Assembly (NCBI GenBank): GCA_964631415.1
Contig: CAZVZC010000015.1
Span: 1-39,757, forward strand
Reading direction: 5' to 3'
Length of the DNA: 39,757 bases
DNA from: an uncultured archaeon
Lineage (GTDB): Archaea; Asgardarchaeota; Thorarchaeia; Thorarchaeales; Thorarchaeaceae
Shown: in pieces, positions 1-39,757 of the stretch
Layout of the letters: every line of letters starts with the position of its first letter
Position numbering within the stretch: the first letter of the stretch is position 1
The notes under the pieces: model-generated
Seen by the model: the letters and a program-made list of their open reading frames with translations, nothing else
What the model was told of the DNA's origin: nothing
The model's database searches: none
Made by a program: the position numbers and the translations under genes

Positions 1-42
1 AGCCTGAGTCCTACGCCTTTGACCTGGCTTGGCAACCTCCGC
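1..42 (-). tRNA. tRNA-Leu(CAG), 5' part; 3' part runs off the window
   Basis: Reverse complement reads GCGGAGG TT GCC AAGCCAGGTCAAA GGC G TAGGA CT CAG GC T. This gives a typical archaeal tRNA-Leu acceptor 5' strand, D arm (GCC/GGC, GG in loop), anticodon 5' stem and CAG anticodon. Confidence 0.88.
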
Positions 43-67
43 AGTGCGCCGTCTTACGTCGCGGGAA

Positions 68-76
68 CCTTTTAAT
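68..76 (-). promoter_or_regulatory. Putative TATA box of tRNA-Leu
   Basis: ATTAAAAGG on the minus strand, about 26-34 nt upstream of the tRNA 5' end. Confidence 0.5.
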
Positions 77-92
77 CGTATCGTAGGGCATG

Positions 93-587
93 TCAGTCTT
101 TCATTGATAGCAGGACATCGCTCAGCCCCACCATGTCAGGGCATGCCCCTCGAACAGGCTTGACCATCTCGATGTGACGAATGACCCCAGCCTTGTCCAC
201 TACGAAGAGCGCTCTCTTGCCATATCCTTCCTTGGGAACAAAGCAATCGTACTTCAGGGTGACATCGCCAAGAGGAACACGATCAGAAAGCACAGGGAAG
301 CTGAGTCCCCCAATCTCTCGAATCCACTTCGCATTCGTCTCAGCTGAGTCCATGTTCACGATAAGAATCTCGGTGTTCATGGCATGCAACTCATCGGTTC
401 GTTCTTGATAGAAGCGGATGTCATCTTTGCATGCCTTAGTGAGTGAACCGGGATGCAGAATCACCAGTACATTCTTCTTGCCCACAAAGTCTGACAGACT
501 GACTTGGTTACCATCCTGATCGGGAAGCGAGAAATCCGGAGCCTTCTCGCCCACGTTTAGACATACGTTCTGTTCGCGTAGAATCAT
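93..587 (-). CDS. Peroxiredoxin (AhpC/TSA family)
   Basis: VGEKAPDFSLPDQDG N-terminus, PxxxTxxC peroxidatic motif (PGSLTKAC), FPVLSD, RALFVVDKAGVIRH. Start trimmed to ATG 587 because the upstream extension overlaps the cbiO end and the promoter. Confidence 0.85.
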   Translation of the reverse strand: MILREQNVCLNVGEKAPDFSLPDQDGNQVSLSDFVGKKNVLVILHPGSLTKACKDDIRFYQERTDELHAMNTEILIVNMDSAETNAKWIREIGGLSFPVLSDRVPLGDVTLKYDCFVPKEGYGKRALFVVDKAGVIRHIEMVKPVRGACPDMVGLSDVLLSMKD

Positions 588-699
588 TATTACCACGACC
601 CAGTTCTTTTTGTGCAAGAACGAACACTCCTCATATAAGGTTAACGATAGTGAACACATCGCCTTAGGACAGCACGACCGAGAGAGAAGTCCGGATCCC

Positions 700-1434
700 T
701 CATTCAATGCGTCGCTTCATCTGCTCCCAGTCACCGATCTCCTGCCGCAAGTCTTCCCTGCTCAGGGCCTCATCAGGGCGTCCATCGAACACGACCCTCC
801 CACTTCTAAGCACCATCACAGACTCGGCCCAGTTCTCGACGAAGAACCTGTCATGCGTTGTGTAGAAGACACTGATTCGTTCCTTCCTGAGGGCCTGGAG
901 TATGTCAACCAGACCCACCGCAGTAGGGAAGTCTAGACCTGTGAAGGGCTCGTCAAGCAGTAGAACCTTCGGACGCATCACCAAGATTCCAGCCAAGGCA
1001 ACCCGCTTTGCCTGTCCATAGCTGAGCTGGTTCACAGGTTTCTCTTCGAGCAGGGATATGTCCACAGTGTTGAGCGCCCACCGCACCCTATCGTCAATCT
1101 CCTCCTCGGAGAGACCTTGATTCCTCGGACCGAACGAAACGTCCTCCCAGACTGTGGGGGCGAAGAGCTGGTCGTCGGGATTCTGGAACAAGAACCCAAG
1201 GTTCTGCCGTATCGCCCACAGGCTTTCTCTTTTGAGAACTTGACCGAAAACACGTATCTCTCCACTGCCCGGTTCGAGAAGGCCCAGTATCAGTTTCATG
1301 AGTGTGGTCTTTCCAGATCCGTTGAGACCCACCAATGCCTTGAGTTCGCCTGGGAACAACTGCATGCTAACATCGTCCAAAGAGAAGGAGGGGTAGCTGA
1401 AGTACACATGTTCCACGTCAATCGCCGGGTTCAA
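700..1434 (-). CDS. cbiO: ECF transporter ATPase (CbiO/NikO)
   Basis: Walker A GLNGSGKT, FQNPDDQLF, signature LSYGQAKR, Walker B LLLDEP, H-loop TTHD. Confidence 0.92.
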   Translation of the reverse strand: MNPAIDVEHVYFSYPSFSLDDVSMQLFPGELKALVGLNGSGKTTLMKLILGLLEPGSGEIRVFGQVLKRESLWAIRQNLGFLFQNPDDQLFAPTVWEDVSFGPRNQGLSEEEIDDRVRWALNTVDISLLEEKPVNQLSYGQAKRVALAGILVMRPKVLLLDEPFTGLDFPTAVGLVDILQALRKERISVFYTTHDRFFVENWAESVMVLRSGRVVFDGRPDEALSREDLRQEIGDWEQMKRRIE

Positions 1435-2216
1435 GGAGATAGCACCCTCTGAACAGCAGAAGTCGCGTAGAACAGGCTGACGACCAGTATCAACAGCAGG
1501 ACCGCTAGCAACAAATCGTTTCGCCTGAACCCGCTACCCTTCACAAGTGTACCCATCCCAAACCCACGCAGTGTCATAGAGCCGTATACAATCAGACCTC
1601 TGTCAAACGCGCGGTCCATTGTCGACCCAATTAGATATCCCATGGATTTGATACGTTCCCACCGTCTGCCCCTTTCAAGACCCCTGAGCACCTCTGCTTC
1701 ATGCATGCTCTTTCTCTCATCGATGAACTGCGGGACAAATCTCAGCATGATGAGCACAGACCCGACAATACTCACTGGAAGTCGTAGTGTCCTTAGAGCA
1801 CCCACAAATTCTGTGACATTCATGTGAGAGAGCGTTCCCATGAAGAGGATTAGTAGCAGCAACATCCTGAAACCGAGCAGTATCCCAAGGGTCATTCCTT
1901 CAAGATAGACAGGCAGGGGTCCGAACGGGGACTGAACCACGGCTAGAGTCGTTGTGCCATACAGGAACGGCTCAGTGAAGACCCAGAACAGGACAAAGGC
2001 CTCGAACCTGGCAGCAAGTGACCACACAGTCCTCCACCGAGTTCGTACGAGTGTTCCGCCGCCGATGACAATGGCCATGAGGACCACCAAGACTCGGAGA
2101 TCAGTCTGAACAGAAATCAAGACTCCAAGAACTACTGAGCTGAGTAGCATTGCCGTCGGAGAGAACGTACTCTCGCGAGCGTGGCCCTCAACAAATGGCA
2201 ACAGGAACCGGCCCAC
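1431..2216 (-). CDS. cbiQ: ECF transporter T component (CbiQ/NikQ)
   Basis: Multi-TM protein with ALRTLRLP, LRFVP and two xRG motifs (VLRG, TLRG). Overlaps cbiO by 4 nt. Confidence 0.88.
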   Translation of the reverse strand: MGRFLLPFVEGHARESTFSPTAMLLSSVVLGVLISVQTDLRVLVVLMAIVIGGGTLVRTRWRTVWSLAARFEAFVLFWVFTEPFLYGTTTLAVVQSPFGPLPVYLEGMTLGILLGFRMLLLLILFMGTLSHMNVTEFVGALRTLRLPVSIVGSVLIMLRFVPQFIDERKSMHEAEVLRGLERGRRWERIKSMGYLIGSTMDRAFDRGLIVYGSMTLRGFGMGTLVKGSGFRRNDLLLAVLLLILVVSLFYATSAVQRVLSP

Positions 2217-2285
2217 TACTCTGCCCTCCCTTGATGGTCGTCGAAGCGCACGAATGATAGGGAGGCATGTGACATCTGTCCAACC

Positions 2286-2585
2286 TCAAGACGATTCAGA
2301 AGATGTACCGTTCCTGCGGGACATTGCTGAGAAGAGAACATAGCAGAGAGTCATGACTAGCGCGACCCCAATTACTCCTGCAGAGAACTCGGCCACTGGC
2401 CCCTCGCCTAGGAACGACCAGAGGCCCTGAAACCAAGTACTCGGCTCAGGAATCCCAGCGAAGACGAAAACAGCCCACTCGAAGCCATCAGGGAGGTGTG
2501 ATGTCAATCCGCCTAGTATCAGCACCGAGAGAACGATGATGACCAGCAGGATGGGAAGAACGAGTCTGACATGATGGCACTCCAA
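2286..2585 (-). CDS. PDGLE-domain small membrane subunit (NikN/CbiN-like) of the ECF metal transporter
   Basis: Two TM helices flanking SHLPDGFEW (PDGLE motif variant). TTG start at 2585 is preceded by a GAGGAGGTG RBS. Confidence 0.75.
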   Translation of the reverse strand: MECHHVRLVLPILLVIIVLSVLILGGLTSHLPDGFEWAVFVFAGIPEPSTWFQGLWSFLGEGPVAEFSAGVIGVALVMTLCYVLFSAMSRRNGTSSESS

Positions 2586-2598
2586 ACGGCACACCTCC

Positions 2599-3297
2599 TC
2601 ATGACATCGAGAGAGATGGTGTAACCCCCTCTCTGACAACGGAATGTAGAGCTTCACTCTCTCTAAGGAGCAGGATCATATCGGGATGAGCCTTAACGAA
2701 GTAGAGCAGTATCACATAAGTTAGGACTGCCTCGCCAATGCCAATGGCGGCATGGATCGCGACCAAGGCAATCAGTGGACCCATACCGAAGCCGGGGACT
2801 GTAAGCAGCTCGAAACCTAGCGCGAGTGCTGAGAGCAACACCGAGATGTACGAGGCGACAGCAGCAGCTATGAGGATTGCCCTCTTGCTGGTAGCGGATG
2901 ATTTGAACAACCTGAACAATGCTCTGGCAACCAACCAGCCCACTGGACATGCGAGAACGCCCATGTTGAAGAGGTTCAGCCCATAGGTCAGCAGGCCGCC
3001 ATCACCAGCCATTGCCTGCACGAACAGCACAAGCGCAATGACCACGATTGCAGCCCAGGGCCCCACCATCACTGCAAGCAAGGCCGAGCCCAGCAAGTGA
3101 CCACTTGACGCAGGAGGAACCGGGAAGTTCACGAGTTGGGCTGCGAACGTGACTGCTGCGAGAACGCCCATGTATGGCACGAGCCGCTCATCGAACCTTC
3201 TGTTGATTCTTTTGACTGATAACAGGAGGACTGACACGCTCAGAGCAAACATCAGTAGCTGAAGCCACACAGGCACTATGCCGTCAGGGACGTGCAA
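2599..3297 (-). CDS. cbiM: ECF Ni/Co substrate-binding S component (CbiM/NikM)
   Basis: N-terminal metal-binding MHVPDG, AQLVNFP, SGHLLG, GDGGL, HAAIGIGEA. Confidence 0.93.
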   Translation of the reverse strand: MHVPDGIVPVWLQLLMFALSVSVLLLSVKRINRRFDERLVPYMGVLAAVTFAAQLVNFPVPPASSGHLLGSALLAVMVGPWAAIVVIALVLFVQAMAGDGGLLTYGLNLFNMGVLACPVGWLVARALFRLFKSSATSKRAILIAAAVASYISVLLSALALGFELLTVPGFGMGPLIALVAIHAAIGIGEAVLTYVILLYFVKAHPDMILLLRESEALHSVVREGVTPSLSMS

Positions 3298-3350
3298 TCA
3301 TTCTGCGCTCCATTGAAATCTGGTCGGCCGGCTCACCAATGCGCTTATGT

Positions 3351-3400
3351 GTGTTACTTCTACTGGAATCGTGTTACTACCTGTCATCACTCGTGTCACT
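3351..3400. promoter_or_regulatory. Three GTGTYACT direct repeats in the cbiM/nikR divergent intergenic region; candidate NikR operator
   Basis: GTGTTACT at 3351 and 3371, GTGTCACT at 3393. Confidence 0.45.
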
Positions 3401-3419
3401 GGGAGCTACCTGAGAAGAT

Positions 3420-3842
3420 ATGACAATCAAGAGATTCGGCGTTTCGATACCTGGTGATCTGCTTGAACGTTTTGACACCATCGTGGAGCAGAAGGACTAT
3501 GTTGGCAGGTCAGAGGCAATACGGGATGCGATGCGGACCTACATTTCACAGTGTCAGTGGGAGTCCGAACAGACAGGCAACCACGCCGCGCTAAACGTTG
3601 TGTATCAACACAAACCTCGACTGATGGCTGAACTGATCAAGGCTCAGCATCAGGCCAAGGCACACGTCATCTCCACGGTCCATGTGCATCTCACCCATTC
3701 TCACTGCCTTGAAGTCCTGATAATTGAAGGCGACAAGAGGGACATCGAAAACATTGCCAACAAGATAGGGGGCCTCTCTGGTGTCGAGTATGTGAGGCTG
3801 TTCACTTTCTCACTGATGGAAGAGGAAGAGCTGCACCATTGA
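3420..3842 (+). CDS. nikR: Nickel-responsive transcriptional regulator NikR
   Basis: Ribbon-helix-helix RFGVSIP...RSEAIRDAMR; Ni ligands QH...HVHL...HCLEV. Divergent from the ECF operon. Confidence 0.93.
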   Translation: MTIKRFGVSIPGDLLERFDTIVEQKDYVGRSEAIRDAMRTYISQCQWESEQTGNHAALNVVYQHKPRLMAELIKAQHQAKAHVISTVHVHLTHSHCLEVLIIEGDKRDIENIANKIGGLSGVEYVRLFTFSLMEEEELHH

Positions 3843-3884
3843 CGACACGCCTCTGTGTTTCTAAAATCAGCGGGCCATAGGCAG

Positions 3885-4619
3885 TTACTGAGCAGGCCTT
3901 CTCTTCAAGTACAGAAGCGAGAGGATTGCCAGCACGGCAACAGACACTCCGACCACGACTGGCACAGTGTAATCAGCACAAGCCTTGCATGGCAGCTTCT
4001 CGGAATACGTGTCGAGTATCCCGCCCGAGGAGTCCAACAGTAGAGTCCATTCTTCGCTTTCCGCGACGAGGTGAAACCTCGCTCGCCATACAATGTTGAT
4101 GCTTTGACCTACTAGGGACCCAGGAAGTACAACAAGCTCTTCGCATAGACCCCAGTAGTGGCCATCTTCTGCAAAGAAGTCCGTAGCCGCTACGACGACC
4201 GTGCTGAAGTTGCCGGTGATTGAGTCGTTGAGATAGACTGCCCACTGGAGAGTAATGTTGTCAGGGGTCAGTCCAGCCAAGAACTGGAAGAAACCGGTGT
4301 GGTTCATCTGAACCAGGGCAAAGGTGCTCACAGACTCATTGAGATCTAGGCCTTGACCTGCCGGACCCAGCGCCTCCCAAAAGACCGTGTCGTTGTCCGT
4401 TACGACGCCTGTCAAGGTTGGGTCAGACGCAAACAATGGAACAGAAACAACGAGCTGGGACAGGTCCTCTGGAGAAAGACGCAGCTCCCTGTAGCCGACT
4501 GTGAACACAGGATAGTCTGTACTCTGGGCCGGAATAGGGATTGGACCCAACAAGAGAGCCAGAAGTGCTGCACATACAAGAGTGAGTGAGTGCATCTCGG
4601 GATGCTCGAACACTCTCAA
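3885..4619 (-). CDS. Hypothetical exported protein with C-terminal membrane anchor
   Basis: Hydrophobic N-terminal signal, several NxS/T sequons, PepSY-like strand (VWRARF...LLDSSGGIL), CxxC, TM helix plus KRR tail. Start uncertain. Confidence 0.65.
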   Translation of the reverse strand: MRVFEHPEMHSLTLVCAALLALLLGPIPIPAQSTDYPVFTVGYRELRLSPEDLSQLVVSVPLFASDPTLTGVVTDNDTVFWEALGPAGQGLDLNESVSTFALVQMNHTGFFQFLAGLTPDNITLQWAVYLNDSITGNFSTVVVAATDFFAEDGHYWGLCEELVVLPGSLVGQSINIVWRARFHLVAESEEWTLLLDSSGGILDTYSEKLPCKACADYTVPVVVGVSVAVLAILSLLYLKRRPAQ

Positions 4620-4862
4620 CCCGTAAGAACCTTCTGTCCTCTGTGCTCATACTTTCCGGTGGGAACTGCGGAAACGGCCTGCAAATGAGAAGATTGCTGG
4701 CGACAGCAAGAATCGTCTTGCGACTCGACAGCCAGTCAGCAACATGTGCGAAGCTAAAACGGCCGCGATTGTGTCAGACTGTGCGCTCGACTGATGGCAG
4801 GACTTGAGACCAAGTTCATATCCGAGTGACTCCAATATGATTTCCCGAGGGAGACCATAGAC

Positions 4863-5309
4863 TTGAGCAAGGGGGAGGAAGCAGACTACGGCGAGATTCT
4901 GAAGGGGAAGACTCTTGCTGTCTACTTCTTTCTGCTTGAGCATAAACGACCTCTTAGGATCGCGGAAATCCAGCGTGGGACTTCACTGTCAAGCCTCAGC
5001 CTCGTTTCATATCACCTCAACAAGCTCCTGAAGGGGGGGCTCATTGAAGAAGATCCTCTGGGCGGCTTCTCCGTTTCCAAGGTCATCCGAGTGGGGGTTG
5101 TACGCTTCTTTGTGGGGTCTGGGAGGTTGCTTCTTCCTCGTCAGATGTTCTACGCATTGTTTGTAACAGGTTTCTTGGTTACGAGCATCTTCTTCCTAGA
5201 CTGGGTTTTCTCGAGCACGTTCCTCCTTCTGATATTCATACTCGCAATTACAGCCTGCATCTTCTGGTTCGAAACAATACAGGTATGGAAAAGCAGGCCT
5301 CTTGCATAG
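4863..5309 (+). CDS. Winged-helix (ArsR-like) regulator with two C-terminal TM helices
   Basis: LKGKTLAVYFFLL...IAEIQR..SLSSLSLVSYHLNKL..GLI wHTH, followed by LLLPRQMFY and two hydrophobic segments. Confidence 0.78.
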   Translation: MSKGEEADYGEILKGKTLAVYFFLLEHKRPLRIAEIQRGTSLSSLSLVSYHLNKLLKGGLIEEDPLGGFSVSKVIRVGVVRFFVGSGRLLLPRQMFYALFVTGFLVTSIFFLDWVFSSTFLLLIFILAITACIFWFETIQVWKSRPLA

Positions 5310-5459
5310 CCCGCGAAGGAGAGTGGATGCCGCAAACTACAGAAGGGGATGTTCTAACATTTTGTTCTGCTTTTCCAAGGTACTTCCAACGTTAGTGTTT
5401 TATTATTAGCCACATACAGTAACTCACTTCATCAGAGTCAATCTATCGAGGGTAGCAAG

Positions 5460-6677
5460 ATGCTCACACAAGGGCGGATTGTTTCTACGGCGGTGGTTAC
5501 GATGTTCTGTATCGGCTGTGGGGTGACGGTTCCCCTGTCTTTGATCGGTCTTGGAAGCATGAACGTTTCCGTGATTCCGTTTCCTGGCGACCCAATATCT
5601 GACACCGTCTTCTTCTATCTTGCAGATGAGATCCTTGATCCGGTGGTCTATACGGGCAACTGGAGCCGCCTCCTTGGACGAAGCGCAACGTACACACTCA
5701 GTCTGCCTGAGCCGAGAATCACCGTGGAATTTGGCCGCGAGCTGGCGACGGAGTTCGTTGACACCAGACTGAAAGCATTCCTGGAGGAGAGCCCTGACAA
5801 TCCGGAGATCCCGCTCTTTCCCGTGTGGCATTACGGTTTCCAGAATGGAACAACGATTGAACAAGATGACTACTCAATCACTTACTACGATCTCTACGTT
5901 TCTGTTTCCATCAACCCCATCCAAGGAAAGGTTTCACAGTACTACGAATCGTGGTCGAAGAGCTTCTACGACCAGCATCCAGAGTTCAGCAGTCCGCTTT
6001 ACCCGAACTCAAGCTCCATAGAACCGTTCGAGGCAGAAGCGATTGCTGCAGAATACCTCAACGACCACAACTACACGCTTCCGGTGTCGGCCAGACTACT
6101 GGACACGAGGCTGGAGTACTGGCCATACAACACGGAGCTCAATGATACCGATGATTCGACATTCCCAGTATACGTGGTCGAACTGGGCATTCCAAAGGGG
6201 CGCATCTATCCACCGAAGTGGCTTCAGGGACCCCGTCTGGTTGTGAATGCAGTCACTGGCAGAGTGCAGCACTTCATGTATCAGGTTCTGGATATCCCCG
6301 AACCGAGCACGCAACAGATAGTCGATGTTTCTATTGCCAGAGAAACAGCTATAGAGTACTTCGACACCGGTCCGAGCAACTGGTCTTACTCAGAGAGGAG
6401 GGTGTTCTTGCGCCTGCAGGGAGATGCTCCGTCAATCTGGGAGTTCTGTCTGGCATGGTCCTTTGAGGTGATGATACCCGTTTCTTGGGGCTCAGCACCG
6501 GAGGAGATCTTGGTAAATGCTTACACAGGACTACCATTCTCCCCGCCGCCGATGTTTGCAGGAGGCTACGCACTTCAGTGGGACATGTGGAGCCCGGTAG
6601 CTGTCATTCTGATCACCTCATCTCTCACAGGGTACTGCGGTTATAGGTGGGCCCTCAGGAGAACGCGGCCGATGTGA
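5460..6677 (+). CDS. Hypothetical surface protein with PepSY-like repeats and C-terminal TM anchor
   Basis: N-terminal hydrophobic segment; repeated INPIQGKV / VNAVTGRV / VNAYTG and EAEAIAAEYL / IARETAIEYF motifs; C-terminal TM plus RRTR. Confidence 0.65.
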   Translation: MLTQGRIVSTAVVTMFCIGCGVTVPLSLIGLGSMNVSVIPFPGDPISDTVFFYLADEILDPVVYTGNWSRLLGRSATYTLSLPEPRITVEFGRELATEFVDTRLKAFLEESPDNPEIPLFPVWHYGFQNGTTIEQDDYSITYYDLYVSVSINPIQGKVSQYYESWSKSFYDQHPEFSSPLYPNSSSIEPFEAEAIAAEYLNDHNYTLPVSARLLDTRLEYWPYNTELNDTDDSTFPVYVVELGIPKGRIYPPKWLQGPRLVVNAVTGRVQHFMYQVLDIPEPSTQQIVDVSIARETAIEYFDTGPSNWSYSERRVFLRLQGDAPSIWEFCLAWSFEVMIPVSWGSAPEEILVNAYTGLPFSPPPMFAGGYALQWDMWSPVAVILITSSLTGYCGYRWALRRTRPM

Positions 6678-6832
6678 ACGGCCCGGGATCGATTTGTTTA
6701 GATTTCACCCCTGTGATTCTGTTTCTCTTGTCCTCGAAACCACTTCGAGAAGAACTAGGAATCGACGAGTGTCTAGAGAGATGAGAGTCCTGATTGGCAA
6801 ATACATGCGGAAAGATCCACGGAAAGAGAGAA

Positions 6833-6967
6833 TGGGGCCCGGGGCGGGATTTTCGGGCCAGACGGAATTCGAAAGGCCAATCGGACCCGCGCGAAAGGAT
6901 CCACAGTCCTCTAGGCTACCAGAGGGCTCGCAGACCGAGAGGTCGAACGAATTACCTCACCCAGGCC
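6833..6967 (-). tRNA. tRNA-His(GUG) with encoded G-1 and CCA, interrupted by two ~30-nt introns (D-loop and T-loop)
   Basis: Minus strand: G GCCTGGG TG AGGT AA [intron 6951-6922] TGGTA GCCT A GAGGA CT GTG GA TCCTT TCGC GCGGG TCCGAT [intron 6879-6850] T CCCGC CCCGGGC C CCA. Acceptor stem pairs; G-1/C73 are His identity elements; anticodon at 6904-6902. Confidence 0.88.
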
Positions 6968-7268
6968 ATTGTTCAACCCCGCTGCCAACATTGGAGGGGG
7001 TTTCACGAAACCCGCTCTTCTTTGATTAGGTTATATGTGTCACGGTTTTGTCGCTCTCGTGGATGACGCTTCAAGCATGCAGGAGGAAGCACACCAAACC
7101 ACTTGAGCGAGACTCTCTCGTCGCGAAAATGATTGGGAAGATGCTCAAGAGAGAACCCCCTGGAGGAGTGGAAGGCCGACTGATTACTAGCCGGCCTAAT
7201 GATCGCACGAGTTGTCTCAGACGACAAAGGTGACAGCAAATGCAGCGGCGTAAGACCTTAGCAAAGAA

Positions 7269-7295
7269 GATATATGGCTTGGTCATAATGACCAA
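7269..7295 (+). promoter_or_regulatory. TATA-like box plus perfect palindromic operator upstream of the MNT-HEPN operon
   Basis: GATATAT at 7269-7275; TTGGTCAT-A-ATGACCAA at 7279-7295; ATG at 7308. Confidence 0.65.
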
Positions 7296-7307
7296 CTGGG
7301 TAACGTC

Positions 7308-8048
7308 ATGAATTGGCTGCCGAGATGGCTAGGTGAAGCATATAGCAGACTCTGGGCATCCCAAGGCCAAGATGCATTCGACGTAGACACCGCAGCAAAG
7401 GTCATTCACAAGAGCAGCACGAGCACAAGGACTATTCTCAGCCGACTAGAGAAGTCCGGCTTCGTCATCAGAGTGAGCCACGGCACGTACATGCTCCTCG
7501 ACCCACAGTACGTAATGGCAGAAGCGGCAGGCGTCGCTGGACTTGGGAGCCTCAGGGGGACAGCATATGAAGACATACTCCGGGGTTTCATGTCCTGCCT
7601 GTTCCGGCATTTCGGAGAACGCTTGGCGTCAGTCATTGTCTTTGGTTCTGTCGCCCGGGGCACAGCCTCACTCAACAGCGACATTGACGTCCTCGTGGTT
7701 GTGAGAAACTGGGACAAGTCGGTGCTCGAGAGAGCAGAGGAAGTTGCAGGAGTCGAGGCGCACCTCTCGCCACTCAGAAACAAGATGTGGTTGAGCCATG
7801 GCATGCTCGCGCCCATCCAGTTCCTCACACTTGACTCTGCGGATGCAAGCCAGATGCGTCCTCTGTACCTAGACATGGTCATGGACAGCATCATTCTTTT
7901 CGACAGAGACCAGTTCATGCGAGGTGTTCTAGAGCGCCTGAAGAAAAGGCTGGAAGAACTAGGCGCAAGACGTGTTCAGCTCCCTGATCAGAGCTGGTAC
8001 TGGGTGCTCAAGCCAGGACTGAAGATGGGAGAGGTGGTCGAGATATGA
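7308..8048 (+). CDS. Minimal nucleotidyltransferase (MNT) antitoxin with N-terminal winged helix
   Basis: N-terminal wHTH (FDVDTAAKVI...TILSRLEKSGFVIRVSHGTY); FGSVARG...SDIDVLVV Pol-beta motif; C-terminal WYWVLKP...GEVVEI typical of archaeal MNTs. Confidence 0.85.
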   Translation: MNWLPRWLGEAYSRLWASQGQDAFDVDTAAKVIHKSSTSTRTILSRLEKSGFVIRVSHGTYMLLDPQYVMAEAAGVAGLGSLRGTAYEDILRGFMSCLFRHFGERLASVIVFGSVARGTASLNSDIDVLVVVRNWDKSVLERAEEVAGVEAHLSPLRNKMWLSHGMLAPIQFLTLDSADASQMRPLYLDMVMDSIILFDRDQFMRGVLERLKKRLEELGARRVQLPDQSWYWVLKPGLKMGEVVEI

Positions 8049-8479
8049 ACAACGTGCAAATGGCAGACAGCTATCTGAAGAGAGCGAAGGCACGTTTCAT
8101 TGGCGCACGCGAGGCTTTGAAACGGGGGGACATGCCTGAAACCGTAAGGTATTCACAAGAGTGTGTTGAACTCTCGATCAAATCCGCCCTCAGGCTCTAC
8201 GGTATCGAGTATCCTCGGGTTCATGAGGTCAGCGCCGTACTTATCGAGAAGTCTGCGGGCTTTCCAGACTGGTTCAGAAGCAGGATCGACGAGATGTCGA
8301 GCGTTTCCCGTCAGCTCTCTGCGGTGCGTGGACAAGCAGTGTATGGTGACGAGAGCGCAGGAGTGCCTGCTGATGATCTGTTCACACTCAAGGATGCGAA
8401 GCGTGCGCAGAGCGAGGCGAATGATGTGCTCCGTCTGACTCTGCGGCTCTACAAGGAGTTCACTGCGAAGTCTGGGTAG
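8045..8479 (+). CDS. HEPN-domain protein (putative toxin of an MNT-HEPN pair)
   Basis: A.SYLKRA...SQECVELSIKSAL...YPRVHEV...RGQAVYGDE; 4-nt overlap with the MNT gene. Confidence 0.85.
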   Translation: MNNVQMADSYLKRAKARFIGAREALKRGDMPETVRYSQECVELSIKSALRLYGIEYPRVHEVSAVLIEKSAGFPDWFRSRIDEMSSVSRQLSAVRGQAVYGDESAGVPADDLFTLKDAKRAQSEANDVLRLTLRLYKEFTAKSG

Positions 8480-8540
8480 TTCTGCAACTTGTGCAGAAAA
8501 CAAACCCGAGGGGGACAGACCTGCTGTCCCCGGTTGCTGC

Positions 8541-9083
8541 CTATATCCTCTCAGTCTTCACAGCCAGCACTGCGCCGCAGTGGGGGCACCTAACGGAGTC
8601 TGGTCCCACCCACTCTGCTTCCTTCGGGTTGATGTCTGCGCCGCACTTGAAGCAGCGCTCCGGGACCTTTCTCGTGACCATTACTTCGCGCTCGACTGTC
8701 TTGGTCCCGGCAACGCCCCCTTCAGATCGTATGAAGGTTGACTGTTCGATTGTGCCTCGAAGCTTACCACTTGCGATTGCAGCATACAGCACATCACTCA
8801 CTTTCTGGGGTGATGCGCCGCTGAGCTTGGCTAGGTCATCCATCGTCACTTTGGCGTGGCCCTGGGCGATTCCGATGATCTTTGTGCTCACTCCGCCCGC
8901 ACTTCTACGCTTGGCACCCAGCACTATGAACACAAGAGCTATGACGAAGAAGACTGTGGCTGGAAGCCACATGTAGCCTTCACTCATTATCATCGTGATG
9001 ACTCCACCGACGAACATCACGAACCCAAAAAGGAAGAACATACAGCTTACGCATTCAAAACCGTCTTGAGACTGAATAGACAC
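8541..9083 (-). CDS. Membrane protein with PCI-like winged helix and C-terminal Zn ribbon
   Basis: Two TM helices; KVTMDDLAKL...VSDVLYAAIASGKLRGTI; CFKC...CPHC. GTG start at 9083 follows GAGGAGG. Confidence 0.7.
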   Translation of the reverse strand: MSIQSQDGFECVSCMFFLFGFVMFVGGVITMIMSEGYMWLPATVFFVIALVFIVLGAKRRSAGGVSTKIIGIAQGHAKVTMDDLAKLSGASPQKVSDVLYAAIASGKLRGTIEQSTFIRSEGGVAGTKTVEREVMVTRKVPERCFKCGADINPKEAEWVGPDSVRCPHCGAVLAVKTERI

Positions 9084-9373
9084 TACAGCGTGCCTCCTCA
9101 TGCGCGAATAGCATGGCAACACGTTTCGGAACATCGTACCAGATAAATGATGTGCCGTACTCCCAACGCTTGGCCTCCCGGTTTGCAGCCATCGAATACA
9201 CGTCCTCAGCCATCGCTTGAATCCCATCCATTGATGCCATGTACCAGTTCTTCGCCGAATCGTATGACTCCGTTCGACGCAAGAAGACCACTCTTTTTCT
9301 CATTCCACAACCGTTATACTATCATTAGATTGACCGAACGCAGGACTGCAAACGACAACTTGGGGCCATTCTA

Positions 9374-10555
9374 GTGTTCGAAGAGCAAGGCATGACAACA
9401 GACGCAGTGCTCAATCGGCTCCAGTTTCTACTGGGGCCTGATGCAAGCTATGCGAGCGGTCGGCCTGTGGCTTCAATGTCTACTGCTCCTCACAGTTTCG
9501 GCGTAGATGTGCTCTCTCGGACGATTGAGAAGAACGCGGGTCGCTTTCACATGTTCCCCGGTTCGGCAAAGGTCGAAAGTGAAGTGATCGAGATGATAGG
9601 GGATCTGTTTCATCTCGAACAAGCACTTGGCACCACGACCTCGGGAGGAACAGAGTCGAACATCTTAGCCATGCTTGCGTGCCGGGAAATGGCTGTGAAG
9701 AAGACGGGCGCCCTCGAAATCATTGCCCCTGATACTGTTCACGCGTCTGTTGACAAAGCCGCGTGGATCCTCCGTGCAAAGCTTGTGAAGACAAGGGTCG
9801 ACAGCCAGTTCAAGGCTGACCCTTCAGCGATCGAGCGGGCGATCAACAAGAAGACCGTGGGCATCTTTGCTACCGCGGGCACGACGTACCTTGGCCAGAT
9901 TGACCCCATTGAGGAGATTGCAGGCATAGCCAGCCGCCATTCGATCCCGTTTCATGTCGACGCTGCATTCGGGGGGTTTGTCATCCCCTTTCTTAACGAC
10001 CTAGGAATGGGTCATCATATGTTCGATTTCCAGATTGATGGCGTCACGAGTATCAGTGTAGACCCTCACAAGATGGGACTCGCTCCAATACCTTCAGGCT
10101 GTATCGTATTCAGATCGGAGAAACATCTCGAATCGATAACAAGGAGGGTACCATACCTCAGGGGACAGAGTGCCGTGCAGCACACACTTCTTGGAACAAG
10201 ACCCGCAGGATCGATACTTGCCGCTTGGGCGGTGATGAAGCAAATGGGTAGGAAGGGGTACAGGGACTTGGTCAGTCTTTGCATGAAGAGGACACTGATG
10301 GTCAAGAACAGAGTCGAGGCTAACAGAATGCTCCAGTTGGCAATCGAGCCTGTTATGAACATAGTCGGCATAGAGTGCAAGGAGTTGTCGCTTGAACATG
10401 TGACAGAAAGAATGGAGGAGCGAGGCTGGATGATGGCGACCTCGCCCTTGCCACCGAGCATAAGGATTGTCATCATGCCTCACATAACAGAGGGCACAGT
10501 GAATGCCTTCTTCAACGACTTGGATGATGTTTCGACAACAATCCCGACAGACTGA
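9374..10555 (+). CDS. mfnA: PLP-dependent tyrosine/L-aspartate decarboxylase MfnA
   Basis: TSGGTESN, HASVDKA, AGTTYLGQIDP, HVDAAFGGF, DPHKMG (PLP lysine), LLGTRP. Confidence 0.9.
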   Translation: MFEEQGMTTDAVLNRLQFLLGPDASYASGRPVASMSTAPHSFGVDVLSRTIEKNAGRFHMFPGSAKVESEVIEMIGDLFHLEQALGTTTSGGTESNILAMLACREMAVKKTGALEIIAPDTVHASVDKAAWILRAKLVKTRVDSQFKADPSAIERAINKKTVGIFATAGTTYLGQIDPIEEIAGIASRHSIPFHVDAAFGGFVIPFLNDLGMGHHMFDFQIDGVTSISVDPHKMGLAPIPSGCIVFRSEKHLESITRRVPYLRGQSAVQHTLLGTRPAGSILAAWAVMKQMGRKGYRDLVSLCMKRTLMVKNRVEANRMLQLAIEPVMNIVGIECKELSLEHVTERMEERGWMMATSPLPPSIRIVIMPHITEGTVNAFFNDLDDVSTTIPTD

Positions 10556-10560
10556 CAGGT

Positions 10561-10908
10561 CTAGGTGGGGCCTCGTTTCAGTTCCTCTACTCTCTCCTCG
10601 AGGTCTGACATGCGCTTGGTGAGGTCAAGCACCGTGTTCAGCAGGAATGAGATTAGGTATCCATAGTTTACGGAGTAACCCTCACCACGTTCGAGTATCT
10701 GTGCCTCTTCGAGTCGTCTGGCTGCATTCGTGATTGACTGTTTCGATACCTTCCTCTCGTCGACAAGTCGGTCTACTGTTTCCCGGACCTCGCGAGGGGC
10801 CACAGGTGTTCCTCTGAGAGGCTTCAGTAGACTGTGAAGGATTATCAGGCCGGCACCCATCCGTGGATTCGTCAGCATTGAGAATGTGTCGTCCAGCTCT
10901 TTCATGAT
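10561..10908 (-). CDS. Hypothetical winged-helix protein with C-terminal coiled coil
   Basis: PREVRETV...SKQSITNAARRLEEAQILER HTH-like segment; heptad tail LTKRMSDLEERVEELK. Start uncertain (10908 or 10959). Confidence 0.6.
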   Translation of the reverse strand: MMKELDDTFSMLTNPRMGAGLIILHSLLKPLRGTPVAPREVRETVDRLVDERKVSKQSITNAARRLEEAQILERGEGYSVNYGYLISFLLNTVLDLTKRMSDLEERVEELKRGPT

Positions 10909-11101
10909 GACCTTCTTCCCGCTGGCAGTAAACGCTTCGCTAGACAAAAAGCTTCCCACCGCCCTCGAAGGCGCGAGTAGCGTCAGATTCGAGAGAGAGT
11001 TTCCCTTGAGCGTTTACCGAATCCGGCGATGACGGCAGCATGGGACACGTCTTACCGCTATGGTGGGCGAAGTGCTAGTCCCTAATGCGAAACAGTAAAA
11101 G

Positions 11102-11809
11102 ATGGGTTCTCAGATAGTCTTGCAGGTTCGTCAGTTGGCAGAATCATTGGAGAGAGTTGTGTTCGTCGGAGTCATCCATACAGACCTTGATAGTGTGGAA
11201 GAGGCAACGAAGATAGTGAGACAGGTAAAGCCTGATGTCGTAGCTGTGGAGCTAGACCGGGAGAGGTATCAACAGATGATGCATCCCCCGGCGGAAGAGG
11301 AGATTGCGCGCATGACACTGACTGGTAACCCAGTTCAGGACCTGTTTTACCAGATTGCCCTCTTGGAGAAGAAACTGGGTGATATCACAGGAAGTGATGC
11401 CGGTGCCGAGATGTTAGCTGCGATCAAAGAAGGCAGGAGCATTGGAGCCAAGATCGCACTTGTGGACAGGCCCATCCAAGCGACACTCCAAGCCATCATG
11501 AATGTCCCACTCGATGAAGTCTACAGGATGTTCAACATGATGCCTGGAGCTTCCAAGGAAATACAGGAGGGAGGAGCCCAAGACCTGCTGAGCATGTTAA
11601 AGGAGGAGGGAGCAGTAGACGCTGTCATGGAGGAGTTCAGGGGTCAATTTCCCAACCTGAGCAATGCTCTGATCCAAGAGAGAGACAACTACGTCGCCAA
11701 AGCGCTATTCACCATTCTCAACGATGTCGAGGGACGGATAGTGGCCGTCCTAGGGGCAGGCCATATCGAGGGCGTCAAGCAGTCCCTAGCTCGGATGCTT
11801 CAGACCTAG
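11102..11809 (+). CDS. TraB/PrgY/GumN family protein
   Basis: FVGVIH, PDVVAVELDRERY, GAEMLAA, LVDRPIQ.TL, LIQERD, VAVLGAGH..G. Confidence 0.88.
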   Translation: MGSQIVLQVRQLAESLERVVFVGVIHTDLDSVEEATKIVRQVKPDVVAVELDRERYQQMMHPPAEEEIARMTLTGNPVQDLFYQIALLEKKLGDITGSDAGAEMLAAIKEGRSIGAKIALVDRPIQATLQAIMNVPLDEVYRMFNMMPGASKEIQEGGAQDLLSMLKEEGAVDAVMEEFRGQFPNLSNALIQERDNYVAKALFTILNDVEGRIVAVLGAGHIEGVKQSLARMLQT

Positions 11810-11817
11810 GCTGGCGC

Positions 11818-12483
11818 TTAGAGACCTAGGCCGCGGACTAGGTCATCGATGCCCTGTCCCGTCTTTGAGCTCACCATGTAGACGGGGAGCAAAGCGTCCA
11901 CTTCGCGAACATCCTTCACAAGCCCTTGGACATCGAACTCAAGGACGTTAGCGAGGTCGATCTTGTTGATCACTATCAGGTCGGCCCTCTTGATTGTGAG
12001 CGGATGTTTGCGGACCATATACGGGCCCTCGGTTATGCTCAGGACAACTATCTTCTTCTCAACCCCCAACGAATAGCCTGCAGGACAGATCAGGTTACCA
12101 ACGTTTTCAATGAAGGCCACCTGATACTTGGCCAAGTCAACGTCCTTCAATGCAAGCCGAACCATTCTTGCATCGAGATGACATGCCGAACCAGTGTTGA
12201 TTTGCACCGTGTCAATGCCATGCGACTGGACCCTATCGGCGTCTATTCGTGTAGCAAGGTCTCCGGCCACCATCAGTATGCGGTATCGAGCAGACAGCCT
12301 CTCGCACAAGGACTCAATCAGCAAGGTCTTACCTGTGCCGACCGAACCCATGATGTCGAACGCGCGTATATTGTGTTTCTTGAACTCTGCAGCATTGATC
12401 TTAGCTGCATCCTCATTTGCTCCGAACAGGTCCCTTCGGATATCAATCGTGACAGTCCGGTCGGTCATTGAGGTCACCTTCAT
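11818..12483 (-). CDS. hypB: Hydrogenase nickel-incorporation GTPase HypB
   Basis: GSVGTGKT, INTGSACHLDA, ENVGNLICP, INKIDL. Confidence 0.92.
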   Translation of the reverse strand: MKVTSMTDRTVTIDIRRDLFGANEDAAKINAAEFKKHNIRAFDIMGSVGTGKTLLIESLCERLSARYRILMVAGDLATRIDADRVQSHGIDTVQINTGSACHLDARMVRLALKDVDLAKYQVAFIENVGNLICPAGYSLGVEKKIVVLSITEGPYMVRKHPLTIKRADLIVINKIDLANVLEFDVQGLVKDVREVDALLPVYMVSSKTGQGIDDLVRGLGL

Positions 12484-13039
12484 GCTCTTCTATTGAGAGT
12501 GTCGGGGGATAAGTGTACAGGTACGGTCCCAGTATGGGTCTTACTATCAGTTTCTCCACCATCAGAGCAGCCACAGCCCAAGCTGCTCCCTGCATTGTGT
12601 CCAGAACTGCCGCGAGGAGTGCGGCCTCAAAAGACTCGCTGAGGGCTAGGAATACAGTCATGTCTGGCACAAAACCCCCTATCAAGCCGCCCCCAAGTAT
12701 GACGAGCAGGAGGTACTTCGCACTGTTCCTATCGGATGTGATGTGTATTGCATAGCCTGTCCCAATGCCAAGGAAGACATTGCCTATCAGAGGCATGAAT
12801 GGCACCTCTCCTCCGGCGACAGCGCCACCAATCCCGACGATGGCCCCGACCACAGCTCCACCAATGAGCCCTCCAATGATGCCCCCAAGTTCAGAGAACA
12901 GGAAACCCGGGCTCAGTTCGAGCATGCCCGGTATAATCGGGATCCTGACGAACAGGCGCATCACGATTCCGAGTGCGGCCACCATGGCCATGCATGTGAC
13001 TGCGACCGTGTTCATTCTCAGGGGTATGAGCACCATCAA
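12443..13039 (-). CDS. Putative ECF-type S component (Gly-rich membrane protein)
   Basis: MAMVAALGIVMRLFVRIPI N-terminus and GGxxGGxxGA helix as in S components; about 6 TM helices. Confidence 0.6.
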   Translation of the reverse strand: MMVLIPLRMNTVAVTCMAMVAALGIVMRLFVRIPIIPGMLELSPGFLFSELGGIIGGLIGGAVVGAIVGIGGAVAGGEVPFMPLIGNVFLGIGTGYAIHITSDRNSAKYLLLVILGGGLIGGFVPDMTVFLALSESFEAALLAAVLDTMQGAAWAVAALMVEKLIVRPILGPYLYTYPPTLSIEEHEGDLNDRPDCHD

Positions 13040-13046
13040 TCTCGCC

Positions 13047-13439
13047 TTAGGCGGCAGTGAGCCGCTCTGGTGCCTCGGGCCAGCTTCCCAACAAGAACCT
13101 TCTGGTCTCTAGATACCATTTCTCGAGTTGGGACAGTACCTGTTTGCGGACATCCTCTGTCGAAACTGCCAGATAGACATAGTAGTAACCCCCCTTCTCA
13201 AGAGACCGCAACTCGCGTTCGACGAGACCCTTCTTACATAGCTTGTTGAGCACTCGCTGAACTGTGCTGCGGTCACGCTTGATCGCTAAGGTGATTGACT
13301 CGACTGTCTTGGGACCAGAGAGCAGTGAGAAGTATGTATCGATCTCACTGTCACAAAGACCAAACGCACAGCACAGTAAGTCAGAGGGTTTCTCAAACCT
13401 CTTTGTGAACAGGCCCGACATTGGATCCCGCATTGTCAT
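13047..13439 (-). CDS. Transcriptional regulator, TrmB-like HTH (COG3355-like)
   Basis: LLCCAFGL...YFSLL...RDRSTVQRVLNKL...GLVER...GGYYYVY. Confidence 0.85.
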   Translation of the reverse strand: MTMRDPMSGLFTKRFEKPSDLLCCAFGLCDSEIDTYFSLLSGPKTVESITLAIKRDRSTVQRVLNKLCKKGLVERELRSLEKGGYYYVYLAVSTEDVRKQVLSQLEKWYLETRRFLLGSWPEAPERLTAA

Positions 13440-13640
13440 CACCAAAGGGTATTCTGTGCCATGTGACAGAAAAGGGTTGTGCAGTGGCCACGCACAAGCG
13501 ATAATACTTCGGTTAAAATCCATCTGCTATTCCATAGAAGGCGGTGCTGCTAGCAGATGGACTTCAGTTCGTTGAGGGGCGATCCAGACTCGGCCCGTTG
13601 GGATGAACCTGCGAGAAGTGGGCCGTTTCCGGCCGTCAAC

Positions 13641-14024
13641 ATGGCGCCATTGAAGGGGACTCTCGAGTCGGACCCGATCCGGTCCCGAGTCCTCAGGCTG
13701 CTGATTGAAGATGGAGGGTGGGTCACGACTGCAGACCTGTTAAGAGTAGCACGTCAAGTCAGGCCAATCATAGGAGCTGTCACCATAGGTACGATTCTAG
13801 AGGGCATGAATCAGCTTGTTTCGTCCAGACTGATACTCAGCAGGGCCTCATTGTCCACAGGCATAGATTGGGCTGAATGGAGAATAAACCCCGATTGGCT
13901 TGAACCGACTCGGAAGTTGCTTCAGATGATTGTTCGCACACGGACCAAAGGGCCCGACGAGTGGACTCACGAAGATACGAAGCGTGGAACAGAACGGGCT
14001 GCGTCAGGACCTACTCATGATTGA
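13641..14024 (+). CDS. Hypothetical winged-helix-like protein
   Basis: IRSRVLRLLIEDGGWVTTADL...EWRINP pattern; start chosen at ATG 13641. Confidence 0.55.
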   Translation: MAPLKGTLESDPIRSRVLRLLIEDGGWVTTADLLRVARQVRPIIGAVTIGTILEGMNQLVSSRLILSRASLSTGIDWAEWRINPDWLEPTRKLLQMIVRTRTKGPDEWTHEDTKRGTERAASGPTHD

Positions 14025-14148
14025 GTAGCTAGTGCTTCTTGAGTAATCTACTTAAGACAATATGATTGACACCGCACACATGCCACGTTCGATGTCAGCG
14101 TCGCCGTCTGATCCTGCAAGAACCACAGTCGTCCAAGAGTCTGCAGCG

Positions 14149-14730
14149 ATGGAACCCTCGACGGTTTCAGAAACCAGCGAGAAAGTGAAGCGCGTCGTGG
14201 TCGCGGCTCTACTTGCAGCTCTGTCCGTGGCGGCAGCACCTATCGCGACCTATCTTCCCAGAGTAGCGGGCTGGGGAATAGCTTTCTTCGATCCTGTGTC
14301 TATATTCTGGATAGCGGCGTTCCTAATCGGGGGTCTATGGGTTGGTATGATCAGTACTGTGGCCGGCACGCTGGTTCTCTTCTTCACTGATCCAACGGGC
14401 ATCGGACCGATCTTCAAGTTTCTCGCAACGCTTCCCATGATTATCATACCATGGTTTGCCGTCCGCATGTTCGGCCGCGAGGTGGGAGGCAGTTACCTCT
14501 CTTCGCGCCTCAGCTATGCGTTTCTAATGAGTCTTGCGTATGTCGTGAGACTCATAGTCATGATTCCTCTCAACCTCGTGGTTGTGCCGCTGTTTGCCCC
14601 TTGGATGGCTGCTGACCAGATAGCCGCTTACACCTTCCTCCTCAACACCGTTCAAAGCTTCTGGGACGCACTAGTGCCCTATGTTGTTGTCTTCCCCAGC
14701 ATGGTCTTCCGCCACTTCAAGATGTGGTGA
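14149..14730 (+). CDS. Putative ECF transporter S component
   Basis: VAALLAALSV (AxxxA), FFDPVSIFWIAAFLIGG, about 6 TM helices. Start uncertain. Confidence 0.65.
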   Translation: MEPSTVSETSEKVKRVVVAALLAALSVAAAPIATYLPRVAGWGIAFFDPVSIFWIAAFLIGGLWVGMISTVAGTLVLFFTDPTGIGPIFKFLATLPMIIIPWFAVRMFGREVGGSYLSSRLSYAFLMSLAYVVRLIVMIPLNLVVVPLFAPWMAADQIAAYTFLLNTVQSFWDALVPYVVVFPSMVFRHFKMW

Positions 14731-14835
14731 CATGCGATAGCCGCCAAGATGGGGGTAGACCCAATCGGAATTCGCTTAAATAGCCAAGTAGTGGTGTCCT
14801 TCGCAGTAACATCACACACGCAGTAGGGATCACGA

Positions 14836-15651
14836 ATGGTGCGGCGATGCGAGTATTGCGACTCGCCAGTACCAGCAGATGCCACGGTCTGTCCCGTGTG
14901 CAGACAGGTCCTAGCCGAGGAAACTCTTGAAAGGGTTCTACCCATGCTGAAGAGACCTGGAGCACCCGAGGTCCGTGCATTAAGTGTCGGAGAAAGGCTG
15001 TGGGGTGTGATTAGACAGCCGGCGGCAACCTATCGCGACATCGGTCAACGACCTGATGGGGCCGGGCCATTCCTGATCATACTGATGAATGCTCTCGTTG
15101 TCGCTGCCTTCTTTCTGGTCGTTTCCTCGAAGTTCACAGTAACAGTTGTCCTGAACGAAACAACCCGCGAATCTGCCGTCGTGTCCGTCTTGGACACACA
15201 AGGAGCCTACATGTACTACGCGACGGCGCTGGCTAGCATAGTGCCAAGCATCATGCTCGGTTTTGTGTACCTACTAGTTGGAACTGTGTTTGCACACATC
15301 GCGTTCAAGATCACCGGCGGCTCCGGACGCGCAGGCAAGACCCTCGCTATCGTGGGCTACAGCATGATTCCTGTACTCATAATGCGACTAGTGGCACTCG
15401 TGGTCGTGTTTGCCGCCTTGCCCACTCACCTCATTGACGACTCGGGCCTGTGGCCCAGCATAATCCAATCGATATATGATGCTGACGTGTGGCTGATCAT
15501 AGACTACATGACAACGGCCGCATTTGTATGGGTTGGTTTTCTCCTCATATTCGGAATCAGAGAAGCGCATGACACCTCGACTGTGTGGGCATTCGTTGTT
15601 TCGTTGGCGTGTATGATAGTCTTGATGTGGACGTTCTGGCAAGCTCACTGA
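14836..15651 (+). CDS. Zn-ribbon plus Yip1-family membrane protein
   Basis: CEYC...CPVC; VIRQPAATY.DI; five TM helices with GGSG...TL.IVGYS.IP and W...LL..GIRE.H. Confidence 0.8.
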   Translation: MVRRCEYCDSPVPADATVCPVCRQVLAEETLERVLPMLKRPGAPEVRALSVGERLWGVIRQPAATYRDIGQRPDGAGPFLIILMNALVVAAFFLVVSSKFTVTVVLNETTRESAVVSVLDTQGAYMYYATALASIVPSIMLGFVYLLVGTVFAHIAFKITGGSGRAGKTLAIVGYSMIPVLIMRLVALVVVFAALPTHLIDDSGLWPSIIQSIYDADVWLIIDYMTTAAFVWVGFLLIFGIREAHDTSTVWAFVVSLACMIVLMWTFWQAH

Positions 15652-15658
15652 CCAAGTG

Positions 15659-16591
15659 TCAGACGATGCCGTACACTGGGATTATCACGAAGGCAATGAG
15701 GCCAATCAGAGCTCCGACCTTGTCTAGTGTGCTGCCTATCACGAGCCGCTTCTTCTTGCTCGGTCCGGTCAACGGGAAGAGGGCGGCACCCATCACAACT
15801 GCAGACCCAAGGACCAAGAGTAACCACAGATCCCAGCTGGCATATCCCAGTATCCACACCATCATGTAGCACGCGACTCCAATGATGTTGAGGACTGCAG
15901 CTACGGCCACTGCCGCTCGATTGCCGTACACACGTGCAATGGTGCGAACATTCCTCAACGCATCGCCCTCGACATCCTCAGCGCCCTTGATTGTTTCACG
16001 AGCCTGCAGTATCATGAATGCCGTCAGGAAGAACAACCACGACGGAACAGGAATAACGAAGAACGCAACCCGCTCGGCATAGAGGAAGGAACCATATATG
16101 ACACCAAAGGCGAAAGAAAACGCCACCATGAAGTTGCCTGCAAGTCCGAGAGCCTTGACCTTCGCCGCGTAGGCATAACCTACAATCTCGAAGAAGACAA
16201 CTACCAATGTGCTGAGCGGACCGTTAAGCCACGCAAACAAGATACCGAACATGCTTAGGAATGCAACGTAGGCCCACGCCTGCTTCACGGTCATTCTTCC
16301 ACTTGGCAATGCCCGATGGGGACGATTGATCTTGTCAACCTCTATGTCGAAGATATCGTTCACAACATTGCCGCCTGCTGCGACGAAGAAGTAGGTCACA
16401 TAGCCGAAGATGAACATGTACAGGTATGCTGATATGGAAGGGCCGACTGGATGGACTCTATAGGCCATCGCTAGACCAGCTATGACAGTGAGTCCGCCTA
16501 TGATGCAGTTCTGCGGCCGGATTATCGAGAGGAATGCCTTTAGATCAGTCCGCTGCTTCTGCCCATCGGTCGTCGTAGTCTTGTCCGACAT
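15659..16591 (-). CDS. Digeranylgeranylglyceryl phosphate synthase (UbiA family)
   Basis: IIRPQN, NDIFDIEVDKINRPHR.LPSG, RETIKGAEDVEGD. Confidence 0.9.
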   Translation of the reverse strand: MSDKTTTTDGQKQRTDLKAFLSIIRPQNCIIGGLTVIAGLAMAYRVHPVGPSISAYLYMFIFGYVTYFFVAAGGNVVNDIFDIEVDKINRPHRALPSGRMTVKQAWAYVAFLSMFGILFAWLNGPLSTLVVVFFEIVGYAYAAKVKALGLAGNFMVAFSFAFGVIYGSFLYAERVAFFVIPVPSWLFFLTAFMILQARETIKGAEDVEGDALRNVRTIARVYGNRAAVAVAAVLNIIGVACYMMVWILGYASWDLWLLLVLGSAVVMGAALFPLTGPSKKKRLVIGSTLDKVGALIGLIAFVIIPVYGIV

Positions 16592-16831
16592 CAGATTGCA
16601 GTCCTCCCAGCCATCAGTGAGAGGCCATGATTAAAGGCTTCCGGACAAGATGCGCAATTTCCGCACGCGTGGTCCAAGCCATGTCCGCATCAGAACTGAA
16701 CTGGTTCCTTTGCACAGCAGTGCTAAAAAGGACACAGAGAATCAAGCATCGCAAGCGAAAGAGAAGCTTGGTCCGGACAGCGGTCACTCTTAGCGGCCAC
16801 CCTCAGTACCGAGGCGATTCACCTGGTAGAG

Positions 16832-17668
16832 ATGCACTTTGGTCCAGCCGGTTACCCGGCCGACACACGTGGCAGCCCCCGCAGAGCGTTCCAGATGATA
16901 CGCGAGGCAGGACTTGATGCACTGGAATATGCTGCCGTGTACGGGCTTAGAATTAGCGAAGAGAAAGCGGCCGCACTAGGATCTCTAGCAGAAGAAAACC
17001 GGATCACAATGAGCATGCATGCCGCATACTACATCAATCTTGCATCCAAGAGCAATGAGATCCGGAACAGATCGAAAGAACGGCTTGTTGCCGGGCTAAG
17101 ATTCGCACCCTTGATGCGGGTGAAGCGTGTCGTCTTTCACGCCGGTGGATACTGTGGTCTAGCTCCGGAGGACGCATACGAGGTTGTGAGAAACTCACTA
17201 AAGGAAGTGTGGGCTGCCGCAGGGCACCGAGGGAAAGGCGCCCTTCTCGCTCCTGAGACTGCAGGAAAGCTGGGAGCATTCGGTTCCGTTGAGGAACTCG
17301 TGAAGCTGTGCACAGAGGTTGATGGTCTGACACCAACGATAGACTGGGCGCATCTGCATGCCCGTACTCAGGGACAGATGGACAACAAGGACAGCTACCT
17401 GAGAGTCTTGGACACATTCGAACGGGCGCTCGGAAACAGGTTTGTGGACAACATGCACTTCCATGTTAGCGGCATCGAGTATTCACAAGCAGGCGAGAAG
17501 GCCCACAGACCTCTTGGACGCAAATGGGGTCCTGACATCCTCCCTCTGCTCCAGATCGTGAGGGAGGTTGGTTACAGGCCCACGTTCATATCAGAAACTC
17601 CCAACCCAATCCATGGCGCACTGTACACTAAGCTGCTCTTTGATGAGTTGGAGAAGTCGACACAATGA
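16832..17668 (+). CDS. nfo: Endonuclease IV (archaeal AP endonuclease 2 family)
   Basis: FGPAG, HAAYYINL, VFH.G, PETAGK...FGS, DWAHLHAR, HFHVSGIEY...GE..H. Confidence 0.88.
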   Translation: MHFGPAGYPADTRGSPRRAFQMIREAGLDALEYAAVYGLRISEEKAAALGSLAEENRITMSMHAAYYINLASKSNEIRNRSKERLVAGLRFAPLMRVKRVVFHAGGYCGLAPEDAYEVVRNSLKEVWAAAGHRGKGALLAPETAGKLGAFGSVEELVKLCTEVDGLTPTIDWAHLHARTQGQMDNKDSYLRVLDTFERALGNRFVDNMHFHVSGIEYSQAGEKAHRPLGRKWGPDILPLLQIVREVGYRPTFISETPNPIHGALYTKLLFDELEKSTQ

Positions 17669-19002
17669 AAGACCACTTGTTCATCCTCGGCTCCAACTGG
17701 CTGCTTAGCATAGCTGAGCTCATCGTGTACCTCAGAAACAGGAACATACGCGTGGGAGTCAAGGACTTCTCCAAGAGGGCAGTCCTACTGAGCATTGCTG
17801 ACGATTTCAATGATGAACAACTGACAGACATCCAGTCGGCCCTCGGGGGTTGCTACAAGGTGGCCGAGGTTGTCACAAGCTATGATTGCGAAACGGCAAA
17901 GAGAGCTTTTCCAGTGACAGGTAGAATCCGCCAGAAAGAGAGAGCCACTCTGCTCAGCTGCCCATGGGTGAAGGAGGTATGGGCACAGCCTAGGAATCAG
18001 AGGATCAGGTTCGGCGTCAGCACGTATCCCATGTGGAATGACCAATCGGTAGACTTGAAACGCTTCACTGTCGCGATGGACGAAGCGGTCAAGACAATTC
18101 TGGTCGAGAAGGGCGCAAAGAACGTGGCGTACTATGTGTACGAAGGGCCAGATCGTAGGAAGTCAGACAGGCAAAACACGGCGCTGTGGCCGCAGACTCT
18201 GATCAGGCACGGCCTCTTGGTCAGTCCGAATGCTGAGATCTTGGCAGTGTTCACCACAAAGACCCTGTACATCGGCAAGACTGTCGCAGCATACGACTCA
18301 ATTCTCCAGCAGCACAGAGACGAAGCGAGGCCCTACACCTCACCGGAAATAAGCACAAGTCCCAAAATCTGCAGGACACTCTTGAATCTCGCTGGTGCAA
18401 AGCTAGGTGATACAGTACTGGATCCCTTCTGTGGCACCGGGACTCTACTGATGGAAGCGGCAGTCTTGGGCATGAGCTCCATCGGGATAGACATTAGCGA
18501 TAATGCAGTCAAAGGTACCATAGCCAATCTCAGATGGCTTGAGAGAGAACTCGGCCGAAAGCTGAAGTTCACCGTGTTCAGGGGTGATGCTCGCGAAACT
18601 GACAGTCTTGTCAAGGGGAGAGTGGATGCTGTTGCATTTGAGCCGGAGCTTGGCCCCATATACTCGACCCGACCCGAAGAGGACGAGGCCGAGAAGACCA
18701 TCAAGGGCTTGACCAGCCTCTATCGCGATACACTGACGGCCGCTTCGCGGCGTCTGAAGCAGGAAGGACGGGTGGCCATGACGCTTCCCATTATCAACTC
18801 GAAACAGGACCTGTTCAGAGTGGATTTGAACCAGCTGGTGAGAGGGACACCTTTCAGTTTGATGCCGTTCCTGCCGAAGGACTGCGTCATTGATACAGAA
18901 ACGGGGGATGAAGAGCCTAGACTCAAGACAGAACGTACAAGCTTGCCAGAGAGGAAGAGAGGTCAGATAGTACAGCGCGAGCTTGTCATGCTGTCAAGGT
19001 AG
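17665..19002 (+). CDS. Trm11-like SAM-dependent RNA methyltransferase (COG1041-like)
   Basis: THUMP-like N-terminal half; RP...STSPK..R.LLNL, DPFCGTGT.LMEA, FEPELG motif IV variant. Confidence 0.72.
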   Translation: MKDHLFILGSNWLLSIAELIVYLRNRNIRVGVKDFSKRAVLLSIADDFNDEQLTDIQSALGGCYKVAEVVTSYDCETAKRAFPVTGRIRQKERATLLSCPWVKEVWAQPRNQRIRFGVSTYPMWNDQSVDLKRFTVAMDEAVKTILVEKGAKNVAYYVYEGPDRRKSDRQNTALWPQTLIRHGLLVSPNAEILAVFTTKTLYIGKTVAAYDSILQQHRDEARPYTSPEISTSPKICRTLLNLAGAKLGDTVLDPFCGTGTLLMEAAVLGMSSIGIDISDNAVKGTIANLRWLERELGRKLKFTVFRGDARETDSLVKGRVDAVAFEPELGPIYSTRPEEDEAEKTIKGLTSLYRDTLTAASRRLKQEGRVAMTLPIINSKQDLFRVDLNQLVRGTPFSLMPFLPKDCVIDTETGDEEPRLKTERTSLPERKRGQIVQRELVMLSR

Positions 19003-19042
19003 GCGATCCCATCACGACACATCTTGTTCACGTGTCGCTTAG

Positions 19043-19876
19043 CTACAACATGTAACGGATGACGTCATCGAGAATCGCATATATCTGAATACGATCCATG
19101 TCTTTTTTGACGTAGGGCATGGCGTGCTCAAATATCATGGTCCGGTAGGCCGTTGGGTCCACGACTTCCCTTGTCACATCACTGACCACTTTGAGCATCT
19201 CCTCAAGAGCCACTCTCAAGGTCCTGTAGAGCACATTGTAGATGTCAATGGAGATGACCTCGATACCCGCCTCATCAATTGGGACTGCTGCGAGAAAGGG
19301 ATAGGTCTGAATGAGAGGCTGTATCCGTTCTCTGATTCCATCCACAAGTTTCTTTCGCGTCCTCTTGTCGACTTTTACCTCCATGATGGCCCTGAAGAGG
19401 TGGTTATAGACTTCAAGTGAGTCCATTGACTTGCTGGCCACGAGACTGTCATCCGTTTCTTCAAACTGTGCAACCAGTTCGTCGATGAAGTTGGCATAGT
19501 GGGTGAAGCTCTCAGGGTTTCCTTGCCACTCCTTCAGTACTGAAGCTACGTCGGACCCTTCGGGGATCTCGTTGCGCATGAACTCATTCAGCGCGTACTC
19601 TAGGAGGAAACGCATGTGTCCTGTACGAGAGGCCTTGGAAACCGCCATGACGAAGAGAAGATTGTCATTCGCCAACCAGACGTATCTGTTCACCTCTGTG
19701 TCAATTGTCTTCAGAGTTTCGTTGGTGGCCTTGTCTATGAATGTGTGAGTAGCAGAAAGAAAGGGAGCTATCAAATCCATGTCGATGTCTATCCCGGAGT
19801 ATGCCCTCGCGACCAAGTTCCTACCTGTCTCTCGCTCAATCAACCACACTCCATGGATAGAACGTTTGTCTGACAT
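19043..19876 (-). CDS. Longin-like domain protein
   Basis: N-terminal IHGVWLIERETGRNL...DMDLIAPFLSATHTF...LKTI...NLLFVMAV pattern typical of Asgard longin domains; helical C-terminal region. Confidence 0.7.
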   Translation of the reverse strand: MSDKRSIHGVWLIERETGRNLVARAYSGIDIDMDLIAPFLSATHTFIDKATNETLKTIDTEVNRYVWLANDNLLFVMAVSKASRTGHMRFLLEYALNEFMRNEIPEGSDVASVLKEWQGNPESFTHYANFIDELVAQFEETDDSLVASKSMDSLEVYNHLFRAIMEVKVDKRTRKKLVDGIRERIQPLIQTYPFLAAVPIDEAGIEVISIDIYNVLYRTLRVALEEMLKVVSDVTREVVDPTAYRTMIFEHAMPYVKKDMDRIQIYAILDDVIRYML

Positions 19877-19990
19877 GAGGGACCGGAAGTGGAACCGGAA
19901 TCTAAGGAAATAAGCGTATGTCATACTGGGAGATACGCGGGATTCAGCTGGTTCTCAGTCAGACGCGCAAGACACACAATATGCTCAGGG

Positions 19991-20050
19991 GCCCAATGAA
20001 AGAAACCCCGACTCAAGCCAAGAGTCGTTGACCGGCGTTTCCTCTTGGGC
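19991..20050 (-). other. Long imperfect hairpin in the tfb/longin intergenic region
   Basis: Minus strand GCCCAA-GAGGAAAC...CGACTC-TTGGCTT-GAGTCG...GTTTCTTTC-A-TTGGGC; G-U pairs favour the minus strand. Confidence 0.5.
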
Positions 20051-20130
20051 TGAAGGGAGTCCGCATCATACCTCAACCGGTGGGATCCAGTCCCTCGATG
20101 AGAGTCTTGATGTTCACGATATGACTGCGA

Positions 20131-21093
20131 CTAGGTTGTCGAGATTCCCAGTCGCTCCACCATCTCTTTGTACCGATTGCGGACAGTGACCTCTGTGACA
20201 CGAGCCGTGCGAGCTATTTCGAGCTGAGTCTTCCGTGCACCCGTGAGAATGCTTGCGACATAGATTGCGGCCGCAGCCATCCCCTTCGGGTCCTTACCTA
20301 TTGTCAGCCTCTCAGCTCTTGCTAGCTCCAGTATGTCTATCGCCTTCTTCTTGGCCTCGCCCGGCAGGCCGAGCTCTGTGCCGAATCGGTGCACGAACTC
20401 GACAGGATTACTGTGGGGCACCTTCAGGTCGAGGTATCTGAGTATCAACCGCACACATAGGCTCAGTTCCTTCCGTGTTATGTGAATCTGCTCAGTGACC
20501 TCCTCCAAGGGACGAGGCACCTTGTGTTCCCTGCACGCAAGGTAGAGCGAAGCTGCAATCATACCAAGGATGGTTCTCCCTCGCGTCAGACGTTTCCGGA
20601 GGGCCTTCCTGTAGATCACAGCGGCAGTTTCTCGGATTGAGTAGGGAATACCCAGCTGAGAACTTATTCTGTGGAGCTCCGTCATTGCAACAGCAAGATT
20701 CCGTTTGTCGGATGAGTGCACCTTAGTGCGGATCTGCCACTTGCGAAGTCTGTGTATCTGTGCTCGTCGCGTAGAAGAGAGCTTTCGTCCTGATGCGTCG
20801 ACATTCTGCCTGCCGATTATCGTTGTGAGACCCTGATCGAACTTGCTCCAGTCAGTGGGGCCTCCAACACGCTGGCGGGCATTCTGCTCATCAGCAGTGA
20901 ATGCACGCCACTCTGGACCCATGTCAATAGATCGGTCAGACAAAACAAGCCCACAGTTGGGACAGATCACTTCTCCCCTTGTGTGATCAATGTACAGCTC
21001 GCGAGAACTACAAGCAGAACAAACATAAGCGGTTGCATCCATGCGCTCTCCAGGTCTTTTCGTCTTTGATTGTCTGCTGGCCAGTCCAATCAT
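20131..21093 (-). CDS. tfb: Transcription initiation factor IIB
   Basis: Zn ribbon CSAC...CPNCGLV, B-reader GPEWRAF, LRKWQIR, two cyclin repeats, TEVTVRNRYKE. Confidence 0.96.
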   Translation of the reverse strand: MIGLASRQSKTKRPGERMDATAYVCSACSSRELYIDHTRGEVICPNCGLVLSDRSIDMGPEWRAFTADEQNARQRVGGPTDWSKFDQGLTTIIGRQNVDASGRKLSSTRRAQIHRLRKWQIRTKVHSSDKRNLAVAMTELHRISSQLGIPYSIRETAAVIYRKALRKRLTRGRTILGMIAASLYLACREHKVPRPLEEVTEQIHITRKELSLCVRLILRYLDLKVPHSNPVEFVHRFGTELGLPGEAKKKAIDILELARAERLTIGKDPKGMAAAAIYVASILTGARKTQLEIARTARVTEVTVRNRYKEMVERLGISTT

Positions 21094-21470
21094 CTCCCTG
21101 CAGTCTCTACCAATAGGTAGGTGCGCTGTCAGAGCTGTCGATGTTTCCTTTGCTGTGCTTACTCAGGGCGCATGAGAAAGCACGTGTGTGGTGGCAATCG
21201 TGGGGTAAGTGCTCCATGGGGGAGCGACTGTCTAGCGCTGACGTCGAACCATTATAAGCGTTTGCACGGTTTTTTGTTGTATTACTCAGTTCATGATTTG
21301 ATAGTTGTTCCCCTTCTCGCAGTCACTATCAAGCTCATGGCCGCCGTCACATCTCCCATTGATGCGCTCGAGCCCGCTTAGCTGCCGTTCACCCTGACTG
21401 ATGGTTTCTCTGACCATACACTTATGAATCGAGCCGGGCATGCGTTCTCGGAATAGAGGCGATAGCCATC

Positions 21471-23390
21471 ATGAGCAGGAAGGTCCCAGTCACAAACCCT
21501 TGGGACTCTGTCAAGGGGCTCGTCATCCGACTCTTGGCGGAAGCGACGACCTTGGAGAGCGGGAGGGTCCAAGAGTCAGTCGAGATACCGCCGGACCCGA
21601 CGCTTGGAGACCTGGCCGCGACTGTTGCTTTCCAACTGGCCAAGCAGCTCAACAAGAACCCTGTCACCATCGCCGCAGATATAGCCATCAAGATGGCAGA
21701 GCGGATCAAGTCTGAGCCCGTCCTTCTTCGTATAGAGTCAAAGGGGCCATATGTGAATGTCTTTCTCAATCGGGGTCAGTTCGCCAGATACGCTGTCGAG
21801 GCTGCGAATGCTCTGGGTCAACAGTACGGGAGAACCGGTGCTTACACCGGTAATCGTGCCTTGATCGAGTTCCCGGCAGTAAACCCGTCGAAACCATGGC
21901 ACATAGGTCATGCAAGGAATGCAGTGATTGGCGACACCCTAGGGAATACCCTCGCGGCAGCTGGTTATGATGTGGTCAAACTGGACTACATCAACGACTT
22001 GGGACTGCAGATAGCACAGCTATGCTGGAGAATGATGCAGGGGCCCCTGCCCGAACTACAGCCAAGCATGAAATACGACCAGTACCTTGGCCGGCTCTAC
22101 GTTGAGGCCCAGAAATCCTTCGAAACTGATGAGCAGGCTGAGAAAGAGATCCGTGAGGTGGCGAAGCAACTAGAAGACCTCAACTCAGAGGCTGCCAACA
22201 CCAGCGCTGCTATGGTGACAAAGTGTCTGCTTGCACAATGCCAGACCGCATACCGCATGGGTGTCTATCATCAGTATCAAGTCTGGGAAAGTATGATTGC
22301 GCACAGCGGCCTGCTCGAACTGGCGAGAGAACTCATGTTGAAATGTGAGAATGTGGTCAAGCTCGAGGAGGGTGAAAAGGCAGGGTGCATGGTGGTCCGA
22401 CTGGACACTATTGAAGAGTTCAAGGACATGCAGGAGCCCTACAAGGTCCTCTTCAGGTCTGACGGGACAAGGACCTACACTGGGGCAGACGTTGCCTTGC
22501 AGATGTGGAAGTTCGGCATCATTCAGGACCCGTTCCGCTATCAAGTCTTCGATCACCAGCCGAATGGTAAGGACGTCCTCCGAACCTCACTGAAAGGACG
22601 GAAGTCACGCATCGGGAAGTTCGATGTTGTGTTCAATGTCATTGGCTCAGAACAGGCCCAACCGCAGAGACTGATCTACACTATCCTCGACTTGCTGGGA
22701 TACAAGAAAGAGAGTGAGAATTCTCACCACATTGCATACGCGTTTGTAGACGTCGAGGGCACCGATCTGTCAGGTAGAAAGGGAACTTGGATAGGCTACT
22801 CCTGCGACGAGGTTCTCGACAAGGCAACAGAACTCGCTAGAGAAGAGGTCGCAAAGAGAAACCCAGAAGAGAGTGATAAGTTCAAGGACAAGGTTGCGAC
22901 ACAAGTCGGCATCGGTGCAGTAAGGTACATGCTGCTCAAAGCCTCTCCTGACAGGAAGATCACTTTCAGATGGAGCGAAGCATTGGACTTCGATGGGGAT
23001 GCCGCTCCATACCTTCAGTACTCCCACGCGAGAGCTCAGAGAATCCTTGAGAAAGCTGGTGAGGTCGGCTCGGCGCCGGCGGACTTAACGCTCTTGTCGT
23101 CCGAGGTCGAGTTTGCTCTGGTGAAGGCGATTGCCACGTTCCCCGAAGAAATGCTCGAAATAGTCAGGGGACTCAAAAAGAGCACATGGGGTACTAGCTT
23201 CGACTGCAACAGGCTCACATCATACTGCTACGGACTGGCCAACCTGTTCAGCAGGTTCTATGACTCGTGCCCAGTGCTCAAAGCTGATCCAGCCGTGGCT
23301 GCGGCCCGACTAGAACTCGTGAAGGCCTTCAGGACAACAATGGGAAACTGCCTAGAAGTGCTTGGGATACCGGTAGTGGAGAGAATGTGA
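21471..23390 (+). CDS. argS: Arginine--tRNA ligase
   Basis: NPSKPWHIGHARN (HIGH), YINDLGLQ, RSDGT..Y, LSGRKG, PYLQYSHAR, FY..CPVL. Confidence 0.95.
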   Translation: MSRKVPVTNPWDSVKGLVIRLLAEATTLESGRVQESVEIPPDPTLGDLAATVAFQLAKQLNKNPVTIAADIAIKMAERIKSEPVLLRIESKGPYVNVFLNRGQFARYAVEAANALGQQYGRTGAYTGNRALIEFPAVNPSKPWHIGHARNAVIGDTLGNTLAAAGYDVVKLDYINDLGLQIAQLCWRMMQGPLPELQPSMKYDQYLGRLYVEAQKSFETDEQAEKEIREVAKQLEDLNSEAANTSAAMVTKCLLAQCQTAYRMGVYHQYQVWESMIAHSGLLELARELMLKCENVVKLEEGEKAGCMVVRLDTIEEFKDMQEPYKVLFRSDGTRTYTGADVALQMWKFGIIQDPFRYQVFDHQPNGKDVLRTSLKGRKSRIGKFDVVFNVIGSEQAQPQRLIYTILDLLGYKKESENSHHIAYAFVDVEGTDLSGRKGTWIGYSCDEVLDKATELAREEVAKRNPEESDKFKDKVATQVGIGAVRYMLLKASPDRKITFRWSEALDFDGDAAPYLQYSHARAQRILEKAGEVGSAPADLTLLSSEVEFALVKAIATFPEEMLEIVRGLKKSTWGTSFDCNRLTSYCYGLANLFSRFYDSCPVLKADPAVAAARLELVKAFRTTMGNCLEVLGIPVVERM

Positions 23391-23391
23391 T

Positions 23392-24741
23392 TCATCCAGA
23401 TGTCACTTGAGCCGACTCGACGACAATCGATGGCGTCACCATGGTTCCAGTCGCCCTCGTATCAGCGCCCACTCTGTGGACCCTCTGCAGAAGGTCGCGC
23501 ATGTTGACACCGACAAGCGTGCTCTTGACAGGATGCTTCACTTCTCCGTCCTTTATGTAGAATCCTTCCATTATCATGGCACTCAAGTCGCCAGTTGTCA
23601 TGTTTGGTCTGTCCCCAGTGTTGCGACATAGGACACCAACTCTGACTTCTGAAACAAGATCGTCAAGCGTTCCTTTCCCAGGAGTGATTATGAAATTGGA
23701 ACTCGCAATGGATGGCGTGCCGGCGTACGAGGGACGACTTGCGTTGCCTGTGTTCTTGATCCGGTCCTTGTTTGCTGTATAGGAGTTGTGTAGAAGACTC
23801 TTCAGGACGCCTCCACTCAGAATCTCAGTGCGCTGTGACGGCACGCCCTCTGCGTCGAACACACGCGATCCGACGCCCCCCTTGAGGACACCGTCATCAA
23901 CTATGTGCAATTCCTCAGAGGCGATTCTAGCTCCGATGGCATCCGAGATGTATGACCGCCCGAACTGCACCTCTTCTGCATTGATGGCTCCAGCGAAGCC
24001 ACCTCCAATCACTGTACTAACAGCAAGAGGAGCCAATATCACAGGCATCACCCCACCCTCGACGGTCTTGGCACCCAGGCAGTGTAGGGCATTCTCCGAT
24101 GATGACCTGCCCACCCATTCCGGATCTATGTCTTTGAGGCGTCGCGAGATCTGGTATTCGTAGCTGGCAGTCTGATCGCCTTCTTCTTTGATCGTGGGGT
24201 AAGTGTACAGGGTTACAGAAGTGGTCTGGTCAGAGAGTGAGATTCCCTGTGAACTGACGATGGCCTTTGTGCCTGACGAAACGCTCAGTTGGGCCTCGAT
24301 GGCGAACTTCTTGCCAGCGAGCACAGCCTTGGCTGAGTCCACAGCTCTGATCACTAGCTCTGCGGCATCGTCTGATTGCATGCTGACAATGGCACGGTCA
24401 TAGAGACCAGTCACTGCGGGGTAGCGCTCCTCTGAGGACGGGAGACTCACGAAGCTAGGGTCGGCGACGGACGCTTTCGCGAGCCCTACAGAGTTCTTGG
24501 CCGCTTCTTCAATGTCTTCATCAAGCAGAGTTGTTACGTAAGCAAAGCCCACACGCTTGCCGATCACTGATCTGATTCCGCACCCTGCATCGCGCCTCTC
24601 CGAAGCACTCTTTATGGCACTGTTCTCAACATCGATTGAGAATGATCTCGCTGAGGCCAGATACACCTCAGCTTGTTCTGCTCCAAGGCGTTCCGCTGTT
24701 TTGACCGCTTTCTCGCCAATCGCCAACAACTGCTGTTTCAC
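23392..24741 (-). CDS. pmbA: TldD/PmbA family protein, PmbA/TldE-type subunit
   Basis: AEVY, GIRSV..KRVGFA, FDAEGVP, TGNA.R, TGDLS; no HExxxH motif. Confidence 0.88.
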   Translation of the reverse strand: MKQQLLAIGEKAVKTAERLGAEQAEVYLASARSFSIDVENSAIKSASERRDAGCGIRSVIGKRVGFAYVTTLLDEDIEEAAKNSVGLAKASVADPSFVSLPSSEERYPAVTGLYDRAIVSMQSDDAAELVIRAVDSAKAVLAGKKFAIEAQLSVSSGTKAIVSSQGISLSDQTTSVTLYTYPTIKEEGDQTASYEYQISRRLKDIDPEWVGRSSSENALHCLGAKTVEGGVMPVILAPLAVSTVIGGGFAGAINAEEVQFGRSYISDAIGARIASEELHIVDDGVLKGGVGSRVFDAEGVPSQRTEILSGGVLKSLLHNSYTANKDRIKNTGNASRPSYAGTPSIASSNFIITPGKGTLDDLVSEVRVGVLCRNTGDRPNMTTGDLSAMIMEGFYIKDGEVKHPVKSTLVGVNMRDLLQRVHRVGADTRATGTMVTPSIVVESAQVTSG

Positions 24742-24742
24742 T

Positions 24743-26128
24743 CTAGATACCTCCTACTGGCACACCACGAATCCGAGCGTGCGGTCCCCCACTGTTGTCG
24801 GGCACCAGCTGCCCATTCTTTCCACATGTACCCGCCTCCATCTCGAAGTCCTTGGCAATCCCATCTATCTTGGCGAGCACGTCTAGGATTTGCCCTGCAA
24901 GAGAAACATCACGCACCATCTGCCCCAATTCCCCCTTCTCAATGAGATAACCGTAACTCGCTTGGAACATGAACTGCCCCTTAGACGGCTCAGTGTAGCC
25001 ATAGTTGAAATCGCATAGCAGCGCCCCTTGCTTGGTATCCGCAATGAGATCTTCCACCTCCCAGTCACCACGTTCCATGAAGGTGTTGCTCATGCGAGGA
25101 ATAGGCTCATACATGAAACTCTGGGCCCTAGCTGCGCCATTGGGTTCCATTCCCAGTCGGCTGGATGACTCAAGACTATGGAGCAGGTCTGTCAGAATGC
25201 CGTTCTTGACAAGATTCCTCTTACGAGTCTTTGTGCCCTCCCAATCGTATTCGAAAGTGCCTCTCTGATTGGCAAGCGTTGGATCGTCGCTCAGGTTGAG
25301 AATCTCCGGGCCCACCTTCGTTCCGACCTTATCTTCAAGGACGGTCGCATGAGCCGGCCAACAATCTGCCTCACATGCATGGCCAAATGCCTCATGAACC
25401 ATGACACCATTCAGTATAGGATCCATGATTACATCATAGACGCCGCCCTTTGCGGCCACTGACGAAAGCAGCTCAACAGCCAGTTTTGAAGACTCCTCTC
25501 CCAGAACCTGCACTTGCTCTGTCTGCATCTGCTCAAAGCCGCCCCTCACGCCGACTGACTTGTAGGCACGCTGTCTGTTGGCACCATCCTTGGCTGTCGC
25601 CATGCAGGTGATCCGTGGCAGAGAGTTCTCTATGTGGACAGCCGTGCCCAAGGAGTTGGCAACATATAGCTCGGTCGACATGTCAGCATATGTTGTTCGG
25701 GTGTTGGAAATCCTCTTATCGAATGCCCGAGTTTGGTCGTCTATCATCTTGGCGAAGCCGACCTTCTCTTCTATTGACACGTCCTGAAAGGGTCGCTTGA
25801 CCTCTAGATGGACACTGTCAGTGAAGGCCTTCCCCTCAATGCTGAACTTAGCAGCCACACGTTCATGTGTGGCAAGCGCCAGCTTGGCGACGGACTCACC
25901 AGTGCGACGCATACCGCTCGGACTGAGGTCGGTGCTCTGACCGAATGCCCAAGCCCCATCAAAAAAGGCCCTTATCCCGGCACCCTTCAGTCGCGACATG
26001 GTCGCTCGCTTTGTGATTCCATCGGTCATCTCAATGTTTGTCGTGATGGTGTTCTCAATACGGACATCAGAGAAAGTGGCCCCAACCCTGATGGCTGCAT
26101 CAATGGCTGCTCTTGCAAGACTCTCCAT
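24743..26128 (-). CDS. tldD: TldD metalloprotease subunit
   Basis: HEAFGHACEAD, YDWEG, PIPRMSNT, GTCGKNGQ, GGPH. Confidence 0.92.
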   Translation of the reverse strand: MESLARAAIDAAIRVGATFSDVRIENTITTNIEMTDGITKRATMSRLKGAGIRAFFDGAWAFGQSTDLSPSGMRRTGESVAKLALATHERVAAKFSIEGKAFTDSVHLEVKRPFQDVSIEEKVGFAKMIDDQTRAFDKRISNTRTTYADMSTELYVANSLGTAVHIENSLPRITCMATAKDGANRQRAYKSVGVRGGFEQMQTEQVQVLGEESSKLAVELLSSVAAKGGVYDVIMDPILNGVMVHEAFGHACEADCWPAHATVLEDKVGTKVGPEILNLSDDPTLANQRGTFEYDWEGTKTRKRNLVKNGILTDLLHSLESSSRLGMEPNGAARAQSFMYEPIPRMSNTFMERGDWEVEDLIADTKQGALLCDFNYGYTEPSKGQFMFQASYGYLIEKGELGQMVRDVSLAGQILDVLAKIDGIAKDFEMEAGTCGKNGQLVPDNSGGPHARIRGVPVGGI

Positions 26129-26319
26129 AATCGGCCGTCCCTGCCAACATAGCGCCATTGACCCGGAATATAACAGATTTGCACACCGCATTCACACCGA
26201 TTGACGAGCAAGAGTCGGCCTCAAACTGGGTTTCCCTGCTAATACCGACGTGATACACGGCCAATTATTCAAGACTGAACCACGGTACAGCTTGAGCCCA
26301 GAGGTCCGGAGGAACACAG

Positions 26320-27873
26320 TTGAACGAGGATCCTTCAGTCCATGCATGTCAAGTGTGCGGAAGCAATCGAGCCACTCATCTCTGTGAGGACTGCGGAGAG
26401 ATACTGTGTCTGGACTGTATGGAAACGAAGTCCAGTGTGCATTATGTGTGCAGTAATTGTCATCATGCGCTAGGGACACCGCGGCCGGGGGAGAAGTTCG
26501 AGAGATGCCCCGAATGTGACTCGAAAGAGCTGAGCCTTGGCAAACGCCTAGAAGAGATCTGTCCGAGATGTCACTCCGCGCGTACGACTCCAATCGAGGA
26601 GAGGAGAAGGGCTCTTGCACAGGACATGCGGCGTGCAATCATGAGCATCCAGTACGGCCACATAAGGCTGAGAGACTTCACGAATAGGCTCACAACAGCG
26701 AAAAGGCTTCTAGTTTCTCTCAGGATGGCCAACTTCCTCCACTATCGGTGGTTGGAAGATAAAATCGAGGACATACAGACTGAGCTTCCGGCCATCAAGA
26801 ACAGGGTTGCCAATCAGGCTGAGATCGTAGCCAAGCAGATGAGCGCTGAAACCAAGGGCTTTCTCGACTATAACACATGGTCAGCAGCTCAGTTCCCCTT
26901 CATAGGGGGAGTAACCAACCGCATAACAGAACTTGGCAATCAGTACAGGCGCAATGTGGATGAGGCTCTTGAGAGTGTACGACTGACAATCTCGGACCTG
27001 GAACAGCAACTGGATGGACTGGACTACTACAAGAAGCAGTTTGCAGGTTTCTACGAAACTGCCGAGCTATCGGTCAACGAACTGCCAGTCTGTGCCTTGC
27101 CTGAGATAAGGATAGCAGGCAGTGACTTCCTGAAAAATGACAAGGCCCTGGGCACGCTCTACATAACGAACAGGAGACTCGTCTTTATAGCTGAGACAGG
27201 TCGGCTACGCAAGAAGACTGACATCGTATTCGACTTCCCTCTCATGTATCTGAAAAGCATTGAAGGGGACGGTCGTCTGAGGAAGAGAGTTGTCCTGAAG
27301 ATGAAGCAGGGCGACGTTAGGCTGTCCTGTAACGAGCAGACAGAGAAAGTGCTGCCAGACTACGTTGAGATCGCCAGGAAGTTTGACAAGTACATGCAAT
27401 CGGATCTTCAGAGGACGAGAAAGCTCGGCCAATCAGATACCACCATCAGCGATGTCAGACTCAAAATCGAGGAGCTTGTCTACTCACTTCTCTCCTCAGG
27501 CGCCGCGGTGAACCAAGGCAGAGGAGCCACACAGGCAATCGGCGCATATCCGAAACAAATGGGGCCATATCCGGGCGTCACCCAGTTTCGAGGTGACTTC
27601 CAGCAGAGCAGCAGTCCCTACTTGCGTGACCGACTGAGAAGGGACCTCGAAGGCATGTTTGAGAACCGAGGACAGCCACATGGACCCGATGGCTCAAACA
27701 GTGGCATGTCCAACAGCGACATGTTGGTCATCAATGATGCGATAAGGGACACTGTGCACCTCTTCAGGAGCGGGCAACTGGTGCCCGAGGACTTCATCAG
27801 GCGATACAAGGGTCTCATGCGTGACTCGTACGACACTAAGAGAAGACTCGAGTCTGCTCCAAGATATGGATAG
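26320..27873 (+). CDS. ESCRT-I-like multidomain protein: B-box/Zn fingers, coiled coil, PH/GRAM(GLUE)-like domain, steadiness box
   Basis: CQVC..ATHLCEDCGEILCLDC B-box-like plus three more CxxC; long helical region; GTLYITNRRLVF PH/GRAM motif; C-terminal INDAIRDTVHLFRSGQL..EDFIRRYKGLMR resembling the Vps23/37 core; adjacent to ESCRT genes. Confidence 0.72.
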   Translation: MNEDPSVHACQVCGSNRATHLCEDCGEILCLDCMETKSSVHYVCSNCHHALGTPRPGEKFERCPECDSKELSLGKRLEEICPRCHSARTTPIEERRRALAQDMRRAIMSIQYGHIRLRDFTNRLTTAKRLLVSLRMANFLHYRWLEDKIEDIQTELPAIKNRVANQAEIVAKQMSAETKGFLDYNTWSAAQFPFIGGVTNRITELGNQYRRNVDEALESVRLTISDLEQQLDGLDYYKKQFAGFYETAELSVNELPVCALPEIRIAGSDFLKNDKALGTLYITNRRLVFIAETGRLRKKTDIVFDFPLMYLKSIEGDGRLRKRVVLKMKQGDVRLSCNEQTEKVLPDYVEIARKFDKYMQSDLQRTRKLGQSDTTISDVRLKIEELVYSLLSSGAAVNQGRGATQAIGAYPKQMGPYPGVTQFRGDFQQSSSPYLRDRLRRDLEGMFENRGQPHGPDGSNSGMSNSDMLVINDAIRDTVHLFRSGQLVPEDFIRRYKGLMRDSYDTKRRLESAPRYG

Positions 27874-27888
27874 AGTGCGGAGCGGTGA

Positions 27889-28512
27889 TTAGACGCCTAG
27901 CTCCTTCTCAAGCGACTTGATAGCTTCCTCGAGCTCCTCGGCCTCGGTCACTGGTCGCGTGCCTGAAGGCGCGCCAGCAACCCCTGCAGCTGCATCTATC
28001 TCCTCCATAGCAGCTGCCATGTCCTCTGAGGTCACCTGACTCTCTTTTGTCGAAACGAGAGCCTCCTCTGATATGCCGCTCTCAATCTCGAACTCCTCAA
28101 GCCTGTGAGTAATCTCATCCAGATTCTGAATAACCTTCGTCGAGTCTGTTGCCTCGCTCAACGTGCCAAGTATCTTCGCAACCTGTTCAACTGCTACTCC
28201 AGTCTTAGCGGTAGTCTGGGCCCGAGTGATGTGAGCGAGCACCCTCAGGAGATGAAGACGTGAACGATCAACTGACAGAGCAAATCTCCTGAAGCGGATC
28301 ATCTCCGCCGCGTAGGTCCTGTATGCGTCCGTGTGACCCTCCTTTCGGGCACGAACTGCTCGGGCCTTAGTATCGCGCTCCTCTTTCTCAAGCCTGTTCC
28401 TCTCACGCTCAAGCTGCTTAGTCAGTATTCTGAGCTGGCTTGTGGCCTCTGTGATATCGGGCTTCCTACGACCCCACGACATCGCCTTCTTGATTGTACC
28501 CAATGGGCTCAC
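27889..28512 (-). CDS. ESCRT-III Snf7-family protein, Vps2/24/46 (CHMP1-3-like) class
   Basis: LRILTKQLERERNRLEKEE..TK.....ARKEG...AYRTYA.EMIR; basic N-half and acidic C-half; C-terminal amphipathic helix EELEEAIKSLEKEL (MIM1-like). Confidence 0.88.
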   Translation of the reverse strand: MSPLGTIKKAMSWGRRKPDITEATSQLRILTKQLERERNRLEKEERDTKARAVRARKEGHTDAYRTYAAEMIRFRRFALSVDRSRLHLLRVLAHITRAQTTAKTGVAVEQVAKILGTLSEATDSTKVIQNLDEITHRLEEFEIESGISEEALVSTKESQVTSEDMAAAMEEIDAAAGVAGAPSGTRPVTEAEELEEAIKSLEKELGV

Positions 28513-28543
28513 CGCATCCAGGGATAGACTCCCAAGTCGATTT

Positions 28544-28587
28544 CGAAGGTTGTCCGTTTAAACCTTCGCAGAAGGCAACGAACCTTC
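28544..28587. promoter_or_regulatory. Tandem inverted repeats overlapping a TATA-like box in the ESCRT-III/vps4 divergent promoter
   Basis: CGAAGGTT-N9-AACCTTCG (28544-28568) spans TTTAAA at 28557-28562; GAAGG-N7-CCTTC at 28571-28587. Confidence 0.45.
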
Positions 28588-28656
28588 ACCAAGAATGAGT
28601 CCGAGCAACCTCGATCCAGACCACTAACACACAAACTCTTAACCGCTGAAGAGCAA

Positions 28657-29892
28657 ATGGCACGCGAACACGAAATGTCAGGATCAGACGATGACAGGCT
28701 GGACTTGGGACTTAAGGCTCTCCTGGAGAAGGCCATTGACCTTGATGACAGAGGCATGAAGAAGGAGGCCTGCCAATACTACCTCAAGGCCAGCAAGATC
28801 CTCATCAAGCTCTCCAATTCGACCTCACTGCCATCACTCCGCAAGCACTACTTTGACCGAGCTCAGGAGTGTGTGGACCGCGTGAAGCGCATCTCTGGAG
28901 CAAAGGGAGTCGCTGGTCCACCAGACAGTCTCGGAAGACTGGTGACACAACCAAGAGAGAAAACCGTGGCACGGTCGGCATCAGAGGAAACCGGGGAAGT
29001 CGACGAGGACACAAAGAGGCTTCGTGAGATGACTGCGGACACCATCATAACTGAACGGCCCGATGTCAAGATGTCGGAAGTCGCGGGGCTAGAGGAGGCC
29101 AAGCAGGCAATCCAAGAGGCTGTGGTCGCCCCGATGAAACACCCGGAGCTGTTCAAGGGAAAGGCAAGACAGCCATGGAGGGGGATCCTGTTCTATGGAC
29201 CAGCAGGCTGTGGTAAGACTCTCATAGCAAAGGCTGTTGCCTCCGAGGTGAATGCGACTTTCTTCAACGTGTCAGCTGGGAACATAGTGAGCAAGTGGTT
29301 GGGAGAGTCTGAGAAGCTTGTCATGACACTGTTCGAGATGGCAAGGAAGAATCAACCATCGATCATCTTCGTGGACGAACTTGACTCTGTGGGTGTTTCC
29401 AGATCCGATCACGATGTTGGAGGCGAGCGACGACTCAAGACCCAACTGCTGACTGAGCTTCAGGGAGTGGCCAGCGACCCGAAGGAACGAGTCACAGTCA
29501 TTGGTGCCACCAACCTACCATGGCAACTTGATTTTGCCCTTAGGTCTAGGTTTGAGAAGAGGATCCACATTCCCCTCCCGGGAAAGGCATCACGACGAAC
29601 GGTGTTTGAGCTGCATATGGAGGATGTGGAGGTCTCCCACGATGTTGACTTCGACGAACTCGCAGACCTGACACAGGGCTACAGTGGTCGGGACATCAGC
29701 ATTGTGTGCAGGGAAGCAGCCATGGAGCCTATTAGAGATCTCCAGAGCACTGGAGAAATGGACCGCGATGGCCCGATTGAAAACCTCCGACCCGTTTCAA
29801 GACAGGATTTCCTCCGAGCCGTTGACAGCATCGGACCCGGTACCTCTCCCGAGGATGTGAAGAAGTATGTCGATTGGGCGGAGGCAACATAG
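28657..29892 (+). CDS. vps4: Vps4 AAA+ ATPase with N-terminal MIT domain
   Basis: MIT (LLEKAIDLD..G...EAC.YY.KA...Y.DRA); GPAGCGKT, SKWLGESEK pore loop, IIFVDELDS, RRLKTQLL, ATNLPW.LD.ALR.RFEKR. Confidence 0.93.
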   Translation: MAREHEMSGSDDDRLDLGLKALLEKAIDLDDRGMKKEACQYYLKASKILIKLSNSTSLPSLRKHYFDRAQECVDRVKRISGAKGVAGPPDSLGRLVTQPREKTVARSASEETGEVDEDTKRLREMTADTIITERPDVKMSEVAGLEEAKQAIQEAVVAPMKHPELFKGKARQPWRGILFYGPAGCGKTLIAKAVASEVNATFFNVSAGNIVSKWLGESEKLVMTLFEMARKNQPSIIFVDELDSVGVSRSDHDVGGERRLKTQLLTELQGVASDPKERVTVIGATNLPWQLDFALRSRFEKRIHIPLPGKASRRTVFELHMEDVEVSHDVDFDELADLTQGYSGRDISIVCREAAMEPIRDLQSTGEMDRDGPIENLRPVSRQDFLRAVDSIGPGTSPEDVKKYVDWAEAT

Positions 29893-29895
29893 TCC

Positions 29896-30624
29896 GTGAG
29901 TGTGAAGGAACGACGAAGGCAGAAGGAGCGACCCAAGGCTCGAAGTGAGTCCAAGTTTCAGGAAGGTTCAGTGGACACTGAAGCAAACATCGAAAGCGTC
30001 GTCACCTCCGAACAGATCGAAACACCTCTAGAAACGCTCGAAGCAACTCCAGTTGTTGAGTCTGAGCCGCAGGTCTCGGAGCCAATCACCGAGGCAACTG
30101 CAGAGGCTCTCGTGCCACAGGTCCTTCTGCCGCGCTGGGGTGACAACAGAGAGTCACAATGGATGTACCAGATTCCTCCCAGAGATGAGGACAGAAACAT
30201 GTGGATGGATGAATGGGCCGACTTCGTGATCCAGTGGACCCAGTCAGAAGGCCTGCACGTCCTCTCTGTTTCAGCCTTCATCAAGGAACCACCTTTCAGA
30301 GACATGCTTGGAAAAGTGGAAGCTTTCAGACTGATTGGAAACACGCTGGTCGAGAAGGGAGTTGCGGAATGGCTTGATGACAAGAAGCGCCAACTCCGAG
30401 TATACTGGAGACCCCTTGAGGAATGGGCCGACATGATATATGGGTGGGCTATTGAAACGGGCAATCTACACCTCGATGTCAAGTCCATAATCATACAGGA
30501 AGCGGGCAAGGAGTTTGCCACTCTCCCTGAGAAAGACCTGCATCAAGTAATGGAGATGCTTGTCGACAGAAGGGTGGCAGAATGGGTGGATAGGAAGAAG
30601 GGGGCAATACTAATCCGAGTGTGA
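29896..30624 (+). CDS. vps25: ESCRT-II subunit Vps25 homolog with acidic N-terminal extension
   Basis: W...WADFV..W, PF, LVEKG.AEW....LRVYWRPLEEWADMIY.W, EF..L....L...L.....AE tandem winged helices; directly downstream of vps4. Confidence 0.85.
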   Translation: MSVKERRRQKERPKARSESKFQEGSVDTEANIESVVTSEQIETPLETLEATPVVESEPQVSEPITEATAEALVPQVLLPRWGDNRESQWMYQIPPRDEDRNMWMDEWADFVIQWTQSEGLHVLSVSAFIKEPPFRDMLGKVEAFRLIGNTLVEKGVAEWLDDKKRQLRVYWRPLEEWADMIYGWAIETGNLHLDVKSIIIQEAGKEFATLPEKDLHQVMEMLVDRRVAEWVDRKKGAILIRV

Positions 30625-30629
30625 TTCGC

Positions 30630-31367
30630 CTATACCGAGCCGTCCCTGCCTCGAAGTCCCGGGAAGTAATATCGTCCCCCGGTCGAGAAACGGATGTCAG
30701 CGACAGCCATGCCTGAGTCAACTAGGCTAGACAGGACTTGGCGCGCGTGATCCTCAGACCACTTCAGCTGTATCATGAGTTCCTCTATCGAAACTTGCCC
30801 CTTTGTAGCGGCTATGTTGATGACGTCAGCTTGGTCTCTGCGCAGCTCAAGCGGACGCAGCTCGACAACCTTTACCCCGCCCCTCAGTGTTCTGATGCCA
30901 GGGATGAGACCATGTTCTGCAACACGGTTCACGGCCTCAATCACGTCGTTGTAGCTCACGGACTTGAGTTCTGGGAGAAGGCGCACTACTTCGACTATGA
31001 GTTCCGCCAGTCCCATGAGGCCCTTAGATGCATTTGCCGTCGCAACATCAAGCACGGCCAACCCGATATGGTCGTAGTATTCCTCGGTCGTCATGCCCTC
31101 AATCGAAGCCATTCCACTCTTGCCGTGAAGGCCCAGCATAACCGACGCGTCCGGGAATGACTCAAGCACTCTCTCTTGGTCGATGAAGTTGACAGGATCG
31201 ATGCCCATGCGTCGCAGGTCTTCGATACCGCCCTTGACCTCTGCAAGAAGCGCATCTGATTCCCTCTGATATGACCGTACGTCGACGGCGCCCATGTCGT
31301 ACATTTTCTTGAGCTGGTCCAGCGTCGCAATCGACGCATAGAGCTCGGATTGGAGTCGCTCACTCAT
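30630..31367 (-). CDS. Fusion of Vps28 N-terminal (ESCRT-I) domain and EAP30/Vps22-36 (ESCRT-II) winged helices
   Basis: N-terminus SELYASIATLDQLKKMY..G.V....Y....LL; C-terminus YYDHIGLAVLDV...GLMGLAEL...VSYNDVIEAV...PLELRRDQ..VI..A...G.VS...L.WS..ARQVL..LV..G....D...YYFP. Confidence 0.82.
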   Translation of the reverse strand: MSERLQSELYASIATLDQLKKMYDMGAVDVRSYQRESDALLAEVKGGIEDLRRMGIDPVNFIDQERVLESFPDASVMLGLHGKSGMASIEGMTTEEYYDHIGLAVLDVATANASKGLMGLAELIVEVVRLLPELKSVSYNDVIEAVNRVAEHGLIPGIRTLRGGVKVVELRPLELRRDQADVINIAATKGQVSIEELMIQLKWSEDHARQVLSSLVDSGMAVADIRFSTGGRYYFPGLRGRDGSV

Positions 31368-31464
31368 CGGCTCGAATCCCTTCCTTTTCTCAGTCTATCT
31401 ACTACTGATTCACTATGAGTCCACACTGCTGATGCTTTAAGTGAGAGTATTATTGGGTCGGGTA

Positions 31465-32841
31465 CTACGGTGTCAGTCTATCGCGGTCTCTTGGGAACAG
31501 AGTCGCTTCTCTGATGTTGTCAATTCCCAGCACCTGCATTGTCAGGCGTTCGACACCCAGACCGAGTCCTCCGTGAGGAGGTGCACCGTACCTGAATGGG
31601 TCGATGTAGAAACTGAAGTTGTCTGGATTGAACCCCTTTGCCTTGAAACGCTCCACGAGAAGGTCGTGGAGGTGTATGCGCTGGCCGCCAGTTGTGATTT
31701 CCATGCCCTTGTACAAGAGATCGAAACTCTCTGTCATTCCTTCATCTGTCAGACTTGGCATAGTGTAGGCCGGTCGCAGCTCAAGAGGATAGTGGGTCAC
31801 GAACACCATGTCAGTTCCATACTTCGTGGGGAAGACCTCTCCCAGAATGTGCTCGCAGTCCGGGTCGAGGTCGTCGGTGTATGACAACTGCTTCCCTGTT
31901 TCGTTGACTATGTCAATGGCCTCTTTGTACTTCACTCTCTTGAACGGTACCTTTGGGATCTTCAGATCGATTCCGAGTAGATCAAGCTCAGCGGCGGCCT
32001 CCTTGGCAGTCTTCTCAAGGGAGTGGTGCAGCATCTTCTCCTCCATGCTCATCACATCCTCAACATCGCTGATCCACGCCATCTCGAAGTCAAACGAAGT
32101 ATACTCGTTGACGTGACGGCGGGTGTTGTGTTTCTCGGCACGGAACACAGGGGCGATTTCAAAGACTCTGCCGAACCCGGCCAGGAGCATCAGCTGCTTG
32201 TAGAACTGCGGGCTCTGTGCAAGGTAGGCCTTTCTATCGAAGTACTTGACCTCGAAGAGATTCGCGCCACCTTCTGTGGCTTCCGCTACGATCTTTGGTG
32301 TGTGTATCTCGACAAAATCGTTCTTCTCAAGAAACTCACGCGCATGCTTCACGAGGCAATGTTGCACTCTGAATACTGCATTCACCTTGGGTTTGCGAAG
32401 GTCCAGAACACGGTGGTTGAGCCGGGTTTCGAGGTCTATGTCAGCTTTGCCTTCCACGATGTCGATTGGCAGTCGTTCAGCAGTGTTGATGAGGCGAATC
32501 TTGCTGGGTATGACTTCCACTCCGCGTTCGACCTGATCTGCGACGACCACTGTTCCACGAACAATCACTGCCGATTCTGGCTTGAGCTGGCCAGACAGTT
32601 CGAACACATCTGAGGGGACCTTCGCCTGGGGTATTGTCACCTGAACCGTGCCACGCTCGTCCCTCAGGATCAGAAACTTGATCCTTCCCTTGTCACGGAG
32701 GATATGGACCCATCCGATCAGCGTCACTTCCTTGCCAGCAGTCTTTGGGGTCACTTCGCTTGTGAAATGAGAACGCCTATCCTTGCCAATGCGCTCGACA
32801 CCAGCCTTGGCGTAGAAGTCTTGGTCATCTCGATCACTCAT
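31465..32841 (-). CDS. aspS: Aspartate--tRNA ligase (archaeal/eukaryote-like type)
   Basis: OB fold GWVH..RD.G.IKF..LRD; ATEGGANLF, AYLAQSPQFYKQ, FRAEK, GGQRIH, PPHGG.GLGVER. Confidence 0.95.
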   Translation of the reverse strand: MSDRDDQDFYAKAGVERIGKDRRSHFTSEVTPKTAGKEVTLIGWVHILRDKGRIKFLILRDERGTVQVTIPQAKVPSDVFELSGQLKPESAVIVRGTVVVADQVERGVEVIPSKIRLINTAERLPIDIVEGKADIDLETRLNHRVLDLRKPKVNAVFRVQHCLVKHAREFLEKNDFVEIHTPKIVAEATEGGANLFEVKYFDRKAYLAQSPQFYKQLMLLAGFGRVFEIAPVFRAEKHNTRRHVNEYTSFDFEMAWISDVEDVMSMEEKMLHHSLEKTAKEAAAELDLLGIDLKIPKVPFKRVKYKEAIDIVNETGKQLSYTDDLDPDCEHILGEVFPTKYGTDMVFVTHYPLELRPAYTMPSLTDEGMTESFDLLYKGMEITTGGQRIHLHDLLVERFKAKGFNPDNFSFYIDPFRYGAPPHGGLGLGVERLTMQVLGIDNIREATLFPRDRDRLTP

Positions 32842-33052
32842 TTCTCATCAACCAACCGTGTATGAGGACTCAATGCTGAACGCCGACGAATGTCGCTCTA
32901 CTCTGCCGCAATGCCACTTCTTGGACACATTAAGAGGCTTTTGGATGTGAAAACAGGGCAAGTCGAGTTGCAGAGGAAAAAGCCGGGAAACACTGCAGAC
33001 GATGCTGCAGCGTTCCCATATCGTCTGACATCATGCGGATGTATTGGTGAAA

Positions 33053-33265
33053 TCACATCGGCGCCGACACAAGCACGTAGACCCTCTCTCTCGCATCGTC
33101 GCTGTGCTCCTCTTCTTGGATGAGACCTAAGGCCCTAAGCCGACTGACACCGTAGCTGACTGTTCTTGGTGGCAGATAGCTCAGCGTGATCAGGTCTTGC
33201 CGGGACAAACGGCGCCTGTCCTTAAGGAGCACGTAGACGAACTTCGCAGAGGGAGGCAACGACAA
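33053..33265 (-). CDS. Small winged-helix transcriptional regulator (MarR/Lrs14-like)
   Basis: LPPSAKFVY.LL...LSRQDL...LPPRTVSYG...L...GLI...DARERVY, a common archaeal family pattern. Start uncertain. Confidence 0.8.
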   Translation of the reverse strand: MSLPPSAKFVYVLLKDRRRLSRQDLITLSYLPPRTVSYGVSRLRALGLIQEEEHSDDARERVYVLVSAPM

Positions 33266-33388
33266 GAACGACTGCCGCGCAAACGCGATTCCCCCATTGG
33301 GTCATTGCCATGTACTGCTACCTCCTGAGTTGTCTTGTGGTTCGAACCAGAATCCATCCAAATAAGGATTGGCATAATCGAAATGCGG

Positions 33389-34765
33389 CTATTCCTTCTT
33401 CAGAATGAGTATCCACTCCCCCGACATGCGCTCCTTTCTTGGTATGTGAATGAAGTGCCTGATGAGCCCTGAGAAAAATCTCTTCTCGAGTTTGAGGCCA
33501 ACCTCGTCAGAAACGGCAATCTCGGAGAGAATGTCCTGGGATCCTATCTTCACCCCACGGATGGTGTTGTTGCCAATCGCCACGCAATAGTGGCCGCCCG
33601 GTTTCAGAACTCTCAGTGTTTCACGGAACTGCTCCTTCATGTCCATGAAGAACCTGTATGTGATATAGGACCGACGGGGGTCGACTTTGTGAATCTTCTT
33701 CAGTAATGGATCAAGCGTTACAAAGCCAGACTGTCGGAGATCCGCATACTCCTCCTTGTAGACAGTTTCAGTGCCTATGTAATGCCGCTTCACATCAGAT
33801 AGTGGTCCCTTAGTCATGAGACCCAGCCAGTACATCTCGAGTTGGTGGGTGCGTGGATAGTCGACTGCGTTGATGTAGGGAGGCGATGTGACCGCGAGGT
33901 CGATTGTCTCATCTCCAAGACCGGTCCTAGTCGCAGTTCCTTCACACACTTTGGCAGCCGGAAGACCCTCTGTCTGGCAAACACGTGAGAATTCCACCAT
34001 TGCACCAGTCTGTCTGGAGAGGGCTGAGATGAAACGACTCACAGCCATGCCCTCAGCAACTTCCTTGTGAAGTCGCTTTCTAACAACTGTGCGTGTGCAG
34101 TGAGAGTCGGCGTTCGAAACCTCCCTTATTATTGAGGAGAAGACCACTCTCAAGAAGTCATGGATGTTTTCTCGTTCCTCAGAGTAGCCGCCTTCAATAG
34201 CTCGTGTCTTTCGAGCCATGTCAATTGCTTCTCTTATGATTCCGAGCTCACGCAGAACATAAGGTTCAAACCAGCAGTCTCTATACGGAAAGCCCGGGAC
34301 TTGAGGCTCATGCGACCGATCCTCCGACATCCCCCGGACTCGTTCGACCACCCAGAGCTTCGTTCGTTCTAGCAGACCACAGTCGAGTGGAGTCGTCTTC
34401 ACCTTTGTCAATAAGCGCGCTACCGGATCGATGTCTATCCCGATACCGAGCCGGCGGTTCAACATCGCCTCTAGGACTGTAGTACCGCTGCCGCACATGG
34501 GGTCCAAAACAGTTGCGTCGACTTGAGAGTACATCCGGATCAAGTAACGAGGAAGTTCTGGAAAGAACTTTGCAGGAAACTTGTGTATCCCGTGGGTCAG
34601 GTATGTCTGGTCTTTGCTGATGACTAGGATATGAGAACCGTCTGGAATGTCAAAGCCAGCAGGAATGTCCCCCTTTATCTCTGTGACACCATTGACATCC
34701 CGATTGCCAAGACCGGCGGCGGATTGCTCTAAGATGTCTTGGTTCCGAGATGAAACAGTGTCCAT
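33389..34765 (-). CDS. DNA N4-cytosine/N6-adenine methyltransferase (SPPY, probably m4C), no adjacent endonuclease
   Basis: THGIHKFPAKF, motif I DPMCGSGT before motif IV VTSPPY, LKPGG. Confidence 0.85.
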   Translation of the reverse strand: MDTVSSRNQDILEQSAAGLGNRDVNGVTEIKGDIPAGFDIPDGSHILVISKDQTYLTHGIHKFPAKFFPELPRYLIRMYSQVDATVLDPMCGSGTTVLEAMLNRRLGIGIDIDPVARLLTKVKTTPLDCGLLERTKLWVVERVRGMSEDRSHEPQVPGFPYRDCWFEPYVLRELGIIREAIDMARKTRAIEGGYSEERENIHDFLRVVFSSIIREVSNADSHCTRTVVRKRLHKEVAEGMAVSRFISALSRQTGAMVEFSRVCQTEGLPAAKVCEGTATRTGLGDETIDLAVTSPPYINAVDYPRTHQLEMYWLGLMTKGPLSDVKRHYIGTETVYKEEYADLRQSGFVTLDPLLKKIHKVDPRRSYITYRFFMDMKEQFRETLRVLKPGGHYCVAIGNNTIRGVKIGSQDILSEIAVSDEVGLKLEKRFFSGLIRHFIHIPRKERMSGEWILILKKE

Positions 34766-34905
34766 TGAGGGTCCCTTGTATTCTTTTTCAGTGGCTCTTA
34801 TTACTTTCAGGGTCAGAGAGAGCGAATGGCCGTAACTGCATTGTCGCCCGAGCGGCGATTGGCTGATGAGATCGAGTGGACATCCTCATCGCATGTGTCA
34901 GCACA

Positions 34906-36270
34906 TCATACACCTAGGGAACCTGCGATGGCCTTGTCAAACCTGTCGACAGCATCGTCAATGTTTGCCTTTGTTATCACGTAGCTTGGGGTGAACCTGA
35001 TGCAGTTCTGGCCAGCGCTGAGGATCCAGAGCTTCTGCTTCTGGACGGCGTTCTTTACAACACGTTCTCTGAGTTCGCGGGCCTTCTCCTTCGACTTCTT
35101 GTTCTTCACGAACTCGACACCGACCATTAGGCCGATTCCCCGGACATCACCCACAACCTCGTACTTGTCCTCTAACTCACCGAGCCGCTTCATCAGGTAG
35201 GCACCATTATCGGCGTTCTTCTTCAGAAAACCCCCGTCCTCCATGTGCTTGATGACCCACAGAGCCAATAGCGACAGCTTCGGCTCGGCTGAGAATGTTT
35301 CCGAGTGACGAGATGCTGCAGTAAACATTGGCACGGGTCCAATGGACGCGCCCATGGGATAACCTCCTCCCAGTGCCTTTGCTATCGATACGAAATCTGG
35401 AACAACACCATGGTTCTCGACAGCACACCATTTACCAGTCCTGCCCATGCCCGCTTGAACCTCGTCAGACATGAAATAGGCGCCAAACTCCTTGGTTACT
35501 TCATACATGCCTTTGACTGCTTTAGCAGGAGGTACAATCAGACCACCCTCACCACAGATCGGTTCCATCACGGTAGCTGCAATATCGTCACCCTCGACCT
35601 GAAGTGCATACCTGAGAGCCTCCACGCACTGGACATTGCAGCTCTCGGCCTGCTGGCCATATGGACAACGATAGCAGTACGGGTAGGGAACACGCGTCAC
35701 ATCGACGCCCTGTGGGAATCCTGACTTGTGCCGAGAGTTGGAGGCTGTGAGTGCCAGCGCATAGCCAGTCCGACCATGAAATGCAGGTCTGAAGGCCACG
35801 AACCTTCGTTTGCCAGAAACGTCCATTGCTGACTTCATGCATCCCTCGACAGCACGAGCCCCAGAGGTGGTAAAGACTACGCGCTTCCTATGTGTTCCAG
35901 GGGTGAGTCTCGCCACCCTTTCGGCGAGCAGAGTCTGTGGAATGGCATCGAAGTCCTGTCCCGGCATCTCTGTCACAACATCGGCAATGCTGGCCTCAAA
36001 GTCGAGAAAGGGTTTGTATCTCAGTCCAAATGCGCGAACTGCTACGCCACCTGTGACGTCCAGATACTCGGTGCCTTCTACATCGTAGATCCTCAATCCG
36101 TCGCCTCGAGTATGGTCCAGACATCCGTAGACGTCCCGATCCTGCGTGGTGATGGCAAGGGCTTCTGCCGCCCTCTTCTTCCAGTAGTCGTTCGTCATAG
36201 TCTTCGGGCCGATGTCTGGGAACCCGAGGTCCTTGAGAATCTGAATGTACTTCTCGTCCATTGGTTCCAT
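34906..36270 (-). CDS. Class III PLP-dependent aminotransferase
   Basis: DVEG.EYLD, AFHGRT, EPICGEGG, DEVQAGMGRTG, AKALGGG, DVRGIGLMVGVE. Confidence 0.92.
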   Translation of the reverse strand: MEPMDEKYIQILKDLGFPDIGPKTMTNDYWKKRAAEALAITTQDRDVYGCLDHTRGDGLRIYDVEGTEYLDVTGGVAVRAFGLRYKPFLDFEASIADVVTEMPGQDFDAIPQTLLAERVARLTPGTHRKRVVFTTSGARAVEGCMKSAMDVSGKRRFVAFRPAFHGRTGYALALTASNSRHKSGFPQGVDVTRVPYPYCYRCPYGQQAESCNVQCVEALRYALQVEGDDIAATVMEPICGEGGLIVPPAKAVKGMYEVTKEFGAYFMSDEVQAGMGRTGKWCAVENHGVVPDFVSIAKALGGGYPMGASIGPVPMFTAASRHSETFSAEPKLSLLALWVIKHMEDGGFLKKNADNGAYLMKRLGELEDKYEVVGDVRGIGLMVGVEFVKNKKSKEKARELRERVVKNAVQKQKLWILSAGQNCIRFTPSYVITKANIDDAVDRFDKAIAGSLGV

Positions 36271-36449
36271 CTCCGTGATTCGGGCAAGCTGAGCGCATAC
36301 ATTAACCCGTTATCTAACTTACGATGCTGCTCGCAAGCAGAAACGAGTGTGTATAATAGCGTGAGTAAGCGAGAAAAAGAGTGTGCGGCAGGCTCAATCA
36401 GCAAGCCTGCCGAACATTGTGTTCTTTACTACTTCTGATTTCTGAATCT

Positions 36450-36785
36450 CTAGAGCAGCAGGAGGATAGCACCAATGATGACAAGGACAGCGCCCAAGTC
36501 GCCGCCGAAGAGGTACATCAGAATCCCCAGAACGAGATACACAAGCCAGTTGTTCCCAAACTTCAGGGTATGAACCTGGACTGCTCCGTTGGTAGCGAGA
36601 ACGGCTAGCGAAATCACTATCAGTATTATACCTGTGATTAGGCCGCCCAAGCCCCAGCCGAAACCAGGAAGGAAGCTCCAGCCCATGCCCAGAATCATTA
36701 GGATTCCCAGCAAGAGTCCCAATATGCCACCCACAAGAATCAGAACGTTCCCGATTTTGCCCACGTCAGACTTACCCTTTGGCAT
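36450..36785 (-). CDS. Small Gly-rich 4-TM membrane protein
   Basis: Four hydrophobic segments; GAGGTG RBS upstream. Confidence 0.75.
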   Translation of the reverse strand: MPKGKSDVGKIGNVLILVGGILGLLLGILMILGMGWSFLPGFGWGLGGLITGIILIVISLAVLATNGAVQVHTLKFGNNWLVYLVLGILMYLFGGDLGAVLVIIGAILLLL

Positions 36786-36802
36786 CGAATCTGCACCTCA
36801 TT

Positions 36803-37171
36803 CTACTTCTTGAAGATCAACAACAGGCCCGCAAGCAATATCATGAAACCAGCCAACATACCAATGTTCGTCAGCCAGCTCAGTATGTCAAAGGTAAGGC
36901 CTCTTGCGATCAACACTATGGCGATGAAACCTAGGAGTGCAAGCAGTGCTCCGCTTCGTCCAATCTTGAAGTGAGTATAGCCGGACGCGTCGAACGAGAG
37001 AGCGACAACAACAATCAGTGCAATCGCAAGAACTATGTTCAAGGCGCCTTCAAAGCCGCCGCCCGATAGTTCGGTCAGTCCCTGCCTGAGCATGTTGATG
37101 GCAAACACCAACAACACGATACCGCCCAGAATCGTGTAACCCTGCGCGGCACCTTCTGCTCTGCAACCCAT
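36803..37171 (-). CDS. Small 4-TM membrane protein, probable paralog of the downstream gene
   Basis: Four hydrophobic segments with similar Gly patterns; 17-nt gap to the next gene. Confidence 0.7.
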   Translation of the reverse strand: MGCRAEGAAQGYTILGGIVLLVFAINMLRQGLTELSGGGFEGALNIVLAIALIVVVALSFDASGYTHFKIGRSGALLALLGFIAIVLIARGLTFDILSWLTNIGMLAGFMILLAGLLLIFKK

Positions 37172-37415
37172 AGCGTGTCATCCCCGATAGAGGACGAGTC
37201 ATAGTGGAAAAGTCGACGCCCTCTGTCTGGCTGTCGGGGTGTTTGTGTGCAGTAATATGTCTATCGGAGAACAGAGAAAATGGCATCGTCGTAGTTGCAT
37301 GAACGGCGCCCTAGCACGCATTGTCATGGAGAATAGGTCGCTGTAGGTAATACACAGTGTTGTATTCGTGTGAAACCGAGTAAGGAGCAGATAATGTACA
37401 CTGAGGTGGCCGCCC

Positions 37416-38303
37416 GTGAGGTACGATTCCTACGAGGATGAGAGGCGTGCTGAGAGATCAGTAAGACTCGATAAGACAGAGGGTTATGTGGTCATAGAGG
37501 GAAGGGCTTACCCCGCGAAAGAGATAGTCGAAGCTCTAGCTCAGAGTGGGTACGCAGAGATCAAGGCCATTGGAGACTCACTCATGCTTGGACGCCGGCG
37601 GATCACTCCCATCTTCAAATCGCGCCAAGAGAGAGCCATGGCCGCTCTTTGCCATGCAAGCCTGGCATACTGCTGTCCGCTTTCCAAGAGGTGCGCAGAC
37701 AGAGACCGCGCTCTCGAGATGCTTGGACTCACCTCAGCGGACTATGAACACCTGAAGGCTGACTCCCACTCAAGTTTCATTGATGCATCAAGAGGGCTCG
37801 AAACTCGCCAAGACTACTCATCGCAGCAGTCAGTACCCACGAGAACAGCCAATAGACCGGCGACTGACTGGGGCTATGGCTCGGACGACTATCGAAGAGA
37901 CTTCGACCAGCTCGATAGCGTCCTGCAGGCAAAACAAGCGGAGGCCGCCAAGACTGGCGAATCGAGGGATTGGTTTACGGACCAGGAAACCGGACATACT
38001 CGCTCACAGGAAGACCAGTTCCCGGAAAGGCCGAGTACAAGACCCTCCACAGACTCGAGCAAAGAGCCTTCCCTTTTCGAAGACCGCAAGTCTGCCGACC
38101 GTGAGAGAGGCGCGGTGACCAGTTGCAGGACATGCTCTAGTGATCCGGTCGAGGGACTTGGAAACCTCTTCAACCAAGGCGAACTCAGTCCATTTGTGGA
38201 AGACTCTCACGAGGAAGGAACAAGGAGTGGTTTCTGTTTCTCATGCGGCAGGACCCTGAGAGAAGGCATCAAGGTCTGCCCGTACTGCGGGTCGTCGAAG
38301 TGA
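37416..38303 (+). CDS. Protein with a methanogenesis-marker-9-like Cys-rich domain and C-terminal Zn ribbon
   Basis: LCHASLAYCCPLSKRCADRDRALEMLGLT..DY..LK; disordered linker; CFSC...CPYC. Confidence 0.65.
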   Translation: MRYDSYEDERRAERSVRLDKTEGYVVIEGRAYPAKEIVEALAQSGYAEIKAIGDSLMLGRRRITPIFKSRQERAMAALCHASLAYCCPLSKRCADRDRALEMLGLTSADYEHLKADSHSSFIDASRGLETRQDYSSQQSVPTRTANRPATDWGYGSDDYRRDFDQLDSVLQAKQAEAAKTGESRDWFTDQETGHTRSQEDQFPERPSTRPSTDSSKEPSLFEDRKSADRERGAVTSCRTCSSDPVEGLGNLFNQGELSPFVEDSHEEGTRSGFCFSCGRTLREGIKVCPYCGSSK

Positions 38304-38315
38304 GCTCGAGTAGGT

Positions 38316-39350
38316 TCAGTAGTTGCCTATAGCAGTTTCGCGTCTCGTCGAATAGTCTGCAGGATAATGGAACGAAACGACAAACCTGTCGATTCCGGCG
38401 TCCTTGCCGAGGGCTTTTATTTCTTGGAACTGTTCTAGTGTTCTTACCCCCCACCTGAACAGAGAGGCCCGACCGCCCCGGCGCTTGAACTCCGCTGTGA
38501 AGTACAATGACTCGACGAGGTCATTGTATTCCTTAGTGCCTCTTCGAGGCAGCGTGGGTGACCACGGAAAGAGATTGATGAGCACATTGCCCGTTATCTC
38601 TCCAATCTTGGCATAGTCATATCCATACTTCTTCGAGCCACCCTCAGATAACCCGCTCTCAGGATCAATGAGAACCTCAACTGCTATTCTCAGTGGTTTT
38701 GACCTGTGAGTCGCCTGACTGACGTCGCGAGCAGCGTCCTGCAGGTATCGGAAACCTTGCGTGACCTTGTCAGTGCGCCACTTGTGCCACTTTGAGAGGT
38801 ATTCGGGGTTGTCAGCTATGTACTGGTATACGAGCCGCTTGGGTTCCTGGTCAACCATCGGGGCGAATTCTTTCCTACACCTGTCACAGAAACAGAATTC
38901 CTCGCGTACATACCCCGTTCCGAAGAGCAGAATCTCATCGATGGGGTACGCCCCAAGCTCCTTCACGATTTCAGCACCGTACTGCCAGAACTCCTCATGG
39001 TTTGGACATATCTGATGAGTCAGTGCAGTGCCCTTCTGACTCACGGACTGGTACTTTGGGTCGCGTGCGAACCAGCCGTCCGTATAGAAGTCCATTCCGA
39101 CAGACGAGTCAATGCTCAATGCATTTGTGAGAGTGACCCACTGCTCGAAGAACTGCGTGTACCTGTCATCAACTGGAGCAGTGCGGCTGGGATAGATTGT
39201 CTTTCCGCTGGGGTCTTTTCCGACAATTCCCACCTCCCTCATGTATGATGCGTACGTCGACAGGAAGTCCTTCGCCGTCATCTCAACATCGTCAGGTCGG
39301 AAAAGGATCGTCATCTTCTGCATGAAGAACTCTCGAAAGTTCAGCTTCAT
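38316..39350 (-). CDS. Hypothetical TIM-barrel protein, glycoside-hydrolase-like (GHL10-like)
   Basis: G...YPS, D.W, ICPNH, EL..YPID.I, CFCDRCRKEF, W.KWR, YGYDY..I. Confidence 0.6.
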   Translation of the reverse strand: MKLNFREFFMQKMTILFRPDDVEMTAKDFLSTYASYMREVGIVGKDPSGKTIYPSRTAPVDDRYTQFFEQWVTLTNALSIDSSVGMDFYTDGWFARDPKYQSVSQKGTALTHQICPNHEEFWQYGAEIVKELGAYPIDEILLFGTGYVREEFCFCDRCRKEFAPMVDQEPKRLVYQYIADNPEYLSKWHKWRTDKVTQGFRYLQDAARDVSQATHRSKPLRIAVEVLIDPESGLSEGGSKKYGYDYAKIGEITGNVLINLFPWSPTLPRRGTKEYNDLVESLYFTAEFKRRGGRASLFRWGVRTLEQFQEIKALGKDAGIDRFVVSFHYPADYSTRRETAIGNY

Positions 39351-39641
39351 CTCAATGCGGCCCCATCATCTTTGGCAGGTTCACGGCTGTCTGTCCCCTA
39401 GCGCTAGACCTGTGGTGTGCTATAAGAGTTTCTTCGTTGGACCGGTCACACCAACAGGCAAAGGCATCCGTTATGAAGTTAAATGTCATTGGCTGGGCTG
39501 TGGACAGGACATATGCCCGACAATCTGAACTGCCACTGACTTGTCCTGCAAGGAAGCGGCACAAAGCAAGTGTTGCGGCCCCTATTTCACTCGATGAGAT
39601 GATTGGCATCTCACTACGGATGCCCTTGGCGAACTGCATAC

Positions 39642-39757
39642 CTAGAAGAACTGTTCCAGAGTAGTGAACCCAAGAAGCTCCTCGAACTCAAGGCCGACAG
39701 AATCCAGAACCTGTTCGAAGACAGAGTGTAGGGTGTCGATGTACTTTTCCTTGTCCA
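39642..39757 (-). CDS. Family B DNA polymerase (PolB1-like), C-terminal fragment; not in the ORF track
   Basis: Frame from 39755 translates DKEKYIDTLHSVFEQVLDSVGLEFEELLGFTTLEQFF*. This matches the PolB1 C-terminal pattern D.EKY...L.S.FEQ.L...G and ends in a PIP-box-like TTLEQFF. Confidence 0.75.
   Translation of the reverse strand, partial: DKEKYIDTLHSVFEQVLDSVGLEFEELLGFTTLEQFF

Follow-up and report, generated by a model that had tools for sequence, protein, structure and literature searches.

A Thorarchaeial ESCRT locus lacking a ubiquitin module and encoding a Vps28N–Vps22 fusion protein

A cluster of five ESCRT genes within a 39,757 nt stretch of DNA from an uncultured member of the Thorarchaeaceae (the window) raises the question of how such a system is put together, and from where it arose, when no ubiquitin module accompanies it. 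An ORF check of the window returns all five genes at the coordinates given in the initial annotation, which was made from the letters alone (Table 1), and Pfam, profile and structure matches agree with the domains it assigned to each. Snf7, AAA/MIT/Vps4_C, ESCRT-II and EAP30 are all matched by Pfam, whilst the weaker steadiness box (SB) and Vps28 N-terminal (Vps28N) assignments are confirmed with profiles.

Table 1. Genes and sub-features of the ESCRT locus, in window coordinates
Feature	Position	Strand	Details
Znr_CC_PH_SB protein	26320..27873	+	517 aa; TTG start, GGAGG 7 nt upstream; ThorAB25_08990 orthologue, 59% identity
ESCRT-IIIA	27889..28512	-	207 aa; Snf7; ThorAB25_09000 orthologue, 66% identity
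Vps4 AAA ATPase	28657..29892	+	411 aa; MIT, AAA, lid, Vps4_C; ThorAB25_09010 orthologue, 72% identity
Vps25	29896..30624	+	242 aa; PF05871; ThorAB25_09020 orthologue, 47% identity
Vps28N–Vps22 fusion, whole ORF	30630..31367	-	245 aa; ThorAB25_09030 orthologue, 73% identity
Vps28 N-terminal module (steadiness box + extra helices)	31098..31367	-	fusion residues 1–84
Vps22/EAP30 tandem winged helices	30630..31097	-	fusion residues about 91–245

The genes follow a + - + + - strand pattern, and do not constitute one operon because two of the junctions are convergent (15 and 5 bp) and another is a divergent gap of 144 bp. A synteny survey recovered the same gene order in 51 of 59 loci; no exception occurs among the 31 full-length ones, and the Zn-PH-SB and fusion genes are linked in every complete locus. 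The arrangement is thus conserved, but it is not new, as the same cluster has been published for Thorarchaeota AB_25, where it comprises SB, ESCRT3A, Vps4, Vps25 and Vps22 genes (ThorAB25_08990, 09000, 09010, 09020 and 09030, respectively; PMC9192718). AB_25 is a different species that shares the five genes, their order and strands, and the flanking AspRS and TldD genes; tblastn on its contig finds the five orthologues in the same order, at the identities given in Table 1. Its ESCRT proteins have been cloned and tried by yeast two-hybrid, and Thorarchaeota are stated to be without ubiquitin (Hatano et al. 2022, PMC9192718). The locus, both of its unusual architectures and the loss of ubiquitin are already in print, the two proteins concerned having been described between 2022 and 2024.

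The first of these, the 517-aa protein, begins with a Zn cluster of 12 Cys in six CxxC pairs (residues 10–84; 90–100% conserved in 38 sequences), and a domain search of the 38 family members gives B-box and DZR matches that support three N-terminal Zn-binding units. This cluster lies where Vps23/TSG101-type proteins have their UEV domain, and neither UQ_con nor UEV appears among the 25 families listed for the 38 members. An AlphaFold model (pLDDT 82) displays helices at residues 92–241 and a strand-rich domain at 256–353, so that a helical stalk (92–241) is followed by a PH/GRAM-like domain (approximately 243–360), a disordered linker and the SB (460–512). Residues 243–360 are predicted to adopt a PH fold, with structure matches at Z 11–12.8 that include MTMR2 PH-GRAM (12.8), Lam6 (11.8) and EAP45 GLUE (11.6); 17 columns of the domain are mostly basic, and its net charge is +6. 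PF11605 (GLUE) is matched by 3 of the 38 members (best 0.017) and by nothing in a search of the window's genome. The suggestion that a PH/GLUE-like domain resides on an ESCRT-I-type subunit hence holds for the PH fold on an SB protein, but the matches do not single out GLUE. The SB itself was missed by single-sequence Pfam searches and found with family profiles: the C-terminus matches the yeast Vps23/STP22 core (E 9.5e-6) and TSG101, as well as the C-termini of Asgard UEV-Vps23 proteins (E about 1e-9), and Vps23_core is found in 5 of the 38 members (best 3e-6). In its Zn units, coiled coil, PH fold and C-terminal SB, the protein has the architecture of Znr_CC_PH_SB (asCOG cog.011556: three Zn ribbons, coiled coil, PH and SB), which Makarova et al. 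2024 (PMC10936438) called ancestral and proposed as an ESCRT-I component, its PH domain being membrane-associated by analogy with Vps36. It is also present in 12 Asgard genomes that have ubiquitin, one of which (locus L097) carries it beside an intact UEV-Vps23/Vps28/Vps22 set; this rules out the protein as a Thorarchaeales-specific answer to ubiquitin loss.

The 245-aa ORF gives an EAP30 match (2.4e-14) and a weak N-terminal VPS28 match (0.035) in Pfam, and by profile its residues 1–90 match yeast and human Vps28 in PDB (E 4e-5 to 8e-4). Alignment to Asgard profiles with hhalign returns Vps28N at 99.3%, confirming the earlier reading of a Vps28 hairpin attached covalently to ESCRT-II winged helices. 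In the structural model, residues 1–80 resemble chain 6vme_E, from the human ESCRT-I headpiece (Z 11.3, rmsd 2.1, 78 aligned), whilst residues 87–241 resemble residues 86–242 of human ESCRT-II 3cuq_A (Z 14.3, rmsd 4.0, 153 aligned), with 1w7p_A at Z 13.7. [quoted passage not shown] The N-terminal profile of the Thorarchaeales proteins matches 14 of 15 Vps28 sequences from outside the order at E <= 1.2e-6 and none of 14 outside Vps22 (best E 17), whilst the C-terminal profile matches all 14 of the latter at E <= 1e-24.

Amongst the sampled Asgard genomes this chimera is found only in the window's order, and all 14 other Asgard Vps22 carry an unrelated N-terminus, so that an SB fusion as a general Asgard Vps22 trait is rejected. 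Makarova et al. 2024 described it as a family trait (SB-fused Vps22, cog.002769), residues 1–70 of the thorarchaeotal KXH75178.1 being assigned there to the VPS28 N-terminal SB (HHpred 99%, Table S3; PMC10936438), whereas the passages of PMC9192718 on ThorAB25_09030 label it simply 'Vps22', with no mention in that text of a Vps28 hairpin. Elsewhere, 13 of 18 Vps28 loci from outside the order have vps28 directly upstream of, and on one strand with, vps22, and one genome (G057, locus L099) has the Thorarchaeales gene order, although its vps28 and vps22 are unfused and it has a second ESCRT-III-like gene. As vps28 directly precedes vps22 outside the order, fusion via deletion between these neighbours is suggested as the origin of the chimera. 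The fusions form one clade in a winged-helix tree (97/98), in which the deep branches, and the Vps22 lineage giving rise to the fusion, are not separated.

The remaining genes are more conventional in content. Sequence matches of the 207-aa ORF to Snf7 (5.6e-10) and, in PDB, to CHMP1B (2.4e-7), CHMP2A and CHMP3 as the best hits place it as an ESCRT-IIIA protein of the Vps2/24/46 class, CHMP1/2/3-like, and a MIM1-like C-terminal helix was spotted by eye. The 411-aa ORF is matched by AAA (3.7e-40), MIT and Vps4_C, and the 242-aa ORF by the ESCRT-II/Vps25 tandem winged helix (2.5e-15), preceded by an acidic N-terminal extension of ~78 aa (16 D/E within the first 78 aa). ESCRT-IIIB, the class reported to bind Vps25, is encoded on a different contig of the same genome.

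Searches for true ubiquitin, E2 and UEV gave no match in the window's genome (85% complete). Ubiquitin-like proteins of the ThiS/MoaD type are present in it. Ubiquitin occurs in 0 of 37 relatives of the order compared with 20 of 23 other Asgard genomes, and E2 in 1 of 37 (below the cut-off) compared with 20 of 23. No canonical full-length Vps28 exceeds the Pfam cut-off in the window's genome or its family relatives, and a canonical UEV-Vps23, Vps28 and ubiquitin set elsewhere in the genome was looked for and not found. The claim that no ubiquitin module is present thus stands; that of a 'minimal' system does not, as ESCRT-IIIB is off-locus and another Vps22, its N-terminus intact, is encoded at a different place in the genome. 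This paralogue (~780 aa; contig C2:45450-47870, unlinked to the locus) matches positions 24 to 241 of the Asgard Vps22 profile, keeps the N-terminal helices (hhalign 89%) and includes a strand-rich segment of Ig-like appearance. Of 36 family genomes, about 29 carry it at full length; searches of seven family genomes did not recover it, among them every one of the three from a single genus (96–99% completeness), so it is not core. A helical protein of ~415 aa with weak VPS28 matches occurs in all 36 relatives and was not found in the window's genome, where its gap is probably one of assembly. It has a weak Vps28-CTD match in PDB (2j9w, E 0.03), hhalign gives no support for the Vps28 similarity, and a BAR domain was likewise not confirmed; we take it to be, probably, the BAR-Vps28 of Eme 2023.

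The hairpins and tandem winged helices of the locus are homologous to those of the eukaryotic ESCRT-I headpiece (Vps23-Vps28-Vps37) and ESCRT-II (Vps22-Vps36-Vps25x2). Unlike these complexes, it encodes no UEV, no Vps28 C-terminal bridge and no separate Vps36, its PH domain is carried by the SB protein, and it links ESCRT-I and II modules covalently; where Vps36 has GLUE fused N-terminally to the winged-helix core, the EAP30 protein here has the Vps28 module instead. The UEV-Vps23-Vps28 protein of Heimdallarchaeota (HeimAB125_14070; PMC9192718) is likewise a lineage-specific ESCRT-I gene fusion in Asgard archaea, although there the partner of Vps28 is the upstream Vps23 and ubiquitin binding is retained, whereas the window's fusion joins Vps28N to the downstream Vps22.

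Contact between the two unusual proteins is plausible from structure prediction. The SB of the Zn-PH-SB protein and the Vps28 hairpin of the fusion are predicted to pair with an ipSAE of 0.80, compared with 0.01 for the best of 3 controls; at least 95% of contacts recur between runs, and both partners have a pLDDT of at least 80. The ipSAE mark is reached by 58 of 80 solved pairs and 2 of 110 mismatched pairs. The predicted interface brings together conserved A11/A14/T15 on the fusion side with F492/Y496/M500/R501/Y504 on the SB side, and resembles the solved Vps23-Vps28 headpieces 2F66, 2P22 and 6VME. Because such look-alikes are solved, the passing score indicates likeness only, not binding by this copy.

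Taken together, the evidence makes it probable that this is the core Thorarchaeia ESCRT locus, derived by reduction from the ESCRT cluster general to Asgard archaea and free of ubiquitin. Neighbouring vps28 and vps22 genes pointing the same way would have fused, with loss of the C-terminal bundle of Vps28 and the N-terminal helices of Vps22, leaving an ESCRT-I headpiece hairpin tied covalently to ESCRT-II winged helices. The Zn-PH-SB protein, an older Asgard component, may dock on anionic membrane via its basic PH domain, with its Vps23-type SB predicted to pair with the fusion's hairpin. The winged helices of the fusion would bind Vps25, which could nucleate ESCRT-IIIB and the local ESCRT-IIIA, and Vps4 would recycle the polymers, leading to membrane budding or cutting. 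Against this, Hatano et al. 2022 note possible Thorarchaeota ESCRT-III contacts that bypass Vps25 (PMC9192718), the Zn-PH-SB and fusion genes are not co-transcribed, and other SB-like ORFs of the genome (one on contig C21 at E 4e-4; others weak) could compete for the hairpin.

Alternatively, the locus may be one part of a distributed ESCRT-I/II layer, in which the fusion and the ~780-aa Vps22 would form a heterodimer akin to Vps22-Vps36, and other SB- or Vps28C-bearing proteins would give cargo specificity. The Vps22 profile match, retained helices and broad distribution of the paralogue speak for this, as does the weak Vps28-CTD match of a ~415-aa protein present in every relative; yet the paralogue is unlinked and not core, hhalign does not back the Vps28 similarity, and Thorarchaeota Vps22 self-interacts in two-hybrid assays (PMC9192718), leaving such a layer unlikely. 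The same self-interaction is in keeping with a different proposal, namely that the hairpin, sitting in place of the lost N-terminal helices, is a mere replacement dimerisation module for a Vps22 homodimer, or a relic, with Zn-PH-SB working separately. The residues predicted to face the SB are, however, the most conserved of the Vps28 module across Thorarchaeales fusions and free Vps28, and the linkage of the two genes in all complete loci also makes this role highly improbable.

The initial annotation favoured a reciprocal swap, with GLUE passing to ESCRT-I and the Vps28 hairpin to ESCRT-II, which would have produced a self-sufficient three-protein hybrid replacing ubiquitin recognition. In its favour, the two architectures do exist, structure prediction pairs the hairpins, and the fusion goes together with a lack of ubiquitin and E2 in the order, but this coincidence shows no causation, because fusion and ubiquitin loss are each a single event on one branch. 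Moreover, with Zn-PH-SB found in ubiquitin-bearing genomes and called ancestral, only the fusion is lineage-specific; Asgard Vps22/36 are about 250 aa and have no PH domain to swap away, the PH domain scores higher against PH-GRAM than GLUE, and ESCRT-IIIB is off-locus. A swap of this kind is scarcely credible.

Little weight attaches to the locus as a discovery, given what is in print. A bolder extension, in which one gene fusion replaced the Vps28C-mediated ESCRT-I/II bridge and the ~780-aa Vps22 was kept to serve both as a partner resembling Vps36 and as a cargo adaptor independent of ubiquitin, is quite unlikely, but if true would represent an independent origin of asymmetric ESCRT-II in an archaeon. 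The practical value of the locus is that its small ESCRT-I/II module, free of ubiquitin, lends itself to reconstitution for studying ESCRT targeting without ubiquitin, and the fusion offers a natural test of whether Vps28C mainly bridges ESCRT-I to ESCRT-II in Asgard archaea. The confinement of the fusion to one order also refines the published generalisation of SB-fused Vps22 as a trait of the Asgard family.

The region at 26320-31367 of the window is filled by five ORFs (strands + - + + -) encoding the Zn-CC-PH-SB protein, ESCRT-IIIA, Vps4, Vps25 and a Vps28N-Vps22 fusion, where SB denotes the steadiness box. Successive genes are separated by 15 bp at a convergent junction, 144 bp at a divergent one, 3 bp, and 5 bp at a second convergent one, and the locus is accordingly a cluster rather than a single operon. 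Pfam identifies Snf7, MIT-AAA-Vps4_C, ESCRT-II (Vps25) and EAP30 in the ORFs, the EAP30 protein also giving a weak VPS28 match at its N-terminus. The initial annotation of a five-gene ESCRT locus, domain reading included, is correct, and the locus is real and conserved: an identical order occurs in 51 of 59 loci, with the other 8 being short loci, and all 31 full-length loci conform. Of the flanking genes, AspRS recurs in 55/59 related loci and TldD in 47/59. One locus, L094 (G007:C21:158000-177999), is rearranged: its SB and ESCRT-III genes are inverted, and the SB gene is separated from vps4 by the tldD/pmbA-like pair. In the sister-family genome G037 the cluster is divided between two contigs (L092, L093), one harbouring fusion-vps25-vps4 and the other the SB gene, ESCRT-IIIA and a second putative ESCRT-III-looking ORF.

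The locus is, however, already known. Named close homologues are overwhelmingly from Thorarchaeota MAGs (nearest, 95 % identity), and the contig of Thorarchaeota AB_25, like the window, carries the same five genes (47-73 % identity). Hatano 2022 (PMC9192718) lists AB_25 SB, Vps22, Vps25, ESCRT3A, ESCRT3B and Vps4 and runs them in two-hybrid assays, states that Thorarchaeota are without ubiquitin, and proposes that the role of the headpiece falls to the free-standing SB protein. In Makarova 2024 (PMC10936438), Znr_PH_CC_SB is defined and its PH domain likened to that of Vps36, the same analogy as in the initial annotation; the paper also tabulates residues 1-70 of Thorarchaeota KXH75178.1 as a VPS28 N-terminal domain (99 %). 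Asgard Vps22 is described there as fused to SB; whilst that fusion is presented as a trait of Asgard Vps22, it is, in the genomes sampled here, restricted to the order of the window, Thorarchaeales.

A genuine chimera, the 245-aa protein joins a Vps28 N-module to Vps22. A profile of its residues 1-90, built from the order, matches 14 of 15 Vps28 proteins from outside it (E 1e-18 to 1e-6) and 0 of 14 such Vps22 proteins (best E 17), with the profile of the remaining residues matching all 14 of the latter. Profile-profile comparison gives 99.3 % for Vps28N, and only 0.6 % and 0.2 % for Vps28C and Vps22N, respectively. In the predicted structure, residues 1-80 resemble human headpiece chain 6vme_E (Z 11.3, rmsd 2.1), and there is a match to human ESCRT-II from residue 86 of 3cuq_A onward (Z 14.3). 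The fusion is found in 35/36 genomes of the family and in the sole sister-family genome, G008 displaying a paralogue alone; in a wider draw, the N-module is detected in 62/65 family genomes. The remaining Asgard genomes examined have separate genes matching the two halves; at 13 of 18 loci, vps28 directly precedes a co-directed vps22, and G057 (L099) has the Thorarchaeales gene order with the two still unfused. The fusions form one clade (support 97/98), and the simplest history would be that a single deletion in the order's ancestor removed the boundary between vps28 and vps22. This confinement to one order, with its likely origin, is a modest addition of the present analysis.

For the 517-aa protein, single-protein Pfam searches return only weak B-box and GRAM/bPH_3 matches. 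Six CxxC pairs (12 cysteines) are conserved in an alignment of 38 homologues, and the AlphaFold model (pLDDT 82) contains a Zn region, a helical stalk (92-241) and a strand-rich domain (256-353), from which a disordered linker leads to a hairpin (460-512). The profile of this hairpin matches yeast Vps23 (E 9.5e-6) and TSG101, and the C-termini of Asgard UEV-Vps23 (~1e-9) ahead of Vps28 hairpins (~1e-5); it is a Vps23-type SB. The middle domain, claimed to be GLUE-like, has a PH fold and is basic (17 columns with at least 70 % K/R; net charge +6). Its likeness to GLUE goes no further than its likeness to PH domains in general, structure comparison ranking MTMR2 PH-GRAM (Z 12.8) and Lam6 (11.8) before EAP45 GLUE (11.6).

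The asserted lack of a ubiquitin module is upheld. Neither ubiquitin nor E2/UEV was found in the window's genome, G000 (85 % complete); ubiquitin (PF00240) occurs in 0/37 relatives within the order versus 20/23 other Asgard genomes, and E2/UEV in 1/37 (below cut-off) versus 20/23. G000 does encode five ThiS/MoaD-type ubiquitin-like proteins over the cut-off and one ThiF/E1-like enzyme (contigs C1, C3, C8, C13, C19, C41; loci L199, L202-L206), both types being carried by many archaea. With regard to the two domain swaps proposed, Vps28N-Vps22 is lineage-specific, but PH-SB is not: the Zn-PH-SB protein is present in 12 ubiquitin-positive genomes and is therefore not tied to ubiquitin loss. In G043 (L097) its gene is clustered with UEV-Vps23, Vps28, a small Vps28C-like ORF and Vps22. 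Genome G041, of another family (93 % complete), encodes a Zn-PH-SB protein and a 797-aa ORF ending in Vps22, and has no matches to ubiquitin, E2 or a canonical Vps28; it is possibly a second ubiquitin-free Asgard ESCRT.

ESCRT parts and candidate parts outside the locus, and genes flanking it
Feature	Location	Strand	Remarks
Second ESCRT-III	G000:C2:91496-92152		Orthologue of ThorAB25_07240, ESCRT3B (by eye)
Second Vps22, C-terminal part of ~780-aa ORF	G000:C2:45450-47870	-	Also L091:5451-7871, L128
Helical protein, ~415 aa	L053:1447-2724 (genome G027) and orthologues		Weak Vps28-CTD similarity
SB-like small free-standing ORF	G000:C21:17984-18313	+	~66 aa from Met; E 4e-4
Other weak SB- or CdvA-like coiled-coil matches	G000:C2:75544-76191, C20:13951-17019, C2:50967-51134		E 0.002-0.5
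Flanking genes	Window 21471-26191 and 31465-34765		Putative ArgRS-like gene (by motif), pmbA/tldD-like pair, AspRS, 70-aa MarR-like gene, DNA methylase

The system is not the minimal one initially claimed, as ESCRT-IIIB and a second Vps22 are encoded elsewhere in G000. The ESCRT3B orthologue occurs in 23/24 family genomes and, because Vps25 binds ESCRT-IIIB according to Hatano 2022 (PMC9192718), the local ESCRT-IIIA is probably not the direct partner of Vps25. The ~780-aa ORF contains a coiled-coil region, a strand-rich, Ig-like-looking segment and a complete Asgard-type Vps22, with tandem winged helices and the N-terminal helices absent from the fusion. It is full-length in ~29/36 family genomes and the sister family, probably has a counterpart in G041, and falls in an Atlas cluster of 137 without a name; this second, intact Vps22 is one modest addition made here. 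Frameshifts, probably sequencing errors in the assembly, disrupt three genes of G003 (G003:C13:104460-105196; also G003:C3): those for the fusion, for ESCRT-IIIB and for the long Vps22. The ~415-aa helical protein is present in 36/36 relatives and many other Asgard genomes, and missing from the 85 %-complete G000. Its Atlas look-alike clusters are archaeal and without names, and the protein probably corresponds to the BAR-Vps28 described in Eme 2023 and Makarova 2024 (PMC10936438).

Co-folding of the SB (458-517) with fusion residues 1-90 gives a predicted complex with an ipSAE of 0.80 (best control, 0.01), at least 95 % contact agreement between runs and a partner pLDDT of at least 80. The ipSAE mark, passed by 58/80 solved and 2/110 mismatched pairs, is roughly applicable, own alignments being used here. 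As solved Vps23-Vps28 headpieces exist, a pass denotes likeness rather than binding. The interface, a further modest addition, is predicted to centre on A11, A14 and T15, the best-conserved positions of the Vps28 module. A working mechanism, which as a whole appears rather likely, would have the PH domain dock the Zn-CC-PH-SB protein on anionic membrane and the SB of that protein pair with the fusion's Vps28 hairpin. The winged helices of the fusion would bind Vps25, by analogy with eukaryotic ESCRT-II, and ESCRT-IIIB and IIIA would polymerise and Vps4 recycle them, as suggested by what is known of these families and by the two-hybrid results summarised in Hatano 2022. The covalent Vps28N-Vps22 link would make a Vps28C bridge unnecessary. 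Candidate selectors of cargo or site are the Zn cluster, or SB- or Vps28C-bearing proteins encoded elsewhere. Judged by sequence, the small SB-like ORF is a candidate third headpiece hairpin, and one of the weaker SB-/CdvA-like matches lies within an ORF of 1023 aa, flanked on both sides by hydrophobic segments.

Follow-up and report, generated by a model that had tools for sequence, protein, structure and literature searches.

A Thorarchaeial Znr_CC_PH_SB Protein Encoded Beside ESCRT Genes: Domain Architecture, Gene Neighborhood, and a Predicted Steadiness-Box Partner

The window analyzed in this study, a stretch of Thorarchaeial DNA of 39,757 nucleotides, contains a gene (26320-27873, + strand) for a 517-aa protein that is the Thorarchaeial orthologue of Znr_CC_PH_SB, an Asgard-specific family catalogued as asCOG cog.011556. 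The protein probably functions as an upstream ESCRT-I-like adaptor with Vps36-like features that links the membrane to ESCRT-II. The architecture proposed in the initial annotation is correct but already known, because Makarova et al. (2024; PMC10936438) had described the family, its architecture and its predicted role. With these on record, what the window contributes is a well-documented orthologue together with three refinements open to test, and not a discovery; going beyond the published family, these are a predicted partner of the steadiness box (SB), conserved basic loops, and a Vps36-like fusion.

Gene and Family Identity

The gene was identified from the ORF listing and its translation and comprises 517 open codons with a TTG start, which is plausible because the N-termini of homologues (MTED... 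or MNED...) start at the equivalent position. We identified 168 close homologues of approximately 500-530 aa in Thorarchaeota MAGs, and 194 of 201 sampled Asgard genomes contain a match to the family profile at E ≤ 1e-5. Residues 9-393 and the SB are also matched by homologues from other Asgard lineages (approximately 620-740 aa); those of 624-742 aa were retrieved at E of about 1e-25 by the single sequence and at about 1e-120 by the family profile. The Lokiarchaeum GC14_75 member listed in PMC10936438 has about 650 aa.

Makarova et al. (2024, mBio; PMC10936438) named the family Znr_CC_PH_SB, also written Znr_PH_CC_SB, and described it as an Asgard family that combines zinc modules, a coiled coil, a PH domain and an SB and is found in ESCRT neighborhoods. 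Its N-terminus was termed "three Zn ribbons" in that study, and it was predicted to belong to Asgard ESCRT-I and to associate with membranes through its PH domain. Lu et al. listed cog.011556 among families with a steadiness (Vps23) box. No experimental work on the Znr_CC_PH_SB family was found in the literature searched.

Domain Organization

Profile searches, fold searches and two structure models agree on the overall domain reading, which comprises a B-box-like finger and a Zn ribbon, long helices, a GRAM/GLUE-type PH domain, a linker, and an SB of Vps23 type. The AlphaFold2 (AF2) model of the whole protein has a mean pLDDT of 83.7.

The six N-terminal CxxC pairs of the initial annotation are all present between C10 and C84 (C10/C13, C22/C25, C30/C33, C44/C47, C63/C66, and C81/C84). 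In a 40-sequence family alignment that reaches members as low as 18% identity, eight of these 12 cysteines are invariant and the other four are at least 90% conserved, a level far beyond chance. Judged from the sequence, the pairs look like three zinc sites of four cysteines each, two with B-box-like spacing followed by a Zn ribbon, and the B-box-like character of the first two looks like an addition to the published description. The B-box-like module (26347-26460, + strand), defined by cysteine conservation and Pfam matches, contains two predicted Zn sites (C10, C13, C22, C25, C30, C33, C44, and C47) with the spacing C-x2-C-x8-C-x2-C-x4-C-x2-C-x10-C-x2-C. The Pfam ANCHR-like B-box matches this protein at E 0.006, and its B-box matches fall under the curated cut-offs (17 bits vs 27); over the 40 family members, zf-B_box was detected in 16 and the ANCHR-like B-box in 10. 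All four cysteines of the Zn ribbon (C63, C66, C81, and C84; 26506-26571, + strand) are invariant in the 40 sequences. Strands 71-80 and 89-91 were modeled in the ribbon region by AF2, and ribbons of RNA polymerase and of TFIIB type were matched weakly.

The "TRIM-like" label given to this region in the initial annotation holds as a loose analogy only. The B-box-type Pfam matches, together with weak RING/PHD cross-brace matches of the family profile in the PDB (RNF4, E 0.0011), might suggest a TRIM-like or E3-like regulator in which the B-box and coiled coil serve a ubiquitin-like modification pathway, and not a membrane adaptor. We consider such a regulator highly improbable: Pfam detected no RING in the protein, which carries no SPRY or other TRIM C-terminal domain; neither ubiquitin nor UEV was found in the genome (85% complete); and the PH domain, the SB and the ESCRT context would be left unexplained. 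The UEV domain was likewise absent from Pfam scans of the protein, of the 40 family members and of the whole genome, and Thorarchaeota have been reported to lack ubiquitin (PMC9192718). The zinc fingers might replace UEV and NZF as cargo sensors, as had been suggested, which is compatible with the finding of neither UEV nor ubiquitin.

The zinc modules are followed by a helical (coiled-coil) region (26593-27042, + strand) with helices at residues 92-136, 144-177 and 189-241 (pLDDT 88-97 in the AF2 model). The long helices of the coiled coil described earlier are therefore borne out, whereas their extent is about 150 aa instead of the approximately 165 aa first given. Foldseek searches with the whole model also returned DH-PH RhoGEFs (rmsd ~20 Å); these matches reflect a helical bundle beside a PH domain, not homology.

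The PH fold of residues 256-353 is certain. The domain (27085-27378, + strand) has seven strands (256-336) and a helix (339-353), as recovered by a domain model, VIA-align and Foldseek. The motif GTLYITNRRLVF, which had been proposed as part of a PH fold at about 27151, begins at residue 278 (nt 27151) and forms strands 2-3 of the seven-strand sandwich, which is completed by the C-terminal helix. Folded alone, the domain reaches a pLDDT of 90.5, and VIA-align of its model to PH domains gave Z values of up to 12.5 (MTMR2 PH-GRAM, Z 12.5, rmsd 3.0, 106 aa; EAP45 GLUE, Z 11.4; Lam6, Z 11.3). Foldseek matched 2hth_B (E 2e-4) and 2cay (E 6e-4). In sequence-profile searches of the PDB, the top match of the PH domain was the yeast Vps36 GLUE domain (E 0.015), which was also reached by the whole-family profile (E 0.039). 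Pfam detected bPH_3 in 15 of the 40 family members, GRAM in three and Vps36 GLUE (Vps36_ESCRT-II) in two. The domain falls in the GRAM/GLUE/bacterial-PH group, within which scores do not separate GLUE from GRAM or other PH types; of GLUE, GRAM and bacterial PH, the candidates raised by the initial annotation, none stands out as the closest (Z 11.4 for GLUE vs 12.5 for GRAM, with bPH_3 commonest in Pfam).

These GLUE matches bear on a second reading, in which the protein is not a Vps23 analogue but the functional equivalent of Vps36, i.e., a third arm of ESCRT-II with a GLUE-like PH domain and zinc fingers, in which a non-covalent SB-SB link to the Vps22-like and Vps25-like subunits replaces the winged helices. 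Vps36 GLUE as the top sequence match, its place among the top structural matches, and the two Pfam-positive family members would all fit such a protein. However, GRAM-type and many other PH domains score equal or higher, bPH_3 is the commonest Pfam match, and the C-terminal element of the protein is a Vps23-type SB, a hallmark of ESCRT-I.

The basic patches that had been noted near the PH motif are real and lie at residues 294-299 (GRLRKK) and 318-323 (GRLRKR), corresponding to family loops GxxRKK and GRLRKR. Counted as K or R, retention across the family is 90% at R286, 90% at K298, 97% at K322, and 90% at R323. The PH domain might be targeted to inositol lipids, as had been suggested.

Downstream of the PH domain, the AF2 model contains helices 363-371 and 377-399 (27406-27516, + strand), a possible stalk-like segment; family profile positions 368-506 align to the stalk and headpiece of yeast Vps23 (2p22_A). 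The Gly/Pro/Gln-rich linker placed before the C-terminal segment by the initial annotation is recovered in the AF2 model as a disordered stretch at residues 400-459 (27517-27696, + strand) with a short helix (433-447). Residues 398-459 are of low confidence or disordered, with pLDDT below 50 at 398-432 and 445-459, and the length of the linker differs between homologues.

The C-terminal hairpin is a Vps23-type steadiness box (27697-27855, + strand), with helices 460-483 and 489-512 modeled by AF2 at pLDDT 90-96. Gap-free alignments of the family profile were obtained to the core of yeast Vps23 (2p22_A, E 8.3e-6; 2f66_A, E 3.6e-5) and to TSG101 (6vme_B, E 4.5e-3), and Pfam Vps23_core was detected in seven of the 40 family members and, weakly, in 10 of 17 Thorarchaeial orthologue C-termini (best E 0.0014). 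The assignment rests on the wider family profile because the C-terminus of the window protein alone falls under the Vps23_core threshold and a Thorarchaeia-only SB profile reached Vps23 among PDB sequences at E 0.38-1.1 only, among chance matches. The gap-free alignment to Tsg101/Vps23 that had been proposed for this C-terminus is borne out at the level of the family profile. Residues F492, R494, R495, L499, and R501 of the SB are invariant.

ESCRT Gene Neighborhood

The gene is followed by four ESCRT genes. An ESCRT-III gene of the CHMP1/2/3-like class (27889-28512, - strand; Pfam Snf7, E 5.6e-10) is convergent with it and separated by 15 bp from the Znr_CC_PH_SB stop codon, and its top PDB sequence matches are CHMP1B (2.4e-7), CHMP2A (2e-6), and CHMP3 (9e-6). 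Next are a Vps4 ATPase with MIT, AAA and Vps4_C domains according to Pfam (28657-29892, + strand), a Vps25-like ESCRT-II subunit (29896-30624, + strand; Pfam ESCRT-II, E 2.5e-15, residues 91-190) whose N-terminal extension of some 85 aa is acidic and looks disordered, and a Vps22-like ESCRT-II subunit (30630-31367, - strand; EAP30, E 2.4e-14; SNF8, E 1.7e-14 on residues 90-238). An 82-aa ORF between Snf7 and Vps4 (28509-28757, - strand) was considered as a small SB gene and rejected; it is rich in Ser, Cys and Arg and lies antisense to the start of Vps4.

A Thorarchaeial locus at 58% identity keeps exactly this gene order (Znr_CC_PH_SB, Snf7, Vps4, Vps25-like, Vps22-like), as do 11 of 12 loci taken from different Thorarchaeial genera. 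The convergent pairing with ESCRT-III is found in most of the Asgard lineages sampled, at about three quarters of 40 loci from approximately 20 Asgard families, which strongly confirms the linkage of homologues to ESCRT genes. The most conserved neighbor is ESCRT-III, not Vps22, and in some lineages the Znr_CC_PH_SB gene lies apart from all ESCRT genes.

Such conservation could point to a CdvA-like direct recruiter, in which the PH-anchored protein would itself recruit the adjacent ESCRT-III (e.g., for division or scission) and bypass ESCRT-II, with the SB acting as a CdvA-like element or in self-assembly. ESCRT-III is the conserved neighbor across Asgard lineages, convergent and often nearly abutting, and the pairing also holds in lineages with no Vps4, Vps25, or Vps22 inside 8 kb. 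In addition, the SB and the CdvA hairpin have been reported to be homologous (PMC10936438; Lu et al.), and one family member weakly matches Pfam CdvA. Nevertheless, adjacency is weaker evidence than an operon because convergent genes do not share a transcript, the protein showed neither a winged-helix-binding peptide nor any other element for binding ESCRT-III, and the complex model described below favors the N-terminal hairpin of the Vps22-like subunit. We regard direct recruitment of ESCRT-III as unlikely.

Predicted Steadiness-Box Partner and a Vps36-Like Fusion

The Vps22-like subunit carries at its N-terminus a putative Vps28-N-like hairpin (approximately residues 3-52; nt 31212-31361, - strand), with matches to Pfam VPS28 (E 0.036) and to Vps28 in the PDB (E 0.35-0.9) that are all weak. 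The Pfam VPS28 match was the sole one when Vps23_core, VPS28 and UEV were searched over the whole genome. The SB of the window protein is predicted to pair with this hairpin. Complex prediction gave a score of 0.70 in three runs, compared with 0.03 for the best of three controls; the pLDDT of the partner was 78, and at least 97% of contacts were common to the runs. In calibration of the tool, the mark was reached by 58 of 80 solved complexes and two of 110 mismatched pairs, counts that are only a rough guide here because we supplied our own alignments. The predicted interface involves an invariant helix of the Vps22-like N-terminus (ASIATLD..LKK) and the conserved SB residues F492, M500, and R501. 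The score may draw on the model's memory of solved Vps23-Vps28 cores, and it is a prediction and no measure of binding.

Homology between the two hairpins could not be demonstrated at this depth, as hhalign of the Thorarchaeial SB profile against the Vps22-like N-terminal profile gave nothing meaningful (probability 1.3%). At least two further SB-bearing proteins are encoded in the genome, among them a free SB protein on contig 21 and a 404-aa one on contig 75, and these could be the true partners.

In one Asgard family, a relative (P0141) joins the Zn-helical-PH part to winged helices of Vps22 type (EAP30, 44.7 bits), and this natural fusion has a Vps36-like layout. It argues for the Vps36-equivalent reading introduced above, whereas the greater proximity of its winged helices to Vps22/SNF8 (5.5e-6) than to Vps36 (3.4e-3) argues against it. 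That reading, which overlaps the adaptor interpretation and differs from it mainly in the eukaryotic subunit matched, seems to us doubtful, if somewhat less so than direct ESCRT-III recruitment.

Proposed Role in an Asgard ESCRT Pathway

The interpretation that we prefer remains an ESCRT-I-like adaptor acting upstream of ESCRT-II. The conserved basic loops of the PH domain, beta3-beta4 and beta5-beta6, would hold the protein to an anionic membrane, while the zinc modules would bind some ligand, probably not ubiquitin in this lineage, given that searches of the genome yielded neither ubiquitin nor UEV. The C-terminal hairpin would pack on the Vps28-N-like hairpin fused to the Vps22-like subunit, and this packing would join the membrane adaptor directly to ESCRT-II (Vps22-like plus Vps25-like), which would then nucleate ESCRT-III, to be remodeled by Vps4.

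A bolder proposal, which we offer as speculation and consider rather improbable, is that in Thorarchaeia, where ubiquitin and UEV seem to be missing, ESCRT-I and ESCRT-II form one ubiquitin-independent complex. The Zn-PH-SB protein, docked by an SB-SB contact on the Vps28N-Vps22 fusion, would fill the roles of both Vps23 and Vps36, and the Zn-helical-PH/winged-helix fusion seen elsewhere would represent a route to eukaryotic Vps36 with its GLUE PH domain and winged helices.

Asgard ESCRT is the closest prokaryotic model for the origin of the eukaryotic membrane-remodeling machinery, and its upstream end, which recognizes membrane and cargo, is the least understood part of the pathway. The PH fold is a domain type mainly tied to eukaryotic membrane proteins. 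Being near-universal in the sampled Asgard genomes, encoded beside ESCRT-III and equipped with a PH fold, the Znr_CC_PH_SB protein is therefore a good experimental entry point to the factors that bring archaeal ESCRT to membranes, above all where ubiquitin is lacking.

Comparison With Known Systems

Compared with the published Znr_CC_PH_SB proteins, the domain set and order of the Thorarchaeial form are the same and nothing essential differs; its linker is shorter (517 aa in total), and its first two zinc sites look B-box-like where the published description has Zn ribbons. TRIM and other B-box proteins and ANCHR (ZFYVE19) share with it a B-box-like cysteine spacing followed by a helical region, but the RING, the TRIM C-terminal domain and the FYVE domain are absent here, and the likeness amounts to one small zinc module with sub-threshold scores. 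CdvA of TACK archaea, an adaptor that binds membranes and is encoded beside ESCRT-III and Vps4, also combines a coiled coil with a hairpin that has been reported to be related to the SB; in contrast, its PRC barrel and the C-terminal peptide by which it contacts the winged helix of CdvB are not seen in the Znr_CC_PH_SB protein.

Vps23/TSG101 has, as here, a C-terminal SB hairpin after helical and linker segments. Unlike Vps23/TSG101, the Thorarchaeial protein is without UEV, the N-terminal place being taken by zinc fingers and the PH domain, and its long helices precede the PH domain instead of lying directly before the SB. With Vps36/EAP45 it shares a PH domain that has GLUE among its best sequence and structure matches, and yeast Vps36 also joins zinc fingers with a PH domain. 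The two C-terminal EAP30 winged-helix domains of Vps36/EAP45 are absent here and present only in the relative P0141, and the zinc modules are N-terminal ones of B-box and ribbon types, whereas those of Vps36 are NZF fingers inserted in the PH domain.

Family Assignment and Overall Architecture

The open reading frame at 26320-27873 (+) extends over 517 codons from a TTG start in both the ORF listing and the translation, and homologues start at the position equivalent to this TTG. Its product belongs to Znr_CC_PH_SB (cog.011556), an Asgard-specific family in which zinc ribbons and a coiled coil are combined with a PH domain and a steadiness box (SB); it is not found in eukaryotes and is likely ancestral in Asgardarchaeota (Makarova et al. 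2024, PMC10936438). An ESCRT-I role has been predicted for this family, and a membrane association of its PH domain is expected from the analogy with Vps36 (PMC10936438), and cog.011556 is among the steadiness/Vps23-box families in the list of Lu et al. Because the family was already described, the architecture and main inference of the initial annotation re-derive published work. Its observation is confirmed, since every element that it named in this frame lies where it had placed it, and its interpretation is largely right. No experimental study of the family was found in the literature searched, and the protein belongs to a family that is already described but experimentally uncharacterised.

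The AlphaFold2 model, built from a 40-sequence family alignment (mean pLDDT 83.7), contains small, beta-rich zinc modules (residues 1-91), three long helices (92-136, 144-177, and 189-241), a sandwich of seven strands plus a C-terminal helix (256-353) followed by two more helices (363-399), a low-confidence Gly/Pro/Gln stretch (398-459), and a confident helical hairpin at the C-terminal end (460-483/489-512). Pfam gave sub-threshold hints on the protein alone and a consistent picture when 40 family members were scanned, with matches to zf-B_box (16), bPH_3 (15), ANCHR-like B-box (10), Vps23_core (7), GRAM (3), and Vps36 GLUE (2). With domain identities, conservation, and gene context directly observed, the best-supported reading makes the protein an ESCRT adaptor that acts upstream. 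Its PH domain would bind the membrane, its zinc modules would bind some ligand, and its SB hairpin would couple, by a predicted SB-SB contact, to the SB-bearing Vps22-like subunit and through it to Vps25, ESCRT-III, and Vps4.

Zinc Region and PH Domain

Residues C10 to C84 hold six CxxC pairs, as the initial annotation had proposed. Eight of the 12 cysteines are invariant and the other four are conserved at least 90% in the 40-sequence alignment, which includes members down to 18% identity. By spacing and Pfam B-box matches (ANCHR-like B-box E 0.006, sub-threshold, in the single protein), the first eight look B-box-like rather than like two plain ribbons, a character added by the present analysis. 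A TRIM/E3-like role, to which these B-box-like cysteines could point, is unlikely; neither UEV nor ubiquitin was found in the 85% complete genome from which the contig comes, and Thorarchaeota seem to be without ubiquitin (Hatano et al. 2022, PMC9192718).

The proposed PH-fold motif GTLYITNRRLVF does start at residue 278 (nucleotide 27151), and the basic stretches GRLRKK and GRLRKR are present in the beta3-beta4 and beta5-beta6 loops. Pfam matches in this range are sub-threshold in the single protein (GRAM E 0.12; bPH_3 E 0.15). Folded alone, the domain reached pLDDT 90.5, and the model aligned structurally with the MTMR2 PH-GRAM domain (Z 12.5, rmsd 3.0, 106 residues), EAP45 GLUE (Z 11.4), and Lam6 (Z 11.3), with which Foldseek agreed; among PDB sequences, its profile matched the Vps36 GLUE domain best (E 0.015) and bacterial PH domains next. 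Given the model pLDDT, Z scores, Foldseek, and profile matches, the modelled PH fold of residues 256-353 is certain, and its likeness is spread over GLUE, GRAM, and bacterial PH domains with none singled out. Basic residues R286, K298, K322, and R323 are conserved as K/R at least 90% across the family, followed by R319, R297, and K299, a pattern that would fit a membrane-binding face.

Distribution and ESCRT Gene Context

All close homologues are Thorarchaeota MAG proteins annotated as hypothetical. An exhaustive HMMER search yielded 93 cluster representatives, including Asgard proteins of 480-1171 aa that are 20-30% identical and aligned over residues 9-393. Of the 201 genomes sampled from the phylum, 194 have a match to the family profile, as do 83 of the 85 high-quality ones. 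The orthologues G122:C56:4977-6425 and G110:C28:1742-3190, from two genomes that share a genus, each carry one in-frame TAG, which could represent a shared pseudogene, assembly error, or stop-codon recoding.

Downstream, an ESCRT-III gene, nearest to CHMP1B, CHMP2A, and CHMP3, is convergent with the gene across a 15 bp gap and is followed by Vps4, Vps25-like, and Vps22-like (EAP30) genes; a second Snf7 gene lies on a different contig. Our survey of 40 loci sampled across about 20 Asgard families, annotated by iterated HMMs, bears out the linkage of homologues to ESCRT genes that the initial annotation had put at stake, because the gene order is repeated in 11 of 12 Thorarchaeial loci (rearranged in one) and an ESCRT-III gene is adjoining and convergent in about three quarters of the 40. 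No ESCRT gene was found nearby in a few loci (L063, L067, L068, and L005). Direct, CdvA-like recruitment of the adjacent ESCRT-III, for which this adjacency speaks, is a less likely reading.

Directly upstream and divergent are two TldD/PmbA genes, a tandem metallopeptidase pair (23392-26191, -), whose position is kept in a syntenic Thorarchaeial locus. The Vps25-like protein has an acidic, Thr/Ser/Glu/Val-rich N-terminal extension of ~85 aa (29896-30150, +), probably disordered, before its ESCRT-II winged-helix region. A 293-aa frame (19043-19924, -) adjoining the TFIIB gene has no Pfam match, and neither does the 277-aa gene at the same position of the syntenic locus.

Steadiness Box and Its Predicted Partner

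The proposed C-terminal SB is upheld by a gapless match of the family profile to the Vps23 core and by the confident modelled hairpin. This profile matched the yeast Vps23 ESCRT-I core (E 8.3e-6 for 2p22_A and 3.6e-5 for 2f66_A) over about 57 residues, and human TSG101 at E 4.5e-3. A Thorarchaeia-only SB profile gave E 0.38 against Vps23, being too shallow for the relation to show. Among 17 Thorarchaeial C-termini, Pfam Vps23_core touched 10 and Mod_r/Vps37 four.

Asgard Vps22 proteins (cog.002769) carry a fused SB (Makarova et al. 2024, PMC10936438). In the Vps22-like (EAP30/SNF8-like) protein encoded at 30630-31367 (-), the first ~50 residues (about 31212-31361) form a helical hairpin in which the motif ASIATLDQLKK is invariant. 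Its likeness to the Vps28 N-terminal core is weak (Pfam VPS28 E 0.036; PDB Vps28 E 0.35-0.9) and would indicate an ESCRT-I-type element fused to an ESCRT-II subunit. Complex prediction of the SB with this segment scored 0.70 in all three runs (best control 0.03), with partner pLDDT 78 and at least 97% of contacts common to the runs. In calibration, 58 of 80 solved complexes and two of 110 mismatched pairs scored at or above the mark, counts that are only rough here because custom alignments were used. The predicted interface comprises the most conserved residues of both partners. As a prediction, this supports a putative binding of the SB to the Vps22-like N-terminal segment, and part of the score may come from solved Vps23-Vps28 cores that the model had learned.

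Two other proteins of this genome are candidate alternative SB partners by sequence. A free-standing small SB frame of up to 110 aa on contig 21 (L076:1465-1797, +; motif GTISTEEFEKRYK) is hit by the SB portion of the family profile (E 3.3e-7) and lies apart from the ESCRT cluster. A possible interaction of free-standing SB proteins with Vps28 is suggested by two-hybrid results (Hatano et al. 2022, PMC9192718). On contig 75, a 404-aa protein (L077:354-1568, +), in which an N-terminal globular domain and a coiled coil precede an SB-like hairpin at the C-terminus (profile E 4.6e-4), is another candidate SB-bearing adaptor.

Relation to Vps36

One Asgard family contains a relative, P0141 (601 aa; L062:7986-9797, +; genome G053), in which the B-box-like, helical, and PH part is followed by winged helices of the Vps22 type where the SB would otherwise stand (EAP30 44.7 bits; SNF8 5.5e-6; Vps36 3.4e-3), with a Pfam Vps36 GLUE match at E 1.8e-4. 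An open frame of comparable size (608 aa) occurs in G044, a second genome of that family. That the Znr_CC_PH_SB protein itself is the equivalent of Vps36, as its GLUE matches and P0141 might suggest, and not of Vps23, whose core its SB matches, is likewise a less likely reading. In P0141, the zinc, helical, and PH part joined to winged helices parallels the layout of eukaryotic Vps36.

Follow-up and report, generated by a model that had tools for sequence, protein, structure and literature searches.

Background

The pre-eukaryotic hand-over from ESCRT-I to ESCRT-II is an open question, and a gene carried by Thorarchaeal archaea addresses it. In eukaryotes, the N-terminal domain of Vps28 packs with steadiness-box hairpins of Vps23 and Vps37, and the C-terminal four-helix bundle of Vps28 contacts ESCRT-II and ESCRT-III. 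In yeast, Vps28 grips the zinc finger of Vps36. The N-terminal helical domain of eukaryotic Vps22 helps to pair that protein with Vps36. To our knowledge, Asgard archaea lack the NZF zinc finger of Vps36. What, then, joins the two complexes in these organisms?

The gene studied here lies in a 39,757-nucleotide stretch of Thorarchaeal DNA (hereafter, the window) from a genome assembly of 2.16 Mb that is 85% complete. An earlier note, prepared from the sequence alone, proposed that the gene encodes the N-terminal domain of Vps28 fused to the winged helices of the Vps22/36 family, and that the product is a covalent bridge between ESCRT-I and ESCRT-II. In our judgment, it is likely that the gene is a lineage-specific Thorarchaeal fusion of the Vps28 N-terminal domain (residues 7-83) with the Vps22 winged helices (residues 97-245), that it originated by a deletion, and that it has a bridging role.

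The domain architecture itself is already published, in the main text and Table S3 of Makarova 2024 (mBio, PMC10936438). That study described Asgard Vps22 family proteins (cog.002769) as fused to a steadiness box, and its Table S3 lists KXH75178.1 (1-70), a Thorarchaeota Vps22, with PF03997, the value 99 (HHpred) and the annotation "VPS28 N-terminal domain - SB". Judging from this label, the domain coordinates and the occurrence of one such protein per family genome, KXH75178.1 very probably belongs to the same family as our protein. The Thorarchaeota Vps22 of cog.002769 has the same architecture, a Vps28-N-like hairpin and then two winged helices, and the protein itself is no different. ThorAB25_09030, the Thorarchaeota Vps22 of the sequence list in Hatano 2022 (PMC9192718), was cloned in that study as "Vps22", and the available text makes no comment on its N-terminus. 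The sequence printed there is visibly of the same family and bears the same N-terminal motif.

What we add is that the fusion is restricted to one order, that it replaces a separate Vps28 as well as an ordinary Vps22, and that the N-terminal domain of Vps22 was lost along with the C-terminal domain of Vps28. We also provide a concrete, testable predicted interface with a partner protein. The order restriction and the double domain loss were found stated neither in Makarova 2024 nor in the available text of Hatano 2022.

Results and discussion

The fusion gene and its ESCRT locus

The fusion gene (30630-31367, minus strand) is a single uninterrupted open reading frame (ORF) of 245 codons that begins with ATG and ends with a stop codon at 30630-30632. 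Its start methionine is common to all homologues in the family alignment. The gene forms part of a five-gene ESCRT locus within the window. Convergent with it, across a gap of 5 nt, is the gene for the ESCRT-II subunit Vps25 (29896-30624, plus strand; Pfam ESCRT-II PF05871, E 2.5e-15). Next to this is a gene for the AAA ATPase Vps4 (28657-29892, plus strand), in which Pfam detects MIT, AAA and Vps4_C domains. The remaining two genes encode an ESCRT-III subunit of the Snf7 family (27889-28512, minus strand; Pfam Snf7, E 5.6e-10) and a 517-residue protein (26320-27873, plus strand) with zinc ribbons, a coiled coil, a PH/GRAM-like domain and a steadiness box (Znr_CC_PH_SB, asCOG cog.011556).

Paired locus tags from five further Thorarchaeota assemblies place the gene for the 517-residue protein and the fusion gene about four genes apart, and the five-gene locus appears to be conserved across Thorarchaeota assemblies. 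On its other side, the fusion gene lies 97 nt downstream of a gene on the same strand for a class II tRNA synthetase of the Asp/Lys/Asn type (31465-32841, minus strand). Co-transcription of these two genes is possible.

Recurrence of the fused ORF

The simplest objection to a fusion, raised in the earlier note, is that assembly or gene calling has joined two genes that are in fact separate. Clustered at 90% identity, full-length homologues (60-95% identity, 98-100% coverage) form more than 120 clusters, nearly all from Candidatus Thorarchaeota, with the same ORF length and the same junction. They come from many independent assemblies, with contigs of up to 3.1 Mb. We also built a profile from an alignment of the full-length family (A1; 26 sequences, 67% mean column identity) and used it to search 121 Asgard genomes. 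Of 17 other genomes in the window's family, 16 carry a single ORF that matches positions 1-245. The one sampled genome of a sister family in the same order (G112) also carries the fusion, matching positions 4-240 with E 2e-74. In addition, conservation hardly differs between the N- and C-terminal parts of the protein, whose mean column identities are 65% and 67%. An artefactual junction is therefore exceedingly improbable, and the recurrence of the fusion in other genomes, which the note proposed as a check, is confirmed.

The sister-family copy has the same convergent arrangement with vps4 and vps25, and its Pfam VPS28 score (26.9 bits) exceeds the gathering cut-off of 24.5 bits. The protein encoded in the window falls below this cut-off: PF03997 matches residues 7-48 weakly, with 14.3 bits when the whole protein is scanned and 16.4 bits when residues 1-92 are scanned. 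The Vps28 part is thus unproven by single-sequence Pfam searches, and is established by profile methods. Because the single-sequence signal is too weak, we used profile-profile and structural tests.

The N-terminal domain is that of Vps28

For profile comparisons, we aligned residues 1-92 of the fusion family (A2; 23 sequences, 65% mean column identity) and, separately, 18 genuine Vps28 proteins from other Asgard families that were found by searching genomes with PF03997 (A3). Positions 94-186 of the A3 profile match solved Vps28 C-terminal domains (2J9W, E 7e-13), and positions 1-86 match yeast Vps28 N-terminal domains; A3 therefore represents bona fide Vps28. In an hhalign comparison, A2 aligns with A3 over 77 ungapped columns, such that residues 7-83 of the fusion correspond to Vps28 positions 1-77 (probability 99.0, E 4.3e-18). 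We accordingly assign residues 7-83 (31119-31349, minus strand) to the N-terminal, or ESCRT-I headpiece, domain of Vps28.

The fusion N-terminus and Asgard Vps28 have in common the motif ELYA.IATLD.L, which opens helix 1, and a second block, F..E.I.E.FP.A, that lies in short helices. Since the common pattern extends past the helical hairpin into these short helices, the match is specific to the Vps28 N-terminal domain, and is not one to a generic steadiness-box hairpin.

Other sequence searches agree. When the A2 profile was run against PDB sequences with hmmsearch, all four best matches were yeast Vps28 N-terminal domains (E about 0.1). The same profile recovered 47 proteins from 1.84 billion representative proteins. 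After fragments of the family itself and one false positive were set aside, Pfam VPS28 matched nine of the ten recovered proteins that were tested with Pfam, seven of them above the cut-off. Proteins combining UEV, Vps23 and Vps28 are among those recovered.

Structure predictions point to the same domain. The AlphaFold2 (AF2) model of residues 1-92 (pLDDT 86.5) has the architecture of Vps28-N, that is, a helical hairpin (residues 2-24 and 30-53) followed by three short helices (residues 58-78). In a Foldseek search of the PDB with residues 1-92, the best 11 matches are Vps28 N-terminal domain chains, from 6VME, 2F6M, 2CAZ and 2F66. The 6VME chains superimpose with TM 0.74 and an rmsd of 1.8-2.0 Å over 79 columns, and the other seven matches have TM values of 0.50-0.74. 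The E-values are just 0.05-0.3, which is modest because the domain is small, yet the probability is 1.0 and TM reaches 0.74. The assignment of roughly the first 80 residues to Vps28, first suggested in the earlier note on the strength of a sequence pattern, is therefore upheld by every one of these comparisons.

Some other proteins found with the A2 profile deserve mention. A protein of 3237 residues (P0127) scores E 5e-20 against the 92-column profile by way of 26 weak repeats. It contains 24 Rx_N repeats, and we rejected it as a repeat-driven false positive; this case illustrates that the N-terminal profile can give high ranks to helical repeat proteins. P0140 is an Asgard protein of 388 residues with a UEV domain and a Vps28-N-like region, and without a Vps28 C-terminal domain detectable by Pfam. 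P0143 to P0145 are stand-alone Vps28-N-like Asgard proteins of about 130-140 residues, and a Pfam scan of P0143 gave no match.

A Vps22 core at the C-terminus

The C-terminal part of the protein is recognizable from a single sequence. Pfam EAP30 (PF04157) matches with E 2.4e-14 and 54 bits, relative to a cut-off of 26.8 bits. Positions 89-240 of the A1 profile match human SNF8/Vps22 (2ZME_A and 3CUQ_A, E about 1e-18), with no match upstream of position 89. An hhalign comparison of A1 with ordinary Vps22 from 11 other Asgard families (A4) aligns residues 97-245 only (probability 99.96, E 5.6e-39). The Vps22/EAP30 core thus comprises residues 97-238 (30654-31079, minus strand), in good agreement with the tandem winged helices that the earlier note had recognized at approximately residues 95-240.

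The AF2 model of the full-length protein (pLDDT 79) has two winged helices, WH1 at about residues 117-169 and WH2 at about residues 177-234, with a helix in front of them (residues 94-111). With this model, Foldseek ranks Vps22 chains best (2ZME_A, E 1e-8), and Vps36 chains follow. In the PDB, the A1 profile matches solely SNF8/Vps22 chains; the core is therefore closer to Vps22 than to Vps36.

Between the two domains is a linker, residues 84-96 (31080-31118, minus strand), that forms the fusion junction. It is modeled with low confidence (pLDDT below 50 at residues 82-88), and its columns are unconserved across the family. A junction near position 31120 had been proposed, and the boundary found here matches it, in that residue 83 ends at 31119.

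The ordinary Vps22 N-terminal domain is replaced

The most direct challenge to this interpretation is that the first 85 residues are merely the ordinary N-terminal helices of Vps22 or Vps36 in diverged form, so that nothing was fused. Two observations could be read this way. A six-frame Pfam EAP30 match reached profile position 11 over the N-terminal region, and Foldseek alignments of the full-length model to Vps22 cover about 220 columns. However, when the 23 N-termini were isolated and scanned with Pfam, VPS28 was matched in 19 of 23 and EAP30 in none. By hhalign, the fusion N-terminus (A2) has no similarity to ordinary Asgard Vps22 (A4; probability 0.5%, E 0.12), as opposed to the 99% obtained with Vps28. 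We dropped the six-frame match as evidence after these two results. The structural neighbors of the fusion N-terminus, as noted, are Vps28 N-terminal chains only. Diverged Vps22 or Vps36 helices, which the earlier note had named as the finding that would overturn its proposal, are thus an explanation to which we give next to no credence.

Ordinary Asgard Vps22 proteins begin differently. Their profile aligns end to end with human SNF8 (profile positions 8-243 to chain residues 10-240, E 9e-39), from which it follows that they have a eukaryote-like N-terminal helical domain. The N-termini of these proteins bear a motif that differs from that of the fusion, and their profile has no similarity to Asgard Vps28 (A4 versus A3, hhalign probability 0.7%). 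These sequence comparisons indicate that the N-terminal helical domain of Vps22 (human residues ~1-87) is replaced in the Thorarchaeal fusion. The loss of this domain was missed in the earlier note.

The fusion can accordingly be compared with two canonical proteins. It has in common with canonical Vps28 (PF03997; yeast 2F6M, 2CAZ and 2P22, human 6VME; about 205-235 residues in Asgard archaea) the N-terminal core, in both sequence and fold, but it lacks the C-terminal four-helix bundle and has winged helices in its place. With canonical Vps22/SNF8/EAP30 (PF04157; human 2ZME_A and 3CUQ_A, yeast 1U5T_A; about 245-250 residues in Asgard archaea) it shares the tandem winged-helix core and a gene position adjoining vps25 and vps4, but not the N-terminal helical domain that is kept in eukaryotes and other Asgard archaea.

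Distribution and the separate genes of other Asgard archaea

In all other Asgard families with matches, the A1 profile is split over two ORFs. Positions 4-85 match a separate Vps28 ORF, and positions ~78-246 match a Vps22 ORF of about 250 residues, with some matches extending further upstream. In all 11 of the other Asgard families examined, vps28 immediately precedes vps22 on the same strand. At the closest, these genes overlap by one base, and at the widest they are about 450 nt apart; the stop and start codons often overlap.

Pfam VPS28 is found above the cut-off in 134 of 201 Asgard genomes, versus none of 43 genomes in the window's family, in a survey whose genomes are a sample and in many cases incomplete. 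Among the genomes sampled, only those of the Thorarchaeal order carry the fusion. On this point our results differ from Makarova 2024 (PMC10936438), in which the steadiness box is presented as general to Asgard Vps22. Given that the 11 other families have a eukaryote-like Vps22 N-terminal domain and a separate vps28, the published Asgard-wide statement seems to hold for Thorarchaeia only.

Loss of two domains and origin of the fusion

The fusion protein ends in its winged helices, and the Vps28 C-terminal four-helix bundle is absent from it. We searched for this bundle elsewhere by using a profile of the Vps28 C-terminal domain alone (A6). None of 41 genomes in the family yielded a match (the window's own and 40 others; 20 are at least 90% complete), nor did the sister-family genome G112. 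As a positive control, the same profile matches four of four genomes from other Asgard families. The earlier suggestion that the bundle is absent therefore holds for the protein and for the genomes searched, and the fusion stands in place of separate vps28 and vps22 genes instead of adding to them.

The Vps28 C-terminal domain and the Vps22 N-terminal domain are each conserved between eukaryotes and other Asgard lineages. Because both lost domains are shared in this way, the separate genes are ancestral, and the Thorarchaeal gene is derived. Most likely, judging from distribution and synteny, an in-frame deletion fused an ancestral pair of adjacent vps28 and vps22 genes. Such a deletion would have run from the interdomain linker of Vps28 to the linker in front of the first winged helix of Vps22. 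One event could thereby have removed both the four-helix bundle at the end of Vps28 and the helical domain at the start of Vps22.

A fusion that likewise puts Vps28 on a neighbor's polypeptide, shortening the ESCRT chain, is the Heimdallarchaeial UEV-Vps23-Vps28 protein (HeimAB125_14070) described in Hatano 2022 (PMC9192718). That fusion lies within ESCRT-I and retains the Vps28 C-terminal domain, whereas the Thorarchaeal fusion joins ESCRT-I to ESCRT-II and has dropped it.

A predicted partner encoded in the same locus

The 517-residue protein encoded in the locus is a candidate partner of the fusion. Its first 90 residues contain six conserved Cys/His pairs. Beyond these come a long coiled coil, a PH/GRAM-like core with weak Pfam matches only, and a variable Gly/Pro/Gln-rich linker that precedes a conserved C-terminal hairpin. 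The conserved CxxC pairs and the C-terminal hairpin are evident in an alignment of the family (A5), which comprises more than 160 clusters, almost all from Thorarchaeota. This family is described as Znr_CC_PH_SB in Makarova 2024 (PMC10936438), and the orthologue ThorAB25_08990 is labeled "SB" in Hatano 2022 (PMC9192718). Pfam finds no family at E up to 10 in the last 87 residues, so the steadiness-box label rests on these two papers and on the co-folding result that follows.

When residues 430-517 of this protein were co-folded with residues 1-85 of the fusion, the median score was 0.69, whereas the best control scored 0.02. Among solved complexes, 58 of 80 attained the score mark used, as did 2 of 110 mismatched pairs. 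At least 81% of contacts are common to the runs, and the partner has a pLDDT of at least 83. In the predicted complex, the steadiness-box hairpin (residues 479-508; 27754-27843, plus strand) contacts residues 3-40 of the fusion. The predicted contacts include helix 1 residues 11, 14, 15, 18 and 19 of the fusion and residues 492, 496, 500 and 501 of the partner.

The predicted interface is enriched in conserved positions. By our own count, residues that are at least 90% conserved make up 7 of 17 interface residues of the partner, versus 5 of 71 other residues within 430-517. On the fusion side, also by our own count, the corresponding numbers are 10 of 21 and 16 of 64. The invariant face of helix 1 of the fusion coincides with this predicted heterotypic interface. 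The co-fold thus supports, but does not demonstrate, docking of the Vps28-N hairpin on the steadiness box of the 517-residue protein. The passing score may be partly due to likeness to the solved complex of the Vps23 C-terminus with Vps28-N (2F6M).

Possible roles of the fusion

The fusion probably hard-wires two membrane-sorting complexes, ESCRT-I and ESCRT-II, together. We infer the "covalent bridge" function proposed at the outset, and the co-fold with the neighbor's steadiness box gives it some backing. The following scheme can be envisaged. The Vps28-N hairpin would pack on the C-terminal steadiness-box hairpin of the 517-residue protein, forming a bundle like the ESCRT-I headpiece. The Vps22 winged helices would bind the neighboring Vps25, as suggested by gene adjacency, and Vps25 would recruit ESCRT-III and Vps4. 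A single polypeptide would then substitute for the non-covalent contact between Vps28 and ESCRT-II. Thorarchaeota, the lineage in which this would occur, are reported to lack UEV-Vps23 (2023 preprint, 10.1101/2023.07.25.550441), and seemingly also ubiquitin, according to Hatano 2022 (PMC9192718).

A different role is conceivable for the same hairpin. It could be a self-association module that takes over from the lost Vps22 N-terminal domain, so that the protein forms a Vps22 homodimer and bridges nothing. Consistent with this idea, the ordinary Vps22 N-terminal domain is missing from the fusion, steadiness-box hairpins are generic bundle formers, and Thorarchaeota Vps22 self-interacts in a yeast two-hybrid assay reported in Hatano 2022 (PMC9192718). 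However, the co-fold with the neighbor's steadiness box passes strongly relative to its controls, and it is the heterotypic interface of that co-fold onto which the invariant face of helix 1 maps. Moreover, self-association is compatible with a bridge. The Vps23 of Odinarchaeota forms a dimer that binds one Vps28 (Hatano 2022, PMC9192718), and an assembly of two steadiness boxes with one Vps28-N would allow both activities. Homodimerization with no bridge at all therefore seems to us unlikely, and self-association through this hairpin, either as an alternative or in addition to the bridge, is a live issue.

The natural joining of Vps28-N to the Vps22 core indicates that, in Asgard archaea, both proteins act within a single assembly, and it points to the domains that are dispensable once Vps28 and Vps22 are joined. 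A more far-reaching reading, which we offer tentatively and hold to be somewhat doubtful, treats the gene as a Rosetta stone. Given that the deletion would have removed exactly the Vps28 C-terminal domain and the Vps22 N-terminal domain, these two domains might constitute the direct contact between ESCRT-I and ESCRT-II in other Asgard archaea, where the Vps36 NZF is missing. Thorarchaeia might then run a merged, ubiquitin-independent ESCRT-I/II whose sole upstream component is the protein with the zinc ribbons, coiled coil, PH domain and steadiness box.

A second protein with EAP30-like winged helices

Outside the window, on another contig (C2; L068:1448-3862, minus strand), a gene encodes a protein of 804 residues that has a coiled coil in its center and ends in an EAP30-like tandem winged helix. 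Pfam EAP30 matches this protein with E 1e-3, and positions 88-245 of the A1 profile match it with E 1e-23. Orthologues of about 780-890 residues are present in most genomes of the window's family. This protein may be a second, Vps36-like subunit of ESCRT-II.
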